DNA of 64,000 nucleotides from Candidatus Hodarchaeota archaeon (GTDB taxonomy: Archaea > Asgardarchaeota > Lokiarchaeia > Sigyniarchaeales > SOKP01), in assembly GCA_048887225.1 (NCBI GenBank), contig JBHLJY010000001.1, positions 372,371 to 436,370 on the forward strand. The letters run 5' to 3'. Under the pieces are notes generated by a model that was not told the DNA's origin, ran no database searches, and was given only the letters and a program-made list of their open reading frames with translations. Each line of letters begins with the position of its first letter. Position 1 is the stretch's first letter. The translations under genes and the position numbers were made by a program. Shown piece after piece: positions 1 to 64,000 of this stretch.

Positions 1-30
1 ATCATTTTTTATAAAATTAGGGATTAAAAA

Positions 31-288
31 ATGTCAGAATTGGAAAGAGTTAGAAAAATAATTAAAGCTCACGATTCAACCCCTAAACAATGTCCTTATT
101 GTTTTAGAAAATTAAAACCAAAATTAATTAAATTTTCTAATACTGTAAATTATTATTGTTCAGTTTGTGAACAATTTATCGATATAGAATGGGATTATTT
201 ACACGCTATAGCTGTGCATCTAAAAAAATATTCAGTTTTAAAAAGCGATTTTTCAGGAATGGATCTTAGGAAGACACTCAGGCGATAG
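31..288 (+). CDS. Small hypothetical protein with C4 zinc finger
   Basis: 85 aa ORF with CPYC and CSVC pairs; GGGA upstream. Confidence 0.6.
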   Translation: MSELERVRKIIKAHDSTPKQCPYCFRKLKPKLIKFSNTVNYYCSVCEQFIDIEWDYLHAIAVHLKKYSVLKSDFSGMDLRKTLRR

Positions 289-451
289 ATATAAAAAAAT
301 TCATTATAAAAACTGGATATAATACAAAGAACCATTAGAAAAGTATATAAACTATATTATGTCAATAGTTTGTGAGTTATTGCTATAAAATAGGTTATTA
401 AGATTTCTCTTTTTCATAATTCTCAATATCTTAATGTAATTTTATTAAAAT

Positions 452-1573
452 TTATATAGGGTTACATCCAAAACACCAATCATTTTTATAGGCTTGACAT
501 TCTAGACAATTCCTCCCACAAATGGTGTTTTGGTTATCTACACTAAAAAAATTTATAGGTAAAAATTGAGGCTTTGATATTTCTGAAGAAAAAGTAATTT
601 CAAAGGATTTTATTAATTCTCTTTCCGATAGAACGCAATAATTTAAAAAATTATTTAAATCGTCCAGAGTTTTTCCTATAACACCTATAAAGAGATGAAA
701 TTGCCCTGTAATTTTTGATATCATGTATATCCTAGGGCAATCATAATATTTATTGAGATAATTATTGATATCATTATAATTGTTAAATTCAATCTTAATT
801 TGGGCAAATTTAAGATTAAGGCGGTTAGGATCAATATTAGCTTGGATTTTAAGAAGACCCTTATTTATTAATTTATTAATTCGATTTTTAACTCCAGTAT
901 GACTCATTATTTTCTTTTTAATTTTAATTTCCATACCGATTCGGGTTTGGGTTCCATCAATAAATAATTGGTTTAATATTTGCTTATCAACTTCATCAAT
1001 TATATTATTAGACTTTTTTGTGACTTTTTTTGAATCTTTTAATTTTTTTTCAATTTCTATTCTTTCCTTTTTATCTCTTTTACTTTCCAATCTTAGTTTT
1101 AGAATAGGTGATATATAAGATGCAATTGTTTCTAATAATTCAACTTCTTGTATGTTATAATCAGATTCTTTATTTGCAACTTCTAGAATTCCAATTACTT
1201 TATTTTGGGATTTAATTGGAACCATAATAGCTCTATTCATTGGAATATGCCCTTCTGGAACTTTAAATGGTTCATTGGAATACTTAGTTGTGCCTTCAAT
1301 GATAGCTCTAGCCCACAAGGCTCTACTATTTTCCCAATCTTTACGAGGGAATATAATATCCTTGCCCTCAATTCTGCATTCTTCCATTACATCTCGAGTC
1401 ATTGAAGGACAAATTAAATCACCATTAGTAGCGATATAACCAAAAATTCCATAGCTACTTTTTATTGTATTCATGATTATGTCTAATACGTTGGCATATA
1501 TCTCATATCCCGGATATTTATTAAAGGTGTCAATAATTTTATCTCGAATTTGTAAATCCTTTTCCAAACTCAT
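452..1573 (-). CDS. GAF domain + Lrp/AsnC transcriptional regulator with Cys-rich C-terminus
   Basis: N-terminal GAF-like (PEGHIPMNRAIMVPI..VIGILEVANK); IDEVDKQIL..GVKNRINKL wHTH; RAM domain; CGRNCLEC..WCFGC tail. Confidence 0.8.
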   Translation of the reverse strand: MSLEKDLQIRDKIIDTFNKYPGYEIYANVLDIIMNTIKSSYGIFGYIATNGDLICPSMTRDVMEECRIEGKDIIFPRKDWENSRALWARAIIEGTTKYSNEPFKVPEGHIPMNRAIMVPIKSQNKVIGILEVANKESDYNIQEVELLETIASYISPILKLRLESKRDKKERIEIEKKLKDSKKVTKKSNNIIDEVDKQILNQLFIDGTQTRIGMEIKIKKKIMSHTGVKNRINKLINKGLLKIQANIDPNRLNLKFAQIKIEFNNYNDINNYLNKYYDCPRIYMISKITGQFHLFIGVIGKTLDDLNNFLNYCVLSERELIKSFEITFSSEISKPQFLPINFFSVDNQNTICGRNCLECQAYKNDWCFGCNPI

Positions 1574-1910
1574 TGATTATTATTTTCTCCTCTTTTCTTT
1601 CTAAAATAAGTATTTTTTCTACTTTTTAAATAAATGTTTTATAACTTTAAAGTATAATTTTTGATGTTTATTCTAAACTCAGATTAATTTATAATATTTA
1701 TGATTTTAAGATTTTTAAATATTTTCTAAATTAATTATGATATTGAATGTAATTAAGGAAGAAAGTTTAATAATCCCAGATAAATTATAGAAAAGTTTAA
1801 ATATGAAAGTATTATCTTTTTTTGTAATAAAAAATTTTTAAAAATTTGTCCAAAAATGAAATTTACTATTCATTAATATGGTGATTTGAATTATAAGTAA
1901 AGTCTTAGAA

Positions 1911-2402
1911 ATGGATGATATTGATAGGAATATTATTCAAATAATACAAGAGAATTCAAATCTTACACATACCGAAATTGCAAAAAAAGTTAATAGGAGT
2001 CAACCTACAGTTGGAATGCGAATCCGAAGGCTTGAAAAAGCTGGCATTTTGAAGTTTCAAGCAGGAATAAATTTAAAAACTGCTGATATACTTCTTGCAA
2101 GAGCTGAAATTGTAACAAATAATCCTAAAGAAATAGAACGTATTGTAAAAAATTGTCCTTTTATGATTAATGCATTTCGATTAAGTGGAAATTCAAATAT
2201 TAGCGTTTTTATCGTCGGTTTTAAAATGAGCGAAATTGATAATATTATAAATTGCCATTTTAGAAAGAACCATTATGTAGAGAACATTAGTTTAGATATT
2301 ATTCTTGATATAATAAATGATTTTGTCTTACCTTTCAAGATTAATATCGACTATTGCGAAATTTGTAAAAAGGGGCAATGTTTTTCTAATTTTAAAGAAT
2401 AA
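1911..2402 (+). CDS. Lrp/AsnC family transcriptional regulator
   Basis: MDDIDRNII..THTEIAKKVNRSQPTVGMRIRRLEKAG HTH; C-terminal CEIC..C; start may be ATA at 1893 after GGTGA. Confidence 0.9.
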   Translation: MDDIDRNIIQIIQENSNLTHTEIAKKVNRSQPTVGMRIRRLEKAGILKFQAGINLKTADILLARAEIVTNNPKEIERIVKNCPFMINAFRLSGNSNISVFIVGFKMSEIDNIINCHFRKNHYVENISLDIILDIINDFVLPFKINIDYCEICKKGQCFSNFKE

Positions 2403-2557
2403 ATTATAAAATTCTTTTAATTAAATTATAAATTATTTATGGGAAAAAAAGCCACTATTCTTACATTTAGAGATTAAAATTAAACCTGGGAACTCATAAT
2501 AATTAGTAAAAAATTAAAATTAAATAATATAGATAAACAAATTAATACTAACAAATT

Positions 2558-2572
2558 AAAAAGGTATAAATA
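2558..2572 (+). promoter_or_regulatory. BRE-TATA promoter of trp leader/operon
   Basis: AAAAAGG followed by TATAAATA (2565-2572), ~55 nt upstream of leader ATG. Confidence 0.55.
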
Positions 2573-2626
2573 ACATTTATTAATTATTTTTAATAATATT
2601 CAAAATCAAGTTAATGGAAAAGAAAA

Positions 2627-2698
2627 ATGTTTAGAAAAAATTTAAACCTAAAAGTTCCCTCATCAACTTGGTTTTGGGTTTGGTGTTGGCACGCATAG
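2627..2698 (+). CDS. Trp-rich leader peptide (trpL-like), MFRKNLNLKVPSSTWFWVWCWHA
   Basis: Manual translation ATG 2627 to TAG 2696-2698; TGG codons at 2669, 2675, 2681, 2687; directly upstream of trpD. Confidence 0.85.
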   Translation: MFRKNLNLKVPSSTWFWVWCWHA

Positions 2699-2749
2699 AG
2701 CGTGCGCAATGACTTTATCTATTTAAGAATTTCTTGCTTTTTTCTCTTT
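2684..2749 (+). terminator. Putative attenuator: GC hairpin plus U-rich tract
   Basis: GCACGC(2689-94)-ATAGA-GCGTGC(2700-05), extendable by TTG/CAA; leader stop lies in the loop; TTTCTTGCTTTTTTCTCTTT at 2730-2749. Confidence 0.6.
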
Positions 2750-2872
2750 ATAATTCCTAAAGATTTTAGTTTGAATTATGAAGATTAAAATTGTTTTTTA
2801 AAATATTAGAAATTCCAATTCTATAAAGATTTTAAAATGTTATGTTAAAAAAAAGAAATAAATTGTATAAAA

Positions 2873-3937
2873 ATGTCTGAAGAAAAAATAGTTGAAGGTT
2901 TAAAAAAAATAAGTCAAAATGTTAGCTTGACAATTGAAGAAGCAGAAAATATAATGAGAGATATAATGTCTGGTAAAGTGCAAGACGCTCAATTAGGAGC
3001 ATTTTTAACAGGATTAGCTATGAAGGGAGAGTCTATTGAGGAAATAACAGGCTTTGCTCTAATAATGAGAGAATTTGCAAACCGAATTCAACCTAAAGTA
3101 AACGGCGAGTTATTAGACACATGTGGAACTGGAGGAGATAAAATCAAAACATTTAATATAAGTACAATTTCAGCGTTAGTAGTGGCAGGGGCGGGAGTTC
3201 CTGTAGCAAAACATGGGAATCGTGCTGTAACGAGTAAATGTGGAAGTGCTGATTTGTTAGAGGGATTAGGGGTGAAAATTGATTTACCTCCTGAAGAGGT
3301 TAAGACGTGTATTGAAGATGTAGGGATTGGATTTATGTTTGCGCCTCTATTTCATCCAGCGATGATGTATGCTATGCCTACTAGAAGAGCATTAAAATTA
3401 AGAACAGTATTCAATATACTTGGTCCTTTAACAAATCCCGCTAATGCGAAGTATCATACTTTAGGGGTTTTTGATAAGAGTTTAGCTCCGATTATGGCAA
3501 AAGTTCTCGGAAGCGGTTTAGGCGCAAAACATGTTTATACGATTCATAACTCTTGTGGCATTGATGAATTAGCACCTGTGGGAATTAATTATATAACAGA
3601 ATTTAACAATGGAAATATTGAAACTTATGCTTTGACAAATAAAGATTTTGGAATTGAAGATTGCAATATAAATGATATTTTAGCAGGTAAATCTTTACAG
3701 GAGAATTTAGAAATTGCAGTTAGAATTTTGAAAAATGAACTCAAGGGTTCAAAATTTGATACTGTCTTAATGAATTCAGCTTTAGCCCTTACAAGTGCTG
3801 GTATAGCAAGTGGTATTAAGGAAGGTGTAATACTCGCAAAAAACGCAGTAGAATCTGGAGCTGCTCATAAAAAACTTGAAGATTTAATTAATATATCGGG
3901 CGGAAACCAAGCAAAACTAAACAATTTATTGAAATAG
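2873..3937 (+). CDS. trpD: Anthranilate phosphoribosyltransferase
   Basis: DTCGTGGD, FNIST, KHGNRAVTSKCGSAD motifs. Confidence 0.97.
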   Translation: MSEEKIVEGLKKISQNVSLTIEEAENIMRDIMSGKVQDAQLGAFLTGLAMKGESIEEITGFALIMREFANRIQPKVNGELLDTCGTGGDKIKTFNISTISALVVAGAGVPVAKHGNRAVTSKCGSADLLEGLGVKIDLPPEEVKTCIEDVGIGFMFAPLFHPAMMYAMPTRRALKLRTVFNILGPLTNPANAKYHTLGVFDKSLAPIMAKVLGSGLGAKHVYTIHNSCGIDELAPVGINYITEFNNGNIETYALTNKDFGIEDCNINDILAGKSLQENLEIAVRILKNELKGSKFDTVLMNSALALTSAGIASGIKEGVILAKNAVESGAAHKKLEDLINISGGNQAKLNNLLK

Positions 3938-3938
3938 C

Positions 3939-4745
3939 ATGGAAGGAATGATATCAAATAAAATAAAGGAAATAGTAGAACAACGGCGAAAATCTATTGA
4001 TAAGGATAGAAATTTTAAGTTCACATTAGGAGAGAAGGTGCATAAAGATAATCGACCAACTCTTAGTGAATCTATTGAAAAAGAGTCCGGGATCTCAATT
4101 ATTTCTGAAATCAAGCCAGCTTCGCCAACTCTCGGTAAAATACGTAAAGAATTAGATATAAAAAAGATCGCAAAAGAAATGGAAAGTTCAGGTGTTGTTG
4201 GTTTAAGTGTTTTAACAGAACCTAATTATTTCGATGGTTCATATGAGAATTTGAGACTTGCGATAGAGAACACAAAAATACCATGTTTAATGAAAGACTT
4301 TGTTGTAGATCCTGTTCAAAATATAATTGCGTCTCAGTTGGGCGCAACAAATATATTGATAATTAATTCTATTTGTGATTTAGAAGAAAACTATCACTCT
4401 GCTGTAGATCATGGCCTGGAACCGTTAATAGAAATTCACGAGGTTGAAGAATTACAGGACATTAAGCATTTATTTGATATTGGGTTGAAACCGAAATTAA
4501 TAGGAGTTAATAACCGAAATCTGAAAACGCTTGAAATTAATCTTAATACTTCAAAAGAAATTATTCCCAAATTAAAAGCGGAATTTGGGAATGAAATTGT
4601 TATTGTAAGTGAAAGTGGTGTAAACACGATTGACGACATTAATTTTCTTTTAGAATATCAAGCTGATGCATTCTTAATTGGATCTTCTATAATGCAATCA
4701 GAGAATATAAAAGAAAAAATTTTTTCATTGAGAGGTGTAAATTGA
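3939..4745 (+). CDS. trpC: Indole-3-glycerol phosphate synthase
   Basis: EIKPASP, SVLTEPNYFDGS, KDF, GVNNRNL, SESG. Confidence 0.95.
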   Translation: MEGMISNKIKEIVEQRRKSIDKDRNFKFTLGEKVHKDNRPTLSESIEKESGISIISEIKPASPTLGKIRKELDIKKIAKEMESSGVVGLSVLTEPNYFDGSYENLRLAIENTKIPCLMKDFVVDPVQNIIASQLGATNILIINSICDLEENYHSAVDHGLEPLIEIHEVEELQDIKHLFDIGLKPKLIGVNNRNLKTLEINLNTSKEIIPKLKAEFGNEIVIVSESGVNTIDDINFLLEYQADAFLIGSSIMQSENIKEKIFSLRGVN

Positions 4746-5392
4746 TGGAGTACATTAAAGTTTGTGGCTTAAGAGAAAGTGAACACATTAAATTATGTAT
4801 AGATAATGATGCTAATGCTGTGGGCTTCATTTACAACGTTCCTAGTTCACCGAGGAATTTAGAAAAACCTGAATTATTAAACCTTTTAAAAGGTATTCCT
4901 AAGAAATTATTAACTGTTGTTGTATCTAAACCTAAAGATATCATGGAATTAGAAAATATAATGAATGAAATAGATGTTAATTTATATCAAATTCACAATA
5001 ATTTTGAAGATACTGAAATTGATGATATTCCAACTGATTTAAAAGAAAAAATTGTTTTAGCATTAAAAGTAAATCCTTCCAATAAAAGTAATGTAATTAA
5101 AAAAATAAACAAATATCATGACCAGTTTTATGCATTCTTAATTGATAATAGTGAAGGTCATGGTACTGAATTTAATTTCGATATCGCTAATGATATCATA
5201 AATAATACCGAAGGAGCGAGAATAATAATCGCTGGAGGTATAAATATTAATAATATTGAAAAGATAATTAGAGATTTAAACCCTTTTGGAATCGATGTGA
5301 GTAGTTCTTTAGAATCCAAAAAAGGGGTTAAAGAGCCATTAAAAATTCAAAATTTTTTAAATAAAATAAACGAAATTAAGAAAGAGTTGTGA
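4745..5392 (+). CDS. trpF: Phosphoribosylanthranilate isomerase
   Basis: [23 protein letters not shown]. Confidence 0.95.
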
Positions 5393-5399
5393 GAGAGAC

Positions 5400-6602
5400 A
5401 TGAAATATAGTGAAAAATATCCCAATGAGTGCGGCAAATTTGGGGATTTCGGAGGGATATTTGCTCCAGAAGTTCTCATGCCAGCGCTAACTGAGCTTGC
5501 TGAAGCTTTTGAAAAATATAGAAATGACTTAAGTTTTAAAAATGAATTTTATCAGATTCTCGAATCATATGGAGGGCGTCCAACACCCTTATTCTATGCT
5601 AAAAAATACAGTGAAGATATAGGATGCAAAGTGTATCTGAAAAGAGAGGATTTAGTACATGGTGGAGCTCATAAATTAAATAATGTAATAGGACAGGCTT
5701 TATTAGCGAAAAAAATGGGAAAAACAAAATTGGTTGCTGAGACTGGCGCTGGACAACATGGATTCGCGACAGCTATTGCTGGTGCTTATTTCGGCATGGA
5801 AACAAAAGTATTTATGGGAGAAGTTGATATTGTTAGGCAAGCGTATAACGTCTATCGAATGCAGCTTCTCGGAGCTGAAGTAATACCCGTAAGCACGGGT
5901 TCCAGAACACTAAAGGATGCAATTAATGATGGACTTAGATATTGGATCACCAATGTTAGAGACACTCACTATTTAATGGGAAGCGTTGTCGGTCCACATC
6001 CCTATCCGCTATTAGTTAGAGAATTCCAAAGAATTATTGGTATTGAAACTAAGAAGCAAATAATAGAATTAGAGGGACGATTACCTAATGCCATTGTTGC
6101 GTGTATAGGTGGTGGAAGTAATGCCATTGGTATAATGTATGATTTCATTGAAAATGAAAATGTCCAGTTAATTGGAGTTGAGGCGGCCGGAGAGGGATTA
6201 GAAACAGGAAAACATTCAATAGCATTAGGATTAGGTCGAAGAGGTGTTTTACATGGATCATTAATGTATTTATTACAAAATGAATATGGTAATATATTGG
6301 AGACTCATTCTATAAGTGCGGGACTAGATTATCCCGGTGTAGGTCCTGAACATTGTTTCTTAAAAGAATTAACTCGCCTTAGAGTGGAAGCCGCAACCGA
6401 CAAAGAGACTTTAGACGCTTTTCAAAAATTATCAGTCTTAGAAGGTATCATTCCAGCATTAGAATCTTCGCATGCCCTTGCATGTCTGGAAAGAATTAAG
6501 GGTGAGTTTAATAAGGATGATATTGTAATAATTAATTTATCTGGCTCAGGATCTAAAGATCTAGACATAATTAAACAGCATATGGAGTTTAAAGTAAAAT
6601 GA
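5400..6602 (+). CDS. trpB: Tryptophan synthase beta chain (TrpB1 type)
   Basis: [15 protein letters not shown] (PLP lysine), [23 protein letters not shown]. Confidence 0.97.
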
Positions 6603-7438
6603 ATGATTCAAATAGAATTTTGAACCTTTTTAATGATAAGGAAGTAATAAACGAAAAATGTTTTATGCCTTTTCTAGTATGTGGAGATCCTTCAATTGAG
6701 CAGTTCATATCAATGGTTAAAAAGATCGATCCATATATAGATATCCTTGAATTAGGAGTGCCATTTAGCGATCCAATTGCCGATGGTCCCACCGTTCAGG
6801 AGGCAAATATGAGGGCATTTGAAGCGGGAATCAACACAAAAGTAGCTCTTGATACAATCAAGAGAATCAGAACATTTTTTAACAAACCGATTGTTATTTT
6901 AACTTATTATAACATCTTAATCCAAGGATCAGAGACAATCGAAAGTTCTTTGGATAATACCTTAAAATTATGTAAGGAAAGTGGTATAGATGGAATTGTT
7001 ATCGCTGATCTCCCAATTGAAGAAGCAGGATTAGCGTTGAAATATTGTAAAAAACATGACATATCGCTTATATTTTTAATTGCTCCAACAACTACAGACG
7101 ATAGATTAGAAAAAATCTTAAAAGAAGCAAGAGGATTTGTCTATTTAATATCAATCTTAGGTGTTACTGGGGCTCGAGAAAAAGTCGCACAAATCACGAA
7201 AGAAACGATTAAAAGAGTAAAAGAAAAGATCAAATCTAAAATACCAATATTCTTGGGATTTGGTATATCTAAACCTGAGCACGCTTCCACTCTAGTGGAA
7301 CTAGGAGCTGATGGTATTATTATTGGTTCGGCAATAATAGACGTCATTAAGAGAAATTTAAGTGATTTTAATAAAATGGAGCAAGAATTAGTTGAATTTG
7401 TATCAAGTATAAAAAATGCGATAAAGAGGTCGAGTTAA
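6599..7438 (+). CDS. trpA: Tryptophan synthase alpha chain
   Basis: [29 protein letters not shown]. Confidence 0.97.
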
Positions 7439-7440
7439 CT

Positions 7441-8937
7441 ATGGAATTTGATATACATATAGAAAAAATTGGTCATTTGGATAATATTTTTAGTTTTTAT
7501 AAATATTTAGTTAAGAAATATGATTTAAAAAAACATGTTCTATTAGAATCTGCTTCGGAAAACACGAAGGAAACCCTTTACAGCTTTATAGCGTTAGAAC
7601 CCGATTATATGCTGGAAATCAATGAAGATAAATATAAAATTTTCGATATCACTACTGAGCGAGGGGAAAATATTAATGATTACGTAGAATCTAAAGATAT
7701 TTCGGAAGAAAGGCCGCATAATCCACTGCCATTTAAGGACAATGTTGAATATAACATGGTCGCCCTTGATACTCTAAGTTCTCTTACGCCATATTCAAAT
7801 CTGCCTTTCACGGAGTTATTTCCAAGAAATATTTTCTACGGCGGAATGTTAGGTTATATAGGATATGATGTTGTTGCCCCATATGTAGGTTATAAATCTA
7901 CTAGTGAATTTTCTGATATTTTAATGGGATTATATACAAAAGTGCTTGTTTACTCTCATGAATCTAACTTATTATTTATGATCGATAATAGTATCGATGA
8001 TTACTCCCGAGATAAAGAAATTCGTTATCAGTTGAGTTTATTCAAGAGAAATAACAGTTCCGCCGAAAAGAAGGAAATTCCCTTGGATATCGAAGATATT
8101 GATGAATCTGGGTTTAGATCTAATACGTCCAAATCCGCTCACGAGAGAATGGTTGAAAAAACTAAAGAATATATATATGCAGGCGATATAATACAAGCAG
8201 TTATTTCCCGAAGATTATATACTGAGAGTAAGATTGACCCTATGGCTATTTATGAGGTTCTACGGGTTTTAAATCCTTCACAATATATGTATAACTTAAA
8301 TTTTGATGATATTAAAATCATAGGGAGTAGCCCTGAAGCGCTGATTTCTAAGAATAAAGACGTTCTTAATACTGTTCCGATTGCTGGTACAATAAGGAGG
8401 GGCAAGACTCCAGAAGAAGACCTTAAATTGGAAAAAGAATTACTTAATGATCCCAAGGAGCAAGCCGAACATCTCCAATTGGTGGATCTTGGGAGAAATG
8501 ACCTTGCTAAAGTTTCATATCCTGGTTCTGTCGAAACTTATGAATTTATGATAATTCAAAAATATCAAAAAGTTCAGCATATTGTAAGTAAAGTTAGAAG
8601 TAGGACACCTTTAGACGGCTACGAAGTTTTGAAGAGCGTTTTCCCTGCTGGGACGCTCTCTGGTGCGCCTAAACTGAGGGCTATGCAAATAATACAAGAA
8701 TTAGAAACAGAATCGAGGGGCCCCTATGGTGGTGGTGTGGGATATTTCTCGTTTAATGGTGATATGGCGTTTGCCATAGCCATCAGGACTCTATTTGGAA
8801 TGGACGGGACATATTTTGCGCAAGCGGGAGGTGGCATTGTTTCCGATAGCCAGCCTCACGAAGAATACATAGAAACTTACAATAAACTATATAGCGTTCT
8901 AAAATCAATAAAAATAGCGGAGGCCAGAGATAAATGA
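7441..8937 (+). CDS. trpE: Anthranilate synthase component I
   Basis: LLES, GSSPE, PIAGT, AEH..LVDLGRND, FPAGTLSGAPK. Confidence 0.95.
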   Translation: MEFDIHIEKIGHLDNIFSFYKYLVKKYDLKKHVLLESASENTKETLYSFIALEPDYMLEINEDKYKIFDITTERGENINDYVESKDISEERPHNPLPFKDNVEYNMVALDTLSSLTPYSNLPFTELFPRNIFYGGMLGYIGYDVVAPYVGYKSTSEFSDILMGLYTKVLVYSHESNLLFMIDNSIDDYSRDKEIRYQLSLFKRNNSSAEKKEIPLDIEDIDESGFRSNTSKSAHERMVEKTKEYIYAGDIIQAVISRRLYTESKIDPMAIYEVLRVLNPSQYMYNLNFDDIKIIGSSPEALISKNKDVLNTVPIAGTIRRGKTPEEDLKLEKELLNDPKEQAEHLQLVDLGRNDLAKVSYPGSVETYEFMIIQKYQKVQHIVSKVRSRTPLDGYEVLKSVFPAGTLSGAPKLRAMQIIQELETESRGPYGGGVGYFSFNGDMAFAIAIRTLFGMDGTYFAQAGGGIVSDSQPHEEYIETYNKLYSVLKSIKIAEARDK

Positions 8938-9539
8938 AAATTTTATTTATTAACAACTACGACAGTTTTGTGTACAATTTGGTGAATTATTTCTGCCAAG
9001 TAGCACCAGATTCAAATATAATCGTTGAGGATAACAATATCCCAGTTGATAAAGTCAAGAATATGAATATTGATAAGATTGTTATATCTCCTGGTCCAGG
9101 ACATCCTAAGTACGATACAGGCACAGTAATACCCATCATTAAAGAATTTTATTCTAAATTACCAATATTAGGAGTTTGTCTAGGACATCAAGCGCTAGTA
9201 GAAGCATTTGGAGAATTGGAACATCCCGATAATGACATCGAATATGTGGGACTGGCGAAAGTTGGTCCTATGCATGGAAAAATCTCAAAAATATTCCATG
9301 ATCAAGAAACTATTTTTAAAGATATACAAAATCCTCTAATGGGCGTAAGATATCACTCTTTAGCTGCTAAATCAGATTTATTGTCTCAAGATTTAAAAAT
9401 CAGCGCTACTGCAGACGATGGCACTATAATGGGCGTTCGTCACAAACATTACTGTATCGAGGGTATTCAATTTCATCCAGAATCCATTAAAATGAAGCCT
9501 CATGGAATTACAATATTGAAAAACTTTTTAAAACTATAA
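8934..9539 (+). CDS. trpG: Anthranilate synthase component II (glutamine amidotransferase)
   Basis: NNYDSF, SPGPG, GVCLGHQ, RYHSL, QFHPES. Confidence 0.96.
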   Translation: MKILFINNYDSFVYNLVNYFCQVAPDSNIIVEDNNIPVDKVKNMNIDKIVISPGPGHPKYDTGTVIPIIKEFYSKLPILGVCLGHQALVEAFGELEHPDNDIEYVGLAKVGPMHGKISKIFHDQETIFKDIQNPLMGVRYHSLAAKSDLLSQDLKISATADDGTIMGVRHKHYCIEGIQFHPESIKMKPHGITILKNFLKL

Positions 9540-9751
9540 ATTCGGTTAATTAACTTATTATTTTTACCTCACACTTATCCAATAATATGAAAGTAATACT
9601 GAAAATATGTCATACTAAATTATCTTACGATAACTTCAAGGAAATTGTAGAAAAATTAGATAAGGTAAAGACACATTTATTATGAGAATTAATAAAAAAA
9701 TTTGGAATAAAAAGAAATTGTAAAAAGAATTAAGAGATCTTTAATAAATAT

Positions 9752-9937
9752 CTAAAGATCCCTAGCTTTTACGGTTTTTCTCCCATTTGCTTTAGCTCTC
9801 GCAATGGCTTTATCAAGAAGTTTTATAATACTTGCATTTAAACCTCCCTTTTCATCTAATACAGCACCCGCTGTATTACAACCCTTCTTTTTAATGTGTT
9901 CTTTTACTTTAGATTTAACAAAAAGTGCATCAACCAT
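9752..9937 (-). CDS. Short histone-fold protein (non-nucleosomal, face-to-face/DUF1931-like)
   Basis: 61 aa ending AIARAKANGRKTVKARDL; alpha3 truncated; GGAGG RBS. Confidence 0.8.
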   Translation of the reverse strand: MVDALFVKSKVKEHIKKKGCNTAGAVLDEKGGLNASIIKLLDKAIARAKANGRKTVKARDL

Positions 9938-10620
9938 AATTTATTCCTCCTTTTGTAATTAATTTTTAATTTGTATAAGATTTTTTGTTATTAAATTATA
10001 GGATCAAGGATATAAAAACCTTTTCTCACTTCATATTAATTATATAATATCCATAAACCAAAAGGCATATAATAGTCCCAAAAAAGATTTTACAAATGCT
10101 CATTGCTTTTACATTAATGATAATAATAATAATATTAGTTTTGGGAATTTAAAATAATGATATTCCAATAAAAACAAAATAATTTTGCGATCAAAATATT
10201 TCAATATTGAATTATTTTAATATAGAATGATGTTCTCTGTTAAGAGAAGCTCTATAACGAAATTACTAAATTGGATTATAATTTAGAATGTAAATAATCA
10301 ATGAGCCACTAATTAAGAGATTTGAAATAATAAAGAAAAATAAAAGAGAATTCCATTAAATAATGCAAATATTAAACCATTTTTAAAATAAAAATTAAAT
10401 ATAATCATTACTTTATATACTATAGATTTAAAAATGATTCGATATCCTTTTATCTTAATTGTTCAATTAAATATTAAAAATGCGCTTTATATTAATTGAA
10501 CAAGCTCAATAGGTGATTATCTAACTTTAATTTCTCTCCTATAGAGATGATAAAATTTAGAAAGGTGTAGATTACAAATTTAGATGTATTTATTTTATGA
10601 TGTAGAAAGGAGGTGATTGA

Positions 10621-10887
10621 ATGGGAAGTAGTGAATTTTTCATCAAAAGAGTATATGAAATAGTAAACGAAATGAGAATTCCTTTAATCGATGAAAGAGT
10701 ACATGATAAAGTTAGCTTTAGTTCTAAAAATACCGTGGCAACAGTAATTTTTAAATTTGAAGAAGATGAATCAGTTTTACGAGGATTTTTAGGATTAGCA
10801 GATTATTTTCATACAGTAATAATAAAACAGAAAGATAAATTCTATATTCCGAATAATTCTATATTGTTTAGATTGGAATGCTCCTAA
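10621..10887 (+). CDS. Hypothetical protein
   Basis: 88 aa ORF with strong RBS GGAGGTGA. Confidence 0.7.
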   Translation: MGSSEFFIKRVYEIVNEMRIPLIDERVHDKVSFSSKNTVATVIFKFEEDESVLRGFLGLADYFHTVIIKQKDKFYIPNNSILFRLECS

Positions 10888-11005
10888 TTTGCTTCAATAT
10901 ATAATTTTTTCCTATTCTGTGTTCTTGACTTACAATCAATCAGATTTTAGGCAAGAAAAACATATAAAAAAATTTATAGGAATTATTAAGACAAGGTGAT
11001 ATTTT

Positions 11006-11668
11006 GTGAAAAATTCAGAAAAATTAAATGGTTTTCCACTAATTGGGGATGAATTTCCAGAGATGGAAGTAAAAACCACTCATGGAATAATGAAATTGCC
11101 AAAAGATTTTAAGAAACAATGGTTTATTTTGTTTAGTCATCCAGCTGATTTTACACCAGTTTGTACAACAGAATTTTACGCTTTCTCAAAACGATATAAT
11201 CAATTTCTAGAGCTGAATTGTGGCTTAATAGGACTTTCTATGGATCAGGTCTTTTCGCATATTAAATGGATTGAGTGGATTGAGAAAAATTTAGAAGCTA
11301 AAATTCAATTCCCTATTATCGCGGATCATGGTGTTGTTGCTAAAAAACTTGGCATGATACACACTGCTAAAGGTACAAATACGGTTCGAGCAGTTTTTTT
11401 AGTTGATCCCGATGGAATTATTAGGTTAATTCTCTATTATCCACAAGAACTTGGTCGAAATATCGATGAGATTATAAGAATTATAAAAGCACTCCAGACA
11501 GCTGATAACGAAAAAGTTGCTATGCCAGCAAATTGGCCTGAAAACGAGCTAATTGGCAAACAAGTTATTATTCCTCCTGCTTCAGATGTACAAACAGCAA
11601 AAAAACGACCAAATGAACACTCATGTAAGGATTGGTGGTTTTGTTATAAATCTCTCGAATATGAATAA
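11006..11668 (+). CDS. Peroxiredoxin (Prx6/archaeal type)
   Basis: [15 protein letters not shown]; C-terminal CKDWWFC. Confidence 0.96.
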
Positions 11669-11767
11669 TCATTTTTAGTAAATTAGAGTTTAAAACCTTA
11701 AATGAAATCAATATAAATATGACATTTAATTTGATGAGATAATAAATAAAAAAGTATGAAGTAAACG

Positions 11768-12670
11768 TTGAATGAAAAGATTTTTTATATTATTTACGGA
11801 ATAGGGTTAATAATATCGACAATATTAATGATTTGGATTTTAATCCTAGGAAGATTAAATTTTATGTTTTTATTTTTCTATTGGATTTTTAAATTTCTTT
11901 CTGGATTTGGAATCGTTTATACAATAACAAGTATTTTCTTATTAATTTTAAAAAAGGCTAAAGACAATATAGGTAAATGGGGGATTAATTTCGTTATATT
12001 TCTTAATATATTGATGCCAATTTTATTGATTTTGTATTCTATATATCAAATATTTTCAAGCAATTACCAAGCAGAATTAGGCATAGATATTGCCGTATTA
12101 TTATGGATTGATGCTATAATTTTTATTTCAGGGATTAGCACATTTCTTTTATTCTTTTATATTATTCCAGTTGTAAGAGAACAACTACATGAAATGGCAT
12201 TTTTGAGTAAAATTAAAAGATTTAAGAAAAGGGCGAAAAATATTGGTCGTGGAATAAAAAAAAAGTATTTTTTTTTTAGAAGGAAATATGCTAAAGCTCA
12301 TATTCAAGATCAAATAACAATCAAAGAATCTTTAGATCTTTGGCAAAAGAAATTAACTGCTTATTTGATACTTCCAATTATAATTGGATCAATTATCTTT
12401 ACCCCAATTGCTTTTGTTTGTTTAATTTTTTGGTTAAAAATTTTTATATTTGATGATTTTGAGATAACAATTTTCGATAAAGTGGCATTTTTAATTTCCA
12501 TAATAATTGTTTGTATTATGGCTTGTTTAATACCATTTATAAATTTAGGAATATATACCACTTTCTCAGAATACTTCTGGACAATTAATATATTTTACAT
12601 AATTGGAGTCTCACTAGCTTCATGTATTTTTATTTTCAAATTTCTTAATTTAAGAGGAATAATCTTTTAA
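11768..12670 (+). CDS. Multi-pass membrane protein, unknown function
   Basis: Several hydrophobic segments and a basic loop. Confidence 0.65.
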   Translation: MNEKIFYIIYGIGLIISTILMIWILILGRLNFMFLFFYWIFKFLSGFGIVYTITSIFLLILKKAKDNIGKWGINFVIFLNILMPILLILYSIYQIFSSNYQAELGIDIAVLLWIDAIIFISGISTFLLFFYIIPVVREQLHEMAFLSKIKRFKKRAKNIGRGIKKKYFFFRRKYAKAHIQDQITIKESLDLWQKKLTAYLILPIIIGSIIFTPIAFVCLIFWLKIFIFDDFEITIFDKVAFLISIIIVCIMACLIPFINLGIYTTFSEYFWTINIFYIIGVSLASCIFIFKFLNLRGIIF

Positions 12671-12722
12671 AATATTAAATGGAAAATTGTATAAACTAAT
12701 ATAAAATAGGTGGATGAATTAA

Positions 12723-13406
12723 ATGTCTACAAATCAATTATTAAAGCAATTATGGTTTGAAAAAAGAGAATTCATCACTTCAGAAGAACTTATTGAATAT
12801 AGTAAAGCTTTATATTTTAGCTATAGTAATAATATGATCAAATATCTCATTTCAAGAGGATATCTCCTAAAAATTTTTAGAAATATATTTTATGTTAAAA
12901 GTCGTAATGAATTCCAATTCAATAAAATAAAATATTCACCTTTAGAACTTGTTTCAAAAGGTCTTAAATTAAAAAGAGTTCATAATTGGTATTTTGGTTT
13001 ATACACCGCGCTGACTTTAAATGGAATTACAAATAATCACGACCAAGAATTCTATATTATAAATGATAAAATAGTTAATCACAAACCGATAAAGATTGAG
13101 CATTATCCGCTTAATTTCCTAATATTAAAATCTCGCCTTTTAAATTTTGGAATTATAAAAAATAAAATACAATATTCTGATCTTGAAAAAACAATTTTGG
13201 ATTTTATCTATCTATGGAAAATTAATAAAAAAACTGATACAAAAATTATTCAAAATATAACTGAATTCATAAGAGATATTTCTAAAGATAAGATTATTAA
13301 ATATTCGAACTATTATCCTGAAAGTAATAGAAAAATCCTTGAAAAATTAATAAAATTATTAGATTTGATGAAAAATCGTGAGTTATCGTACAAAAAAAAC
13401 CTATAA
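12723..13406 (+). CDS. AbiEi-like (type IV TA antitoxin-like) regulator
   Basis: N-terminal wHTH (YLISRGYLLKIFRNIFYV), WYFGLYTAL, YSDLEKTILD. Confidence 0.7.
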   Translation: MSTNQLLKQLWFEKREFITSEELIEYSKALYFSYSNNMIKYLISRGYLLKIFRNIFYVKSRNEFQFNKIKYSPLELVSKGLKLKRVHNWYFGLYTALTLNGITNNHDQEFYIINDKIVNHKPIKIEHYPLNFLILKSRLLNFGIIKNKIQYSDLEKTILDFIYLWKINKKTDTKIIQNITEFIRDISKDKIIKYSNYYPESNRKILEKLIKLLDLMKNRELSYKKNL

Positions 13407-13992
13407 AAATAAAATAGAGCTAGACCATGAATGCAATAAATGTGGAGAATGTTGTAGAGCAGGTTATGATATATATATCGTAAAAGAGGATGTCAAAAAA
13501 TGGATGAAAGCCAATAAAATTAATTATTTACAATACATTCAGATTAATCCAAACTGTATTTCTCCAATAGGTTTAAGTAAATTTCATAATAACCAAGGAA
13601 AGGCGACAGAAATTATTAAAAATAATAATAATGAAAAAAAATTTGACATAAATAAAAAAAGACTTATTCAATTCATCCAAAAAAACCATTCATATCAAGG
13701 AAAAGGTTCGAATTCTTTTCTATTATATACAATATTACCGAATATGAAACAAAATCCTATTTTAATCCCTAAAAATTTTAATGTAGTTTTGGAGGGATTT
13801 GAATGGGGATTAACTTATAAAATAAAATTAGATCCAAACGGTTATTGTCCTTTTTTAAAGTTGAATCTTTGTTCAATTCATGATATCAAGCCAATGGTTT
13901 GTAAAAAATTTCCTTATGATGAAAATGGTGATTTAAGAGAAGATGATTATTTTTTCTCAATTTGTAATGGCATAGAAAAAAAAAATTTCTAA
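13378..13992 (+). CDS. YkgJ family CxxCxxCC cysteine-cluster protein
   Basis: CNKCGECC..CPFL...CSIHDIKPMVCKKFP. Confidence 0.9.
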   Translation: MSYRTKKTYKNKIELDHECNKCGECCRAGYDIYIVKEDVKKWMKANKINYLQYIQINPNCISPIGLSKFHNNQGKATEIIKNNNNEKKFDINKKRLIQFIQKNHSYQGKGSNSFLLYTILPNMKQNPILIPKNFNVVLEGFEWGLTYKIKLDPNGYCPFLKLNLCSIHDIKPMVCKKFPYDENGDLREDDYFFSICNGIEKKNF

Positions 13993-14036
13993 ACAATTAA
14001 ATAAAAAAATAATTTGAATTAACGGAGGTGAAAAAT

Positions 14037-14360
14037 ATGGTAGAAGGAACAGTAAAATGGTTTAACAGCAGAAAGGGCTATGGATTTATATATTCTGAAG
14101 ACGGAAGTGATGTATATGTTCATTTATCTGCATTAAGGGGGGATGATAATTATTATAAAACGTTAAATGAGAATGACAAGGTTGAGTTTGATGTTATTCA
14201 AGGTCAAAAAGGACCACAAGCGAGTAATGTTGTAGTTACTCAAAAAGCCCCTCCTCAGCTTCGTAAGAGTTTTAAATTTTATAAAGGCGGCGGAAAAAGA
14301 GGCGGTGGAAAAAGAGGTGGTGGAAAAAGAGGCGGTGGAAAAAAAAGACATCGCTACTAA
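14037..14360 (+). CDS. Cold-shock domain protein with Gly/Lys/Arg repeat tail
   Basis: [32 protein letters not shown]; RBS GGAGGTGA before ATG 14037. Confidence 0.93.
14286..14345 (+). repeat. 4 x 15-bp tandem repeat encoding GGGKR
   Basis: GG(C/T)GG(C/T)GGAAAAAGA x4 (last copy ends AAA). Confidence 0.95.
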
Positions 14361-14445
14361 TCCTTTTAATTGGAATTAACGGTATATAAAAAAAGTTATA
14401 TAAAAAATATAAGAAGTGGTGAAAAATTAGTTAATTGTTCAAAAT

Positions 14446-15093
14446 ATGAGGATAAATGTCAAATTGAGGGAATTAAAGATAAATAAAGAAGATTTTGATT
14501 ATAAAGAAGTATTGGATTATAAAATTAATAATGTTGTTGCTTCAGTTTCCTTGAAAATTTCAGAAAAAATAGATCTCGCTCAAATAGCAAGAAAATTAAA
14601 TGAAGTAGAATATAGTCCAGAAAGATTTCCTGGTTTAATTCTAAGAGTAGATAAACCAAAATCAACAGTTTTAATTTTCTCCACAGGCAATATGGTTGTC
14701 ACTGGAATTAAAAATGTATCCAATGCGGATAAAACAGTAAAAAATATCATAAAAAAAATTCGAAAAATTGGAATTAAATTACCCGATCCTAAAATCATAA
14801 TTCAAAATATAGTAGCAACCGGAGATTTGCACTCGTCTATTGATTTAAATAAGGCGACAATTATTATGGATAATGTAATGTTCGAGCCTGAAATCTTTCC
14901 AGGGCTAATTTATCGCATGCAAGATCCTAAAACTGTTTTTCTTATCTTTTCTACTGGAAAAGTAGTATGCACCGGGGCTAAAAATGAAGAAAAAATAGAA
15001 AAAGCATTATTAAAATTGAATCAAATGGTACATGACCTTAATATTACAAGAGAACCTTCGAAAGAATCTAATTATGAAATTATTTTTAAATAA
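14446..15093 (+). CDS. tbp: TATA-box binding protein
   Basis: Two TBP repeats: NVVAS..YSPERFPGL..LIFSTGNMVVTG and NIVAT..FEPEIFPGL..LIFSTGKVVCTG. Confidence 0.96.
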   Translation: MRINVKLRELKINKEDFDYKEVLDYKINNVVASVSLKISEKIDLAQIARKLNEVEYSPERFPGLILRVDKPKSTVLIFSTGNMVVTGIKNVSNADKTVKNIIKKIRKIGIKLPDPKIIIQNIVATGDLHSSIDLNKATIIMDNVMFEPEIFPGLIYRMQDPKTVFLIFSTGKVVCTGAKNEEKIEKALLKLNQMVHDLNITREPSKESNYEIIFK

Positions 15094-15133
15094 GTAAAAT
15101 AATTTTTTTAAAAAAAATAGGATGTTATGTCTT

Positions 15134-15286
15134 ATGGTTGAATTTTGTGATAAATGTGAAGGACTTTTACTTCCTTCAAAAATTAATGATAAAGGAGTAC
15201 TCAAATGTATTAATTGTGGTAAAATAAAACCTTTCGATGAAGAATTAACTGAAGCTTACAAACTCGATGTTAAAATTGAACAATAA
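15134..15286 (+). CDS. Stand-alone TFS/RPB9-type N-terminal zinc ribbon (50 aa)
   Basis: MVEFCDKCEGLLLP..LKCINCG; not in supplied ORF track. Confidence 0.7.
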   Translation: MVEFCDKCEGLLLPSKINDKGVLKCINCGKIKPFDEELTEAYKLDVKIEQ

Positions 15287-15384
15287 TCAAAAAGATTGTA
15301 TACTTTACTTAATAAAATTCAAAACATAAAAATTATTAAAAATTCATTGTTATATCAATTAATTAAATTAGAAATCAGATTAAT

Positions 15385-15441
15385 GTATTATTTTTTAACC
15401 ATCCAGCAGATTTCACACTTGTATTATGTACTACTGAATTC
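15385..15441 (+). pseudogene. Peroxiredoxin active-site remnant
   Basis: Reads VLFFNHPADFTLVLCTTEF versus [18 protein letters not shown] at 11123-11176; no canonical start codon after the upstream stop. Confidence 0.8.
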
Positions 15442-15490
15442 TTAAATGAAATCATTTATTCCTCAAAATTTACTTTTAATTTACTAAAAT

Positions 15491-17809
15491 ATGAGGTGGA
15501 ATACTATCACTAATGAAAACTATGAACTGAAATTAAAGAATATTGCTTTTATTGGTAATTACTTGCCAAGAAAATGTGGAATTGCTACATTTACTACGGA
15601 TCTATTACAAGCAGTTTCCAATGAAGCTCCAGAAATATCTTGTTGGGCATTGACAATGAATGACAAACCTCAAGGATATTCTTATCCTAAGCAAGTTCGT
15701 TTTGAATTATATGATAAACGATTGGGAGATTATGAATTGGCAGCAGAATTTTTAAATGTTAACAAGGTAGATTTGGTTTGTTTACAACATGAATTTGGAA
15801 TTTATGGTGGCGATTTTGGCAAATATATTTTAGCGTTAATTCGTAACTTAAGAATGCCTATTGTAACTACTCTACATTCGATATTACCTAATCCACACCC
15901 ACAACAAAAAAAAATTATTGAAACAATAAATCAAATTTCAGATAAAATAGTTGTTATGAGTAAAAAAGCCAAACTTTTCTTAAATGAAGTATATGGAGTA
16001 GCTAATGAGAAAATTACTTTGATTCATCATGGTATTCCCGATGTACCATTTATTGATCCGAATTTTTTTAAAGATCAATTTGGTGTTGAAGGGAAAGATG
16101 TTATCTTAACATTTGGTTTGCTTAATCCTGGTAAAGGAATTGAATTTATGATAGAAGCATTACCTGAAATAATACAAAAATATCCAGACGTAATATACAT
16201 TGTTCTTGGAGCAACTCATCCAAATATAATCAAAGAACAAGGTGAAAAATATCGTCATTCTCTTCAAAGAAAAGCTAGAGACCTTGGTGTAGAAAACAAT
16301 ATTCTTTTTCATAATAGATTTGTAGATTTAGAAGAGCTTTGCGAATTCTTAGGAGCTGCTAATGTGTATGTCTCACCATATATAAATAAGGATCAAATAA
16401 TTTCTGGAACTTTAGCTTATGCTATAGGTGCGGGTAAAGCAATAATTTCAACACCTTATTGGTATGCTGAAGAGAGTTTAGCTGGAGGGAGAGGAATAAT
16501 AGTTCCTTTTAAAAATCATAAATTACTAGCTAAAGCTATAATAGATTTATTGGATAATGAAACTGAAAGACACGCTATGCGTAAAAAAGCTTATTTGTAC
16601 TCTCGAGAAATGATATGGAAACAAGTTGCTACTGAATATCTTAAAATATTTCATGAAATTTTAAAGAAACGAGAAATTCAACCAATAATTCCAATTCAAA
16701 AGAAATCCTTAAGAGTTACTCCATTTGAAGTTCCAATACCGAAATTTGACCATCTTTATAGACTAACGGATGATGTAGGTATATTGCAACATGCTAATTT
16801 CATTATTACTAATCGAGATGATGGTTATTGTACGGATGATAATGCTAGGGCATTAATTGCAGTTTTAATGGCTCAAAATTTGTCTATTGAAGATAAATTA
16901 TTGAAAGATTTGGATTGTCGCTATTTAAGCTTTTTATTGCATTCCTTTAATCAGAAAATAGGAAGGTTTCGTAATTTTCTAGGATATAATCACAAATGGC
17001 TAGAAAGGAAAGGATCTGAAGATAGTCATGGTCGTTCTGTCTGGGCCTTAGGTATTACAATAGGATTAGCAAAAATCAAGGAATTTGGCGATATATCTTT
17101 AGAAATTTTTGAAAGAGCAGTATCAACTTTAACAAAGTTTAATTATCCTCGCTCTTTAGCTTTTGGTTTAGTAGGAATTCACGCTTATCTAGCAAGATTC
17201 AGTGGAGATAGTAGAATGAAGCGGTATCGAAAATTAATAGCAAATAAATTATTCAAATTTTACCGCGATAATGCCAGTAATGACTGGTCTTGGTTAGAAA
17301 ATACCATTACCTATGATAATGGAAAAATCCCACAAGCTCTACTGATGTCTGGAAAATGGATGCAGCGAGGAGATATGATTGAGGCAGGTCTTGACATGTT
17401 AGATTGGTTAATTAAAATTCAAATTGGCTCCAAAGGACAGTTTTCTCCAATAGGTAATAAAGGTTGGTACTCAAGAGGAGGTGAAAAAGCGAGATTTGAT
17501 CAACAACCTCTTGAAGCACAAAGCATCCTTGAAGCATGTATTGAAGCATTTAATATCACTCAAGATAAAAGATGGATCATTGAAGCACGACGTTGTTTTG
17601 AATGGTTTTTAGGTCGTAATGATATGAATATACCTCTCTACGACTATAAAACAGGAGGATGTTATGATAGTTTAACATCAATAGGTTTTAATAGAAACCA
17701 AGGTGCAGAATCAACAGTAGCTTGGTTATTATCTCTTTTGAATATGTATTATCTAGAAAGTCTAATAGATATTGATGAAAAATTAATTAAGGTTGAAAAA
17801 AGTGTCTAA
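15491..17809 (+). CDS. GT4 glycosyltransferase fused to six-hairpin (alpha/alpha)6-like domain
   Basis: YLPRKCGIATF, QHEFGIYGG, GLLNPGKGIE; C-terminal GYCTDDNARAL, FDQQPLE, NRNQGAEST. Confidence 0.9.
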   Translation: MRWNTITNENYELKLKNIAFIGNYLPRKCGIATFTTDLLQAVSNEAPEISCWALTMNDKPQGYSYPKQVRFELYDKRLGDYELAAEFLNVNKVDLVCLQHEFGIYGGDFGKYILALIRNLRMPIVTTLHSILPNPHPQQKKIIETINQISDKIVVMSKKAKLFLNEVYGVANEKITLIHHGIPDVPFIDPNFFKDQFGVEGKDVILTFGLLNPGKGIEFMIEALPEIIQKYPDVIYIVLGATHPNIIKEQGEKYRHSLQRKARDLGVENNILFHNRFVDLEELCEFLGAANVYVSPYINKDQIISGTLAYAIGAGKAIISTPYWYAEESLAGGRGIIVPFKNHKLLAKAIIDLLDNETERHAMRKKAYLYSREMIWKQVATEYLKIFHEILKKREIQPIIPIQKKSLRVTPFEVPIPKFDHLYRLTDDVGILQHANFIITNRDDGYCTDDNARALIAVLMAQNLSIEDKLLKDLDCRYLSFLLHSFNQKIGRFRNFLGYNHKWLERKGSEDSHGRSVWALGITIGLAKIKEFGDISLEIFERAVSTLTKFNYPRSLAFGLVGIHAYLARFSGDSRMKRYRKLIANKLFKFYRDNASNDWSWLENTITYDNGKIPQALLMSGKWMQRGDMIEAGLDMLDWLIKIQIGSKGQFSPIGNKGWYSRGGEKARFDQQPLEAQSILEACIEAFNITQDKRWIIEARRCFEWFLGRNDMNIPLYDYKTGGCYDSLTSIGFNRNQGAESTVAWLLSLLNMYYLESLIDIDEKLIKVEKSV

Positions 17810-19028
17810 AAAACCTATAATAATGATAAGTTCTTATCCTCCGCGCTTATGTGGAATCGCAACTTTTGCGGAAGAGGCTCGAGAATTTATCCAAAAAGCA
17901 AACCCTGATAAAGATGTTCTTGTTATAAGTCATTATGATGGTGAAGGCGAAGGTATTTTTCCGATTATTAATACCAGCAGTGCAAAATGGTGGAAAATCG
18001 TAGCTGATAAAATAAAGGAATTAGATCCATATGCAGTTCATCTAGAACACGAGTATGGGCTTTATGAATATTATGATGCACGTGGAATTAGCGATAAAAA
18101 TGAGGGGTTTCTCATCCTTCTTGAAGCTATAAGTGAATATCCATTGATAGTTGAGCCCCATACTATTCATGGACGGATTAGCGATTATGAGGCTAATTTT
18201 ATTTATCAGCTTTGTCAGAATAGCGATGTTGTTCTTTTTAAATGCCATTATCAAAAATGGAGGTTAGATTGGTCATTTCGAGCAAGAGGTTGGGAACCTC
18301 CTCAAAATATTATGGTGATACCACATGGCGCTCGACCTGATAAGCGATGGGGTGTTCAAGAAATACCAAATCTTAAAAAAGAATTGGGATTAAATGGTTC
18401 AAATCGATATGATCATCTTATAGGAATGGTGGGATGGATACAAACAAATAAACGATGGGATATCTTACTTTCAATATGGGAAGAAATTTATGAAGATATT
18501 AAAAAAAAAAGTGATCAAGAATGGCAGTTATTTGCTGCTGGGACAATGCGTGATCCTAACCATAAAAAAGATTATGAAATGTGGAAATCTCAAATTCTTG
18601 AACTTCAAGATAAGGGATTAGCTTATTATTATGAATTTATTCCCAGAGGAGATCTTTATTATAAAGTGATGGCTATCTGTGATTTTATCGTCTTACCTAC
18701 TATTGATGAAACTCAATCCGGCACTCTTGCAAGAATTATTTCTTTAAATAAACCATATATTACTAGTGCTCCAATGGAGGGTTTAACGGCCCAGACTTTA
18801 GAGAATGAAGGTGGCTTATTATTTACAACTAAAAAAATGTTAAAAGATAAAGTTGTTCAATTAGCATGTGATGAGAATCTTCGATTAAAGTTAGGAGAAA
18901 ATTTAAAAAAATACCTTGATAACACGGTCTCTTGGGAAATTGTAGCTCAACAATATAATTATGCCTATGAATTAGCAAGAAAGGCCAAAAGAACTGGCAA
19001 ACCAGTAATGTTAGAAAAAGAATTTTAA
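17793..19028 (+). CDS. GT4-like glycosyltransferase
   Basis: SYPPRLCGIATF, EHEYGLY, IPHG, ETQSGTL. Confidence 0.85.
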   Translation: MKKVSKKPIIMISSYPPRLCGIATFAEEAREFIQKANPDKDVLVISHYDGEGEGIFPIINTSSAKWWKIVADKIKELDPYAVHLEHEYGLYEYYDARGISDKNEGFLILLEAISEYPLIVEPHTIHGRISDYEANFIYQLCQNSDVVLFKCHYQKWRLDWSFRARGWEPPQNIMVIPHGARPDKRWGVQEIPNLKKELGLNGSNRYDHLIGMVGWIQTNKRWDILLSIWEEIYEDIKKKSDQEWQLFAAGTMRDPNHKKDYEMWKSQILELQDKGLAYYYEFIPRGDLYYKVMAICDFIVLPTIDETQSGTLARIISLNKPYITSAPMEGLTAQTLENEGGLLFTTKKMLKDKVVQLACDENLRLKLGENLKKYLDNTVSWEIVAQQYNYAYELARKAKRTGKPVMLEKEF

Positions 19029-19043
19029 AAAATCGATAATATT

Positions 19044-20015
19044 ATGACAAATAATTTAAATAAGGAACTTTTTATTCGGCACCCAAATAATCCAATAATA
19101 ACAGCTTTAGATTTGCCTTATCCAGCTAATACTGTCTTTAATACTGGTGCCGTAAAGATAAAGGATGAATTCTTACTTTTAATGCGAGTTGAAGATAAAA
19201 GAGGTATTTCTCATTTAACATTAGCAAGAAGTAATAATGGCATAAATAACTGGTTAATTGAATCACATCCCGCTTTAATGCCAAATCCAGATCTTTATCC
19301 GGAAGAAATTTGGGGGATTGAAGATCCTAGAATTACTTTTCTTGAAGAAAAGAAAATTTGGGCTATTACATATACAGCTTATTCAACAGCAGGTCCCTTG
19401 GTGTCGTTAGCAACTACTTCGGATTTTAAAGAATATAAACGTTTTGGCCCTATAATGCCCCCAGAAAATAAAGATGCTGCTTTATTTCCTATTAAATTTG
19501 ATGGTCAATGGGCGATGATTCATAGACCGGTATGCAATCGTCCTGGTATAGGAGCCCATATCTGGATCTCCTATTCGCCAGATTTAATACATTGGGGAGA
19601 GCATCAGATCCTCATTCCAGCTAGAAGAGGTAGTTGGTGGGATGCAAACAAAGTTGGTATCTCCCCACCTCCAATAAAAACCGAAGAGGGATGGTTAATT
19701 CTTTATCATGGTGTCAAAAAAACTGTTGGAGGGATAATTTATCGTTTAGGATTGGCTCTTTTAGATTTTAAAGAACCAAATAAATTAATCGCAAGATCTG
19801 ATGAATGGATTTTTAATCCTAGAGAATCTTATGAGGTTATTGGTGATGTTGATAAAGTAATTTTTCCTTGTGGCTGGATTTTGAATGATAATGAAATATT
19901 TTTATATTATGGGGGTGCTGATAAATGTATCGCTTTAGCTAAAGCGAATCTTTTAGAATTACTTGAATGGTTAAAAACACATAATTCTGAAGGAGGTAAC
20001 AAACAATGCATGTAG
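19044..20015 (+). CDS. GH130 family beta-mannoside phosphorylase/glycosidase
   Basis: VFNTGA, GIEDPRIT, NKDAALFP, WLILYHG, YYGGAD. Confidence 0.92.
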   Translation: MTNNLNKELFIRHPNNPIITALDLPYPANTVFNTGAVKIKDEFLLLMRVEDKRGISHLTLARSNNGINNWLIESHPALMPNPDLYPEEIWGIEDPRITFLEEKKIWAITYTAYSTAGPLVSLATTSDFKEYKRFGPIMPPENKDAALFPIKFDGQWAMIHRPVCNRPGIGAHIWISYSPDLIHWGEHQILIPARRGSWWDANKVGISPPPIKTEEGWLILYHGVKKTVGGIIYRLGLALLDFKEPNKLIARSDEWIFNPRESYEVIGDVDKVIFPCGWILNDNEIFLYYGGADKCIALAKANLLELLEWLKTHNSEGGNKQCM

Positions 20016-21022
20016 CAATGCTTTCACCAATTGCTTGGCGTACACCACCCAGACATTATGGTCCTTGGGAGTCTGTAGTTTCTTTATTAACAGAAGGATT
20101 AGTTGATAAGGGAATAGAAATAACCTTATTTGCTACAAAGGATTCAATAACAAAAGGGCATTTAGTAGGTGTGTGTCCCCGGGGTTATGAGGAGGACAAT
20201 GAACTCATGCCAAAGGTATGGGAATGCTTACATATATCTGAATTATTTGAGAGGGGAGATGAATTCGATCTTATTCACAATCATTTTGATTATCTCCCGC
20301 TAACTTATATGAAGATGACAAAAACTCCAATATTAACAACTATTCATGGTTTTTCTTCTCCTAAAATACTTCCTGTGTATAAAAAATATAATAAAAATTG
20401 TTATTATATATCTATTAGTAATGCAGATCGCCATCCAGATTTAAATTATATGTCAACAATATGTCATGGTATTAATCTTAGCCAATTTACATTTAAATCT
20501 GAAGTAGGAGATTATCTACTCTTCTTTGGTCGAATTCATCATGATAAAGGTGCTTGGGAAGCAATTCAAATTGCTCTTAAGTTTGGAATGAAATTGATAT
20601 TAGCAGGTATTATCCAAGATGAAATTTATTTCGAAAAAAGGATAAAGCCATATTTAAACCAAGATAATATTAACTATATTGGTATTGTAGATACGAAAAC
20701 AAGAGATAAGCTTTTAGGGGGAGCATTTGCCTTACTTCACCCAATTAATTTTAATGAACCATTTGGGTTATCTGTTATTGAGGCAATGGCCTGTGGTACA
20801 CCTGTAATTGCGTATAATAAAGGCAGCATGCACGAGGTTATAAATGACGGGAAAACGGGATTTTTAGTCAATTCAATTGAAGGTGCTGTAAGCTCATTAA
20901 AAAGAATCGAAAGCATCAATCGAAATGAATGTCGAAAATGGGTTGAAAAAAAATTTAGTGTCGATCGAATGGTGGAAGATTATATTCAAGTTTATAAAAA
21001 AATTTTAGCTAAGACTAAATAA
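20006..21022 (+). CDS. GT4 glycosyltransferase
   Basis: PPRHYGPWE, FGRIHHDKG, EPFGLSVIEAMACGTPV. Confidence 0.93.
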   Translation: MHVAMLSPIAWRTPPRHYGPWESVVSLLTEGLVDKGIEITLFATKDSITKGHLVGVCPRGYEEDNELMPKVWECLHISELFERGDEFDLIHNHFDYLPLTYMKMTKTPILTTIHGFSSPKILPVYKKYNKNCYYISISNADRHPDLNYMSTICHGINLSQFTFKSEVGDYLLFFGRIHHDKGAWEAIQIALKFGMKLILAGIIQDEIYFEKRIKPYLNQDNINYIGIVDTKTRDKLLGGAFALLHPINFNEPFGLSVIEAMACGTPVIAYNKGSMHEVINDGKTGFLVNSIEGAVSSLKRIESINRNECRKWVEKKFSVDRMVEDYIQVYKKILAKTK

Positions 21023-21095
21023 AAAGATGATATTATTACCATGGTCATGTCTAAAATTTGTAATTAAAAAGAATTTACAGGGAAGAAAACATTAA

Positions 21096-21590
21096 TTGAA
21101 TAAAGAACAACTTTTAAAACTCTGTTTTAGGATGAAAACTATTGAAAAATTAGATTGGAAAGAGAGCTTAGTAAAAAGTTTAATTTATAGATTTATGACA
21201 ATATTTCTTGGATTTTTAACTGTTTATATTATTACTGGTAGCTTTATCATTGCATTAGGAGTGGCTTTATTAACCGAATTCGTTCAATTTATGTTTTATT
21301 TCGTCTATGAAATTATGTGGACGAATCTGATTACTAGAAAAAGAATAATAGAGGAATTAAAACAAACAATTGATTTACAATTGAATTATAATGTGATATT
21401 AGAGCTTGCTTATCAATTGAGTCAAACCGATACTTTTATAGGAGAAGTATATCTTTCAGCTCATAATTTTCTTAAAAGTATATTAGAGAATGAGGATTTA
21501 AAAGATATTCATAATGAAGTTTCAAAATATTACCAACATTTTCAATATACTCATAGAAATAGAGAATTTGGTACGTATCAGGTGAATTAG
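21096..21590 (+). CDS. DUF2061-like membrane protein with C-terminal extension
   Basis: SLVKSLIYR..FYFVYEIMW pattern. Confidence 0.65.
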   Translation: MNKEQLLKLCFRMKTIEKLDWKESLVKSLIYRFMTIFLGFLTVYIITGSFIIALGVALLTEFVQFMFYFVYEIMWTNLITRKRIIEELKQTIDLQLNYNVILELAYQLSQTDTFIGEVYLSAHNFLKSILENEDLKDIHNEVSKYYQHFQYTHRNREFGTYQVN

Positions 21591-21864
21591 ATCTAACTCT
21601 GGTTTGGACTATACCATTCCTTTTAATAAATGAAGGAGTCTTCATTTACAATCAAAATAAGGAATATCAGCAGAATTAATAATCATTTTATTCTTTTAAA
21701 TCTAATTTAATATAAGTTTCCATTTGTCCTTACTAATTTCTTATTAAATGTCTATTTTCTTCTTGAAAAAGATAAGTTTAAATCTAACTAAGATTTTATT
21801 TATTCTCATAATCAAATTAGTTAAGCATATTCAGAAAGAACATTTTCGCTATTAGCATTTAAAT

Positions 21865-22812
21865 ATGTTGAATGTTCAAAAAATCTTTAACAACATGGCA
21901 GATGAATATGATAACATATCTGATTTATGGTATTCTTGGCTTTTTTCTCGACTCCATTATTTAATCGCTTCCAACATTTTATGTAGAAAAATTCCAATGA
22001 AAGTTTTAGATGTTGGATGTGGAACAGGTTTTCAATCATATCTTTATGCTCAAGCAGGTTGTGAAGTTTATGGGATAGATATTGCTAATGATTTAATAGA
22101 AATAGCAAAAAAAAAGTTACAATCTTTTAACTCTGAAAGATTTGAATTATTTTCACCATATTTTGATTATGTAAAACGCTATAACCAACTAATAAAACAA
22201 ATAATTAAAAATAATGGATGCAAAAGTAAATATATTCCCCCTAAGTTTTTTGAAGGAAATGCTATTAATATTCAATTTAACAACGAAGAATTCGATCATA
22301 TTAACTGCTGTGGGAGTACATTAAATTTCATTCCTAGATATAAAAAAGCAATTTCAGAAATTTCAAGAGTATTAAAAAGAAATGGTACTTTCTTTATTGA
22401 AGTAGATAACAGATGGAATTTTGATATTATATGGTATGTTTTAGATCCGTTATTTCGAGGTAAATTTGAATATAACCATGATTTTAAAACTGGTTTAAAA
22501 ATCTTAATTAGGAAACCTACTCGTAATATATGGGTTGATTATCCCTTTGGAGATTATGATAAACCTGTGAAGATGAGGGTAAAATTATTTACTGTCTATT
22601 CACTTAAACGTATTTTGTTAAATTATGGTTTAAAAGTAGAAAAAAAGTGGACTATTCATTCAATTACAAATTTGATCCCCTACACTCTTTTAGACTGTTC
22701 AAAACCTACCCAGAAATTAATTTCAAGATTTAAATTTTTAGCAAGATTGGAAGAGAAGTTTTCTTTTAAAATGCCAGGTTCAAGTTTATTACTATTTGGT
22801 CAAAAAATTTAG
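21865..22812 (+). CDS. Class I SAM-dependent methyltransferase
   Basis: VLDVGCGTG, GIDIA, EISRVLKRNG. Confidence 0.9.
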   Translation: MLNVQKIFNNMADEYDNISDLWYSWLFSRLHYLIASNILCRKIPMKVLDVGCGTGFQSYLYAQAGCEVYGIDIANDLIEIAKKKLQSFNSERFELFSPYFDYVKRYNQLIKQIIKNNGCKSKYIPPKFFEGNAINIQFNNEEFDHINCCGSTLNFIPRYKKAISEISRVLKRNGTFFIEVDNRWNFDIIWYVLDPLFRGKFEYNHDFKTGLKILIRKPTRNIWVDYPFGDYDKPVKMRVKLFTVYSLKRILLNYGLKVEKKWTIHSITNLIPYTLLDCSKPTQKLISRFKFLARLEEKFSFKMPGSSLLLFGQKI

Positions 22813-22834
22813 AAAATTAATTGATATCATTATT

Positions 22835-23836
22835 TTAAATAATCTTTAATCTTTGGAATAAACCAGTAACCAGAATCGGTAGCGCTATTGTAGCATCACA
22901 CCAAACACTCACATATTGAGAGTCAAGAGCATACTTGCCCCATGATTTAGATTCTGAAATTGTACAACCTGATAAACCACCATCATATTCCGTTGCTGTA
23001 TGAATACGGACAGAGTATTTATATCCACACTCAATTCCATGTTCTCTTAATCCTTCAAGATTATCTAAATATGGAAAGATTTGTTGTGCCCAATTTCTCG
23101 GTACACCACCACCAACAAGAAATAATCCAGCTTTCTTATATGTTTTTATAATTTTTGCAAATTTTTTAACATCCTCAAAGATGTTAAAATTAAATTCATA
23201 TCCCTCCTTAACAGTGAATTTAATTAAATCTAGCGATAATTCAGAGTCGCTAAAAGCAGGGATAAAGATTGGAAGATTATGTTTAGCAGCAAGGGAAAGA
23301 ATGCATCTTTTATCTATTTTATTTCCAATTTGTTTTAAAAATTCAGAGGGAGAAATTTCTATCTTTTTATCCTTAAATACTTCATTTATTATCTCTAGAA
23401 GCTTATTCTCTGTTGTTATATAATTATCCTCAGGGAGTAATATATCATAAATTCGATTAATTTTAAGGTTATAGAGCTCATTATCATCGACATTAGAGCT
23501 TCCTATATAATGTCCGATATTAACGATAGCGTCAACTAAATCATGGGTAATAATAGCACCTGTAGTTATCAACACATCAATAATATTATGTTCAATTAAT
23601 GAGCAAATTAATCCACCCATACCTGCTGGAACCATTGCTCCAGAAAGGGCTAAAACTTTTAGACATTCATTATCTGAAACCATTTTTTCAAGGATATCAA
23701 GTGCGTGTCCTAAATTTCTTCCTTGGAATCCACAGTATTTAAGATTTTCCAAAAGATCTTCTATAGATCTAATTTTATATACATCGAAGGGAATAACTTT
23801 CTTTATCAAATAATCGTCTTTAATTTGATGTCTCAT
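22835..23836 (-). CDS. Deoxyhypusine synthase family protein
   Basis: GFQG, SGAMVPAG, GGGVPRN, DGGLSG, SWGK (catalytic Lys), DATIALP. Confidence 0.92.
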   Translation of the reverse strand: MRHQIKDDYLIKKVIPFDVYKIRSIEDLLENLKYCGFQGRNLGHALDILEKMVSDNECLKVLALSGAMVPAGMGGLICSLIEHNIIDVLITTGAIITHDLVDAIVNIGHYIGSSNVDDNELYNLKINRIYDILLPEDNYITTENKLLEIINEVFKDKKIEISPSEFLKQIGNKIDKRCILSLAAKHNLPIFIPAFSDSELSLDLIKFTVKEGYEFNFNIFEDVKKFAKIIKTYKKAGLFLVGGGVPRNWAQQIFPYLDNLEGLREHGIECGYKYSVRIHTATEYDGGLSGCTISESKSWGKYALDSQYVSVWCDATIALPILVTGLFQRLKII

Positions 23837-23911
23837 ATATTAAGAAAATGTTTAAATAAATAAATTATTAATTATTATTATTAAAATATATAAAACAAAT
23901 TCTTCCGAAAT

Positions 23912-24460
23912 ATGTCATTAGTACCAAAATCGGTGTTCTTTGTAAAGGGTAAGGGTTTTCATAAATCAAAATTAGGTTCTTTTGAACAAGCTTTAAGATC
24001 TGCTGGTATTGCTAAATATAATTTAGTTGAAGTAAGTTCAATATTGCCCCCTTACTGTATTGAAATTCCAAAAGAGGATGGATTAGCTCAACTTCGTGCT
24101 GGACAAGTAGTATATGTTGTAAAGAGTCGTGCGAGCAGTAATGAATTCAATCGTTTAATTTCAGCTTCTATAGGTGTTGCTAAACCTGCTGACCAAAGAA
24201 TATATGGTTATTTAAGTGAACATCATGCCTTCGGAGTAAAACCCGAAAAAGCAGGAGAATTTTCTGAAGATTTAGCAGCGGAAATGTTAGCAAGTACTTT
24301 AGGTGTTCCATTTGATCCTGAAGCAGATTATGATGAAAAAAGAGAAATTTTTAGAATGGACGGAAAAATTGTTGAAACGAAGAATATAACAGAATCCGCA
24401 ACTGTTAGAGAAGAAAATGAATGGGCTACGGTGATAGTAGCAGCTGTTTTTATAATATGA
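23912..24460 (+). CDS. pdaD: Pyruvoyl-dependent arginine decarboxylase
   Basis: SFEQALRSAGIAKYNLVEVSSILPP, GYLSEHH, AEMLASTLG. Confidence 0.93.
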   Translation: MSLVPKSVFFVKGKGFHKSKLGSFEQALRSAGIAKYNLVEVSSILPPYCIEIPKEDGLAQLRAGQVVYVVKSRASSNEFNRLISASIGVAKPADQRIYGYLSEHHAFGVKPEKAGEFSEDLAAEMLASTLGVPFDPEADYDEKREIFRMDGKIVETKNITESATVREENEWATVIVAAVFII

Positions 24461-24779
24461 ACTATTATAAATAATTATTGCATTTCTTTAACTTATAAAC
24501 GTTATTCAAAATCAATATAACTATAATCTAAAAGTACCAAGCTAAAATACCTTAAAATTTAGAGCTTTAATCTGAAACGATAGAGCTATAATTAAGCTAA
24601 CATAAATATCAATTCAGTTAATTAATTCTAAATTCCTATTCTTTTTTAAAAAGAGAGCAATTTTTGCTTAGTTAATTTTTTTTAAAAATCTTTAAATATG
24701 ATTTTTGATATAATAGATAATTGAAAAATAGCAATAATTTCAACCTATTTTAAGAAAATTAAAAACGGAGGTCTTTAAA

Positions 24780-24941
24780 ATGAAACCCATTATTCAAAAT
24801 GAACCAAAGAAAAATAAAAAAGATAGAGATTGGGAAGAAGATGAGGAAGATGAGGAAGAGGAAGATGTTGAATACGATGAAGATTATGAAGACTTTGATG
24901 AATATGACGAAGAAGATTATGAAGTTGATTATTTTGATTGA
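24780..24941 (+). CDS. 53-aa hyperacidic peptide
   Basis: GGAGGT RBS at 24767-24772; MKPIIQNEPKKNKKDRDWEEDEEDEEEEDVEYDEDYEDFDEYDEEDYEVDYFD. Confidence 0.75.
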   Translation: MKPIIQNEPKKNKKDRDWEEDEEDEEEEDVEYDEDYEDFDEYDEEDYEVDYFD

Positions 24942-25032
24942 ATCAATCTCCCTACATTAACTCTCGACAAATAAATATTAAAAACCTAAATAAAAAAAGC
25001 CAAAGAAAAGACCTGTGGGGAGATAGAATAAA

Positions 25033-25215
25033 ATAAACTTAATAGACACAAAACAGTTAGATCAACTAGACAGAAAATGTGAATTTTGTGGAAAAACATT
25101 AAATAAGAGTAAAAACATAAAAAATAACCATTATAACAAAATAACAAATAAAACCCATTATTTTTGCAGTCTCAGGTGTAAAGCCCAATGGTGTTATAAA
25201 CAAGCTAGAAATTGA
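25033..25215 (+). CDS. TRASH/YHS-type metal-binding finger, probable ATA start
   Basis: KCEFCGK..HYFCSLRCK; no ATG/GTG/TTG after upstream TAG; GGGGAG ~10 nt before ATA. Confidence 0.6.
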   Translation: MNLIDTKQLDQLDRKCEFCGKTLNKSKNIKNNHYNKITNKTHYFCSLRCKAQWCYKQARN

Positions 25216-25248
25216 AAGAATTGAACATTAAATCAATATAAGCAAAAG

Positions 25249-25277
25249 AATGAAGCCTCATGAAATGTCAATATAGA
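25249..25277 (+). repeat. Displaced copy of trpG 3' end
   Basis: 25/29 nt identical to 9491-9519, first 14 nt exact. Confidence 0.7.
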
Positions 25278-25284
25278 CTTTAAC

Positions 25285-25500
25285 CTACTCTCTCCAATCT
25301 TCTTCATCAAAAACGACGGCCGTGAATTGGATTTTATCATCAGAGACATCGATAATAGTAAAAGGTGCGCCACAATCTTTACATTCAATAACATCGTCTA
25401 CTTCTGCATCTTCGATCAGATTCTCAAAGTAGCATTCGGTGCATTCCATTTTGAACTTGCCATCTTCTGTTTTTGTACCCTCATATATTTTTTCAGCCAT
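25285..25500 (-). CDS. lysW: LysW-like amino-group carrier protein
   Basis: CTEC..CKDCG zinc ribbon, acidic, ends EEDWRE. Confidence 0.85.
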   Translation of the reverse strand: MAEKIYEGTKTEDGKFKMECTECYFENLIEDAEVDDVIECKDCGAPFTIIDVSDDKIQFTAVVFDEEDWRE

Positions 25501-25574
25501 ATACATCACCGTTATTAATTATAATAATAAGATAAATTTTAATTACTATTTTTATTTTTTGGCGTAAATTAATA

Positions 25575-26384
25575 TTAAGCAGTTATAATTGTGCAATTCT
25601 CATTATTAAGAGCTTTTAAAATTGGATTCTTTCGTAGACCAGATCCGATAATAACTTGTTTAATTCCTTCACTGGCAGATTGTAAGGCTGCAATAATCTT
25701 AGTTTTCATACCTCCAGTTACGTTTTCAAGGATTGATTCGGCGGTTTGACTATTTATATGATTTATAAGTTTATTATCTTCATCTAAAACACCATCGACA
25801 TCAGTTAATAGTATTAATTTATCAGCTTTAGTCGCTACTGCGATTGCATTAGATATTCTATCACTATCACAACCAACAATCTCATTATCTTCACTAATAG
25901 CAACGGAGGCTAAAACTGGAATATAATCTTTATTCCAGAGTGTTTCAATTAATTGAACATTCAGTTTAGAAGGTTTTCCAGTGTAGTTCTCCTTGAGTTT
26001 TTTTTTCCCATTAATAATTACCATTGCTTTCTTAAATCTATCGGTAGTAATCAAATTTCCATCAACTCCTGAAATTCCAACAGCGGGAAGATCATTTGCA
26101 ATCATTTCTTTTACAATTCGTTTATTATTTAGACCAGCCACAACCATTATATAAATGTCTCTGGTTTCTTCATCTACATAACGGGCCTTATATCCTTTTG
26201 TAGAGTAAGTAAAAATCTGGGGCTTACCCATTTTTTCCGCAACAGCAGTAATTATATCGGCTCCAGCATGGCATAAAATTATCTTTTTATTTTCACCATG
26301 TAATTTGATTAAATCTGAGATTACATAATCCAGATTTTCCTTTAGTAAATCGCCACCTATTTTAATAACAATCTTTTCTGACAT
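25575..26384 (-). CDS. lysZ: [LysW]-aminoadipate/glutamate kinase (LysZ/ArgB family)
   Basis: VIKIGG, VGISGVDG, LLTDVDGV, TGGMKTK. Confidence 0.85.
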   Translation of the reverse strand: MSEKIVIKIGGDLLKENLDYVISDLIKLHGENKKIILCHAGADIITAVAEKMGKPQIFTYSTKGYKARYVDEETRDIYIMVVAGLNNKRIVKEMIANDLPAVGISGVDGNLITTDRFKKAMVIINGKKKLKENYTGKPSKLNVQLIETLWNKDYIPVLASVAISEDNEIVGCDSDRISNAIAVATKADKLILLTDVDGVLDEDNKLINHINSQTAESILENVTGGMKTKIIAALQSASEGIKQVIIGSGLRKNPILKALNNENCTIITA

Positions 26385-26416
26385 AGATCTTAATTACATC
26401 CTTAATTTTTATTATT

Positions 26417-27565
26417 TTAGATTATATTGCTAACAGCACATTCCACTATTCCACGAGCTACTTTACCCTCGCTAAACATGTGAGTTAGATCTCCAAAATC
26501 GATTGTAGCATTAGCCTCACTCGCAAAAAGATTTGCCTTGCTAGCTCCGTCAGTAAGCAACTTTCTTAATTCATGATAGACATCAAGATTCATATATTTA
26601 TCCATATCTGAATGAAACTTTTTATCTTTGGCCTCAAAATCCACTTTAAATTGTTTTTTCATGTGAGTTAATTTAAATTCTTCTGAGTTTTTTAGTTGAA
26701 TTCCAAGATCTCTTACAGTATTTCTTAGGTCTATATCATCGGAATTAACTATTATATCAATCCCTAATAGTATGCCTCGATCTTTAATCCTATCCAATTT
26801 ATTGGCACCATCTAAGACAGACTGGCACATTTTATATGACAATGATTTAACTCTATCAGAGATCTCAAATTTAACTGAGGGGTTGCCTTGAGAAGTGTTA
26901 GCGACTATATATTCCTTCAGAGGGATTCTAAATAATGCCGCAAATATTTCTAAAGGTGAGCCCTTCTTTTTACCAACCACTACTCTGATATCTGCAATAT
27001 GAGACTTGTATTGTTGAACATATAAGCCCCATGGATTTGCAAGGATTCGTTGGTCATCATATAAATATTTATTTAATTGTTCCCGGTTTTTAATAAATGT
27101 GACCTTCCAGCCACGACCACCCCCAGTTGGTTTAATTACAACGGGGTAATCAAACTGGCTTTCAATATTATTTATAATAGATTTTCTAATCGTTTTAACT
27201 CTTAATCTTGGGAAATTTGTGATTGGAATCCAGACTGTCGGTGTTGACTGAATCTTAGCAGCTTCAAAGCATGCAGTCGTCAATGTTTTATTATCACAAA
27301 TAGTTGTGACGCTGGGATTATTAAATAATTCATATTCATTGAATGATAACATTGGTTGAATATAATTTACCTGAGACATTAAACCTAATCGGTTAATAAT
27401 GACGGAGTCTTTTCTATAATCCTTTATAGGCTTCAGCAAAGGCCAACCAACATCCTCCACAGAAAATATTTGATATGAATATCCTAAATCCTCTGAGGCT
27501 TGTTGAATTCTTTTAATTTCTAACCAATCACTTCTATATCCCGATAATATTATTATATCTGGCAT
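26417..27565 (-). CDS. RimK/LysX/ArgX-family ATP-grasp ligase (divergent, with insertion)
   Basis: CDNK, PVVIKPTGGGRG, YVQQY, DIRVVV, ANTSQG, GIDI, EAN. Confidence 0.8.
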   Translation of the reverse strand: MPDIIILSGYRSDWLEIKRIQQASEDLGYSYQIFSVEDVGWPLLKPIKDYRKDSVIINRLGLMSQVNYIQPMLSFNEYELFNNPSVTTICDNKTLTTACFEAAKIQSTPTVWIPITNFPRLRVKTIRKSIINNIESQFDYPVVIKPTGGGRGWKVTFIKNREQLNKYLYDDQRILANPWGLYVQQYKSHIADIRVVVGKKKGSPLEIFAALFRIPLKEYIVANTSQGNPSVKFEISDRVKSLSYKMCQSVLDGANKLDRIKDRGILLGIDIIVNSDDIDLRNTVRDLGIQLKNSEEFKLTHMKKQFKVDFEAKDKKFHSDMDKYMNLDVYHELRKLLTDGASKANLFASEANATIDFGDLTHMFSEGKVARGIVECAVSNII

Positions 27566-27639
27566 TTTGGAGGTGGTAATTTTTTTTTATAGTTGTACTT
27601 ATATATATTGACAATAAGTAAAGAAATTTATGAAATAAA

Positions 27640-27704
27640 GAATCATTAAAACGAAACCTCATGGAATGAAAATCTTGAAAAACTTCTTAGAATCAAAGGA
27701 GTAG
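27640..27704 (+). pseudogene. trpG 3'-end remnant
   Basis: IKTKPHGMKILKNFLESKE* versus TrpG IKMKPHGITILKNFLKL*; 39/45 nt identical. Confidence 0.85.
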
Positions 27705-27777
27705 AACTCAAAATTAGTTTCGAAAGAAGAATATAAGAACAAAACAAAAAAATTTATACTCAGGGAATATTAAGCTA

Positions 27778-30021
<2,244 letters not shown>

Positions 30022-30218
30022 TTAAATTTATAGAGAATCTAAATCAGATTATCAGAAAGATCCCTAAATAATAACTATTATTATTTAATTATAGTTTTTA
30101 AAAAAGATTATGTCTTTATCTTATAAGTAAAAGAAATAATTTATCTTGGAAGAACAAAAGTAAATTTTTTCTTCCGAAATAAAGTATATAAAATGACTCG
30201 TAGCGTTTAGTTATAATT

Positions 30219-30635
30219 ATGAAAGAACAATCCGAATTAGAACTAGATGATAAGAAACCCCGTAAAAAAATTGTAAAAGCCTTATATTTTACTGGGGGAA
30301 CTATTTCATTGATTTTAGGAATAATAGGAATTGTTCTCCCCATATTGCCAACAACTCCTTTTCTTTTACTCGCAGCGGCGTGCTTTGCTAGAAGTTCTGA
30401 GAGATTTTACAATTGGCTCTTAAATAACAGATTTCTTGGCTCATATATTAGAAACTATAAAGAAGGAAAAGGAATGCCAAAAAAAATCAAAATTTTTACT
30501 ATTTCTCTGTTATGGATAACAATTCTCTTAACATCGTTCATTTTTATAAAAATTGTATGGATTAGATATATTCTAATCATCATTGCTATAGCTGTAACAA
30601 TACATATTATTTTAATACGCCCAAAAAAAGTGTAA
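30219..30635 (+). CDS. YbaN/DUF454 membrane protein
   Basis: LGIIGIVLPILPTTPFLLLAAACFARSS. Confidence 0.92.
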   Translation: MKEQSELELDDKKPRKKIVKALYFTGGTISLILGIIGIVLPILPTTPFLLLAAACFARSSERFYNWLLNNRFLGSYIRNYKEGKGMPKKIKIFTISLLWITILLTSFIFIKIVWIRYILIIIAIAVTIHIILIRPKKV

Positions 30636-30834
30636 AAGTGAGAGCAAATTAAATAACTCTGGTTTAAAATAATCTTTTATTTGGATTTAATGAGAATAAA
30701 ATATTTAAGAAATTTAGACTGATTTTTTCATTATTGTTAATTTAAAGAAATAAAAATATTTTATTTATAATAGATATACATAGATTTATGCATAATATTA
30801 TAATTGTATCTTTATTATTCTAAATTATAAAAGG

Positions 30835-32607
30835 ATGAGAATTATGAATGAAAATAGTAAAAAAGTAGAAGATAATGAAAAAGAACAGCGAATCAAACAA
30901 TATGAAGAAAGGAAAAAACGAGAAAACGAAATTTCAAATCAAGCTTTAGAATTAATGGGAAGAGCTACCGAATTAGCAAAAACTAAGGATTATGAGGAAG
31001 CATTAAATTTATATAATGAGGCAGTGGAACTCCTAAAAGAAATAAATTGGACAGACCAAATTCAAACGATTCAAAAAACAATTAGTCAATTAGAAATAGA
31101 AAAAATACATTATTTTCAGGGCTTAGAAAAGCAAAAAGCTAGGGAAGAGAGACAACGTAAATTAGATGCTGAACAAGCCGCTGCGTTAGAGGAACAGGTA
31201 AGAAAACAAAAGGAAATGGAAGAACAAAGAATTGCCCAGTATAAAGAAAAGAAGGAAAAGGAGGAGAAAGCTTCAAACCAAGCTTACGAATTAATGGAAA
31301 AAGCTTCAGAATTAGTTAATGCTCATGAATTCGATAAAGCTTTAGAAATATATAATGAGTCCTTGGAATTATTTAAAGAGATTAATTGGACCCATGAAAT
31401 TCAAACAACTCAAAAAACGATAAGTAGAGTGAGAATAGAAAAAGAACAATACTTTAAAGGATTAGAGGAAAAAAAAACTCGAGAAGAGCGAGAACGGAGG
31501 TTGAAAGCAGAACAGGAAGCCAAATTAGAAGAAGAAGCTCGCAAATTAAGAGAAAAAGAAGAACGAGAAAGAGCACAAAAGCTTGCAGCATTGGAGGATG
31601 AAAAACAATTCAAGCAGCGCATTACTGACATGGGTGAAGAAGCTGATAAAATGGTGAGAGAATACGAGGTTGAGATAAAAAAGGGAAATTTCGAAATTGA
31701 GCCTCCCTATGAACAAGCACTAGGAATTTATAGGAATTTACATCAGATGCTCCTTGATAGAGGTTGGAGTGAACAAGCTAGAATTGCATCCAATCAAATA
31801 ACACATCTTAAGAACAAATTAGAACAAGATAAATATTTAAGAGAAGTTGAAGTAGAAAAAATAAGAAAACACCAAGAATATTTAGACTCCTTGAAATTTA
31901 CAAAGAAAGAAAAAGATATGTCAGAGTATGAAAGGAAGAGGAAAGAAGAGGAGGATTTTCAAAACCAAATCAACGACATTATGAATGAAGCGGATAGAAT
32001 GCACAGAGATTACGAGATTGAATTTCGAGATAGAGGTATAGAAGTACCGTGCCCTTATCACGATATAATAAGAAAATATCTAGATTTAAAAGAAATGTTA
32101 AAGGAAAGAGGCTGGGAAGGACAAGTAGATATCATAAATAAACAACTAAAATTTTATAAAGACATGTTAGAACAAGACGAAAAACTGAGAGACGTTGAGG
32201 AAGAGAAAATAAGAAAGCATCAAGAATATTTAGACTCATTGAAATTTACAAAGAAAGAAAAAGATATGTCTGAGTATGAAAAGAAGAGGAAAGAAGAGGA
32301 GGATTTTCAAAATCAAATCAACAACGTTATGAATGAAGCGGATAGAATGCACAGAGATTACGAGATTGAATTTCGTAAAAGAGGTATAGAAGTACCGTGC
32401 CCTTATCACGATATAATAAGAAAATATCTAGATTTAAAAGACATGTTAAAGGAAAGAGGTTGGGAAGGACAAGTAGATATTATAAATAAACAACTCAAAT
32501 TTTATAAAGACAAATTAGACCAAGATAAAAAACTACGAGAGATTGAAGCTCAAAAAATACAGAAACAAAAGGAATACGAAAATCACATGAGGGTAAAAAA
32601 AGATTGA
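30835..32607 (+). CDS. Charged helical-repeat/coiled-coil protein
   Basis: Five helical-bundle units (A..L...A......Y..A...Y......L....W) separated by EKR-rich coils. Confidence 0.8.
   Translation: MRIMNENSKKVEDNEKEQRIKQYEERKKRENEISNQALELMGRATELAKTKDYEEALNLYNEAVELLKEINWTDQIQTIQKTISQLEIEKIHYFQGLEKQKAREERQRKLDAEQAAALEEQVRKQKEMEEQRIAQYKEKKEKEEKASNQAYELMEKASELVNAHEFDKALEIYNESLELFKEINWTHEIQTTQKTISRVRIEKEQYFKGLEEKKTREERERRLKAEQEAKLEEEARKLREKEERERAQKLAALEDEKQFKQRITDMGEEADKMVREYEVEIKKGNFEIEPPYEQALGIYRNLHQMLLDRGWSEQARIASNQITHLKNKLEQDKYLREVEVEKIRKHQEYLDSLKFTKKEKDMSEYERKRKEEEDFQNQINDIMNEADRMHRDYEIEFRDRGIEVPCPYHDIIRKYLDLKEMLKERGWEGQVDIINKQLKFYKDMLEQDEKLRDVEEEKIRKHQEYLDSLKFTKKEKDMSEYEKKRKEEEDFQNQINNVMNEADRMHRDYEIEFRKRGIEVPCPYHDIIRKYLDLKDMLKERGWEGQVDIINKQLKFYKDKLDQDKKLREIEAQKIQKQKEYENHMRVKKD
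31855..32550 (+). repeat. Near-identical 348-bp (116 aa) tandem duplication
   Basis: IRKHQEYLDSLKFTKK codons start at 31861 and 32209. Confidence 0.9.
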
Positions 32608-32791
32608 TCTAATTAAGAGTATGTACCAAAGATGCGGTAATACCAAAATTACCAGTTATTTTTTAACTGATTTTAGATTTAATATTTTTTATAAAATATA
32701 AATTAAAAATTCTATACCATCTTTTTTCTTAAAAAATTTGAAAGACAATAGTAAATTATTAATTAATTTTAAGTAAGTTTGAGAAAACTAA

Positions 32792-33925
32792 ATGAGTAAA
32801 GTCGGTATTGCTACACTTCCTTTGCATGGTGGTAAAGCGCCAGCGTGGTTATTTAAACGAATGGTAATATTAGCAAAACCAATGTTTAAAATTTTATTTG
32901 ATGAGGAGGGACCTAACGGCATTTTAAAAAAGTTATCTGATACATATTGGTTTCAGGGATTATCTTGTATATTAGGTTATGATTGGCATTCAAGTGGTAC
33001 GACAACTGTTTTAGGAGGTGTATTAAGAGAAGTTTTAAATCCAAAAGATCATAAATTGATTGTTGCTGGAGGAAAAGGTAAAACATCATTAAAAGTAAAA
33101 GATCATTTACTTAACAACGCAAAATCATTAGATTATTCTGAAGATGATGTAGAAGAGTTAAGTGAAACTAGTAGATTAGTAGCAAAAATAGATAATGCTG
33201 CAATTCAAGATGGATTCTCCCTATACCATCATTTAATGGTTGTTTCAGAACACAATTGGGCGATAATACAACAGGGTATTGATGAGAATATACAAAAAGC
33301 AAGGCGATATCATTGGCTTTCTCAAGAATTAAATAGCTTCTTAAATGATCCTCATACTGATATTAGCTCAGAAATCCTTAAAGACAAAGCTTTAAATATG
33401 GCATCGAGGGATAGCCACGAATGTAGGAAAGTTTCCTTGGATTTAATAACAGAGGGATCAAAAAGAATTAAGAGATACTTGAGTAAGTTAAAGGATCGGA
33501 ATCAAACGACGTTGGGTGATTTCGTTAATCCAAATCAGCCAATTTCGCTCAATAACTTGCCTCATCTTAACATGCCAATACCATTTAATTTGAAATGGGA
33601 GAGTGTAGAAATGGCAAAAGAATTAGCTATTACTGATTATACTGAATTATTAAAAATTCGAGGTTTAGGACCAGGTTTAATAAGGGCATTAGCATTAATC
33701 TCTGAGTTTATGTGGGGTGAAGCCCCAAGTTGGAAAGATCCTGCAAAATATGCTTATGCAGTGGGGGGAAAAGATGGAATTCCTTATTTTACAAATATAA
33801 AAAGAATGGAACGATGTGCGCAAATCTTAGAAAATGCATTAAATCAAGCCCGTTTGAACAAAAGAGATAAAATAAATGCTCTCAAAAGGCTCCATACGTT
33901 TAACAAAAGGAAGATGTTGATATAG
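32792..33925 (+). CDS. DUF763 family protein
   Basis: LPLHGGKAPAWLFKRM, DWHSSGTTT, AVGGKDG. Confidence 0.92.
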   Translation: MSKVGIATLPLHGGKAPAWLFKRMVILAKPMFKILFDEEGPNGILKKLSDTYWFQGLSCILGYDWHSSGTTTVLGGVLREVLNPKDHKLIVAGGKGKTSLKVKDHLLNNAKSLDYSEDDVEELSETSRLVAKIDNAAIQDGFSLYHHLMVVSEHNWAIIQQGIDENIQKARRYHWLSQELNSFLNDPHTDISSEILKDKALNMASRDSHECRKVSLDLITEGSKRIKRYLSKLKDRNQTTLGDFVNPNQPISLNNLPHLNMPIPFNLKWESVEMAKELAITDYTELLKIRGLGPGLIRALALISEFMWGEAPSWKDPAKYAYAVGGKDGIPYFTNIKRMERCAQILENALNQARLNKRDKINALKRLHTFNKRKMLI

Positions 33926-33934
33926 AGATTAATA

Positions 33935-35287
33935 TCATTTTTCTGACGATCCATTTTCGGAATTATCTTTACCTTCAATTATTTTTTTAATCGATTCTTG
34001 CCATTTATTCCCCCAGCTTTTAATCTTATCTCCAATTTTTTTACCCATGGCAAGCATTCCTAACTCAAATGGAGATGGTTCAGCTTCGGGTCTTGTAAAA
34101 AACGCCCCTATATATTTAAACACTTGCTTTAGTGTATATTTGTCAACCATAAATTCTTTAAATCGGTTTGATGATTTAAAGACAATAATAGCAATCAAGA
34201 TTGTCAATAAAGAACATATTAAAAAAATCCGATGGTAAATAGTAATCAATTCCAAGTTTGGTATAAAGAATGTTGGGAGTATTGGGATATCAATTTTAAA
34301 AAATGAATCTAAAATTGCCATATGATAACCAAGTGCAATTCCCATGATAATTAAAACAAGTCCTCGTTCCCCAAATATAGTTCTGAGTCGATCTGTAAAA
34401 TATAGTCTAGATTGGAAGCGAATAGGTACTTCATGTGGTTTTAATCGGGTTGGAGTCTCAGAAATTCGTCTTGTAAAGCTCTGAACTAAAAAAAGAACAA
34501 TAATTAATAAAAAAACCATGTCAACAATTAAGGAGAGAAAGGATGTGCTTATAGTAGAAAAACTCATCACCAAGTGAAAAAACATAAATATATAAAAAAA
34601 TCCAAGAGCAGTAGCAAAATTAACAATTCCAGGAACGGATTCGACTTTCTCAGGTGCTCTCTTTATCAAGATTAATAAAATTAGCATGGTGATGATTCCA
34701 AAAATACCAAGAATTAAACCTCCGATAGAATGGTTAAATATTATTAATAAGATGTAAAGTGGAATGGATACTAAGATTATAATTTTTATGAGATAACCAA
34801 AAAAAATATGTTCATTTGGCATGCCAAGTGCAATTACTTTCTTAGGAAATGATGTAAAGAAATATAGCGTTAAAAAAAACAAAGACAATAAAGAAATAAG
34901 AATCCATATTAAAAGGTAAAACAATTTAGAATATCTAAAAAACACGTGGCTATATTCCAATTCAAAATAAAAAAGGGCAAAAATAAAGAGACCAAGAACA
35001 CTGAATGCAACTATATAGTATAAGAAAAGACTTTTAATCCTTCCAATTAAGACACCAGAAATTATTATTCCAAATGAAACAAATAGCTCAAATAAAAACA
35101 AGAACTGAATGATTCTTAAGGATATTAAAAGATTCAAATAATAAAGTATGGCCAAGACTGTATTAAGTGCCATAATAAAGAGAGTTATGAGTGCGAAAGG
35201 TAAATATTCCTTCCGCTTCAATTTTTGAATCCCTCCAAAGATTTGATTTTTTAAGAACCAAGATAGAGTTCTTTCAAGATAAGACAT
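33935..35287 (-). CDS. Multi-pass membrane protein, unknown function
   Basis: About 10 hydrophobic segments in a 450 aa ORF. Confidence 0.75.
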   Translation of the reverse strand: MSYLERTLSWFLKNQIFGGIQKLKRKEYLPFALITLFIMALNTVLAILYYLNLLISLRIIQFLFLFELFVSFGIIISGVLIGRIKSLFLYYIVAFSVLGLFIFALFYFELEYSHVFFRYSKLFYLLIWILISLLSLFFLTLYFFTSFPKKVIALGMPNEHIFFGYLIKIIILVSIPLYILLIIFNHSIGGLILGIFGIITMLILLILIKRAPEKVESVPGIVNFATALGFFYIFMFFHLVMSFSTISTSFLSLIVDMVFLLIIVLFLVQSFTRRISETPTRLKPHEVPIRFQSRLYFTDRLRTIFGERGLVLIIMGIALGYHMAILDSFFKIDIPILPTFFIPNLELITIYHRIFLICSLLTILIAIIVFKSSNRFKEFMVDKYTLKQVFKYIGAFFTRPEAEPSPFELGMLAMGKKIGDKIKSWGNKWQESIKKIIEGKDNSENGSSEK

Positions 35288-35544
35288 GAATGGATAAATG
35301 AATAAAAGTATAAAATTATTAGTTTCTTCTTAGAATATGCTATTTTCTAATAACTTAGATTATTTCACATTATAACAATATTTGTATTTTATATAAATCA
35401 TTTTTAAGATTTGGACAGTAATTTTATAAGAAAAATTCACTCAAACTATGGAAAACATTTAAAGAAAATTTAAAATTCAGTAATTAATTTTCCAAAATAA
35501 TTTATTAATTTATTAAAATAATAAAAAAAACAAGTTTGAATAAA

Positions 35545-37029
35545 ATGTCATATAAATTACCAGATGATAAAGATTTAGAAGCCATGATTGGCATTGTAGG
35601 TAAGCAATACGCCACAAACAACAAAGCTATAACAGCGTCCTACCTTGCCAAATCTGTCATGGGCTTAGAAAGTCAAATTCCTGATATTGTCGTACGACCA
35701 AAATATGTCGAAGAAATCCGTAAAATCCTTATATATTGTACGGCTGAGAAAATTGCAGTCTCTCCGGTTTCTGGAGGATTATCTGGTGGTTTTTCATGTC
35801 CAACTATCAAGCCCGGAGGAATCCTTATCGATTTAAGTAGAATGAAAAGAATAATTGAAATCGACGAGGCTAACCGCTATGCCATTGTTGAGCCAGGGGT
35901 AACTATAGGGGAACTCTGGGCGTATATGCATAAAAATCATCCAGATTGGGCACCCCCTATACCAGATGGCGCTCCACCGGCAAGTACAGTAATGGGAGAT
36001 GCTATTGACCGTGGTTTCGCACTATACACCTCTAGTGTAGGACCACAAGGAGATAATTTCATGTGTGCGGAAATAGTATTTCCGAACGGAGATGTCCTTC
36101 GGACCGGCTCTTGGGCACTTCCTTTTGCTAAACCTTTCTACAAATACGGTTTAGGACCTGATATTTGGTCATTCATTATGGGTAGTCAAGGAGCTTTGGG
36201 TATAGTCACAAAAGTCGCCGTTAAAATTTATCCCCACCCCGAATTTAAGACCGTTATTACATGGGGTATGTCTAATCCTTACGATATGCAAGATTTAACC
36301 CTTGAATTAGGTCATTTAGAATTTGGAATTGCCCATAACACAGTTATGGTGCAGGGAGGTAATTATCCACTTGTTATGACACGCTGGCCAAAAGATAAAA
36401 TACCTCATGATTATAAGTTCTATGAAGAAATTGGAATCCCTAAATGGTGGATGAATTGGGAGATTTGGGCTCAAGAACAAAGTGAAATGGATCATGTGAT
36501 TGATGTAATCAATAAAAGGGCTAAAGATTTCAAAGAAAATCGAGCTAAAGACGGTGCGGCAATGAAACCTTGGGAACTTCATCCTAAGCAAATAGCAAGC
36601 AGGCTAAAAAAGCCAAATAAAATAGCTGTACCATATGGTTTTTACGAAGCAGGATTCTTGTTTATTACATGGTATACACCTTGGCCAGAGTGCGCAGAAT
36701 TTGCAGAGATGTACGTTGCAGCAGCAGAAAAATATGGTATTCCTCCTACACTTTGGATTGCGAGCATAGAACGCTGTAGACAAGCAATTTGCATGCCAAT
36801 TGTATGTTTTGATAGTACAAAAGAAGAGGACTTTGAGAAAGTCCAAGATCTCAATCGAGAAACTACAGAATACGGTTTAAAAAGAGGGTGGTTAAATTAT
36901 CGTCCTGACCCTTACATACATATAGAAGCTTATTATCAGGCAGGGATGTATTGGAAATACCTAAGAAAAATAAAGAAGATGTTTGATCCTAATATGATAA
37001 TGCATCCGGGTAGATTGGCCCTACCCTAA
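35545..37029 (+). CDS. FAD-binding oxidoreductase (VAO/PCMH, GlcD-like)
   Basis: PDIVVRP, IDLSRMKRI, VEPGVT, GSQGALGIVTK, FDPNMIMHPG. Confidence 0.9.
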   Translation: MSYKLPDDKDLEAMIGIVGKQYATNNKAITASYLAKSVMGLESQIPDIVVRPKYVEEIRKILIYCTAEKIAVSPVSGGLSGGFSCPTIKPGGILIDLSRMKRIIEIDEANRYAIVEPGVTIGELWAYMHKNHPDWAPPIPDGAPPASTVMGDAIDRGFALYTSSVGPQGDNFMCAEIVFPNGDVLRTGSWALPFAKPFYKYGLGPDIWSFIMGSQGALGIVTKVAVKIYPHPEFKTVITWGMSNPYDMQDLTLELGHLEFGIAHNTVMVQGGNYPLVMTRWPKDKIPHDYKFYEEIGIPKWWMNWEIWAQEQSEMDHVIDVINKRAKDFKENRAKDGAAMKPWELHPKQIASRLKKPNKIAVPYGFYEAGFLFITWYTPWPECAEFAEMYVAAAEKYGIPPTLWIASIERCRQAICMPIVCFDSTKEEDFEKVQDLNRETTEYGLKRGWLNYRPDPYIHIEAYYQAGMYWKYLRKIKKMFDPNMIMHPGRLALP

Positions 37030-37051
37030 TCAAAATAAGGAGGTAAAAAAA

Positions 37052-38437
37052 ATGGCTAAAAGTGGAATTGAACGGCTCAATGAGCTGAAGAAAGAAATAT
37101 TCAAATGTATTCACTGTAAGGCTTGTCGCTTCGCTTACTCAGGCGAGCCTAGTAGAAAAGGAATTGGTGAGCACCAAGGCAAACAAGGAGATGTGCTCTA
37201 TGAAGGTATGGTAGATGCTTGCCCAGCAGGTATAGAATATGGATGGGAGGCATTCTGGAACGCTGGTAAAATCTGGATAGCTCGATCAATTCTTAATGGT
37301 GATCTAGAATTTTCTGAGGAAGTCCGAGATGTAATATTACCATGTATTACATGCGGCATGTGTAGTGCGCAGTGTGAAAATAAGATTCCAACCGTAGACA
37401 TAATTGAATCATTACGAGCAGCATGTATAGAAGCTGGTGTTCCCTTAATTGATAAACATGAATTGGTTAAAAAATTAACGGAGGAAAGAAATAATCCTTA
37501 TGGCGGTGCTGCTGATGAGCGATTGAAATGGGCAAAAGATGCAGGTTTAGAGAAATTTATTAATAATAAAGATGCAAAAATTGCCTATTATGTGGGCTGT
37601 ACTGCAAGTTATCGTCAAGTAGAAGTAGCTATCGCAACCGCAAAACTTTTCGAGCAATTAGGGATTAATTTTACGATCGTTGAGGATGAAGTATGCTGTG
37701 GCAGCCCATTTTTTAGAATTGGTGCTGTAGATACTGCTCAAGAATTAATGAAGAAAAATCTCGCAGCCTTTAAGAATGTAAAGAAGGTATATTTTTCTTG
37801 TGCTGGTTGTTATAGAACATTTACTGTTGATTATCCGAAGTGGATGGGTGGTGAAGATGAAAAACTTCCTTTTAAAACTATGCATGCTTTTGAATTAATT
37901 GCTCAATTAATCCAGGATGGCAAAATAAAATTCAAACCTAATAAAGATCTAAAGGGCAAGGTTGTTACATACCACGATCCATGCCATACAGGAAGGCATT
38001 TTGGATTAGAATTTGAACAAGAACTTATTAAACAAAGCAAGAATTTAATGTTTGATATGCGCAAGATAAAACAAAAAATAGATGAGTGGTTTGAGAAGCC
38101 AAGAATTATCTTAAGGAAACTTGAAGAAGATGTTGGTATCGTTTTTAAAGAGATGTATCGTATCAAACTCGATAGTATGTGCTGTGGGGCTGGCGGGGGA
38201 GTTAGAGCAGGATATCCTGATTTTTCGCTCAGAACCGCGAGTCTTAGATGCGATGAGGCAAATGCAATAGGCGCAGATATTCTTACAACCGAATGTCCCT
38301 TCTGCTGGCGTAATTTAACGGATGCTAATGATTTATATGCTCACGGCATGCAAGTATTAGGCGTTCTTCAGATGATCACTGAATATAATTTATTAGATAT
38401 TGTAGAAAAACCTACAGAAAAAGATTTCTTAATCTAA
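37052..38437 (+). CDS. Fe-S/CCG-domain oxidoreductase (GlcF/HdrD-like)
   Basis: CIHCKAC, CITCGMCSAQC, CCGSP, YHDPCH, CCGAGGG, CPFC. Confidence 0.9.
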   Translation: MAKSGIERLNELKKEIFKCIHCKACRFAYSGEPSRKGIGEHQGKQGDVLYEGMVDACPAGIEYGWEAFWNAGKIWIARSILNGDLEFSEEVRDVILPCITCGMCSAQCENKIPTVDIIESLRAACIEAGVPLIDKHELVKKLTEERNNPYGGAADERLKWAKDAGLEKFINNKDAKIAYYVGCTASYRQVEVAIATAKLFEQLGINFTIVEDEVCCGSPFFRIGAVDTAQELMKKNLAAFKNVKKVYFSCAGCYRTFTVDYPKWMGGEDEKLPFKTMHAFELIAQLIQDGKIKFKPNKDLKGKVVTYHDPCHTGRHFGLEFEQELIKQSKNLMFDMRKIKQKIDEWFEKPRIILRKLEEDVGIVFKEMYRIKLDSMCCGAGGGVRAGYPDFSLRTASLRCDEANAIGADILTTECPFCWRNLTDANDLYAHGMQVLGVLQMITEYNLLDIVEKPTEKDFLI

Positions 38438-38442
38438 AGAAC

Positions 38443-38478
38443 ACGAGCTTATTGCTCGTAATTTTTTATTTTCTTTTT
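38443..38478 (+). terminator. Hairpin plus T-tract between convergent genes
   Basis: ACGAGC-TTATT-GCTCGT followed by AATTTTTTATTTCTTTTT. Confidence 0.6.
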
Positions 38479-39661
38479 ATTTCAAAAAATCTTCAATGAG
38501 ATTATAGACTATTTCCAAAATCTCTAAATTTGGTAAAAATGTAAGCCTTATATGTCCTTTACCGTAATTTCCAAAACCAGAACCATATACACCACAAACA
38601 CCTGTTTTTTTAACTAGCTCTATTACAAATTCCTTGTCATCCTTCCATTTTGAAAATTCATTAAAATCTATTTTTGGAAATAAATAAAACGCTCCATCTG
38701 CATTATTACATGATATCCCTTCAATTTGTCGCAGTCTTTTGTAAGAATAATCGCGTCTTTCTTTTAATTTCTTGACCATATTATCAGTGTGGTTACCGGG
38801 ATTCCTCAATGCTTCTATCGCTGCATATTGTGCAATTGAGTTTGCACATAACCTAGCTCTTGCCATCTTTGCTAATCCTTCTTTTAATTCTTTTAATTTG
38901 TTCTCTGGGTCATGATAATAAAGATAACCAATTCTCCATCCTGTAGCAAGATGAGCTTTTGAAAAACCGTTCATTCCTATTATAGGAACATCTTTAGTAA
39001 GGGAAGCTGGACAAGTGTATTCTTTTTCATAAATTATTTGATCGTATATTTCATCCGATATAATTGGTAAATTATATTCTCCGGCAATATCTATTATTTC
39101 TTTTACTTTTTTATGGGTATAGACTACGCCAGTTGGATTATTTGGAGATGCTATTAATATCCCTTGTGTCTTATCCGTTATTTTCTTTCTTAAATCGTCG
39201 ATATTAGGGTCCCAATCGTTGCCTTCGTCAAGTTCGTATTCAATAGGTATACCCTCAAAAAACTTAGCATAATTAATATATACGGGATAAGATGGTCCAG
39301 GAATTAAGATTTCGCTGTTTTTCTCTATTATTCCTGCTAAAACGAAAAAAATTCCCTCAGTAACACCAGAAGTAATTAAAATATCATCAGCAGTAGTTTC
39401 TACATAGTTTTTACGTCTTTCATAATTGCTAATTTCTTCGCGAAGTTCATATACACCTAAGGAATCAACATAAAAATTTTGACCTTTAAATGTTGCTTCG
39501 GCCAATGCCTGTGAAATATATTCCGGAGTTCCGAAATCGTATTTTACAGGATCCCCTATATTTAAATGGTAAACCTTTTTTCCGCTCTTCTTTACATGAT
39601 TAGCCACAACCGCCACATCGCGTATCGCGTACTCTAAATCTCTAATCCTTCTAGATACCAT
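38477..39661 (-). CDS. Class I/II PLP aminotransferase (AlaA-like)
   Basis: LEYAIRD, LNIGDP, PNNPTG, SDEIY, GFSKAHLATGWRIG. Confidence 0.92.
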   Translation of the reverse strand: MVSRRIRDLEYAIRDVAVVANHVKKSGKKVYHLNIGDPVKYDFGTPEYISQALAEATFKGQNFYVDSLGVYELREEISNYERRKNYVETTADDILITSGVTEGIFFVLAGIIEKNSEILIPGPSYPVYINYAKFFEGIPIEYELDEGNDWDPNIDDLRKKITDKTQGILIASPNNPTGVVYTHKKVKEIIDIAGEYNLPIISDEIYDQIIYEKEYTCPASLTKDVPIIGMNGFSKAHLATGWRIGYLYYHDPENKLKELKEGLAKMARARLCANSIAQYAAIEALRNPGNHTDNMVKKLKERRDYSYKRLRQIEGISCNNADGAFYLFPKIDFNEFSKWKDDKEFVIELVKKTGVCGVYGSGFGNYGKGHIRLTFLPNLEILEIVYNLIEDFLK

Positions 39662-39938
39662 TAAAGAACAACAAACCAGTTATAAAATCTGAAACGTTTA
39701 TTGCTTATATAAAGTATTATAAAGTTAAATAATATTATTATTAGCAAAAAAAGAAATGAGTAAGTTCTTATTAATATCAAAACAATTGCTTTAATGAATG
39801 TGATATATTAGAAATTGGTCTCCGAAAGATTAATTATTATTTTTATCGATTTTTTAGACATTATAAATGAAACATAAAAATAAATGAATTTGTCACCTTT
39901 AATATCAAAACGAATTTTTTCGGAGTTTTTAACTATAC

Positions 39939-42900
39939 TTGATTAAAGAAAATTTGATTTTCAAGGAAGATTTAGTAGATGGAAAATCCGGTTATCCTTA
40001 CATTACAATTTTTAAAAAGGAACCGTTTAGATCTTTTATTTTATTAAGAAAAAGGGAGATTGGGTCTTTTTATATTAGAAAATATGAGGAGGTCGTAGAA
40101 TTTTATCAATTTTTTAATAAAAATTTACTAAAAAACAAATTTCTTAACCTCGAAAATATTTACTGGTTTCTCTTATTAAGAAAATATTTAAAACAAGAGA
40201 AGAAAGATAATAAAAATAAATTATACGATTTCATTAGGAAATGTGAATTTACTAAAGGTGACATATTAGGTTTTAAATTTTCTCCCTATTCAAATCAAAA
40301 AGAGCCTGATATCTGGTCCACTTATTTCGCTTTAGCTAGTATGAAATTATTAGGAGTTTTAAAAGAATTTTTTGCTTCGCATGGTCAAAAGCGAGTAATA
40401 AGAGGTATTAAAAACTTTATCACTCTGCACAATAAAGGGGATATATTCCTACATTGTCTAGATAAAGATTGCGAAATTTGTAAAAAGATGTCATCAGCAA
40501 GAACCTTGTATTTCGCATTAGAAGTTTTAAGGTTTTTAGGAATAGATACAAGATTAAGTAAAGATTTGTTTCGTTCCTATTTAAGTGATAGAAAACGGGA
40601 TCCATCAATAGTTTTCAAATTACTATGTCTTAAACTTTTAGATCTTGATTTTAATGTTAATGATAAAACCCTTCAATATCTTCATCAATTTCAAAAAGAA
40701 AACGGCGGTTTTAGTTTTAAAAAAATAAATGGAAGAATTAATACCACTTTTTGGCTAGTATATGTTCTTGATATTTATCAATGGTTATTAGATTATAATC
40801 CTATGGGTATCTATTCTTTTATAAATTTCGAGCTAAATGAGATCTTAAGTAACTCTTCCAATCGGAGCCCCATTAGAATAATGGAACTCTCAAAATTAAT
40901 AATATTATTATCATTTATATGGAAAAAATTCATCAACAACATCGAAAGACTCTTGTTCAAACAATTAGAGCAAGAAAAATATGTTGATTTAAACCAAATT
41001 AAAACATCATTTGGATTGACCCATGGAATTGAAGAAGTAATTTCCTACATTAATAAATATTATATTTTTAATCTGCGTATTTTGGATAATAAAGTAGAAT
41101 TGAATAATTATATTCGTGATTTTAATCAGGAAAAAAAAGCTTTTGTTTTAGATCTTTATGACAAAATCAAAGAAAATAGCATAGTCTCTTTCAAAAAAAA
41201 ATATCTTAAAAAAATTAAATCAAAATATTATCCTGAATCTTTTAAACTGAAAGAAGACATCTTTCCATTAATAAAGGATATGATACAAAGAAACTTTTTA
41301 AAAGGTAAGATTATTAAAAGAAGGTTTGAATTAGATTTTCTATTAGACAAAATCATTGTGTCCGATACCGAAATTAATACAGATCGATTATTTTACGAAA
41401 AAGACAGATTAAAAGAAATTAAAAACGATATATTCAATATGACTTTAAAGCTAAGAAATACATCATCGCAAATTAAAGAGGAGATTGAGTCTTATTTAAT
41501 TTTGGGCGAGATTAATCTTGCTAAAGAAAGATTAATGTATGTTTTAAGAGATGCTTTAATGGAAGCAGACTTTCTTAACGAAAACATTGAAAATTCTTTT
41601 AATGAGGAATTATATTTTGTTAATATTCAGGCTATTTTTGAATCAGAAATTACCCGCTGGAACAAATTATATTCCATTTTAAGTAAAGATTTGAATGAAA
41701 CTAAATCTTATCTTAATGAAAAAATAGCAGAAAAAGAGGAGATAAGAAATTTAAATAATACATTAGAAAATTTAGATGAGAAAATCTTCACCTTTAAAGA
41801 ATCAATAAATAAGAAATTTGATGAGTTTAAGAAGAATTTAAGAGAAGTTAGTGAAAAATATACAGATGATGAATTTTCAATTCTACTTCAAAATTTCGAA
41901 AAAATTAGAGAAATTGTTAGCGAATTTGATAAAAAATTTTATGAAATTTCCCAAAAAATAATCACAAAAGAAGAAAATATTATTCAAAAACGTAAAGACG
42001 TAGTTAATAATTGGATAAGACAAATGAAAGAATTAGATGATGAGTTTAACTTCTATTCTGATGGTTTTAACTTCTTTAGAGAACATTTAAATAAAATAGA
42101 TTATTTGAAAAATGCTATTATTCAAGAAATTAAACCTATAAAGGAAAAAGCTAGAATTAAAACAAAAGAAAGTCAATTTAAGGAAGCCTTTAATGTTATT
42201 AAAGTAGAATCAGATTCTTTGTTAAAAATTAAAACAAGAGAAATTAAAGATCTTCAAGAGAGTGTTAATAAGGCGATAAAATCTAAACAAAAATTATATC
42301 TGCTATATAAACAATTGCAGGAGAAATTAGATAATTTGGAAGAGTATTTACTCAAAGAAATCGCACAACAGATCAAATCTTTAAAAACTAAAGTCGTAGA
42401 AGAAAGAAATAGGGCAAAAATTGAAGACTTTGACAATTTTACTTCCCAAGAGATATCTAACTTTAAAAGTATGTTGAATAATTATAAAAAAAGTTTGGAT
42501 CCATTAAGTGATAAAAATGTTAATGATGTAATTAATGGATTTGATAACATTCAAAATAATTTTGATGAGATAGATCGATTATATTCAAAAAAGTTAAAAA
42601 ACTGTAAAGACCTAGTTGAAGATTTTAATGAAAAATCCAATGTAACCATTATTCAATGGGATAATTTTAAAGAATATTTTTATAACACAATTGATATTTT
42701 AAAAGAAGAACTCATCAATAACATTATTACAGAAAAAATTAATTCTATTGCAAACGAAAGAAAAACAAATACTATTAAAGTTATCGAATTAAAAGAGGAG
42801 TTGGGGTTAAAATGCAGAGTCTTAATGAAGAAAATAAAGGAAATGATTGAAATCTCTAAACTAAATGCTAAGCTTTACGATACCGAAAAATGTGTTTTAT

Positions 42901-44360
42901 TATATACTCCCGCATATTATAAAAACAAAGAATTAAAGAATTTCATCGATAACAAGTTATTGAAGTTAGTAAGAGAGAGAATAGGGAAAATTTTAGCTCT
43001 ATATGATTCCAGCATAAGAAACAGAACTTTAAGCGTAAATATGTTAGAACTTCAAAATCGAATAAGTGAGTTGAGTCTTGAAGAAATTGTAAGAGTTCAA
43101 TTTACTAATAAAATCAAAGAACTCCAAATCGATCAAACAAGAATTGAATTTATTAAGACTAAAAATTATTTTGATTCTATTATAGAAAACCATAAATTAG
43201 CTATTAATTCAATAAAAAACAACCTTGAACTTTTTGTTAATAAACAAAATTTTATAATTCAGGAATTTAATGATTTAAAAGCAGATTTAAACGAAAAAAA
43301 TTCAAAAATTTTTGAAGTTATTGAAAAGGCACATAAAGAATCGTATCTTAAAGTTAAGGAAAGTTTTAGAAATAAATGGAGAAAATTAGTCAATAAATTT
43401 GAACGAATTCAACAAAAAATTGAAGAAGATTTAAGATCATCTTTAAGCAATATTAATGATTCAAATAAAATGGAGCCTGAACTTGTCGAGTTTTTTGTTA
43501 AAAATAAAAATACCTTTTTAAAAGAACTTGAAGAAAAAGGAGAAAAGATTAATGCTGAGATTATTATTTTGAAAGATGAAGCTTTCCGTGGAAGATTAAT
43601 CAACTTCATTAACGAACGGAAGATACGTATAAGTCAAATGCTAGGTACACTTCAAGTAAGAGTTGAAGAGGACGTGGAAGCACGGGAATTTAAGAGGGCT
43701 TACTATAAAATTCAAAAAAGAGTTAACAATATTAATGCTCAAATTAAAATAATTAAAAAAAACATTAGGAATTTGACTAAAGAGTTTGAAAAATACTCTA
43801 AAGATTTTGAAACAAAAAACAAATATCTTTTAGACGACTTTAACAAATTTATCAATGAGTTTTATGAAGCTTTAATTGAAAAAGTAAAAAGCCTAGAACA
43901 ACTAATAATTAAAGCATTTGTTCAGATGGCTATTAAAGCGGTTGCTAATGAATTTCTCACGATTAGTTTTCTTTACCATGAGCTCAAAATAAAAAAGCAA
44001 AATCTTCAAGATCATTTAATTTACCTAATAAGCAATGGCGATTTAAATGGCAAATTCGATCCGCGCCTGAGTATTTATTACGAAAATCCAGAATTTATCG
44101 AAAATCTGGATGCAGACGAATTGGAGGTCTTTAAAAAGATTAATTTCAAGGCGTATTTATTTTGGAAACGATTTAAAAGCTTTACTAGCTTATATGGCCC
44201 AATAATTGGCTTCTTTGCTAGCATATTGGCTATAACATATTATATTTTTATATTTACCGGTGGCAACCCAGCCGCATTTGCTATCCCTGGAGTCTTTCTC
44301 TTATTTCTGATTATATATTTTCTCTTTAAGAGAGAAAAAGAAAAAAAAGTTAAGGTTTAA
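39939..44360 (+). CDS. Giant protein: prenyltransferase-repeat-like N-terminus, coiled coil, PCI-like winged helices, C-terminal TM pair
   Basis: PDIWSTYFAL, QFQKENGGFS..INTTFW; LIYLISNGDLNGKFD; hydrophobic C-terminus. Confidence 0.75.
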   Translation: MIKENLIFKEDLVDGKSGYPYITIFKKEPFRSFILLRKREIGSFYIRKYEEVVEFYQFFNKNLLKNKFLNLENIYWFLLLRKYLKQEKKDNKNKLYDFIRKCEFTKGDILGFKFSPYSNQKEPDIWSTYFALASMKLLGVLKEFFASHGQKRVIRGIKNFITLHNKGDIFLHCLDKDCEICKKMSSARTLYFALEVLRFLGIDTRLSKDLFRSYLSDRKRDPSIVFKLLCLKLLDLDFNVNDKTLQYLHQFQKENGGFSFKKINGRINTTFWLVYVLDIYQWLLDYNPMGIYSFINFELNEILSNSSNRSPIRIMELSKLIILLSFIWKKFINNIERLLFKQLEQEKYVDLNQIKTSFGLTHGIEEVISYINKYYIFNLRILDNKVELNNYIRDFNQEKKAFVLDLYDKIKENSIVSFKKKYLKKIKSKYYPESFKLKEDIFPLIKDMIQRNFLKGKIIKRRFELDFLLDKIIVSDTEINTDRLFYEKDRLKEIKNDIFNMTLKLRNTSSQIKEEIESYLILGEINLAKERLMYVLRDALMEADFLNENIENSFNEELYFVNIQAIFESEITRWNKLYSILSKDLNETKSYLNEKIAEKEEIRNLNNTLENLDEKIFTFKESINKKFDEFKKNLREVSEKYTDDEFSILLQNFEKIREIVSEFDKKFYEISQKIITKEENIIQKRKDVVNNWIRQMKELDDEFNFYSDGFNFFREHLNKIDYLKNAIIQEIKPIKEKARIKTKESQFKEAFNVIKVESDSLLKIKTREIKDLQESVNKAIKSKQKLYLLYKQLQEKLDNLEEYLLKEIAQQIKSLKTKVVEERNRAKIEDFDNFTSQEISNFKSMLNNYKKSLDPLSDKNVNDVINGFDNIQNNFDEIDRLYSKKLKNCKDLVEDFNEKSNVTIIQWDNFKEYFYNTIDILKEELINNIITEKINSIANERKTNTIKVIELKEELGLKCRVLMKKIKEMIEISKLNAKLYDTEKCVLLYTPAYYKNKELKNFIDNKLLKLVRERIGKILALYDSSIRNRTLSVNMLELQNRISELSLEEIVRVQFTNKIKELQIDQTRIEFIKTKNYFDSIIENHKLAINSIKNNLELFVNKQNFIIQEFNDLKADLNEKNSKIFEVIEKAHKESYLKVKESFRNKWRKLVNKFERIQQKIEEDLRSSLSNINDSNKMEPELVEFFVKNKNTFLKELEEKGEKINAEIIILKDEAFRGRLINFINERKIRISQMLGTLQVRVEEDVEAREFKRAYYKIQKRVNNINAQIKIIKKNIRNLTKEFEKYSKDFETKNKYLLDDFNKFINEFYEALIEKVKSLEQLIIKAFVQMAIKAVANEFLTISFLYHELKIKKQNLQDHLIYLISNGDLNGKFDPRLSIYYENPEFIENLDADELEVFKKINFKAYLFWKRFKSFTSLYGPIIGFFASILAITYYIFIFTGGNPAAFAIPGVFLLFLIIYFLFKREKEKKVKV

Positions 44361-44364
44361 TGTT

Positions 44365-46518
44365 TCAATCGTAATCTTTAATGCATTGAACGTAATCAGC
44401 CTGTTTTTTTAAATAACCTAAATTACATGCTTGATTAAAATAAAAATAGAATTTTTTATCAAATAAATCCTCCCCCCGAGCGAGATCTTGGAATTTTGAG
44501 AGTTTAATTTTCCCATTTTCATTTAATTTAGCAATATTAATTAAAGTCTTTATCTTCTTATTTAAATAAAATTTTCTTTCTTTTGAATTGATACTTTTTT
44601 TCCCTTTTATCTTTAAAACATTTTTTCTTAATTTGGACTCGTTTATTCTAATCAGATCCGTAATGAAGGATACTCCATAATTTTTAAGTTTCTTATATTC
44701 TGAACTTTTTGAAAAGTTATCAATTTCCGTAATAATTTTTTCAATTGAACGATTTGCTAAGATTTCCTTCTCTTTTTCTCTGTGTTCTTTAAAATTTTTA
44801 AAAATGTCCAACTTTGAAAAATTATTTGTATCAGTAGAAAACTCAATTTTCTTTCGTTTTAAGCTTTTATTTAATTCCAATTGTTCTGGCTCCATTAATA
44901 TCGAATTCATTGTATTTTCTTTTTTCTTAGCAACTATATGAAAAGGAACGTCAACTGTATTTTCAGTTAAAAGTATATAACAACGCCCTGGCGCGAATCT
45001 GCCAGTCCTTCCACGCCTTTGAATTAATCGGATTTCTGAAGGAACAGGTTCATAGAATATAATTGCGTCAACATTCGGAATATCTAATCCTTCTTCAGCT
45101 ACGCTCGTTGCGATTAAAATATTTATTTTGCCTTCTCTAAATTCCTGTAAGGTTTCGATTTGTTTATGCTGAGTAAAACCACAATCGTCTATTTTTGTTG
45201 TCTGACCAATAAACTTTTCAACAATTAATTCATCAGAAAATTTTTGATCTAATTTATTTTTTAATAATTCTGCCATTTCTCTATATTGCGTAAAAATTAT
45301 GATCTTTTTATTTTGAAACTCTTCGATTTCTTCTCTAATAATTGTGAATAATTTGCTTATTTTAGGATGAGATAAATTTGATTGATCTTCTTTTTCAATA
45401 CTAGATTTTATAAAATTATAATGTTTAGATTTAACTATCCTTTTAGCAGATAATATATCTCTATCTGCTTTTGATTGAATTTTTTCCAAAAAAGATTTAA
45501 AAAGCATAATATCCTGGGTTTCTAATAGATCTTTAGCGTGAAGAATGGAAATACAACTTGAGCAATAAGAAAATATTGATTGAATATTTAATTTGTTCTC
45601 TTTTACAAAATCTATAATTTTAGGAGATTGATAATATAATTGCGCTAATAAATCGTCGTTGAAAATTTGAGAATCGTGAGAATTCTCGTATTTCAACGAG
45701 TATGTTAAATCATGGCTTATTCTCAGAAAATCTAATTTGGAATAATATTTTTTATACGCATTAAGTAAATTTCGTTCAACAAAAAATCTTAAAAATTTAC
45801 GAAATAAATGATTCCAGACCTCACAAATTTCAAGAAGTTTTATTGATAAATCCACTCTCTCTATAAACGTATCGACATAATAAATATAGTCCTTTACATC
45901 GTGATCGTTAATAGTCTTGAAAATAATGTTTTCAACATATAAATTGTCACATAATTGCTGAATGTGTTCATAATCCTTTCCAGGAGAAGCAGTTAAGCCT
46001 AAAATCAAAGGATCTGAACAGCTGTTAATATATTCATTAGAAATGAAATTATAAGCGTAATTTCCCCTTGTTCTATGGGCTTCGTCAAATATTATTAAAG
46101 CAACATGCTTTAAATCATATCGACCTCTCATCAGGTCATTTTTTATTACTTGAGGTGTTGAAACGATGATTCTCGATTTGTTAAATAATACCATTCTTTT
46201 TTCTGGGGGTATTTTACCAGTTAGAAGTGTGATTTTTCCTTTATAGATATCAATAAATTTTTCACAAGAAGCTTTATGTTGTGAAACCAATGGTCTCGTA
46301 GGGGCTAATATAATTACTTTCCCTAAGGAATTATATTTCTTTAAGCAATTAGCAATTTGTAAAATCCCAATAATCGTCTTACCTAAACCAGTAGGTAAAA
46401 TTACTAAAGAATTTTTGTTTCTACATCGATTAACTATATTCTTCTGATAATGTCGATAAGAAATTTTGTTTTTTTTTAAGAATGGTCCATTAAAATACTC
46501 TATAGTATCAATACTCAT
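44365..46518 (-). CDS. Hef/FANCM-Mph1-like SF2 helicase
   Basis: LPTGLGKT, DEAHR, LTASPG, ATSVAEEGLDIP, QRRGRTGR. Confidence 0.92.
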   Translation of the reverse strand: MSIDTIEYFNGPFLKKNKISYRHYQKNIVNRCRNKNSLVILPTGLGKTIIGILQIANCLKKYNSLGKVIILAPTRPLVSQHKASCEKFIDIYKGKITLLTGKIPPEKRMVLFNKSRIIVSTPQVIKNDLMRGRYDLKHVALIIFDEAHRTRGNYAYNFISNEYINSCSDPLILGLTASPGKDYEHIQQLCDNLYVENIIFKTINDHDVKDYIYYVDTFIERVDLSIKLLEICEVWNHLFRKFLRFFVERNLLNAYKKYYSKLDFLRISHDLTYSLKYENSHDSQIFNDDLLAQLYYQSPKIIDFVKENKLNIQSIFSYCSSCISILHAKDLLETQDIMLFKSFLEKIQSKADRDILSAKRIVKSKHYNFIKSSIEKEDQSNLSHPKISKLFTIIREEIEEFQNKKIIIFTQYREMAELLKNKLDQKFSDELIVEKFIGQTTKIDDCGFTQHKQIETLQEFREGKINILIATSVAEEGLDIPNVDAIIFYEPVPSEIRLIQRRGRTGRFAPGRCYILLTENTVDVPFHIVAKKKENTMNSILMEPEQLELNKSLKRKKIEFSTDTNNFSKLDIFKNFKEHREKEKEILANRSIEKIITEIDNFSKSSEYKKLKNYGVSFITDLIRINESKLRKNVLKIKGKKSINSKERKFYLNKKIKTLINIAKLNENGKIKLSKFQDLARGEDLFDKKFYFYFNQACNLGYLKKQADYVQCIKDYD

Positions 46519-46602
46519 GTTGTATTTAATTAAAAGACTTTGAATATTAAAAATTGAGACAGTGTAGAATTTTTGAAATTTTAAGAACGTTGATTGGAAG
46601 TA

Positions 46603-47157
46603 TTATCTTTCTATTTTGGATGTTGGATTTGAAAGTTTCTTAGCGTAAGCTTCTTCCAAATTATTCCTTGCCAACCAATTTTTAGGATTTATTTCAAGAC
46701 CTTTTCCATAACATTCGATAGCTTTGTTATATTCATCATTATGCATATAAATATTTCCCTTATTAATCCAAGCGTCAACATTTTTTGGATCTAACTCGAT
46801 AATTTTATCGTAGCATTCGATCATTTTATTGTATTCTTGTATACTGCCATAACATAAGATAGCTTTATTAAATTCTTTCTTTGCAATATAAATACTTCCT
46901 AAATTATTCCACGCTTCTTGATGGTTTGAATCTAAATCTATTACTTTTTTATAGCATTTTATTGCTTTATCATATGCTTTCAATGCAAAAAATGCATTCC
47001 CCCTCTTTGACCAAGCGTAAATATTATTTGGATCGAGTTTAATGGCTTTATCATAACACTCTATTGCTTTATCAAATTGCTTATGAGCAGCATAGTTTAC
47101 TCCTTTTTTATTCCATTTCTTCGGAGATTTGATGCCTGATACGTTTATGTTCTCCAT
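46603..47157 (-). CDS. Tetratricopeptide repeat protein
   Basis: W.NKG..Y..AIECY..A..LDP repeats. Confidence 0.92.
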   Translation of the reverse strand: MENINVSGIKSPKKWNKKGVNYAAHKQFDKAIECYDKAIKLDPNNIYAWSKRGNAFFALKAYDKAIKCYKKVIDLDSNHQEAWNNLGSIYIAKKEFNKAILCYGSIQEYNKMIECYDKIIELDPKNVDAWINKGNIYMHNDEYNKAIECYGKGLEINPKNWLARNNLEEAYAKKLSNPTSKIER

Positions 47158-47291
47158 GAGATTTACAATTAAAAAAAAAATTCAGTTCAAATTTTATTCT
47201 ATATGAGAAGTAAAACAACAAATTTATTAAATTAAGGAAAAGTACTTTTTATAAAAAAATTTTATGGATGATAACCAAAAGTAAGTGTAGC

Positions 47292-50200
47292 TTATTTCTC
47301 ACGCTTTACGAAGACAAAATTCTCGTAAATTTTATGTTTTCCAAGCGCTACACTTAAATTATATCGTGCAGAAGCGTTATTAGGTTCGAATTCAAAGACT
47401 TTTTCATAGCACTCTATAGCTTTCTCAAATTCTTTTTTATAACCATACATGTTTCCCATATTAATCCACGCAACAGCATCCTTTGGATTTTTCTCTATTA
47501 ATTTTGCATAACAGTTAAAAATGGGCATTTGCCATGTTTCTTCATTATTCTGATCTATTTCAATAGCTTTTTGAAAATTTCGAGCAGCTTTATAAAAATC
47601 ACCTTGAATATAATATGCTTGACCCTTATTATGAATAGCTTTAATATATTTTGGATCCAGCTTTAAGGCTACGTTAAAAAACGCTACGGCTTTTTCGTAT
47701 TGTTTTTCTTTTATAAATACCGCACCTAAATTATTCCATGCCTCAACTATATTCGGGTTTAATTTTATTATTTCTTCGTAGCATTCAATTAATTTACTGT
47801 AATTTTGAGTATTTTCGTAATATTTTATTGCTTTTTCATATTCCTTTTTTGTTGTATATACATCACCTAAATTATTCCACGCTTCTTTATATTCTGGATT
47901 CAATCCTATCGCCTCTTCGTAGCACATAATCGCTTGATTTAATTTATGCTTATGTTGGTAAATTTTACCCATATTTATCCATATTTTAGGAATATTAGGA
48001 TTTAGATTGATAGCTCTTTCAAAATAAAAAAGTGCTTTATCGTATTTCTTCATAGTATAAGAGATATAGCCTCTGTTATTCAAGGCATCAACGTAATTTG
48101 GATCTAGCTTTATAGCTTTATCATAAGCGTGAATAGCTCTATGAGCTTCATTTTTAACCATATATGCGTTACCTAAGCTATTCCAAGCAACAGAATCATT
48201 TTCATCCAATTTAATCGCTTCATTATAGCACTCGATTGCTTTATCGTAAGCTCCCTTCGCAGCATATGCCTCTCCCCTGTTGGTCCACATATTAACAACT
48301 ATAGAGTCGGATTTGAGAACTCTATCGTAATACTCTATTGCCTTGTCGTAATCTTTTATGGCGGCATAAGCAACGCCAATACTATTTAATACCCTAATAT
48401 CAGAAGGATCAAATTCAAGCACTTTTTCGTAGCATACAATCGATTTATAATATAATTCTTGAGCGTCGTAAACAGTTGCTAATCGCATCCATGCTTCTCT
48501 ATAATTTCGATCTAGTTCGAGGGCTTTTTGATAACAATCAAGAGCTTTATCTAATTCTTCTTTGGATTGATATTTGATTCCCAAATCACACCATTCTCTT
48601 GGAGTTTTAAATTTTGCCATTTTCAATTCGAAGAGTTCTTCTAAATTCTTTCTTGCTACTACATTATTTGGATCAATTTCAAGTGCTTTTTCATAACATT
48701 CGATTGCCTTATTGTACTCTTTTTTATAGCTATACGTTTTTGCCATATTAATCCAAGAAACTTCATCGTACGGATTAGCTTTGGTGATTTCTTTATAGCA
48801 ATCAATTATTTTATCGTATTCATGAATATTTTCAAAGTATTTAATGGCTTGTTCGTATTCATTTTTGGCAAAATGCACATTTCCTAAGTTGTACCAAGCT
48901 TCATTAAGTCTTGGATCAAATTGAATTGCTTTTTCATAGCATTCAATAGCATTTTTATATCCTTTTTTGTAACTACCTGAACCTCCTACGTGATATAGTT
49001 CATATGCTGCAACATATACGTTTCCTGCTTTATTCCATACATTTGCATTTTTTGGGTCTAATTCAAGAGCTTTATCATAATATTTTATAGCTTTAAAATA
49101 ATCATTTTTAATGGCGTACACATTTCCTATGTTTATATACGCGTCAATCATATTAGGGTCTAATTTTATTGCTTTTTCGGAATAGTTTATAGCCTTGTGA
49201 TAATCCATTTTACCAGCATAGGCAATTCCTAGACTATTCCATATTTTAGGATAATCTGGATCCAATTCAAACGCCTTTTCATAACAATCAATGGCTTTAT
49301 CATACGATTTTTTGGCGACGAAAGCATCTCCTCGATTAATCCATAAGTCAAGAATAATAGAATCTGATTTAAAAACTTCGTCGTAATATTCGATTGCTTT
49401 ATCAAACTCTTCCTTCGCTGCGTATGCTACCCCTATACCATTCAGTGCTCTAACATCGGTTGGTTCAATCTCAAGACATTTCTGAAAGTACTCTATTGCT
49501 TTTTCATATTTTTTCTCTTTTAAGTAAGATTGTCCTATTTTGCTCAACGCATCTTTATAATTTGGTTCGAGTTCAAGTGCTTTTTCGTAATATTTTATAG
49601 CTCTATTGTATTCTTCCATTGTAAAAAACATATTTCCTACATTGCACCATTCTCCTGGAGATTTTGAAATAGAGAGTTTTTCATCGTAGAGTTCTTCTAA
49701 ATTGTTTGTTGCTAAGAGATTGCTTGGTTCTATATCCAAGATAAATTTAAAACATTCTATTCCTTGATCGAGCTCTTTTTTACGACTAAAGACGTGTCCT
49801 AATTTACTCCATAAATTAATATTATTTGGATTTAATTCGATTAATTCTTCGTAACATCTGATTAACTTATCGTAATCTTCTATCTTTTCATAACAGTCGA
49901 TCGCTTCATCGTATTCTTTTCTAAGGAAATATGCATTTCCTAAATTTCTCCAGGCAATAGTATTATCTGGATTTATCTCAAGTGCTTTTTTAAAACATTC
50001 GATTGATTTATGGTAAGCTTTTTTACTAGCAAATTTAGGTCCCATATCTTCCCCGTTACGAACACCTGCGTATACTTCTCCCATATTATTCCATATTTCA
50101 AAATTATTAGGAGTTAATTTTATGGCTTTTTCGAAACACCTTATTGCCTTTGAATATTTTTTTTTAGTAGCATAGATATTTCCTCTGTAATTCCATGCGT

Positions 50201-50537
50201 AAGCATCATTTGGATCTAACTCAGTTGCTTTCTTATAGTATTTAAAAGCGAGTTTGTATATTTTTAACGCAGTATAAGCGTGTCCCATATTTTGAATCGC
50301 TAGATAGAAATTAGGATCTAATTTTAGTGCCTCTTCATAGCATTCAATCGCTTTAATGTAGTCTTCTTTAGCTGCGTATGCGTTTGCCCGATTAGTCCAA
50401 ATATTTGGGTTCTTTTCTAGATTAAGGGCTTTATCGTAGCATTCTATTGCTTTATCATAATCTTTCTTAGCAGCATAAAATCTTCCTAAATCGTTCCATT
50501 CTTTAGCAGTTTTCAGTTCTGAAGTTGTAGAATTCAT
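47292..50537 (-). CDS. Large tetratricopeptide repeat protein
   Basis: Continuous TPR motifs over 1081 aa. Confidence 0.95.
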   Translation of the reverse strand: MNSTTSELKTAKEWNDLGRFYAAKKDYDKAIECYDKALNLEKNPNIWTNRANAYAAKEDYIKAIECYEEALKLDPNFYLAIQNMGHAYTALKIYKLAFKYYKKATELDPNDAYAWNYRGNIYATKKKYSKAIRCFEKAIKLTPNNFEIWNNMGEVYAGVRNGEDMGPKFASKKAYHKSIECFKKALEINPDNTIAWRNLGNAYFLRKEYDEAIDCYEKIEDYDKLIRCYEELIELNPNNINLWSKLGHVFSRKKELDQGIECFKFILDIEPSNLLATNNLEELYDEKLSISKSPGEWCNVGNMFFTMEEYNRAIKYYEKALELEPNYKDALSKIGQSYLKEKKYEKAIEYFQKCLEIEPTDVRALNGIGVAYAAKEEFDKAIEYYDEVFKSDSIILDLWINRGDAFVAKKSYDKAIDCYEKAFELDPDYPKIWNSLGIAYAGKMDYHKAINYSEKAIKLDPNMIDAYINIGNVYAIKNDYFKAIKYYDKALELDPKNANVWNKAGNVYVAAYELYHVGGSGSYKKGYKNAIECYEKAIQFDPRLNEAWYNLGNVHFAKNEYEQAIKYFENIHEYDKIIDCYKEITKANPYDEVSWINMAKTYSYKKEYNKAIECYEKALEIDPNNVVARKNLEELFELKMAKFKTPREWCDLGIKYQSKEELDKALDCYQKALELDRNYREAWMRLATVYDAQELYYKSIVCYEKVLEFDPSDIRVLNSIGVAYAAIKDYDKAIEYYDRVLKSDSIVVNMWTNRGEAYAAKGAYDKAIECYNEAIKLDENDSVAWNSLGNAYMVKNEAHRAIHAYDKAIKLDPNYVDALNNRGYISYTMKKYDKALFYFERAINLNPNIPKIWINMGKIYQHKHKLNQAIMCYEEAIGLNPEYKEAWNNLGDVYTTKKEYEKAIKYYENTQNYSKLIECYEEIIKLNPNIVEAWNNLGAVFIKEKQYEKAVAFFNVALKLDPKYIKAIHNKGQAYYIQGDFYKAARNFQKAIEIDQNNEETWQMPIFNCYAKLIEKNPKDAVAWINMGNMYGYKKEFEKAIECYEKVFEFEPNNASARYNLSVALGKHKIYENFVFVKREK

Positions 50538-50626
50538 TATTAGAATTATATTCTTATTTATTTTAATTAATCAATAATATTTTATATGAAACGACAATTA
50601 ATAAATTTTAAAATTTATTAAAAAAT

Positions 50627-50791
50627 TTACTTCCATTCACTCGACTGTCTAAACACAACCCCATCTATTATATATATTAACACGCCCCCAGCTATTTCGT
50701 TTATAATATAATGCTGTTTTACAGATAAGGTTGATAAGATTACACCAATAGCAATAATAAGAAAGATTATAATAATTAATTCTCTTTTATT
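50627..50791 (-). pseudogene. PAP2-superfamily phosphatase C-terminal remnant
   Basis: ILSTLSVKQHYIINEIAGG motif; in-frame TAA immediately upstream. Confidence 0.6.
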
Positions 50792-50802
50792 TTACCATAC
50801 TT

Positions 50803-52506
50803 TCAGAATTTTCGTTGATATTGAATTGTTTGTTGTCCATTTATTATTACCAATAAGAGAAAGGTGAAAATAATTGCTGCTCCTGCTAAAAATAAGACAA
50901 CTAATATCATATAATAGTAAATATAGCCTAGCATTAACGCTAAAGAACCATATAACATGCCATAGATGCCATAGATGAGCAAAATTCCAAACATTCCGAA
51001 TAAATTAAAAATTAATATCATCCAGCCCCAGATACTCTTTCTCCCATCATAATCTTTTCTTAATTTTAAAAGAGTTATAACTGCGAATATCATTAATCCT
51101 ATAGTAATTATTTGGACGCTGGTTTGAAAAACTAAAGGGATTAAAATAACCATTCCATATATGATTAAAATTAAAATGAAAAAGACCAAGCTGTAAACAA
51201 GAAATAATATTGCTACTATTAGAGTTATAATAAAGAGGGCTATTGTAAATCCTTCATAGAGTTTTGGACGGACTAATGGTAAATTAATTTGTTTTAAATT
51301 AAATCCACAATATATACAAAAGCGGGCATTAAATTTAACTGGCTTTCCACAGTTGACACAAAACTTAGCAGGGCTTCTTGGTGAGAATTGGGTGTATTCA
51401 GAAGTATATTTATCACTAAAAGTAGTACATACAATATCTTCATTAGCAACTATAATGCCTGTTTCAGGGCAGCGATAAGTTTTTTTAGCAATACTATTTG
51501 CTCGCATCAAAAAAATTAGAAGTAAAGCATAAGATAGAGTCCCTAATACTATATATATAATAATTAGAAGTATTTCAGCCAATAATGTGGCTTGGGCGTT
51601 AATAGAATACACGTAAAGTATGATCCAGACTGAAGAACTATTCCAGAGAAAGTGTATAGAAACCGGGATGAGCCAGAGAGGGATGAATCGTTTTAAAAAT
51701 TTTTTGAACTGATTTCCCATCGGGAGATTCTCTTCTCCTCGCTCAAATCGGAGTCTTTCTGCTCTCCCTGCTGCGAATCCGCCGAGTGATCCCCCTAATA
51801 TATGAATTGGAGCCCAATTTCTAATTGTAACCTGAAGATAAATATCAAATGCCCCTCCACCAGATACTATCGTAGAAATTAGATAAGAAATTAGTTCTAA
51901 AATCTCAAATGTTATTCCTATTATCATACCAAACAAAAATCCATTTAATTCATTTCCAAGCATGCCCTTCCCCTTTTGTTCTGAGTTTCTGTTTCTCTGC
52001 AATACTACGAAAAATGCTAAGATACTTGGAAATGCTTTCAGAAATTCTTCCACAAATGCGGGTGTAATAGCAATTGCACCGACTACATAGATTACTGACG
52101 CTAAAATTTCATCTTTTGTAAAAATTAAAACCCCTATTGCGGCAATATACCAGATATAATCGATTCCCGAATTCCAGTAGGCTGCGAAGTTAATTACACA
52201 TATCCCCATTAGGAAAAGCATTAATAAGAATTTAGTACGCCCCCCGACTAGTTTTTCACTCATGGGCCATTTTTTTGTTTTCCAAACAAATAATAATAAC
52301 CATAATGTGTAGATTGTTAAAGGCCCGATGACCATATAGCTATATATTATAATTAATTCCACCCAAGTGGGGATTTGCAAAAAAAATAAGACTATTAATA
52401 CGATTATAGCATAAATACCACATCCGAACAATGAAATTAACCAGATTATTTTCTTTCTGTTATCAAGCTTGACATTTGCAGGTTTATAAGGATTTTTCAT
52501 ACTCAT
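50803..52506 (-). CDS. PrsW-family intramembrane protease with zinc ribbon
   Basis: VEEFLK, FEILE, IH, IHFLWN; CVNCG..CIYCG. Confidence 0.85.
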   Translation of the reverse strand: MSMKNPYKPANVKLDNRKKIIWLISLFGCGIYAIIVLIVLFFLQIPTWVELIIIYSYMVIGPLTIYTLWLLLFVWKTKKWPMSEKLVGGRTKFLLMLFLMGICVINFAAYWNSGIDYIWYIAAIGVLIFTKDEILASVIYVVGAIAITPAFVEEFLKAFPSILAFFVVLQRNRNSEQKGKGMLGNELNGFLFGMIIGITFEILELISYLISTIVSGGGAFDIYLQVTIRNWAPIHILGGSLGGFAAGRAERLRFERGEENLPMGNQFKKFLKRFIPLWLIPVSIHFLWNSSSVWIILYVYSINAQATLLAEILLIIIYIVLGTLSYALLLIFLMRANSIAKKTYRCPETGIIVANEDIVCTTFSDKYTSEYTQFSPRSPAKFCVNCGKPVKFNARFCIYCGFNLKQINLPLVRPKLYEGFTIALFIITLIVAILFLVYSLVFFILILIIYGMVILIPLVFQTSVQIITIGLMIFAVITLLKLRKDYDGRKSIWGWMILIFNLFGMFGILLIYGIYGMLYGSLALMLGYIYYYMILVVLFLAGAAIIFTFLLLVIINGQQTIQYQRKF

Positions 52507-52793
52507 TTGGAAATCAAGTGTCTTTATTTGATTTTCTTTTTTGTTAATTTATAGTTTGAGTTATTTATTAGGTTTTTTTTTTAATAATTAAATCTTTTCT
52601 TTTAAAGCATATATTCTCTAAATACGAATTGATATAATTAAAAAAATGTAGTATTATACTTCCTCTATGTATGATAGATTTTTTTTGGTTTTATTCTCAA
52701 ACCAAAATAAGTAAATTGTTATTTTTTTAAGAAAATTTAAAAAGAGAATAAAAAAAAAAGATTAATTATTTTATAAATTGTTTGCTCTTTTAT

Positions 52794-53009
52794 TTAGAAG
52801 TATTTGATGGCAAGTAAAATGTCGTCGCGAGTCACTTTCTTTCTCTTGGCGTGTTTGGTTAAGGTAAGTGCGGTTTTTGTGATTTTTTCTGCACTCGCAC
52901 CCATCCAATCAACTAACTCATCTACAGCATCGCGAGCAACAATAATGGCCCCATTGTGTTTCATTAATCTTCTGATAGGGGACCAACTAATATATTCGGA
53001 ACCAGCCAT
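52794..53009 (-). CDS. Archaeal nucleosomal histone (HMf-like)
   Basis: PIRRLMK..VARDAV..HAKRKKVTRDDILLA. Confidence 0.93.
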   Translation of the reverse strand: MAGSEYISWSPIRRLMKHNGAIIVARDAVDELVDWMGASAEKITKTALTLTKHAKRKKVTRDDILLAIKYF

Positions 53010-53464
53010 TTTTCATTCCTCCACTTTTTAATTTTTAAATTTTTTTTTAGTTTTTAATTTTTAATTAAGTTTCTATATAGATAGACATCAAATTGGTATT
53101 TAAAGATTTTGGTATAAACTTCAAAGATAGAAGAAAAAATTTGAAAAAAATTTTTGTCGACCATTGGATCTAGGGAAATGATCGAGCTGGTGGAAGTTTA
53201 GGATTTTTTATAGGAAAGCTAAATCTGTTGAAATTCAGCATGATTGCTATTATAAGATTTTTAGAATTTTATGATTTAGATTAAATCTTTAAAAATAAAA
53301 AAATAAATAAAAATTCGATCGATTTCCAGCATGCCGAATTACGAATTTTTATATTATCTATGAGTTGATAATTTTGAATTTTAAAGTTAAAATGCGAAGA
53401 AACTAATTATTTCTCTTTATTGCTAGTAATTTTTTTTAAATAAGATTTTTAGAACTGTACAAGA

Positions 53465-54457
53465 TTACCATACAACTTGTTTTGTATTGCAATTTTGACA
53501 TTCAATCTCCATGCCTTTTTCGGGAAAAGAATTGAGAACATTTCCACAATTCTTGCACTCCAAACTATAGATTTGATCAATAGACACCAAACCTGTACTT
53601 GCGAGGCTTCCCTTAAAATCGTTTGATAATTTAGTTAAAAGAGAAACTAAAATAGATGCTTTTTTAGAAGCTGCCAAGAATTCTATTTTACTATAAACAA
53701 GTTGAACTATAACAAGGATATCTTCTTGAGATTCCAATTCATTCCCAAAAAACCAGATAATTTTTTGTTCATTATCTTTCGTAATTAATTGAAAGTTATG
53801 CTCCTTTAAGATTTGTTCTGCGTGACTGAAATATAAATCCAAATTTGCTTTTTTTTTTAGTCCTATTCCTATTCCATGACTTTTAATGGCTTTTTTAAGT
53901 CCTTCAATTTTTAAGAAGACTCCAATCTGAGAACTTGGAATTATTTTAGGTTGAATCGAAATAGGGTCTATTTTAATTTCAATTGGTTCTAAATTAAGAG
54001 CTCTAATGAATCCCTTATTGTTAATATAACTCGTAGATGCTAAAATCTCTCCTTTAACATTTATGAGTAACGGGATAAAATAAAAATGAATTTGTTGTAC
54101 GCTATTTTCGTTTAATTTTTCGATTTCAAAATTAATTTGTTTCATTCCACTCTCGATTTTAGGCTCACTTCTTTTTATTGCGGGAGGATAATGTCTCTTC
54201 AATACTAATAAATTCGGATACTTAATTCTCGCTTTAATTTCAGTAATAGGCGCCATACTCTCATTTTCTAATAATATTGAACATCTATAAGAAGCTCCAG
54301 AAGGTCGAAATTCGCACGAAAGTTTTATTTTATTTTCTTGATCAATATCTTCAATAGGTGGAGCGATCTCAATTTGTTCTTGTTTACTCTGAGCTAGTCT
54401 ACCTTTAAATACTACTAAACCTTGTATTTGACTTTTATTTTTTTGTTCCTGGGTCAT
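53465..54457 (-). CDS. Putative Ig-sandwich + platform (adaptin-ear-like) protein with C-terminal zinc ribbon
   Basis: Beta-rich LENESMAPITE..FYFIP segment, then alpha/beta platform-like region, CKNCG..CQNC. Confidence 0.55.
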   Translation of the reverse strand: MTQEQKNKSQIQGLVVFKGRLAQSKQEQIEIAPPIEDIDQENKIKLSCEFRPSGASYRCSILLENESMAPITEIKARIKYPNLLVLKRHYPPAIKRSEPKIESGMKQINFEIEKLNENSVQQIHFYFIPLLINVKGEILASTSYINNKGFIRALNLEPIEIKIDPISIQPKIIPSSQIGVFLKIEGLKKAIKSHGIGIGLKKKANLDLYFSHAEQILKEHNFQLITKDNEQKIIWFFGNELESQEDILVIVQLVYSKIEFLAASKKASILVSLLTKLSNDFKGSLASTGLVSIDQIYSLECKNCGNVLNSFPEKGMEIECQNCNTKQVVW

Positions 54458-54593
54458 ATTATATTCTACCTAAAACATGGAATAGACTATATAATTAATT
54501 TATTCTTATCGTAAATATAAAAATTATTTTATTTTTATAATTTTTATCACTAATAATTTTTTTTAGATTAATGATTAAATATTACTTATAGTT

Positions 54594-55265
54594 ATGCTAG
54601 ATGAATTAGAAGAATTATTTGAGAGTGAAACTATTAAACCAACCTATGATTATGTTCATATAATTTTAGCATTATTTATTTTTGGGGAAAATCCGAATGG
54701 AATTGGAAGATACCGCTTAAAAGAGGAGTTATTGATTGGCTCGGGCACAGCAAAGTCTCTAATTAAAAAACTTAATGAGAAGCTTAATTTTATTTCTGTA
54801 TTAAACGGAAATATAAGAAAAGGGCATGTTTTAACTGAATACGGTTTAAAATTTTTGAACAAAGTTAAAAAAAAGATTCCATTTCTTAAAAAGGGAGATA
54901 TTTCGATTCTAAAAGATGTCATTATCGAATCAGAAGATGTTAGAGTATACTTTTGTCAAATCAAGAATGCAGGTGATAAATTAACAATGGGCATAGAGCA
55001 AAGGGACGCTGCCATTAAAGTTGGTGGTATAGGGGCAACATGTTTAGTCTATGATGGAAAAAATATAATTTATCCCGTAAATTATATTTCAGATACCGAA
55101 AAAACAAAAATGACTATTAATAACCAACCTTATAAATATTTTAATGAAGAGATTATTAAATCAGATTCAAAATTAGAAAAAAGCGATGTTATTATTATAG
55201 GATTAGGCAATAAGCTAGAAAGAGCAAGAATAGCTGCGTTAAATGCTGCATTGACTTTAATTTAA
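54594..55265 (+). CDS. wHTH/DUF4443-like protein
   Basis: IGRYRLKEELLIGSGT, GIEQRDAAIKVGGIGAT. Confidence 0.75.
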   Translation: MLDELEELFESETIKPTYDYVHIILALFIFGENPNGIGRYRLKEELLIGSGTAKSLIKKLNEKLNFISVLNGNIRKGHVLTEYGLKFLNKVKKKIPFLKKGDISILKDVIIESEDVRVYFCQIKNAGDKLTMGIEQRDAAIKVGGIGATCLVYDGKNIIYPVNYISDTEKTKMTINNQPYKYFNEEIIKSDSKLEKSDVIIIGLGNKLERARIAALNAALTLI

Positions 55266-55287
55266 AATATCCTTTCAAGTTACCAAA

Positions 55288-55767
55288 ATGAAATTTCAAG
55301 ATGATATAAAAATCTTTTTAGATCAGGAAATTGTTGAGGATTTAAAACGATGTATAAACAAAGCTCGTCCCTATGAAGCATGTGGATTAATATTTGGAGA
55401 CATTAGAGAAATAAATATTAACGAGGAAGGATTTCAATATCATTATATAGGACAAATGTTTGAATGTATCGAATCTACTAAGAAATCTACTGTCGCCTTC
55501 TTAATAGATAATATTGAAGAATTAAACAAGATTTATCAAACTGCTGCTGAGAGGTATAATATGCGATTAATTAGTATTTTTCACTCTCATCCTGGTGGAA
55601 CCTATCCAAGCGGCGTAGATACGAAAAACATGAAATATTTGGAAGACTTTAAGGCTTTTAGAAATCTAATTTGGACAATTATGAATGGTGAAAATTACGA
55701 GCTAAATGGATTTATCTATTTTAATAATGAATTTTGGCAAATTGCTATAGAAATAAATAAAGTGTAA
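55288..55767 (+). CDS. JAMM/MPN+ metalloprotease
   Basis: PYEACGL, IFHSHP...PSGVD. Confidence 0.92.
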   Translation: MKFQDDIKIFLDQEIVEDLKRCINKARPYEACGLIFGDIREININEEGFQYHYIGQMFECIESTKKSTVAFLIDNIEELNKIYQTAAERYNMRLISIFHSHPGGTYPSGVDTKNMKYLEDFKAFRNLIWTIMNGENYELNGFIYFNNEFWQIAIEINKV

Positions 55768-55787
55768 AAAATCAGAATTAATACTAT

Positions 55788-56420
55788 TTATTGGATTTGT
55801 TTATAGCCGTCTTTATCTATTGTACATATTTGAATCTCAAATCCAGAGGCGGTATCTCTTTCCCGTGAAGCTGAAATAGCGGTTTTAATTAAATCTATCC
55901 CTTCGGAGTTAGACATATCTGATTTCCAATCTACCTCTAATAAACCCAAAGAAAAAGGCGAGCCAGAACCAAAAGATATAAATTTATCCTCCTCATATAA
56001 AGTTCCCAATAGATCGATCCCGTATAATTTACCCTCTTTTTCCTTAATCGAATAACCTCCTACAATCATCATTGAGAGATAATAAGAACGTCCTGAAAAT
56101 AGTATGTTTCTAGTTACATTTGCTATATATTTTACTGGAGGTACTTCACCATCTTCAACTTGCTTAAGTTTAGATAATGCCTTAAGCTGATTTATAACAT
56201 ATTGGCAATCTGCAACGCCCCCACTTATGGTTGCGCCCGTAAAATCGTTTATTTGAAATAATTTCTGTGCTGTTTTCGTAGCAACAGTAAATCCTGCTGT
56301 AGCTTGAGATTCTGTACCTATTACCACCCCGCCTTTTACAATTAAACCTACTGTTGTAGTACCTGATATAACCCTTTTTAAGCTAATGTCGTCTAAATTG
56401 TTAGTATTATTTTCCATCAT
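55788..56420 (-). CDS. psmB: Proteasome beta subunit
   Basis: Propeptide then G|TTTVG, SGGVAD, GSGS, RDTASG. Confidence 0.95.
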   Translation of the reverse strand: MMENNTNNLDDISLKRVISGTTTVGLIVKGGVVIGTESQATAGFTVATKTAQKLFQINDFTGATISGGVADCQYVINQLKALSKLKQVEDGEVPPVKYIANVTRNILFSGRSYYLSMMIVGGYSIKEKEGKLYGIDLLGTLYEEDKFISFGSGSPFSLGLLEVDWKSDMSNSEGIDLIKTAISASRERDTASGFEIQICTIDKDGYKQIQ

Positions 56421-56637
56421 TACAATCTTAAATTCAATCTTTTATTATTAATAGCATTTTTAATGCTCTATATTATCTAAAGAAAAGAATTAAATATAGT
56501 TTACTCTTAATGCTATCGGTATAAATTTAATGAAAATTTAGTATATTGAATTATAGAATTATAAAATACGAAAAAACTTTAAAGATATTGTTTATTAACT
56601 AAAATATTGAGTTATAATTAGAACGGTCTATTCCCTT

Positions 56638-57015
56638 ATGGCAAGAAGTCAATGGAGAAGTAAAAGGAAGTATACTGGAAAAAAATATAAACATTTCCGT
56701 AAAAAAAGAAAACGAGAATTAGAAAGACCTCCAATCAACACTGAAATTGGAACAGATAAAAAGAAAAAGCAACGAGTTTTGGGAGGTAATATTAAAGTAA
56801 AGTTGTTTTCGTCTCTTTTTGTGAATGTTACTGACCTTAATACCAATAAAACTTCGAAGGTGAAAATATTAAGATTTGAAAGCAATGATGCATCAAAAGA
56901 TTTGAATAGACGCCATATCTTAACTAAAGGTGCTATAATTGAAACAGAACTTGGAAAGGCTAAAATTACAAGCCGCCCGGGGCAACACGGTGTGCTGAAT
57001 GCTGTTTTAATTTAA
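56638..57015 (+). CDS. rps8e: 30S ribosomal protein eS8
   Basis: SKRKYTG..RKKRKREL, TKGAIIETELGKAKITSRPGQHGVLNAVL. Confidence 0.97.
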   Translation: MARSQWRSKRKYTGKKYKHFRKKRKRELERPPINTEIGTDKKKKQRVLGGNIKVKLFSSLFVNVTDLNTNKTSKVKILRFESNDASKDLNRRHILTKGAIIETELGKAKITSRPGQHGVLNAVLI

Positions 57016-57016
57016 A

Positions 57017-57388
57017 TCATTCTTGAATCTTAATATTTTTAACATTAGCCTTTTTGCCTTCAACAATTTCTGTATTTTTACTATTACAATGTTGACATTG
57101 AAACAATTGAAGTCCAGTCAAATAGGCCTCTTCACTTAAACTAACAGTTGAGATTTCACTGCAATCTCGACATTTTATTTTTCCAGGAACAATCTCAATT
57201 ATTAATTCCGCACCTTCCGCAATTGAACCATGGGTGGCCATTTTAAACGATTGACGAAGGAGATCTGGAACAATTAACGTTAATTCTCCAATCTCAAGAT
57301 ATACTTCGGATATTTTCTTAGCATTGTATTTAATTGCTGTAGCCTCAGCAACTTTAAAAATGTTATAGGCAAAAGAAAATTCGTGCAT
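57017..57388 (-). CDS. hypA: Hydrogenase nickel metallochaperone
   Basis: MHEFS, CRDC..CQHC. Confidence 0.95.
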   Translation of the reverse strand: MHEFSFAYNIFKVAEATAIKYNAKKISEVYLEIGELTLIVPDLLRQSFKMATHGSIAEGAELIIEIVPGKIKCRDCSEISTVSLSEEAYLTGLQLFQCQHCNSKNTEIVEGKKANVKNIKIQE

Positions 57389-57394
57389 TGGTTA

Positions 57395-57691
57395 TTAACT
57401 CGATCCTCGGGTTTTTCTGATTTCTCTTGCTATTTCAAGTATTACTTTTGATTTTTTTTTTCCCTTTGTATTAATCAGGACTCTACCAGGATTTTCCCAC
57501 CAAGCTCTTGGATATCGGTAATTTCCTTCTATTTCTACTTGATATCCTAATTGTTTGGCAGCAGTAGCAATTTCTTTTGGTGTCACTTTTTCAATCGCAA
57601 GTTTCTTAGGAAGTCGTCTTCCATCACCTCTACTTCTTTTTGCGTCGAAGTATTGAGGCCAAAAAACAAGAAAAGGTTTTCTTGATCTCAT
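57395..57691 (-). CDS. srp19: Signal recognition particle protein SRP19
   Basis: WPQYFDAKRSRGDGRRLPK, YPRAWW..GRV. Confidence 0.95.
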   Translation of the reverse strand: MRSRKPFLVFWPQYFDAKRSRGDGRRLPKKLAIEKVTPKEIATAAKQLGYQVEIEGNYRYPRAWWENPGRVLINTKGKKKSKVILEIAREIRKTRGSS

Positions 57692-57839
57692 AAAATGCTA
57701 AGAGTTTTTACTATTAAAATAAAAAACTCTCTAAATAATTTAAAAATTATTAGTATAAAAAATAAAATTGGTTAATAATAAATTATGACGAAGATTTTTA
57801 ACTATGCTTTTAAAACTTTTAATATTACCCTCATTAAAA

Positions 57840-57973
57840 GGGAGGGTGGTCTAGATTGGTATGATACATTAGTAAGGATGAATCTTGCTAAATCCAGTCG
57901 GCTGGGGGAAACCAACGCCTCAGCGTGGTTTGCAGAAGCCGAGTGGTCGGGGGTTCAAATCCCCCCTCTCCCA
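57840..57973 (+). tRNA. tRNA-Pro(GGG) with two 30-nt introns (27/28: 57868-57897; 37/38: 57908-57937)
   Basis: Acceptor GGGAGGG/CTCTCCC+A; D-arm GTCTAGATTGGTATGAT; spliced anticodon arm CTCGG-CTGGGGG-CCGAG; T-arm GGGGG-TTCAAAT-CCCCC; both introns form hairpins with BHB-like ends. Confidence 0.88.
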
Positions 57974-58074
57974 TTGAGAATCTAGTTTTAATGAAATATA
58001 AAGACAATCTTTTTTAGCGAAATTAAAAAAATTATAATCAAGCAGATTTTTAATATAATAGTGAGGTAAGTTTT

Positions 58075-58899
58075 ATGGAATTGAATATTAGCTCTACTTT
58101 AAAATTAAATAATGGTGTTGATATCCCGATAATAGGTTTAGGAACATGGGTTCTCACTGAAAAAAGAGCTTATAATGCCGTTTTAATGGCATTAGAAGCA
58201 GGATATAGATTGATTGATACGGCTGCTATGTATGGCAATGAAAGAAAAATTGGGGAAGCAATAAAAGATACCGATATTCCAAGAGAAGAAATTTTTGTTA
58301 CCACTAAAGTCTGGAATAATGATCATGGGTATGATAAAACATTGAAAGCATTTGAGAAGAGTCTAAGAAAGTTAAATCTAACTTATGTCGATCTTTATTT
58401 AATACATTGGCCTGTTACAGGTCTCAGAAATGAAACGTGGAAGGCTCTTGAAAAGATATATAAGGATGATAAAGTAAGATCGATTGGTGTGAGTAATTTT
58501 ACAATTCAACATTTGAATGAACTTTTTGAGAGTTCTTCTACTGTCCCTAGTGTTAATCAAGTTGAGTTTTCACCTTTCTTATATCAAAAAAAACTGATGG
58601 AATTCTGTCAAACTAAAAAAATTGCTGTTGAAGCTTATTGTCCCTTAACAAGGGCAAGAAAATTAGATAATCCTCAATTAAAAAGCATTGGACAAAAATA
58701 TGGGAAAACATCAGCGCAAGTTCTACTTCGTTGGGGGATTCAACATAATGTAATTCAAATTCCTAAGTCAGGAAGTAAGGACCATATTACTGAGAATATT
58801 AATATCTTTGATTTTAAATTAGTTGATGAAGATATGAAAGAGCTCGATAATTTAAATGAAAACTTTCGAAATGTTGATGATCCAAGCATGTGGGAATAA
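58075..58899 (+). CDS. Aldo/keto reductase
   Basis: GYRLIDTAAMYGNE, VTTKVW, LYLIHWP, IGVSNF, IPKS. Confidence 0.95.
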   Translation: MELNISSTLKLNNGVDIPIIGLGTWVLTEKRAYNAVLMALEAGYRLIDTAAMYGNERKIGEAIKDTDIPREEIFVTTKVWNNDHGYDKTLKAFEKSLRKLNLTYVDLYLIHWPVTGLRNETWKALEKIYKDDKVRSIGVSNFTIQHLNELFESSSTVPSVNQVEFSPFLYQKKLMEFCQTKKIAVEAYCPLTRARKLDNPQLKSIGQKYGKTSAQVLLRWGIQHNVIQIPKSGSKDHITENINIFDFKLVDEDMKELDNLNENFRNVDDPSMWE

Positions 58900-59079
58900 A
58901 AAATTTCTAATAAATCAAAGTATAGATCCAATAATTCATCAGCATAATCCTTGAAAAACCATTTAAAGAGTATTAGGTTTTTGAATTAGAAAAAAACCAA
59001 AAACTGGTCTATTGAAGTCTTTTATAATATTTTGGATTATTTTTCTCTTAAGAATAATACTCGATGAAATCAAAAAAGA

Positions 59080-59370
59080 ATGAGTCAAGGTTTAAATTCG
59101 TACAGTGAACCATCACATAAGAATAATAGAGAAAGAATTATACAATTATTAATTAATGAGATTGTTTTTCTTGGTAATTGCTATCAAAAAGTTAAAAACC
59201 AAATTGGAAGAAGATACATTAAAAATGCGGGATATAAACTTCAAAAAGTATTAGCTAAGCAACAAAAGCAAAAAAATGTAATTTTACCTTATAACGAGTA
59301 TCAAAAATCAATAATGTTTATTTATCAAACTATAGAAGATGTTGTTAACAAAATAGCCAAAATTATCTAA
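59080..59370 (+). CDS. Hypothetical protein
   Basis: 96 aa ORF, no recognised motif. Confidence 0.45.
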   Translation: MSQGLNSYSEPSHKNNRERIIQLLINEIVFLGNCYQKVKNQIGRRYIKNAGYKLQKVLAKQQKQKNVILPYNEYQKSIMFIYQTIEDVVNKIAKII

Positions 59371-59400
59371 GATTTTTATAAAAAAGAAAGAATAAAATAA

Positions 59401-60261
59401 TTAAGGTGCTAATGCAAGTGCTAGTATTAAAGCGCCATGAATTTCTGATAATTTTCCCACTCTTGAAGTGTCTATAATAACCTCATCTAAGCCCATATAA
59501 ATCGCACCATATGCATTACCTCCACCTAAGTGAACTAAGGTGCGATATATTAAATTTCCTGAAATTCCATCTGGAGCAATAATTACATTTGATTTATTCC
59601 AAATAGCATTTTCAATAAGGATTTCATCGTGATTTATTTCTAAGTCTGGATTTTCTTTTTTGAGGAGATCAACTACTTTAGTAGCAATGTTTATCGATTT
59701 ATCTACTATGGGATCCCGTCCAATATCTCCTAATCTACCACCACTTAAGATGCTAATCTTGGGGACTATGTTTAAATTTTCTAATTCTAAAATTGCCTTG
59801 TTAACAAACAAAATTTTTCTTTTTATATTATTGCATTCGTCTATTCCGACGGGGCCGTAAAAGAATTGGAATCCTTTGTGAGTTTCCATTAAAGCTAATC
59901 GATTAATATCTGAGATTTTCAAAATATCTTTCATATTTTTAAGAAATTTGCTAGAACTTAAGTTTCCTCTAACTATAACGTTAATTTTATTATTTTTCAA
60001 AAATTTAAAGATATCTTTTTCTGGTTCATTGGATTTAATTAATTCAATTCTTTTATTAGTATTCTCGTAAAATTTGCTTTTTTTAATGTGATTTATTGCT
60101 TTTTCATTACCAAAAATAAAAATAGTTGAGTTATATTCTTCCAAAAACCTTAAAATAGCTTTTAAGATTTTTATATCATGTTCTTTTGATCCTCCTAAAC
60201 CAATTCCTATATTTGAATTTTTATTTTTTGCTTTTGATTTAAAAAATTCAATGATAGTCAT
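59401..60261 (-). CDS. mtxX: MtxX / methanogenesis marker 4 family (phosphotransacetylase-like)
   Basis: VRGNL, PVGIDE, LSGGRLGDIGR, ILIE, APDGISGNLIYRTL, DTSR. Confidence 0.85.
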   Translation of the reverse strand: MTIIEFFKSKAKNKNSNIGIGLGGSKEHDIKILKAILRFLEEYNSTIFIFGNEKAINHIKKSKFYENTNKRIELIKSNEPEKDIFKFLKNNKINVIVRGNLSSSKFLKNMKDILKISDINRLALMETHKGFQFFYGPVGIDECNNIKRKILFVNKAILELENLNIVPKISILSGGRLGDIGRDPIVDKSINIATKVVDLLKKENPDLEINHDEILIENAIWNKSNVIIAPDGISGNLIYRTLVHLGGGNAYGAIYMGLDEVIIDTSRVGKLSEIHGALILALALAP

Positions 60262-60310
60262 GGCACATCTATATCCTATATCAAATGTAAATGTTTTGTA
60301 TGCTTAATGA

Positions 60311-61381
60311 TTAATAGAAAACCAGAAACAAAAAGGCAATTATAAGAGTTAAGCTATTATATACTCCGTGAGTAACTATAACAGCGATTAAATTTTCGTC
60401 CCTCCAACGATATAACAAACCTAACATTAGTGAAATAGCAAGATACGGGACAAAGAGCATTATAAAATTCACGAGAATTGTAATAGGAGGATAAATTAAG
60501 AAGAAAAACAAAAGCCCAACTAAATGAATTCCTGCGAAGACGAGTGCTGTTATCCAGAGTGCTGCTGTTTTGCCTAAAGTCCTCGTTAATCCTTTCATCA
60601 TAAATCCTCTAAAGAGGATCTCCTCACAGGGTCCTACAATTATAAGCATCATTACTATCATTAGAACCAATACAAGTATATCAAATCCAGTGATTAAAAC
60701 ATCCACATTATTAGGAGTAGATTCTTCAAATGTAAAGAATAATCTAAATATAAATTCAATGGCTATACTCGAACCAACAACTAAACCCAACCCAATTAAA
60801 GCAAAACCTAATCCTATACCAAATTCTTTTACAATACCCTTGCGATTATATACCTTCGCTGTAAAACCTAATAAAGTCAAACGATTTTTTAAATTTGGGT
60901 TCTCTAAATTCTTACCCGCCCATATTAAGGGAAACATAATTAAGATTAATTCAACCAAAGTAATGAGGACCAGAAATAACTGATTGGTAACAATATTTAT
61001 ACCATAGTCAAAATAAGGATAAGTCGACAGAATTATACCAATCATAATACCAATTAAAATTACATTCATTATAACAAAGGCTAATAAGGGGAATCCAATA
61101 GATGCTAAAGTCCCCCATAACTCTCTATCCTTAGTATCAAGAATATTATCATCAGTAATTAATGTTTTATAGGGTTTGTAATAGACTTGTTGAGGATGGG
61201 AGGGCATCCTCGGTAGATACTTACTGGTTATTTGACGAGGGGGTAGCGTTTTATGCTTTAGTATATAATTTAAATCGATCCCGCAATGCGTACAGAAATT
61301 AAGTTTATCAATTTTCGGCAGTTTATTTCCACAGCCGGGACAATATGACCAGCTAATTTTTTTATCTTCGCTATTTGTCAT
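60311..61381 (-). CDS. CPBP/Abi (Rce1-like) intramembrane protease with N-terminal zinc ribbon
   Basis: CPGCG..CTHCG; EEILFRG, FAGIH, HGVYN. Confidence 0.9.
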   Translation of the reverse strand: MTNSEDKKISWSYCPGCGNKLPKIDKLNFCTHCGIDLNYILKHKTLPPRQITSKYLPRMPSHPQQVYYKPYKTLITDDNILDTKDRELWGTLASIGFPLLAFVIMNVILIGIMIGIILSTYPYFDYGINIVTNQLFLVLITLVELILIMFPLIWAGKNLENPNLKNRLTLLGFTAKVYNRKGIVKEFGIGLGFALIGLGLVVGSSIAIEFIFRLFFTFEESTPNNVDVLITGFDILVLVLMIVMMLIIVGPCEEILFRGFMMKGLTRTLGKTAALWITALVFAGIHLVGLLFFFLIYPPITILVNFIMLFVPYLAISLMLGLLYRWRDENLIAVIVTHGVYNSLTLIIAFLFLVFY

Positions 61382-61524
61382 TATTAAACTAAAAGAATAA
61401 ATCAAAATACTAATATTTTTACTTTTAAAGTAATAAGATAATTTCAAAATTGATATTTAAAAAATAAATTGGAGACCAATTTTTATTTTGAATTCATTTA
61501 TACTTAATAATGTCAATTTATAAT

Positions 61525-63285
61525 TTAGTGAGTAAAGTAGCAAAATAACTCATTGTTTTCTATTTTTATTGGATTAACAAAACCGTATCTCTCAAATTGA
61601 ATTGTTTTATTCATAGGAATTTTTAATAAATTTATCTCACCATAACCTATTGAACTAGTTCCATCTGGTTTTAAAACTGTCACTTTAATTTTTTCTTCTT
61701 TAGGTACCCATTGAATAATTGAAAATTCTCGATTGAGTTTTAAGCTATGATAAGATGCTTTAATTTTTTTTTCAGCCAAATCTACAGAAAGAATATGAAT
61801 ATTAATTAAATCTTTTAAACGAATAATTTGACCTGCTTTCAAATTCTTCGCATCTGAAAAAGCAATTAATATATTTAATTGTTCATTTTTTACAATGCCT
61901 TTAATTATTCTTTTACCTCTTTCTGGGTTTGATGGTAATAAGAGTGGTTCTGCCATGTATTCTTCAAAAGGAACGTTACCGATTTCAATCAAAATAGGAT
62001 CTTCAACAAAAAAATATCTATCTGAAATTCCATCTATAATCTCTTTATTTTTAGCATATAACCAATTCACAGAAAAAATTATTCCAGTCATCGACAAACC
62101 TAAATTTAATAATGTTTCAGTTAAAGCTTCTGGTCGAATACCTCTCTTTTTTAAAGATTGTAAACTCCAAGTTCTTGGATCTTCCCATCCTAAATATATT
62201 CCATTTTGAATATTATTTCTTGCCAAAGTTTTACTTATTTTCATATCTTGAAAATTTATTCTCCCATAATGAAGAAATTCTGCTTTTTTCCAGTTGAAAT
62301 GGTTCCAAATAAAATCTTCTATAAAATCTTCTTTAATTAAATCAGCACCTCTTAAAATATGCGTAACCCCTATTAAATAATCGTCAATTGCCCATGAAAA
62401 CTCTAACATTGGCCATATTATATACTTAGTTCCTACTCTTGGATGTTCCGCTTCTGATATCCTCATTATTATGTTATCTCTTAAAGCTGGATCTTTTTGG
62501 TCCATTCCCGTTTTTAATCTAACTACAGCTTCTTGTTCACGATATTTCCCGCTAAGCATTTTATTCCACTTTTTTAAATTAATTTCTACCGAACTGTCTC
62601 TATGTGGGCAATTTTTTTTTTTTTTTTTATATTTTTCTTTAAATTCTTTGGCAGCACAGAAGCATATATATGCCATATTGTCTTTAATTAATTTTTCGGT
62701 ATATTCGTAAAAAATTTCCAACCTATCGCTTTTATAATATACTTTTGAATATTTTACACCAAGCCATTCTAATCCTTCTTTTATTAAATCGTAAGCTTGA
62801 GACAGCACATACTTTGCTTTTGCACTGTCTCGTAACGATTTAGGACTCCCTATAGTATCATCATAAAATAAAATTAATTCGCCATTATGTCTCTTTACAT
62901 ATTCATTGTTTAAAACAATCATTCTTGCATTACCAATATGCAAAGCTCCACTTGGATAAGGAGCTAATCGCATTATAATTTTATCATACTTATCTAAATT
63001 AGGTAAAGCAGGAAGTTCTTTTTTCACCTCTATTTTTTCCTTTTTCTCTAAAGCTTTTGGGTCTAATTGTAATAGTTTTCCTTTTTGTTCTTCTAAACTT
63101 AGTTTGCTAATTTCTTTAATTATTTGATCTAATATAGGAATAACAATTTTGGCTTGAGATCTTAATTCTTTTCTTTGTGCCATCAACTTTCCCATTATTG
63201 CCTTCTTATTGGGCTTTCCGCCAAATTCTAAGGCATTTTTTAAACCACTAATCCAAAGAATCCTTTTAATTTCTTCGTCCTCCAT
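61525..63285 (-). CDS. gltX: Glutamyl-tRNA synthetase (archaeal type)
   Basis: RLAPYPSGALHIGN, THILRG, KISK, WEDPR, QFERYGF. Confidence 0.95.
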   Translation of the reverse strand: MEDEEIKRILWISGLKNALEFGGKPNKKAIMGKLMAQRKELRSQAKIVIPILDQIIKEISKLSLEEQKGKLLQLDPKALEKKEKIEVKKELPALPNLDKYDKIIMRLAPYPSGALHIGNARMIVLNNEYVKRHNGELILFYDDTIGSPKSLRDSAKAKYVLSQAYDLIKEGLEWLGVKYSKVYYKSDRLEIFYEYTEKLIKDNMAYICFCAAKEFKEKYKKKKKNCPHRDSSVEINLKKWNKMLSGKYREQEAVVRLKTGMDQKDPALRDNIIMRISEAEHPRVGTKYIIWPMLEFSWAIDDYLIGVTHILRGADLIKEDFIEDFIWNHFNWKKAEFLHYGRINFQDMKISKTLARNNIQNGIYLGWEDPRTWSLQSLKKRGIRPEALTETLLNLGLSMTGIIFSVNWLYAKNKEIIDGISDRYFFVEDPILIEIGNVPFEEYMAEPLLLPSNPERGKRIIKGIVKNEQLNILIAFSDAKNLKAGQIIRLKDLINIHILSVDLAEKKIKASYHSLKLNREFSIIQWVPKEEKIKVTVLKPDGTSSIGYGEINLLKIPMNKTIQFERYGFVNPIKIENNELFCYFTH

Positions 63286-63454
63286 GTAGATAACTCATTA
63301 TAATAGATATTTTAATGGAATAATTTTCTATAATTAAAACAATTTAAATAATAATACCTATCAAAAAAAATAAATCATTATTAAGAATTTTTAAATATGA
63401 ATAAACAAACCAAAATATAATAAAAGAAGATATAATAAAAATAGGTGTTTTAAA

Positions 63455-63739
63455 ATTTATTATCGAGGATATATTTTAGTCCGTCTTAAAATAATTGGAA
63501 CTGAATGGAAAGTGGTAGAAAAATTAAAAGGTTTAAAATCCACCGAACCTGGTGAAGATTGGATGGTAACATATTCCACGCCAGTATATGGTGGCTGGGA
63601 CTTAATTATCGAATGCTCTTTCAATAAGCTTCAAGATCTAGATAAGATTGTTACTTTTTGTAGAATTGACGATGAACTTGGTCAATGGATTGAGGAGACA
63701 ACTACTCTCGTAGGAACTACAAGTGATTACCCACCTTAA
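63455..63739 (+). CDS. Stand-alone Lrp/AsnC ligand-binding (RAM) domain protein, probable ATT start
   Basis: Frame extends upstream of GTG 63512 as (M)YYRGYILVRL; PVYGGWDLIIE; AGGTG 7 nt before ATT. Confidence 0.75.
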   Translation: MYYRGYILVRLKIIGTEWKVVEKLKGLKSTEPGEDWMVTYSTPVYGGWDLIIECSFNKLQDLDKIVTFCRIDDELGQWIEETTTLVGTTSDYPP

Positions 63740-63854
63740 TCCTTCAGGTGGAAATGCTGAGACCATTCGTTGTCGGTCAGAAATGATGTCTATAAGTGAA
63801 ATTAATAATTTGTTGAATGTAAATAGATTTATTAAAGTCTTTACAGGTATTAAC

Positions 63855-63998
63855 CTATTTTTTGTTAATCTTTTTTATTTTTGGAAAGAACCGACCGGTT
63901 TTAGATGCATATTCCTCATAAACCTCACCAAACATCTCTTGTAACATCTTTTCCTCCCCTTTAGCTTGATAAGGGAGTGCTAGAAAACCAATTAAACC
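63855..63998 (-). CDS. ICMT/Ste14-PEMT family methyltransferase, 3' part (truncated by window edge)
   Basis: EEKMLQEMFGEVYEEYASKTGRFFP. Confidence 0.8.
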   Translation of the reverse strand, partial: GLIGFLALPYQAKGEEKMLQEMFGEVYEEYASKTGRFFPKIKKINKK

Positions 63999-64000
63999 AA

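Follow-up and report, generated by a model that had tools for sequence, protein, structure and literature searches.

A conserved tryptophan-codon leader precedes the trp operon of an Asgard archaeon and probably acts as a ribosome-read sensor

The trp operon and its leader

The window, i.e. the whole stretch of 64,000 nucleotides that was analysed, carries a trp operon on the plus strand at positions 2873-9539, for which the ORF coordinates and the Pfam match of each ORF give the gene order trpD-trpC-trpF-trpB-trpA-trpE-trpG. The operon is preceded by a leader ORF (2627-2698, plus strand), recognized from the sequence, from a rarity scan and from its conservation. It runs from an ATG at 2627 through 23 sense codons to a TAG at 2696-2698 and encodes MFRKNLNLKVPSSTWFWVWCWHA. 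Four of seven consecutive codons in this upstream ORF (uORF) are TGG (2669-2671, 2675-2677, 2681-2683 and 2687-2689), and a spacer of 174 nt separates its stop codon from the trpD ATG at 2873. A Trp-rich leader ORF with four TGG codons, 174 nt before trpDCFBAEG, had been described in a first-pass annotation of this DNA, and all of its coordinates agree with the sequence and the Pfam matches.

A candidate BRE/TATA element was read from the sequence at 2558-2572 (plus strand), with TATAAATA at 2565-2572 and an A-rich, BRE-like stretch just 5' of it. This TATA match, located in very AT-rich DNA, would place the transcript start near 2595-2598, and a start at this position would give the uORF a 5'UTR of approximately 30 nt. 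TATA-like strings are also present inside the spacer between the uORF and trpD. At the aligned promoter position, a TATA-like block occurs in six leaders of the window's lineage (group A), and a conserved ATATAAATAT occurs in ten leaders of the same family (group B). The Shine-Dalgarno sequence of the uORF is weak (GGA), despite a 16S rRNA 3' end of CCUCCU. A six-codon mini-ORF in another frame (ATG GAA AAG AAA AAT GTT TAG; 2615-2635, plus strand) overlaps the leader start and is probably non-functional, because its ATG is ACG in relative L002. Directly 5' of the leader promoter, a gene with Pfam matches to Lrp/AsnC-type helix-turn-helix regulators is located at 1911-2402 (plus strand). A synteny check did not find such a gene beside the trp leader in relatives, and it was therefore rejected as a conserved partner of the leader.

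A scan of the genome of the window (3.27 Mb, 30.5% GC) yielded 3768 short intergenic ATG ORFs, none of which apart from the leader has four Trp codons in eight. A relaxed genome-wide scan yielded no second convincing Trp leader. The nearest TrpD relatives are encoded by metagenome-assembled genomes labelled Promethearchaeota/Promethearchaeia (Asgard, formerly Lokiarchaeota). All 17 relatives with upstream DNA have a Trp-rich uORF 150-510 nt before trpD, which starts with ATG except in L016 (TTG); examples of the peptides are MATENNCFWSWQWPWRWQ, ...TWFWAWRWRA and ...TWPWHWPLPA. An equivalent uORF was found at 12 of 12 Promethearchaeota trpD loci of a public genome collection and, with both sets pooled, at 23 of 23 distinct Promethearchaeia trpD loci with upstream DNA, relatives that are not independent samples. 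The collection of upstream regions of Asgard trp operons had been proposed in the first-pass annotation, which named orthologous loci without a Trp-rich uORF as evidence against its reading; every related trpD locus examined has one. Further families were sampled from 150 genomes of the phylum, counting only loci with trpD as the first gene. Trp-run uORFs were detected at four of four loci in three of these families, ending 54-153 nt upstream of trpD, with the peptide endings ...LWRSWWWI, ...PWWHWF and ...TWFCWLFWYW. Among 66 non-Asgard archaeal trpD loci, none had a uORF with a Trp run next to the stop codon within 2 kb.

The spacer from the leader to the first gene is always approximately 150-260 nt long, and a small gene intervenes where the uORF and trpD are more than 400 nt apart. 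This gene of 85-99 amino acids (...LGPEKxxTAxFIAENY...) lies between leader and trpD at L005:1242-1499 and L032:1700-1999, and also in L006, L008, L009 and L034. It matches no Pfam family and was not found in the genome of the window.

Conserved helices in the leader RNA

An RNAalifold consensus of the six group A leaders contains two helices, S0 and P1. Helix S0 pairs the 5'UTR with Trp codons 1-2: its 5' strand, CAAAAUCAAGU, is located at 2601-2611, and its 3' strand, ACUUGGUUUUG, at 2666-2676, where folding and RNAalifold place it over the whole of Trp codon 1 and the first positions of Trp codon 2. Hairpin P1 (2682-2713, plus strand) was identified by folding, RNAalifold and an arm-swap permutation. 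Its core is formed by GCACGC (2689-2694) and GCGTGC (2700-2705), which enclose a 5-nt loop, AUAGA, containing the stop codon. A hairpin at 2689-2705 with the stop codon in its loop had already been noted from the sequence; it is present, and constitutes the core of the larger P1. The 5' arm of P1 (2682-2694) begins within Trp codon 3, runs through the Cys codon, Trp codon 4 and the His codon, and reaches into the Ala codon; the 3' arm extends from 2700 to 2713.

In group A, 92.6% of the cells of the whole structure were paired, compared with 28-48% in slid controls, and S0 was paired in 91.7% of its cells; only three pairs had changed on both sides. The group B leaders have a helix between the 5'UTR and the segment following P1, the hairpin P1 itself, and a further hairpin, P3, approximately 50 nt before the first gene. 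Here 89.8% of cells were paired compared with 35-50% in slid controls, and ten pairs showed compensatory changes, a number reached by 0 of 500 shuffles. The P1-equivalent helix is among those with compensatory changes. Covarying hairpins at related trp loci, which had been suggested as a check on the proposed attenuator, are present, with ten such pairs in group B and only three in group A.

Across 20 leaders, pairing of the last 10 nt before the stop codon is better with the post-stop segment of the same leader than with segments taken from the others (permutation p = 0.0004). The stability of the stop-codon hairpin is modest relative to dinucleotide shuffles, with a mean z of -0.87 and 4 of 22 leaders below -2. 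Because folding energies are unremarkable, we base the case for P1 on conservation and arm matching rather than on energy. When no ribosome is bound, each of the four UGG codons is predicted to lie in or directly beside a helix, and a ribosome positioned on these codons would therefore have to open both S0 and P1. The conserved helices thus support the earlier suggestion that the 5' arm of the hairpin, which consists of the last codons of the leader, would be covered and melted by a ribosome on the Trp codons.

A conserved hairpin with the loop UUCCAAU is found approximately 50 nt before the first gene (columns 208-241 of alignment A2). Its counterpart in the window is the conserved element UUAGAAAUUCCAAU at 2806-2819, which is kept in L001-L003 and L032 and resembles the P3 loop of group B. 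Within the UUCCAAU loop, CCA equals the Trp anticodon, with complementarity both to the UUGG in the Trp run and to an AUUGG that follows P1.

Leaders for other amino acids in the same genome

The first-pass annotation had also suggested a search for analogous leaders at other biosynthetic operons, and conserved Leu, Ile and Phe leaders were found at cognate genes. The genome-wide short-ORF scan detected a Leu leader, MKRFQKNFNFKVKNLISQNSPYRLLDLLLLLH, which ends in LLDLLLLLH and has its stop codon 93 nt before leuA, encoding 2-isopropylmalate synthase (G000 contig C11, locus L111:1-1956, minus strand). A Leu-rich uORF is conserved at approximately 20 of 26 related leuA loci, and in nearly all of these the stop codon is 91-99 nt from the start of the gene. 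The Leu leaders have a long hairpin that begins at the stop codon and has covarying arms (GCCUUCU...AGGAAGGC). The same scan revealed that a second LeuA/CimA-like synthase gene is preceded, at a distance of 106 nt, by an Ile leader, MKKIIPINVIGIIAIIGII (contig C3, locus L117:1-1933, minus strand). This leader is conserved at 17 of 25 related loci, where Ile-rich uORFs occur approximately 100 nt before the LeuA/CimA-like gene at a nearly fixed distance from stop codon to gene. A Phe leader with a TTG start, ...DSFFFDFFILPRE, precedes pheS-pheT-pheA (CM_2+PDT); it was identified from the sequence and from relatives (contig C2, locus L152:3937-4176, minus strand), and is conserved at 11 of 25 related loci. 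The leader ends in four codons that make up the 5' arm of a 10-bp hairpin, the loop of which holds the stop codon and a U6 tract. The short-ORF scan further detected an Ala/Ile/Val-rich uORF, ...YIAADAAAAAVVL, 165 nt before one of two paralogues of a class-IV (IlvE-like) aminotransferase (contig C4, locus L116:1036-1443, minus strand). Similar uORFs are present only at the three closest orthologues of this ilvE paralogue.

Other homopolymer-rich short ORFs (His-, Thr-, Phe- and Ile-rich) lie before unrelated genes, which encode a hexapeptide transferase, a protein without Pfam match, ThiF and a thiolase; they were taken as chance and rejected, and represent the chance background of such a scan. 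The strongest argument for these leader frames being read by ribosomes as sensors is that leader composition matches the pathway at four or five loci, and the Leu-, Ile- and Phe-rich leaders before their cognate genes argue strongly for amino acids being sensed by ribosomes.

Sensing of tryptophan and possible outputs

From these analyses, we consider it probable that the leader is read by ribosomes and acts in cis as a Trp sensor of the trp operon. A transcript initiated near 2596 would carry the 23-codon ORF with four UGG codons just before its stop. In the closed state, as indicated by conservation, S0 would pair the 5'UTR with the first and second Trp codons, and P1 would pair the segment from the third and fourth Trp codons through the His and Ala codons with the post-stop segment. 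When Trp is plentiful, the ribosome would reach the UAG and depart, the leader would close, and expression of the trp genes would be low. When charged tRNA-Trp is scarce, the ribosome would stall on the UGG run and keep S0 and P1 open, with more full-length trpDCFBAEG mRNA as the presumed consequence.

The first-pass annotation had proposed a ribosome-coupled trp attenuator with a terminator formed by the hairpin and a U-rich tract. The cognate-codon sensor in this proposal is borne out by the uORF, the helices and the parallel leaders; the terminator is not. The U-rich tract itself is present at 2730-2749 (15 T in 20), followed by a second tract, U6, at 2794-2799. The first tract lies 28 nt from P1, and tracts of five or more T within 100 nt of the stop codon are not enriched, occurring in 13 of 22 leaders compared with 57% of background windows. 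For tracts of six or more T, the values are 9 of 22 leaders and 33% of background windows. A dense tract (15 T of 20) is found in 17% of 5' regions, and among the leaders only in the genus of the window. A conserved U-tract terminator was therefore rejected, the tracts being neither enriched nor conserved. A consensus scan for terminator-like sites, i.e. a GC-rich 3:4 hairpin followed by a U-run, gave none in 2300-3000, and a bacterial-type terminator was rejected as well. The same applies to a mutually exclusive 2:3 antiterminator: the 3' arm of P1 pairs with its own spacer at -6.5 kcal/mol at best, compared with a mean of -11.1 with foreign spacers, and the complementarity of arm and spacer over 19 loci was not significant (permutation p = 0.13). 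Since nothing conserved is available for the freed 3' arm of P1 to pair with instead, the four-segment topology of bacterial attenuators is absent.

The untranslated spacer (2714-2872, plus strand) is U-rich and A-poor as judged by its T-minus-A skew, which after P1 is positive in 16 of 16 family-level leaders (mean 0.158, compared with 0.004 in the background, sd 0.133). Archaeal polymerases terminate at oligo-U and via aCPSF1/FttA (PMC8716108, PMC11616081, PMC13681488), and the latter is reported to recognise U-tracts (PMC8716108, PMC11616081). The genome encodes aCPSF1/FttA (aCPSF1 equivalog match, 873 bits). Based on the composition of the spacer, these modes of termination and the presence of the aCPSF1 gene, we tentatively favour a conditional, premature formation of 3' ends within the U-rich spacer of 174 nt, through oligo-U and/or the aCPSF1/FttA nuclease and in place of a bacterial hairpin terminator, as the output of the leader. 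No particular output mechanism reaches a level at which we would call it probable. With the aCPSF1/FttA gene present, shielding of the transcript from this nuclease, as first suggested for the stalled ribosome, is possible.

By stalling, a ribosome loses its coupling to the polymerase, and according to current models of FttA this should favour termination. Stalling should thus help FttA, and this problem of sign counts against an output by 3'-end formation. A single oligo-U mechanism common to all leaders is unlikely, because the Leu leaders show a depletion of U-tracts (present in 4 of 18). As a broader proposal, which we advance with reserve, Promethearchaeia may use a set of amino-acid-specific, ribosome-read leaders (Trp, Leu, Ile, Phe and probably Ala/branched-chain) with an archaeal output that does without the bacterial terminator hairpin, for example through RNA decay, or through a stalled ribosome that gates 3'-end formation dependent on aCPSF1/FttA or oligo-U.

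The same sensor, i.e. stalling on UGG codons, could also act through a post-transcriptional output in which the mRNA is protected from decay or initiation at trpD is altered. We regard this as somewhat unlikely, and as the most serious of the alternatives. It is consistent with the lack of a conserved terminator-type signal, with the Leu leaders, which combine a long hairpin at the stop codon with almost no U-tracts, and with a second beta-CASP nuclease of approximately 437 amino acids encoded in the genome. In the version that concerns decay, the stalled ribosome would block 5'-to-3' or endonucleolytic decay, according to the '5' stabiliser' logic of ermC, in which a stalled ribosome protects the mRNA. 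This version has the right sign and needs no alternative RNA fold; however, the base-paired 5' end formed by S0 would itself protect the RNA in the closed state, which gives the wrong sign. The version that concerns translation initiation is contradicted by the modelled opening energy of the trpD start (-14..+4), which in the window is 1.25 kcal/mol without a ribosome and 1.34 kcal/mol with a ribosome stalled or at the stop codon. The corresponding means over 14 loci are 3.55 without a ribosome, 3.93 at the stop codon and 3.4-3.65 for stalling on the Trp codons. The trpD start region is thus open in every modelled state, and occlusion of the trpD start, as in a translational attenuator, was rejected since the opening energy is unaffected by the modelled position of the ribosome.

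A leader bound by a protein or an RNA, comparable to that of TRAP, or controlled by a repressor, in which the UGG repeats and helices would matter and the open frame would be incidental, is in our opinion very improbable. TRAP in Bacillus binds (G/U)AG repeats. In the leader studied here, UGG triplets recur with a period of 6 nt in a highly structured segment, and an Lrp/AsnC-type gene is located just upstream (1911-2402). Across the leaders, 30 of 36 Arg codons that follow the last Trp are CGN, compared with the AGR that is usual in the genome and predominates in the trp genes. These CGN codons, which fit a GC-rich 5' arm of P1, suggest that the leaders are under some nucleotide-level constraint as well. 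However, the TRAP gene (PF02081) was not found in the 98%-complete genome, using a search for which a B. subtilis control was positive. The Lrp gene is not syntenic in relatives, and a TGTACA box of the TrpY type is absent from 2300-3100. Moreover, binding to UGG cannot account for the Leu, Ile and Phe leaders at cognate genes. Decoding of the frame is supported by several properties of the 22 uORFs. The ATG (TTG in L016), the frame and the stop codon are kept in all loci, and TGG counts are 75:6:3 for the uORF frame compared with the other two frames. The last Trp codon is 1-4 codons, mostly 2, from the stop, whereas the intervening codons are freely variable (F, V, C, Q, P, A, S, I, R), and the length of the uORF varies as well (13-35 codons). 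Finally, the Trp codons are kept in groups A and B alike, although they pair with different segments in the two groups.

Least probable of all is a small Trp-rich peptide acting in trans, for which bacterial leader peptides such as peTrpL provide a precedent (PMC7298713), or a chance ORF in AT-rich DNA, where short ORFs are plentiful (3768 in the intergenic DNA of the genome): the peptide is conserved only in the Trp run and the last two codons and its length varies across loci, the uORF is always placed before trp genes, and a feature found about once in 3768 such ORFs is repeated at every orthologous locus.

Comparison with known leaders

Leader-peptide attenuation is a textbook bacterial mechanism, which depends on ribosomes following the polymerase. 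The reading of the Asgard leader as a ribosome-read sensor brings it closest to trpL of Escherichia coli and Salmonella (RF00513). Each trp operon is immediately preceded by a short ORF whose Trp codons lie near its stop, and the TrpL peptide of Escherichia coli ends in WWRTS, compared with W-R/H-A in the Asgard leaders. In both, the regulatory codons are in the 5' arm of a hairpin (1:2), which a ribosome awaiting Trp-tRNA opens or would open. The Asgard leader differs from trpL in having neither a 2:3 antiterminator partner nor a GC-rich 3:4 hairpin abutting a U-run, in the extra helix that ties the 5'UTR to the first Trp codons, in its long spacer (174 nt), and in its archaeal host, whose polymerase terminates at oligo-U or via aCPSF1/FttA without a hairpin. 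The Rfam model Trp_leader (RF00513) gave no match at E up to 10. For T-box or other Rfam families, there were only four unrelated matches at chance level (E 1.9-9.3).

In E. coli, tnaC responds to free Trp, and the operon that it induces is catabolic. For the Asgard leader, the codon content points to the sensing of charged tRNA, and the operon is biosynthetic. The tnaC/Rho system is similar in that a ribosome is, or would be, held near the end of a Trp-related leader peptide ahead of a long unstructured spacer, and in its use of a termination factor that requires nascent RNA to be free; in the Asgard archaeon, aCPSF1/FttA would be its counterpart (PMC11616081). Two features expected of factor-dependent attenuation are present here, namely an encoded aCPSF1 and an unstructured U-rich spacer, with the U-rich, A-poor composition shared by 16 of 16 family-level leaders. 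Cognate-codon uORFs without a classical terminator are known from mycobacteria, where polycysteine short ORFs (the 'Cys ribulon') alter translation initiation downstream (bioRxiv 10.1101/834739). As in the Cys ribulon, several operons each have their own sensory uORF, through which ribosomes would coordinate a regulon. In contrast to the mycobacterial system, none of the modelled states shows structure at the trpD start, the Asgard uORFs are not leaderless, and each Asgard leader reads a different amino acid.

A full-text literature search found no published description of leader-peptide attenuation in archaea or Asgard archaea, the matches being bacterial or unrelated. The sensor resembles the bacterial one and the host domain is new; the output mechanism is very probably new as well. 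If the proposed reading is true, it would mean that the closest prokaryotic relatives of eukaryotes exploit transcription-translation coupling for regulation, through a mechanism so far undescribed in any domain, and would show that ribosomes can steer RNA polymerase without hairpin terminators. Conserved cognate-codon leaders in Asgard archaea would then provide a natural and testable read-out of ribosome-polymerase coupling. They could be used in annotating the biosynthetic regulons of uncultured archaea, and as amino-acid-responsive parts for archaeal genetics.

Control of an archaeal trp operon in response to Trp has a parallel in Methanothermobacter, where the TrpY protein acts on TGTACA boxes at the promoter. 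TrpY is a protein repressor, unlike the proposed leader, and no TGTACA operator (TrpY/TRP-box) is present at the trp promoter of the window (2300-3100). In other Asgard families (L229-L234), the trp operon begins with trpE, and a TGTACA pair beside a TTTAAATA box has the appearance of a TrpY-type operator. Located 3' of these TGTACA boxes are a GGAGG and then a uORF that starts with GTG and contains one Trp codon, MRxx(L/V)W....
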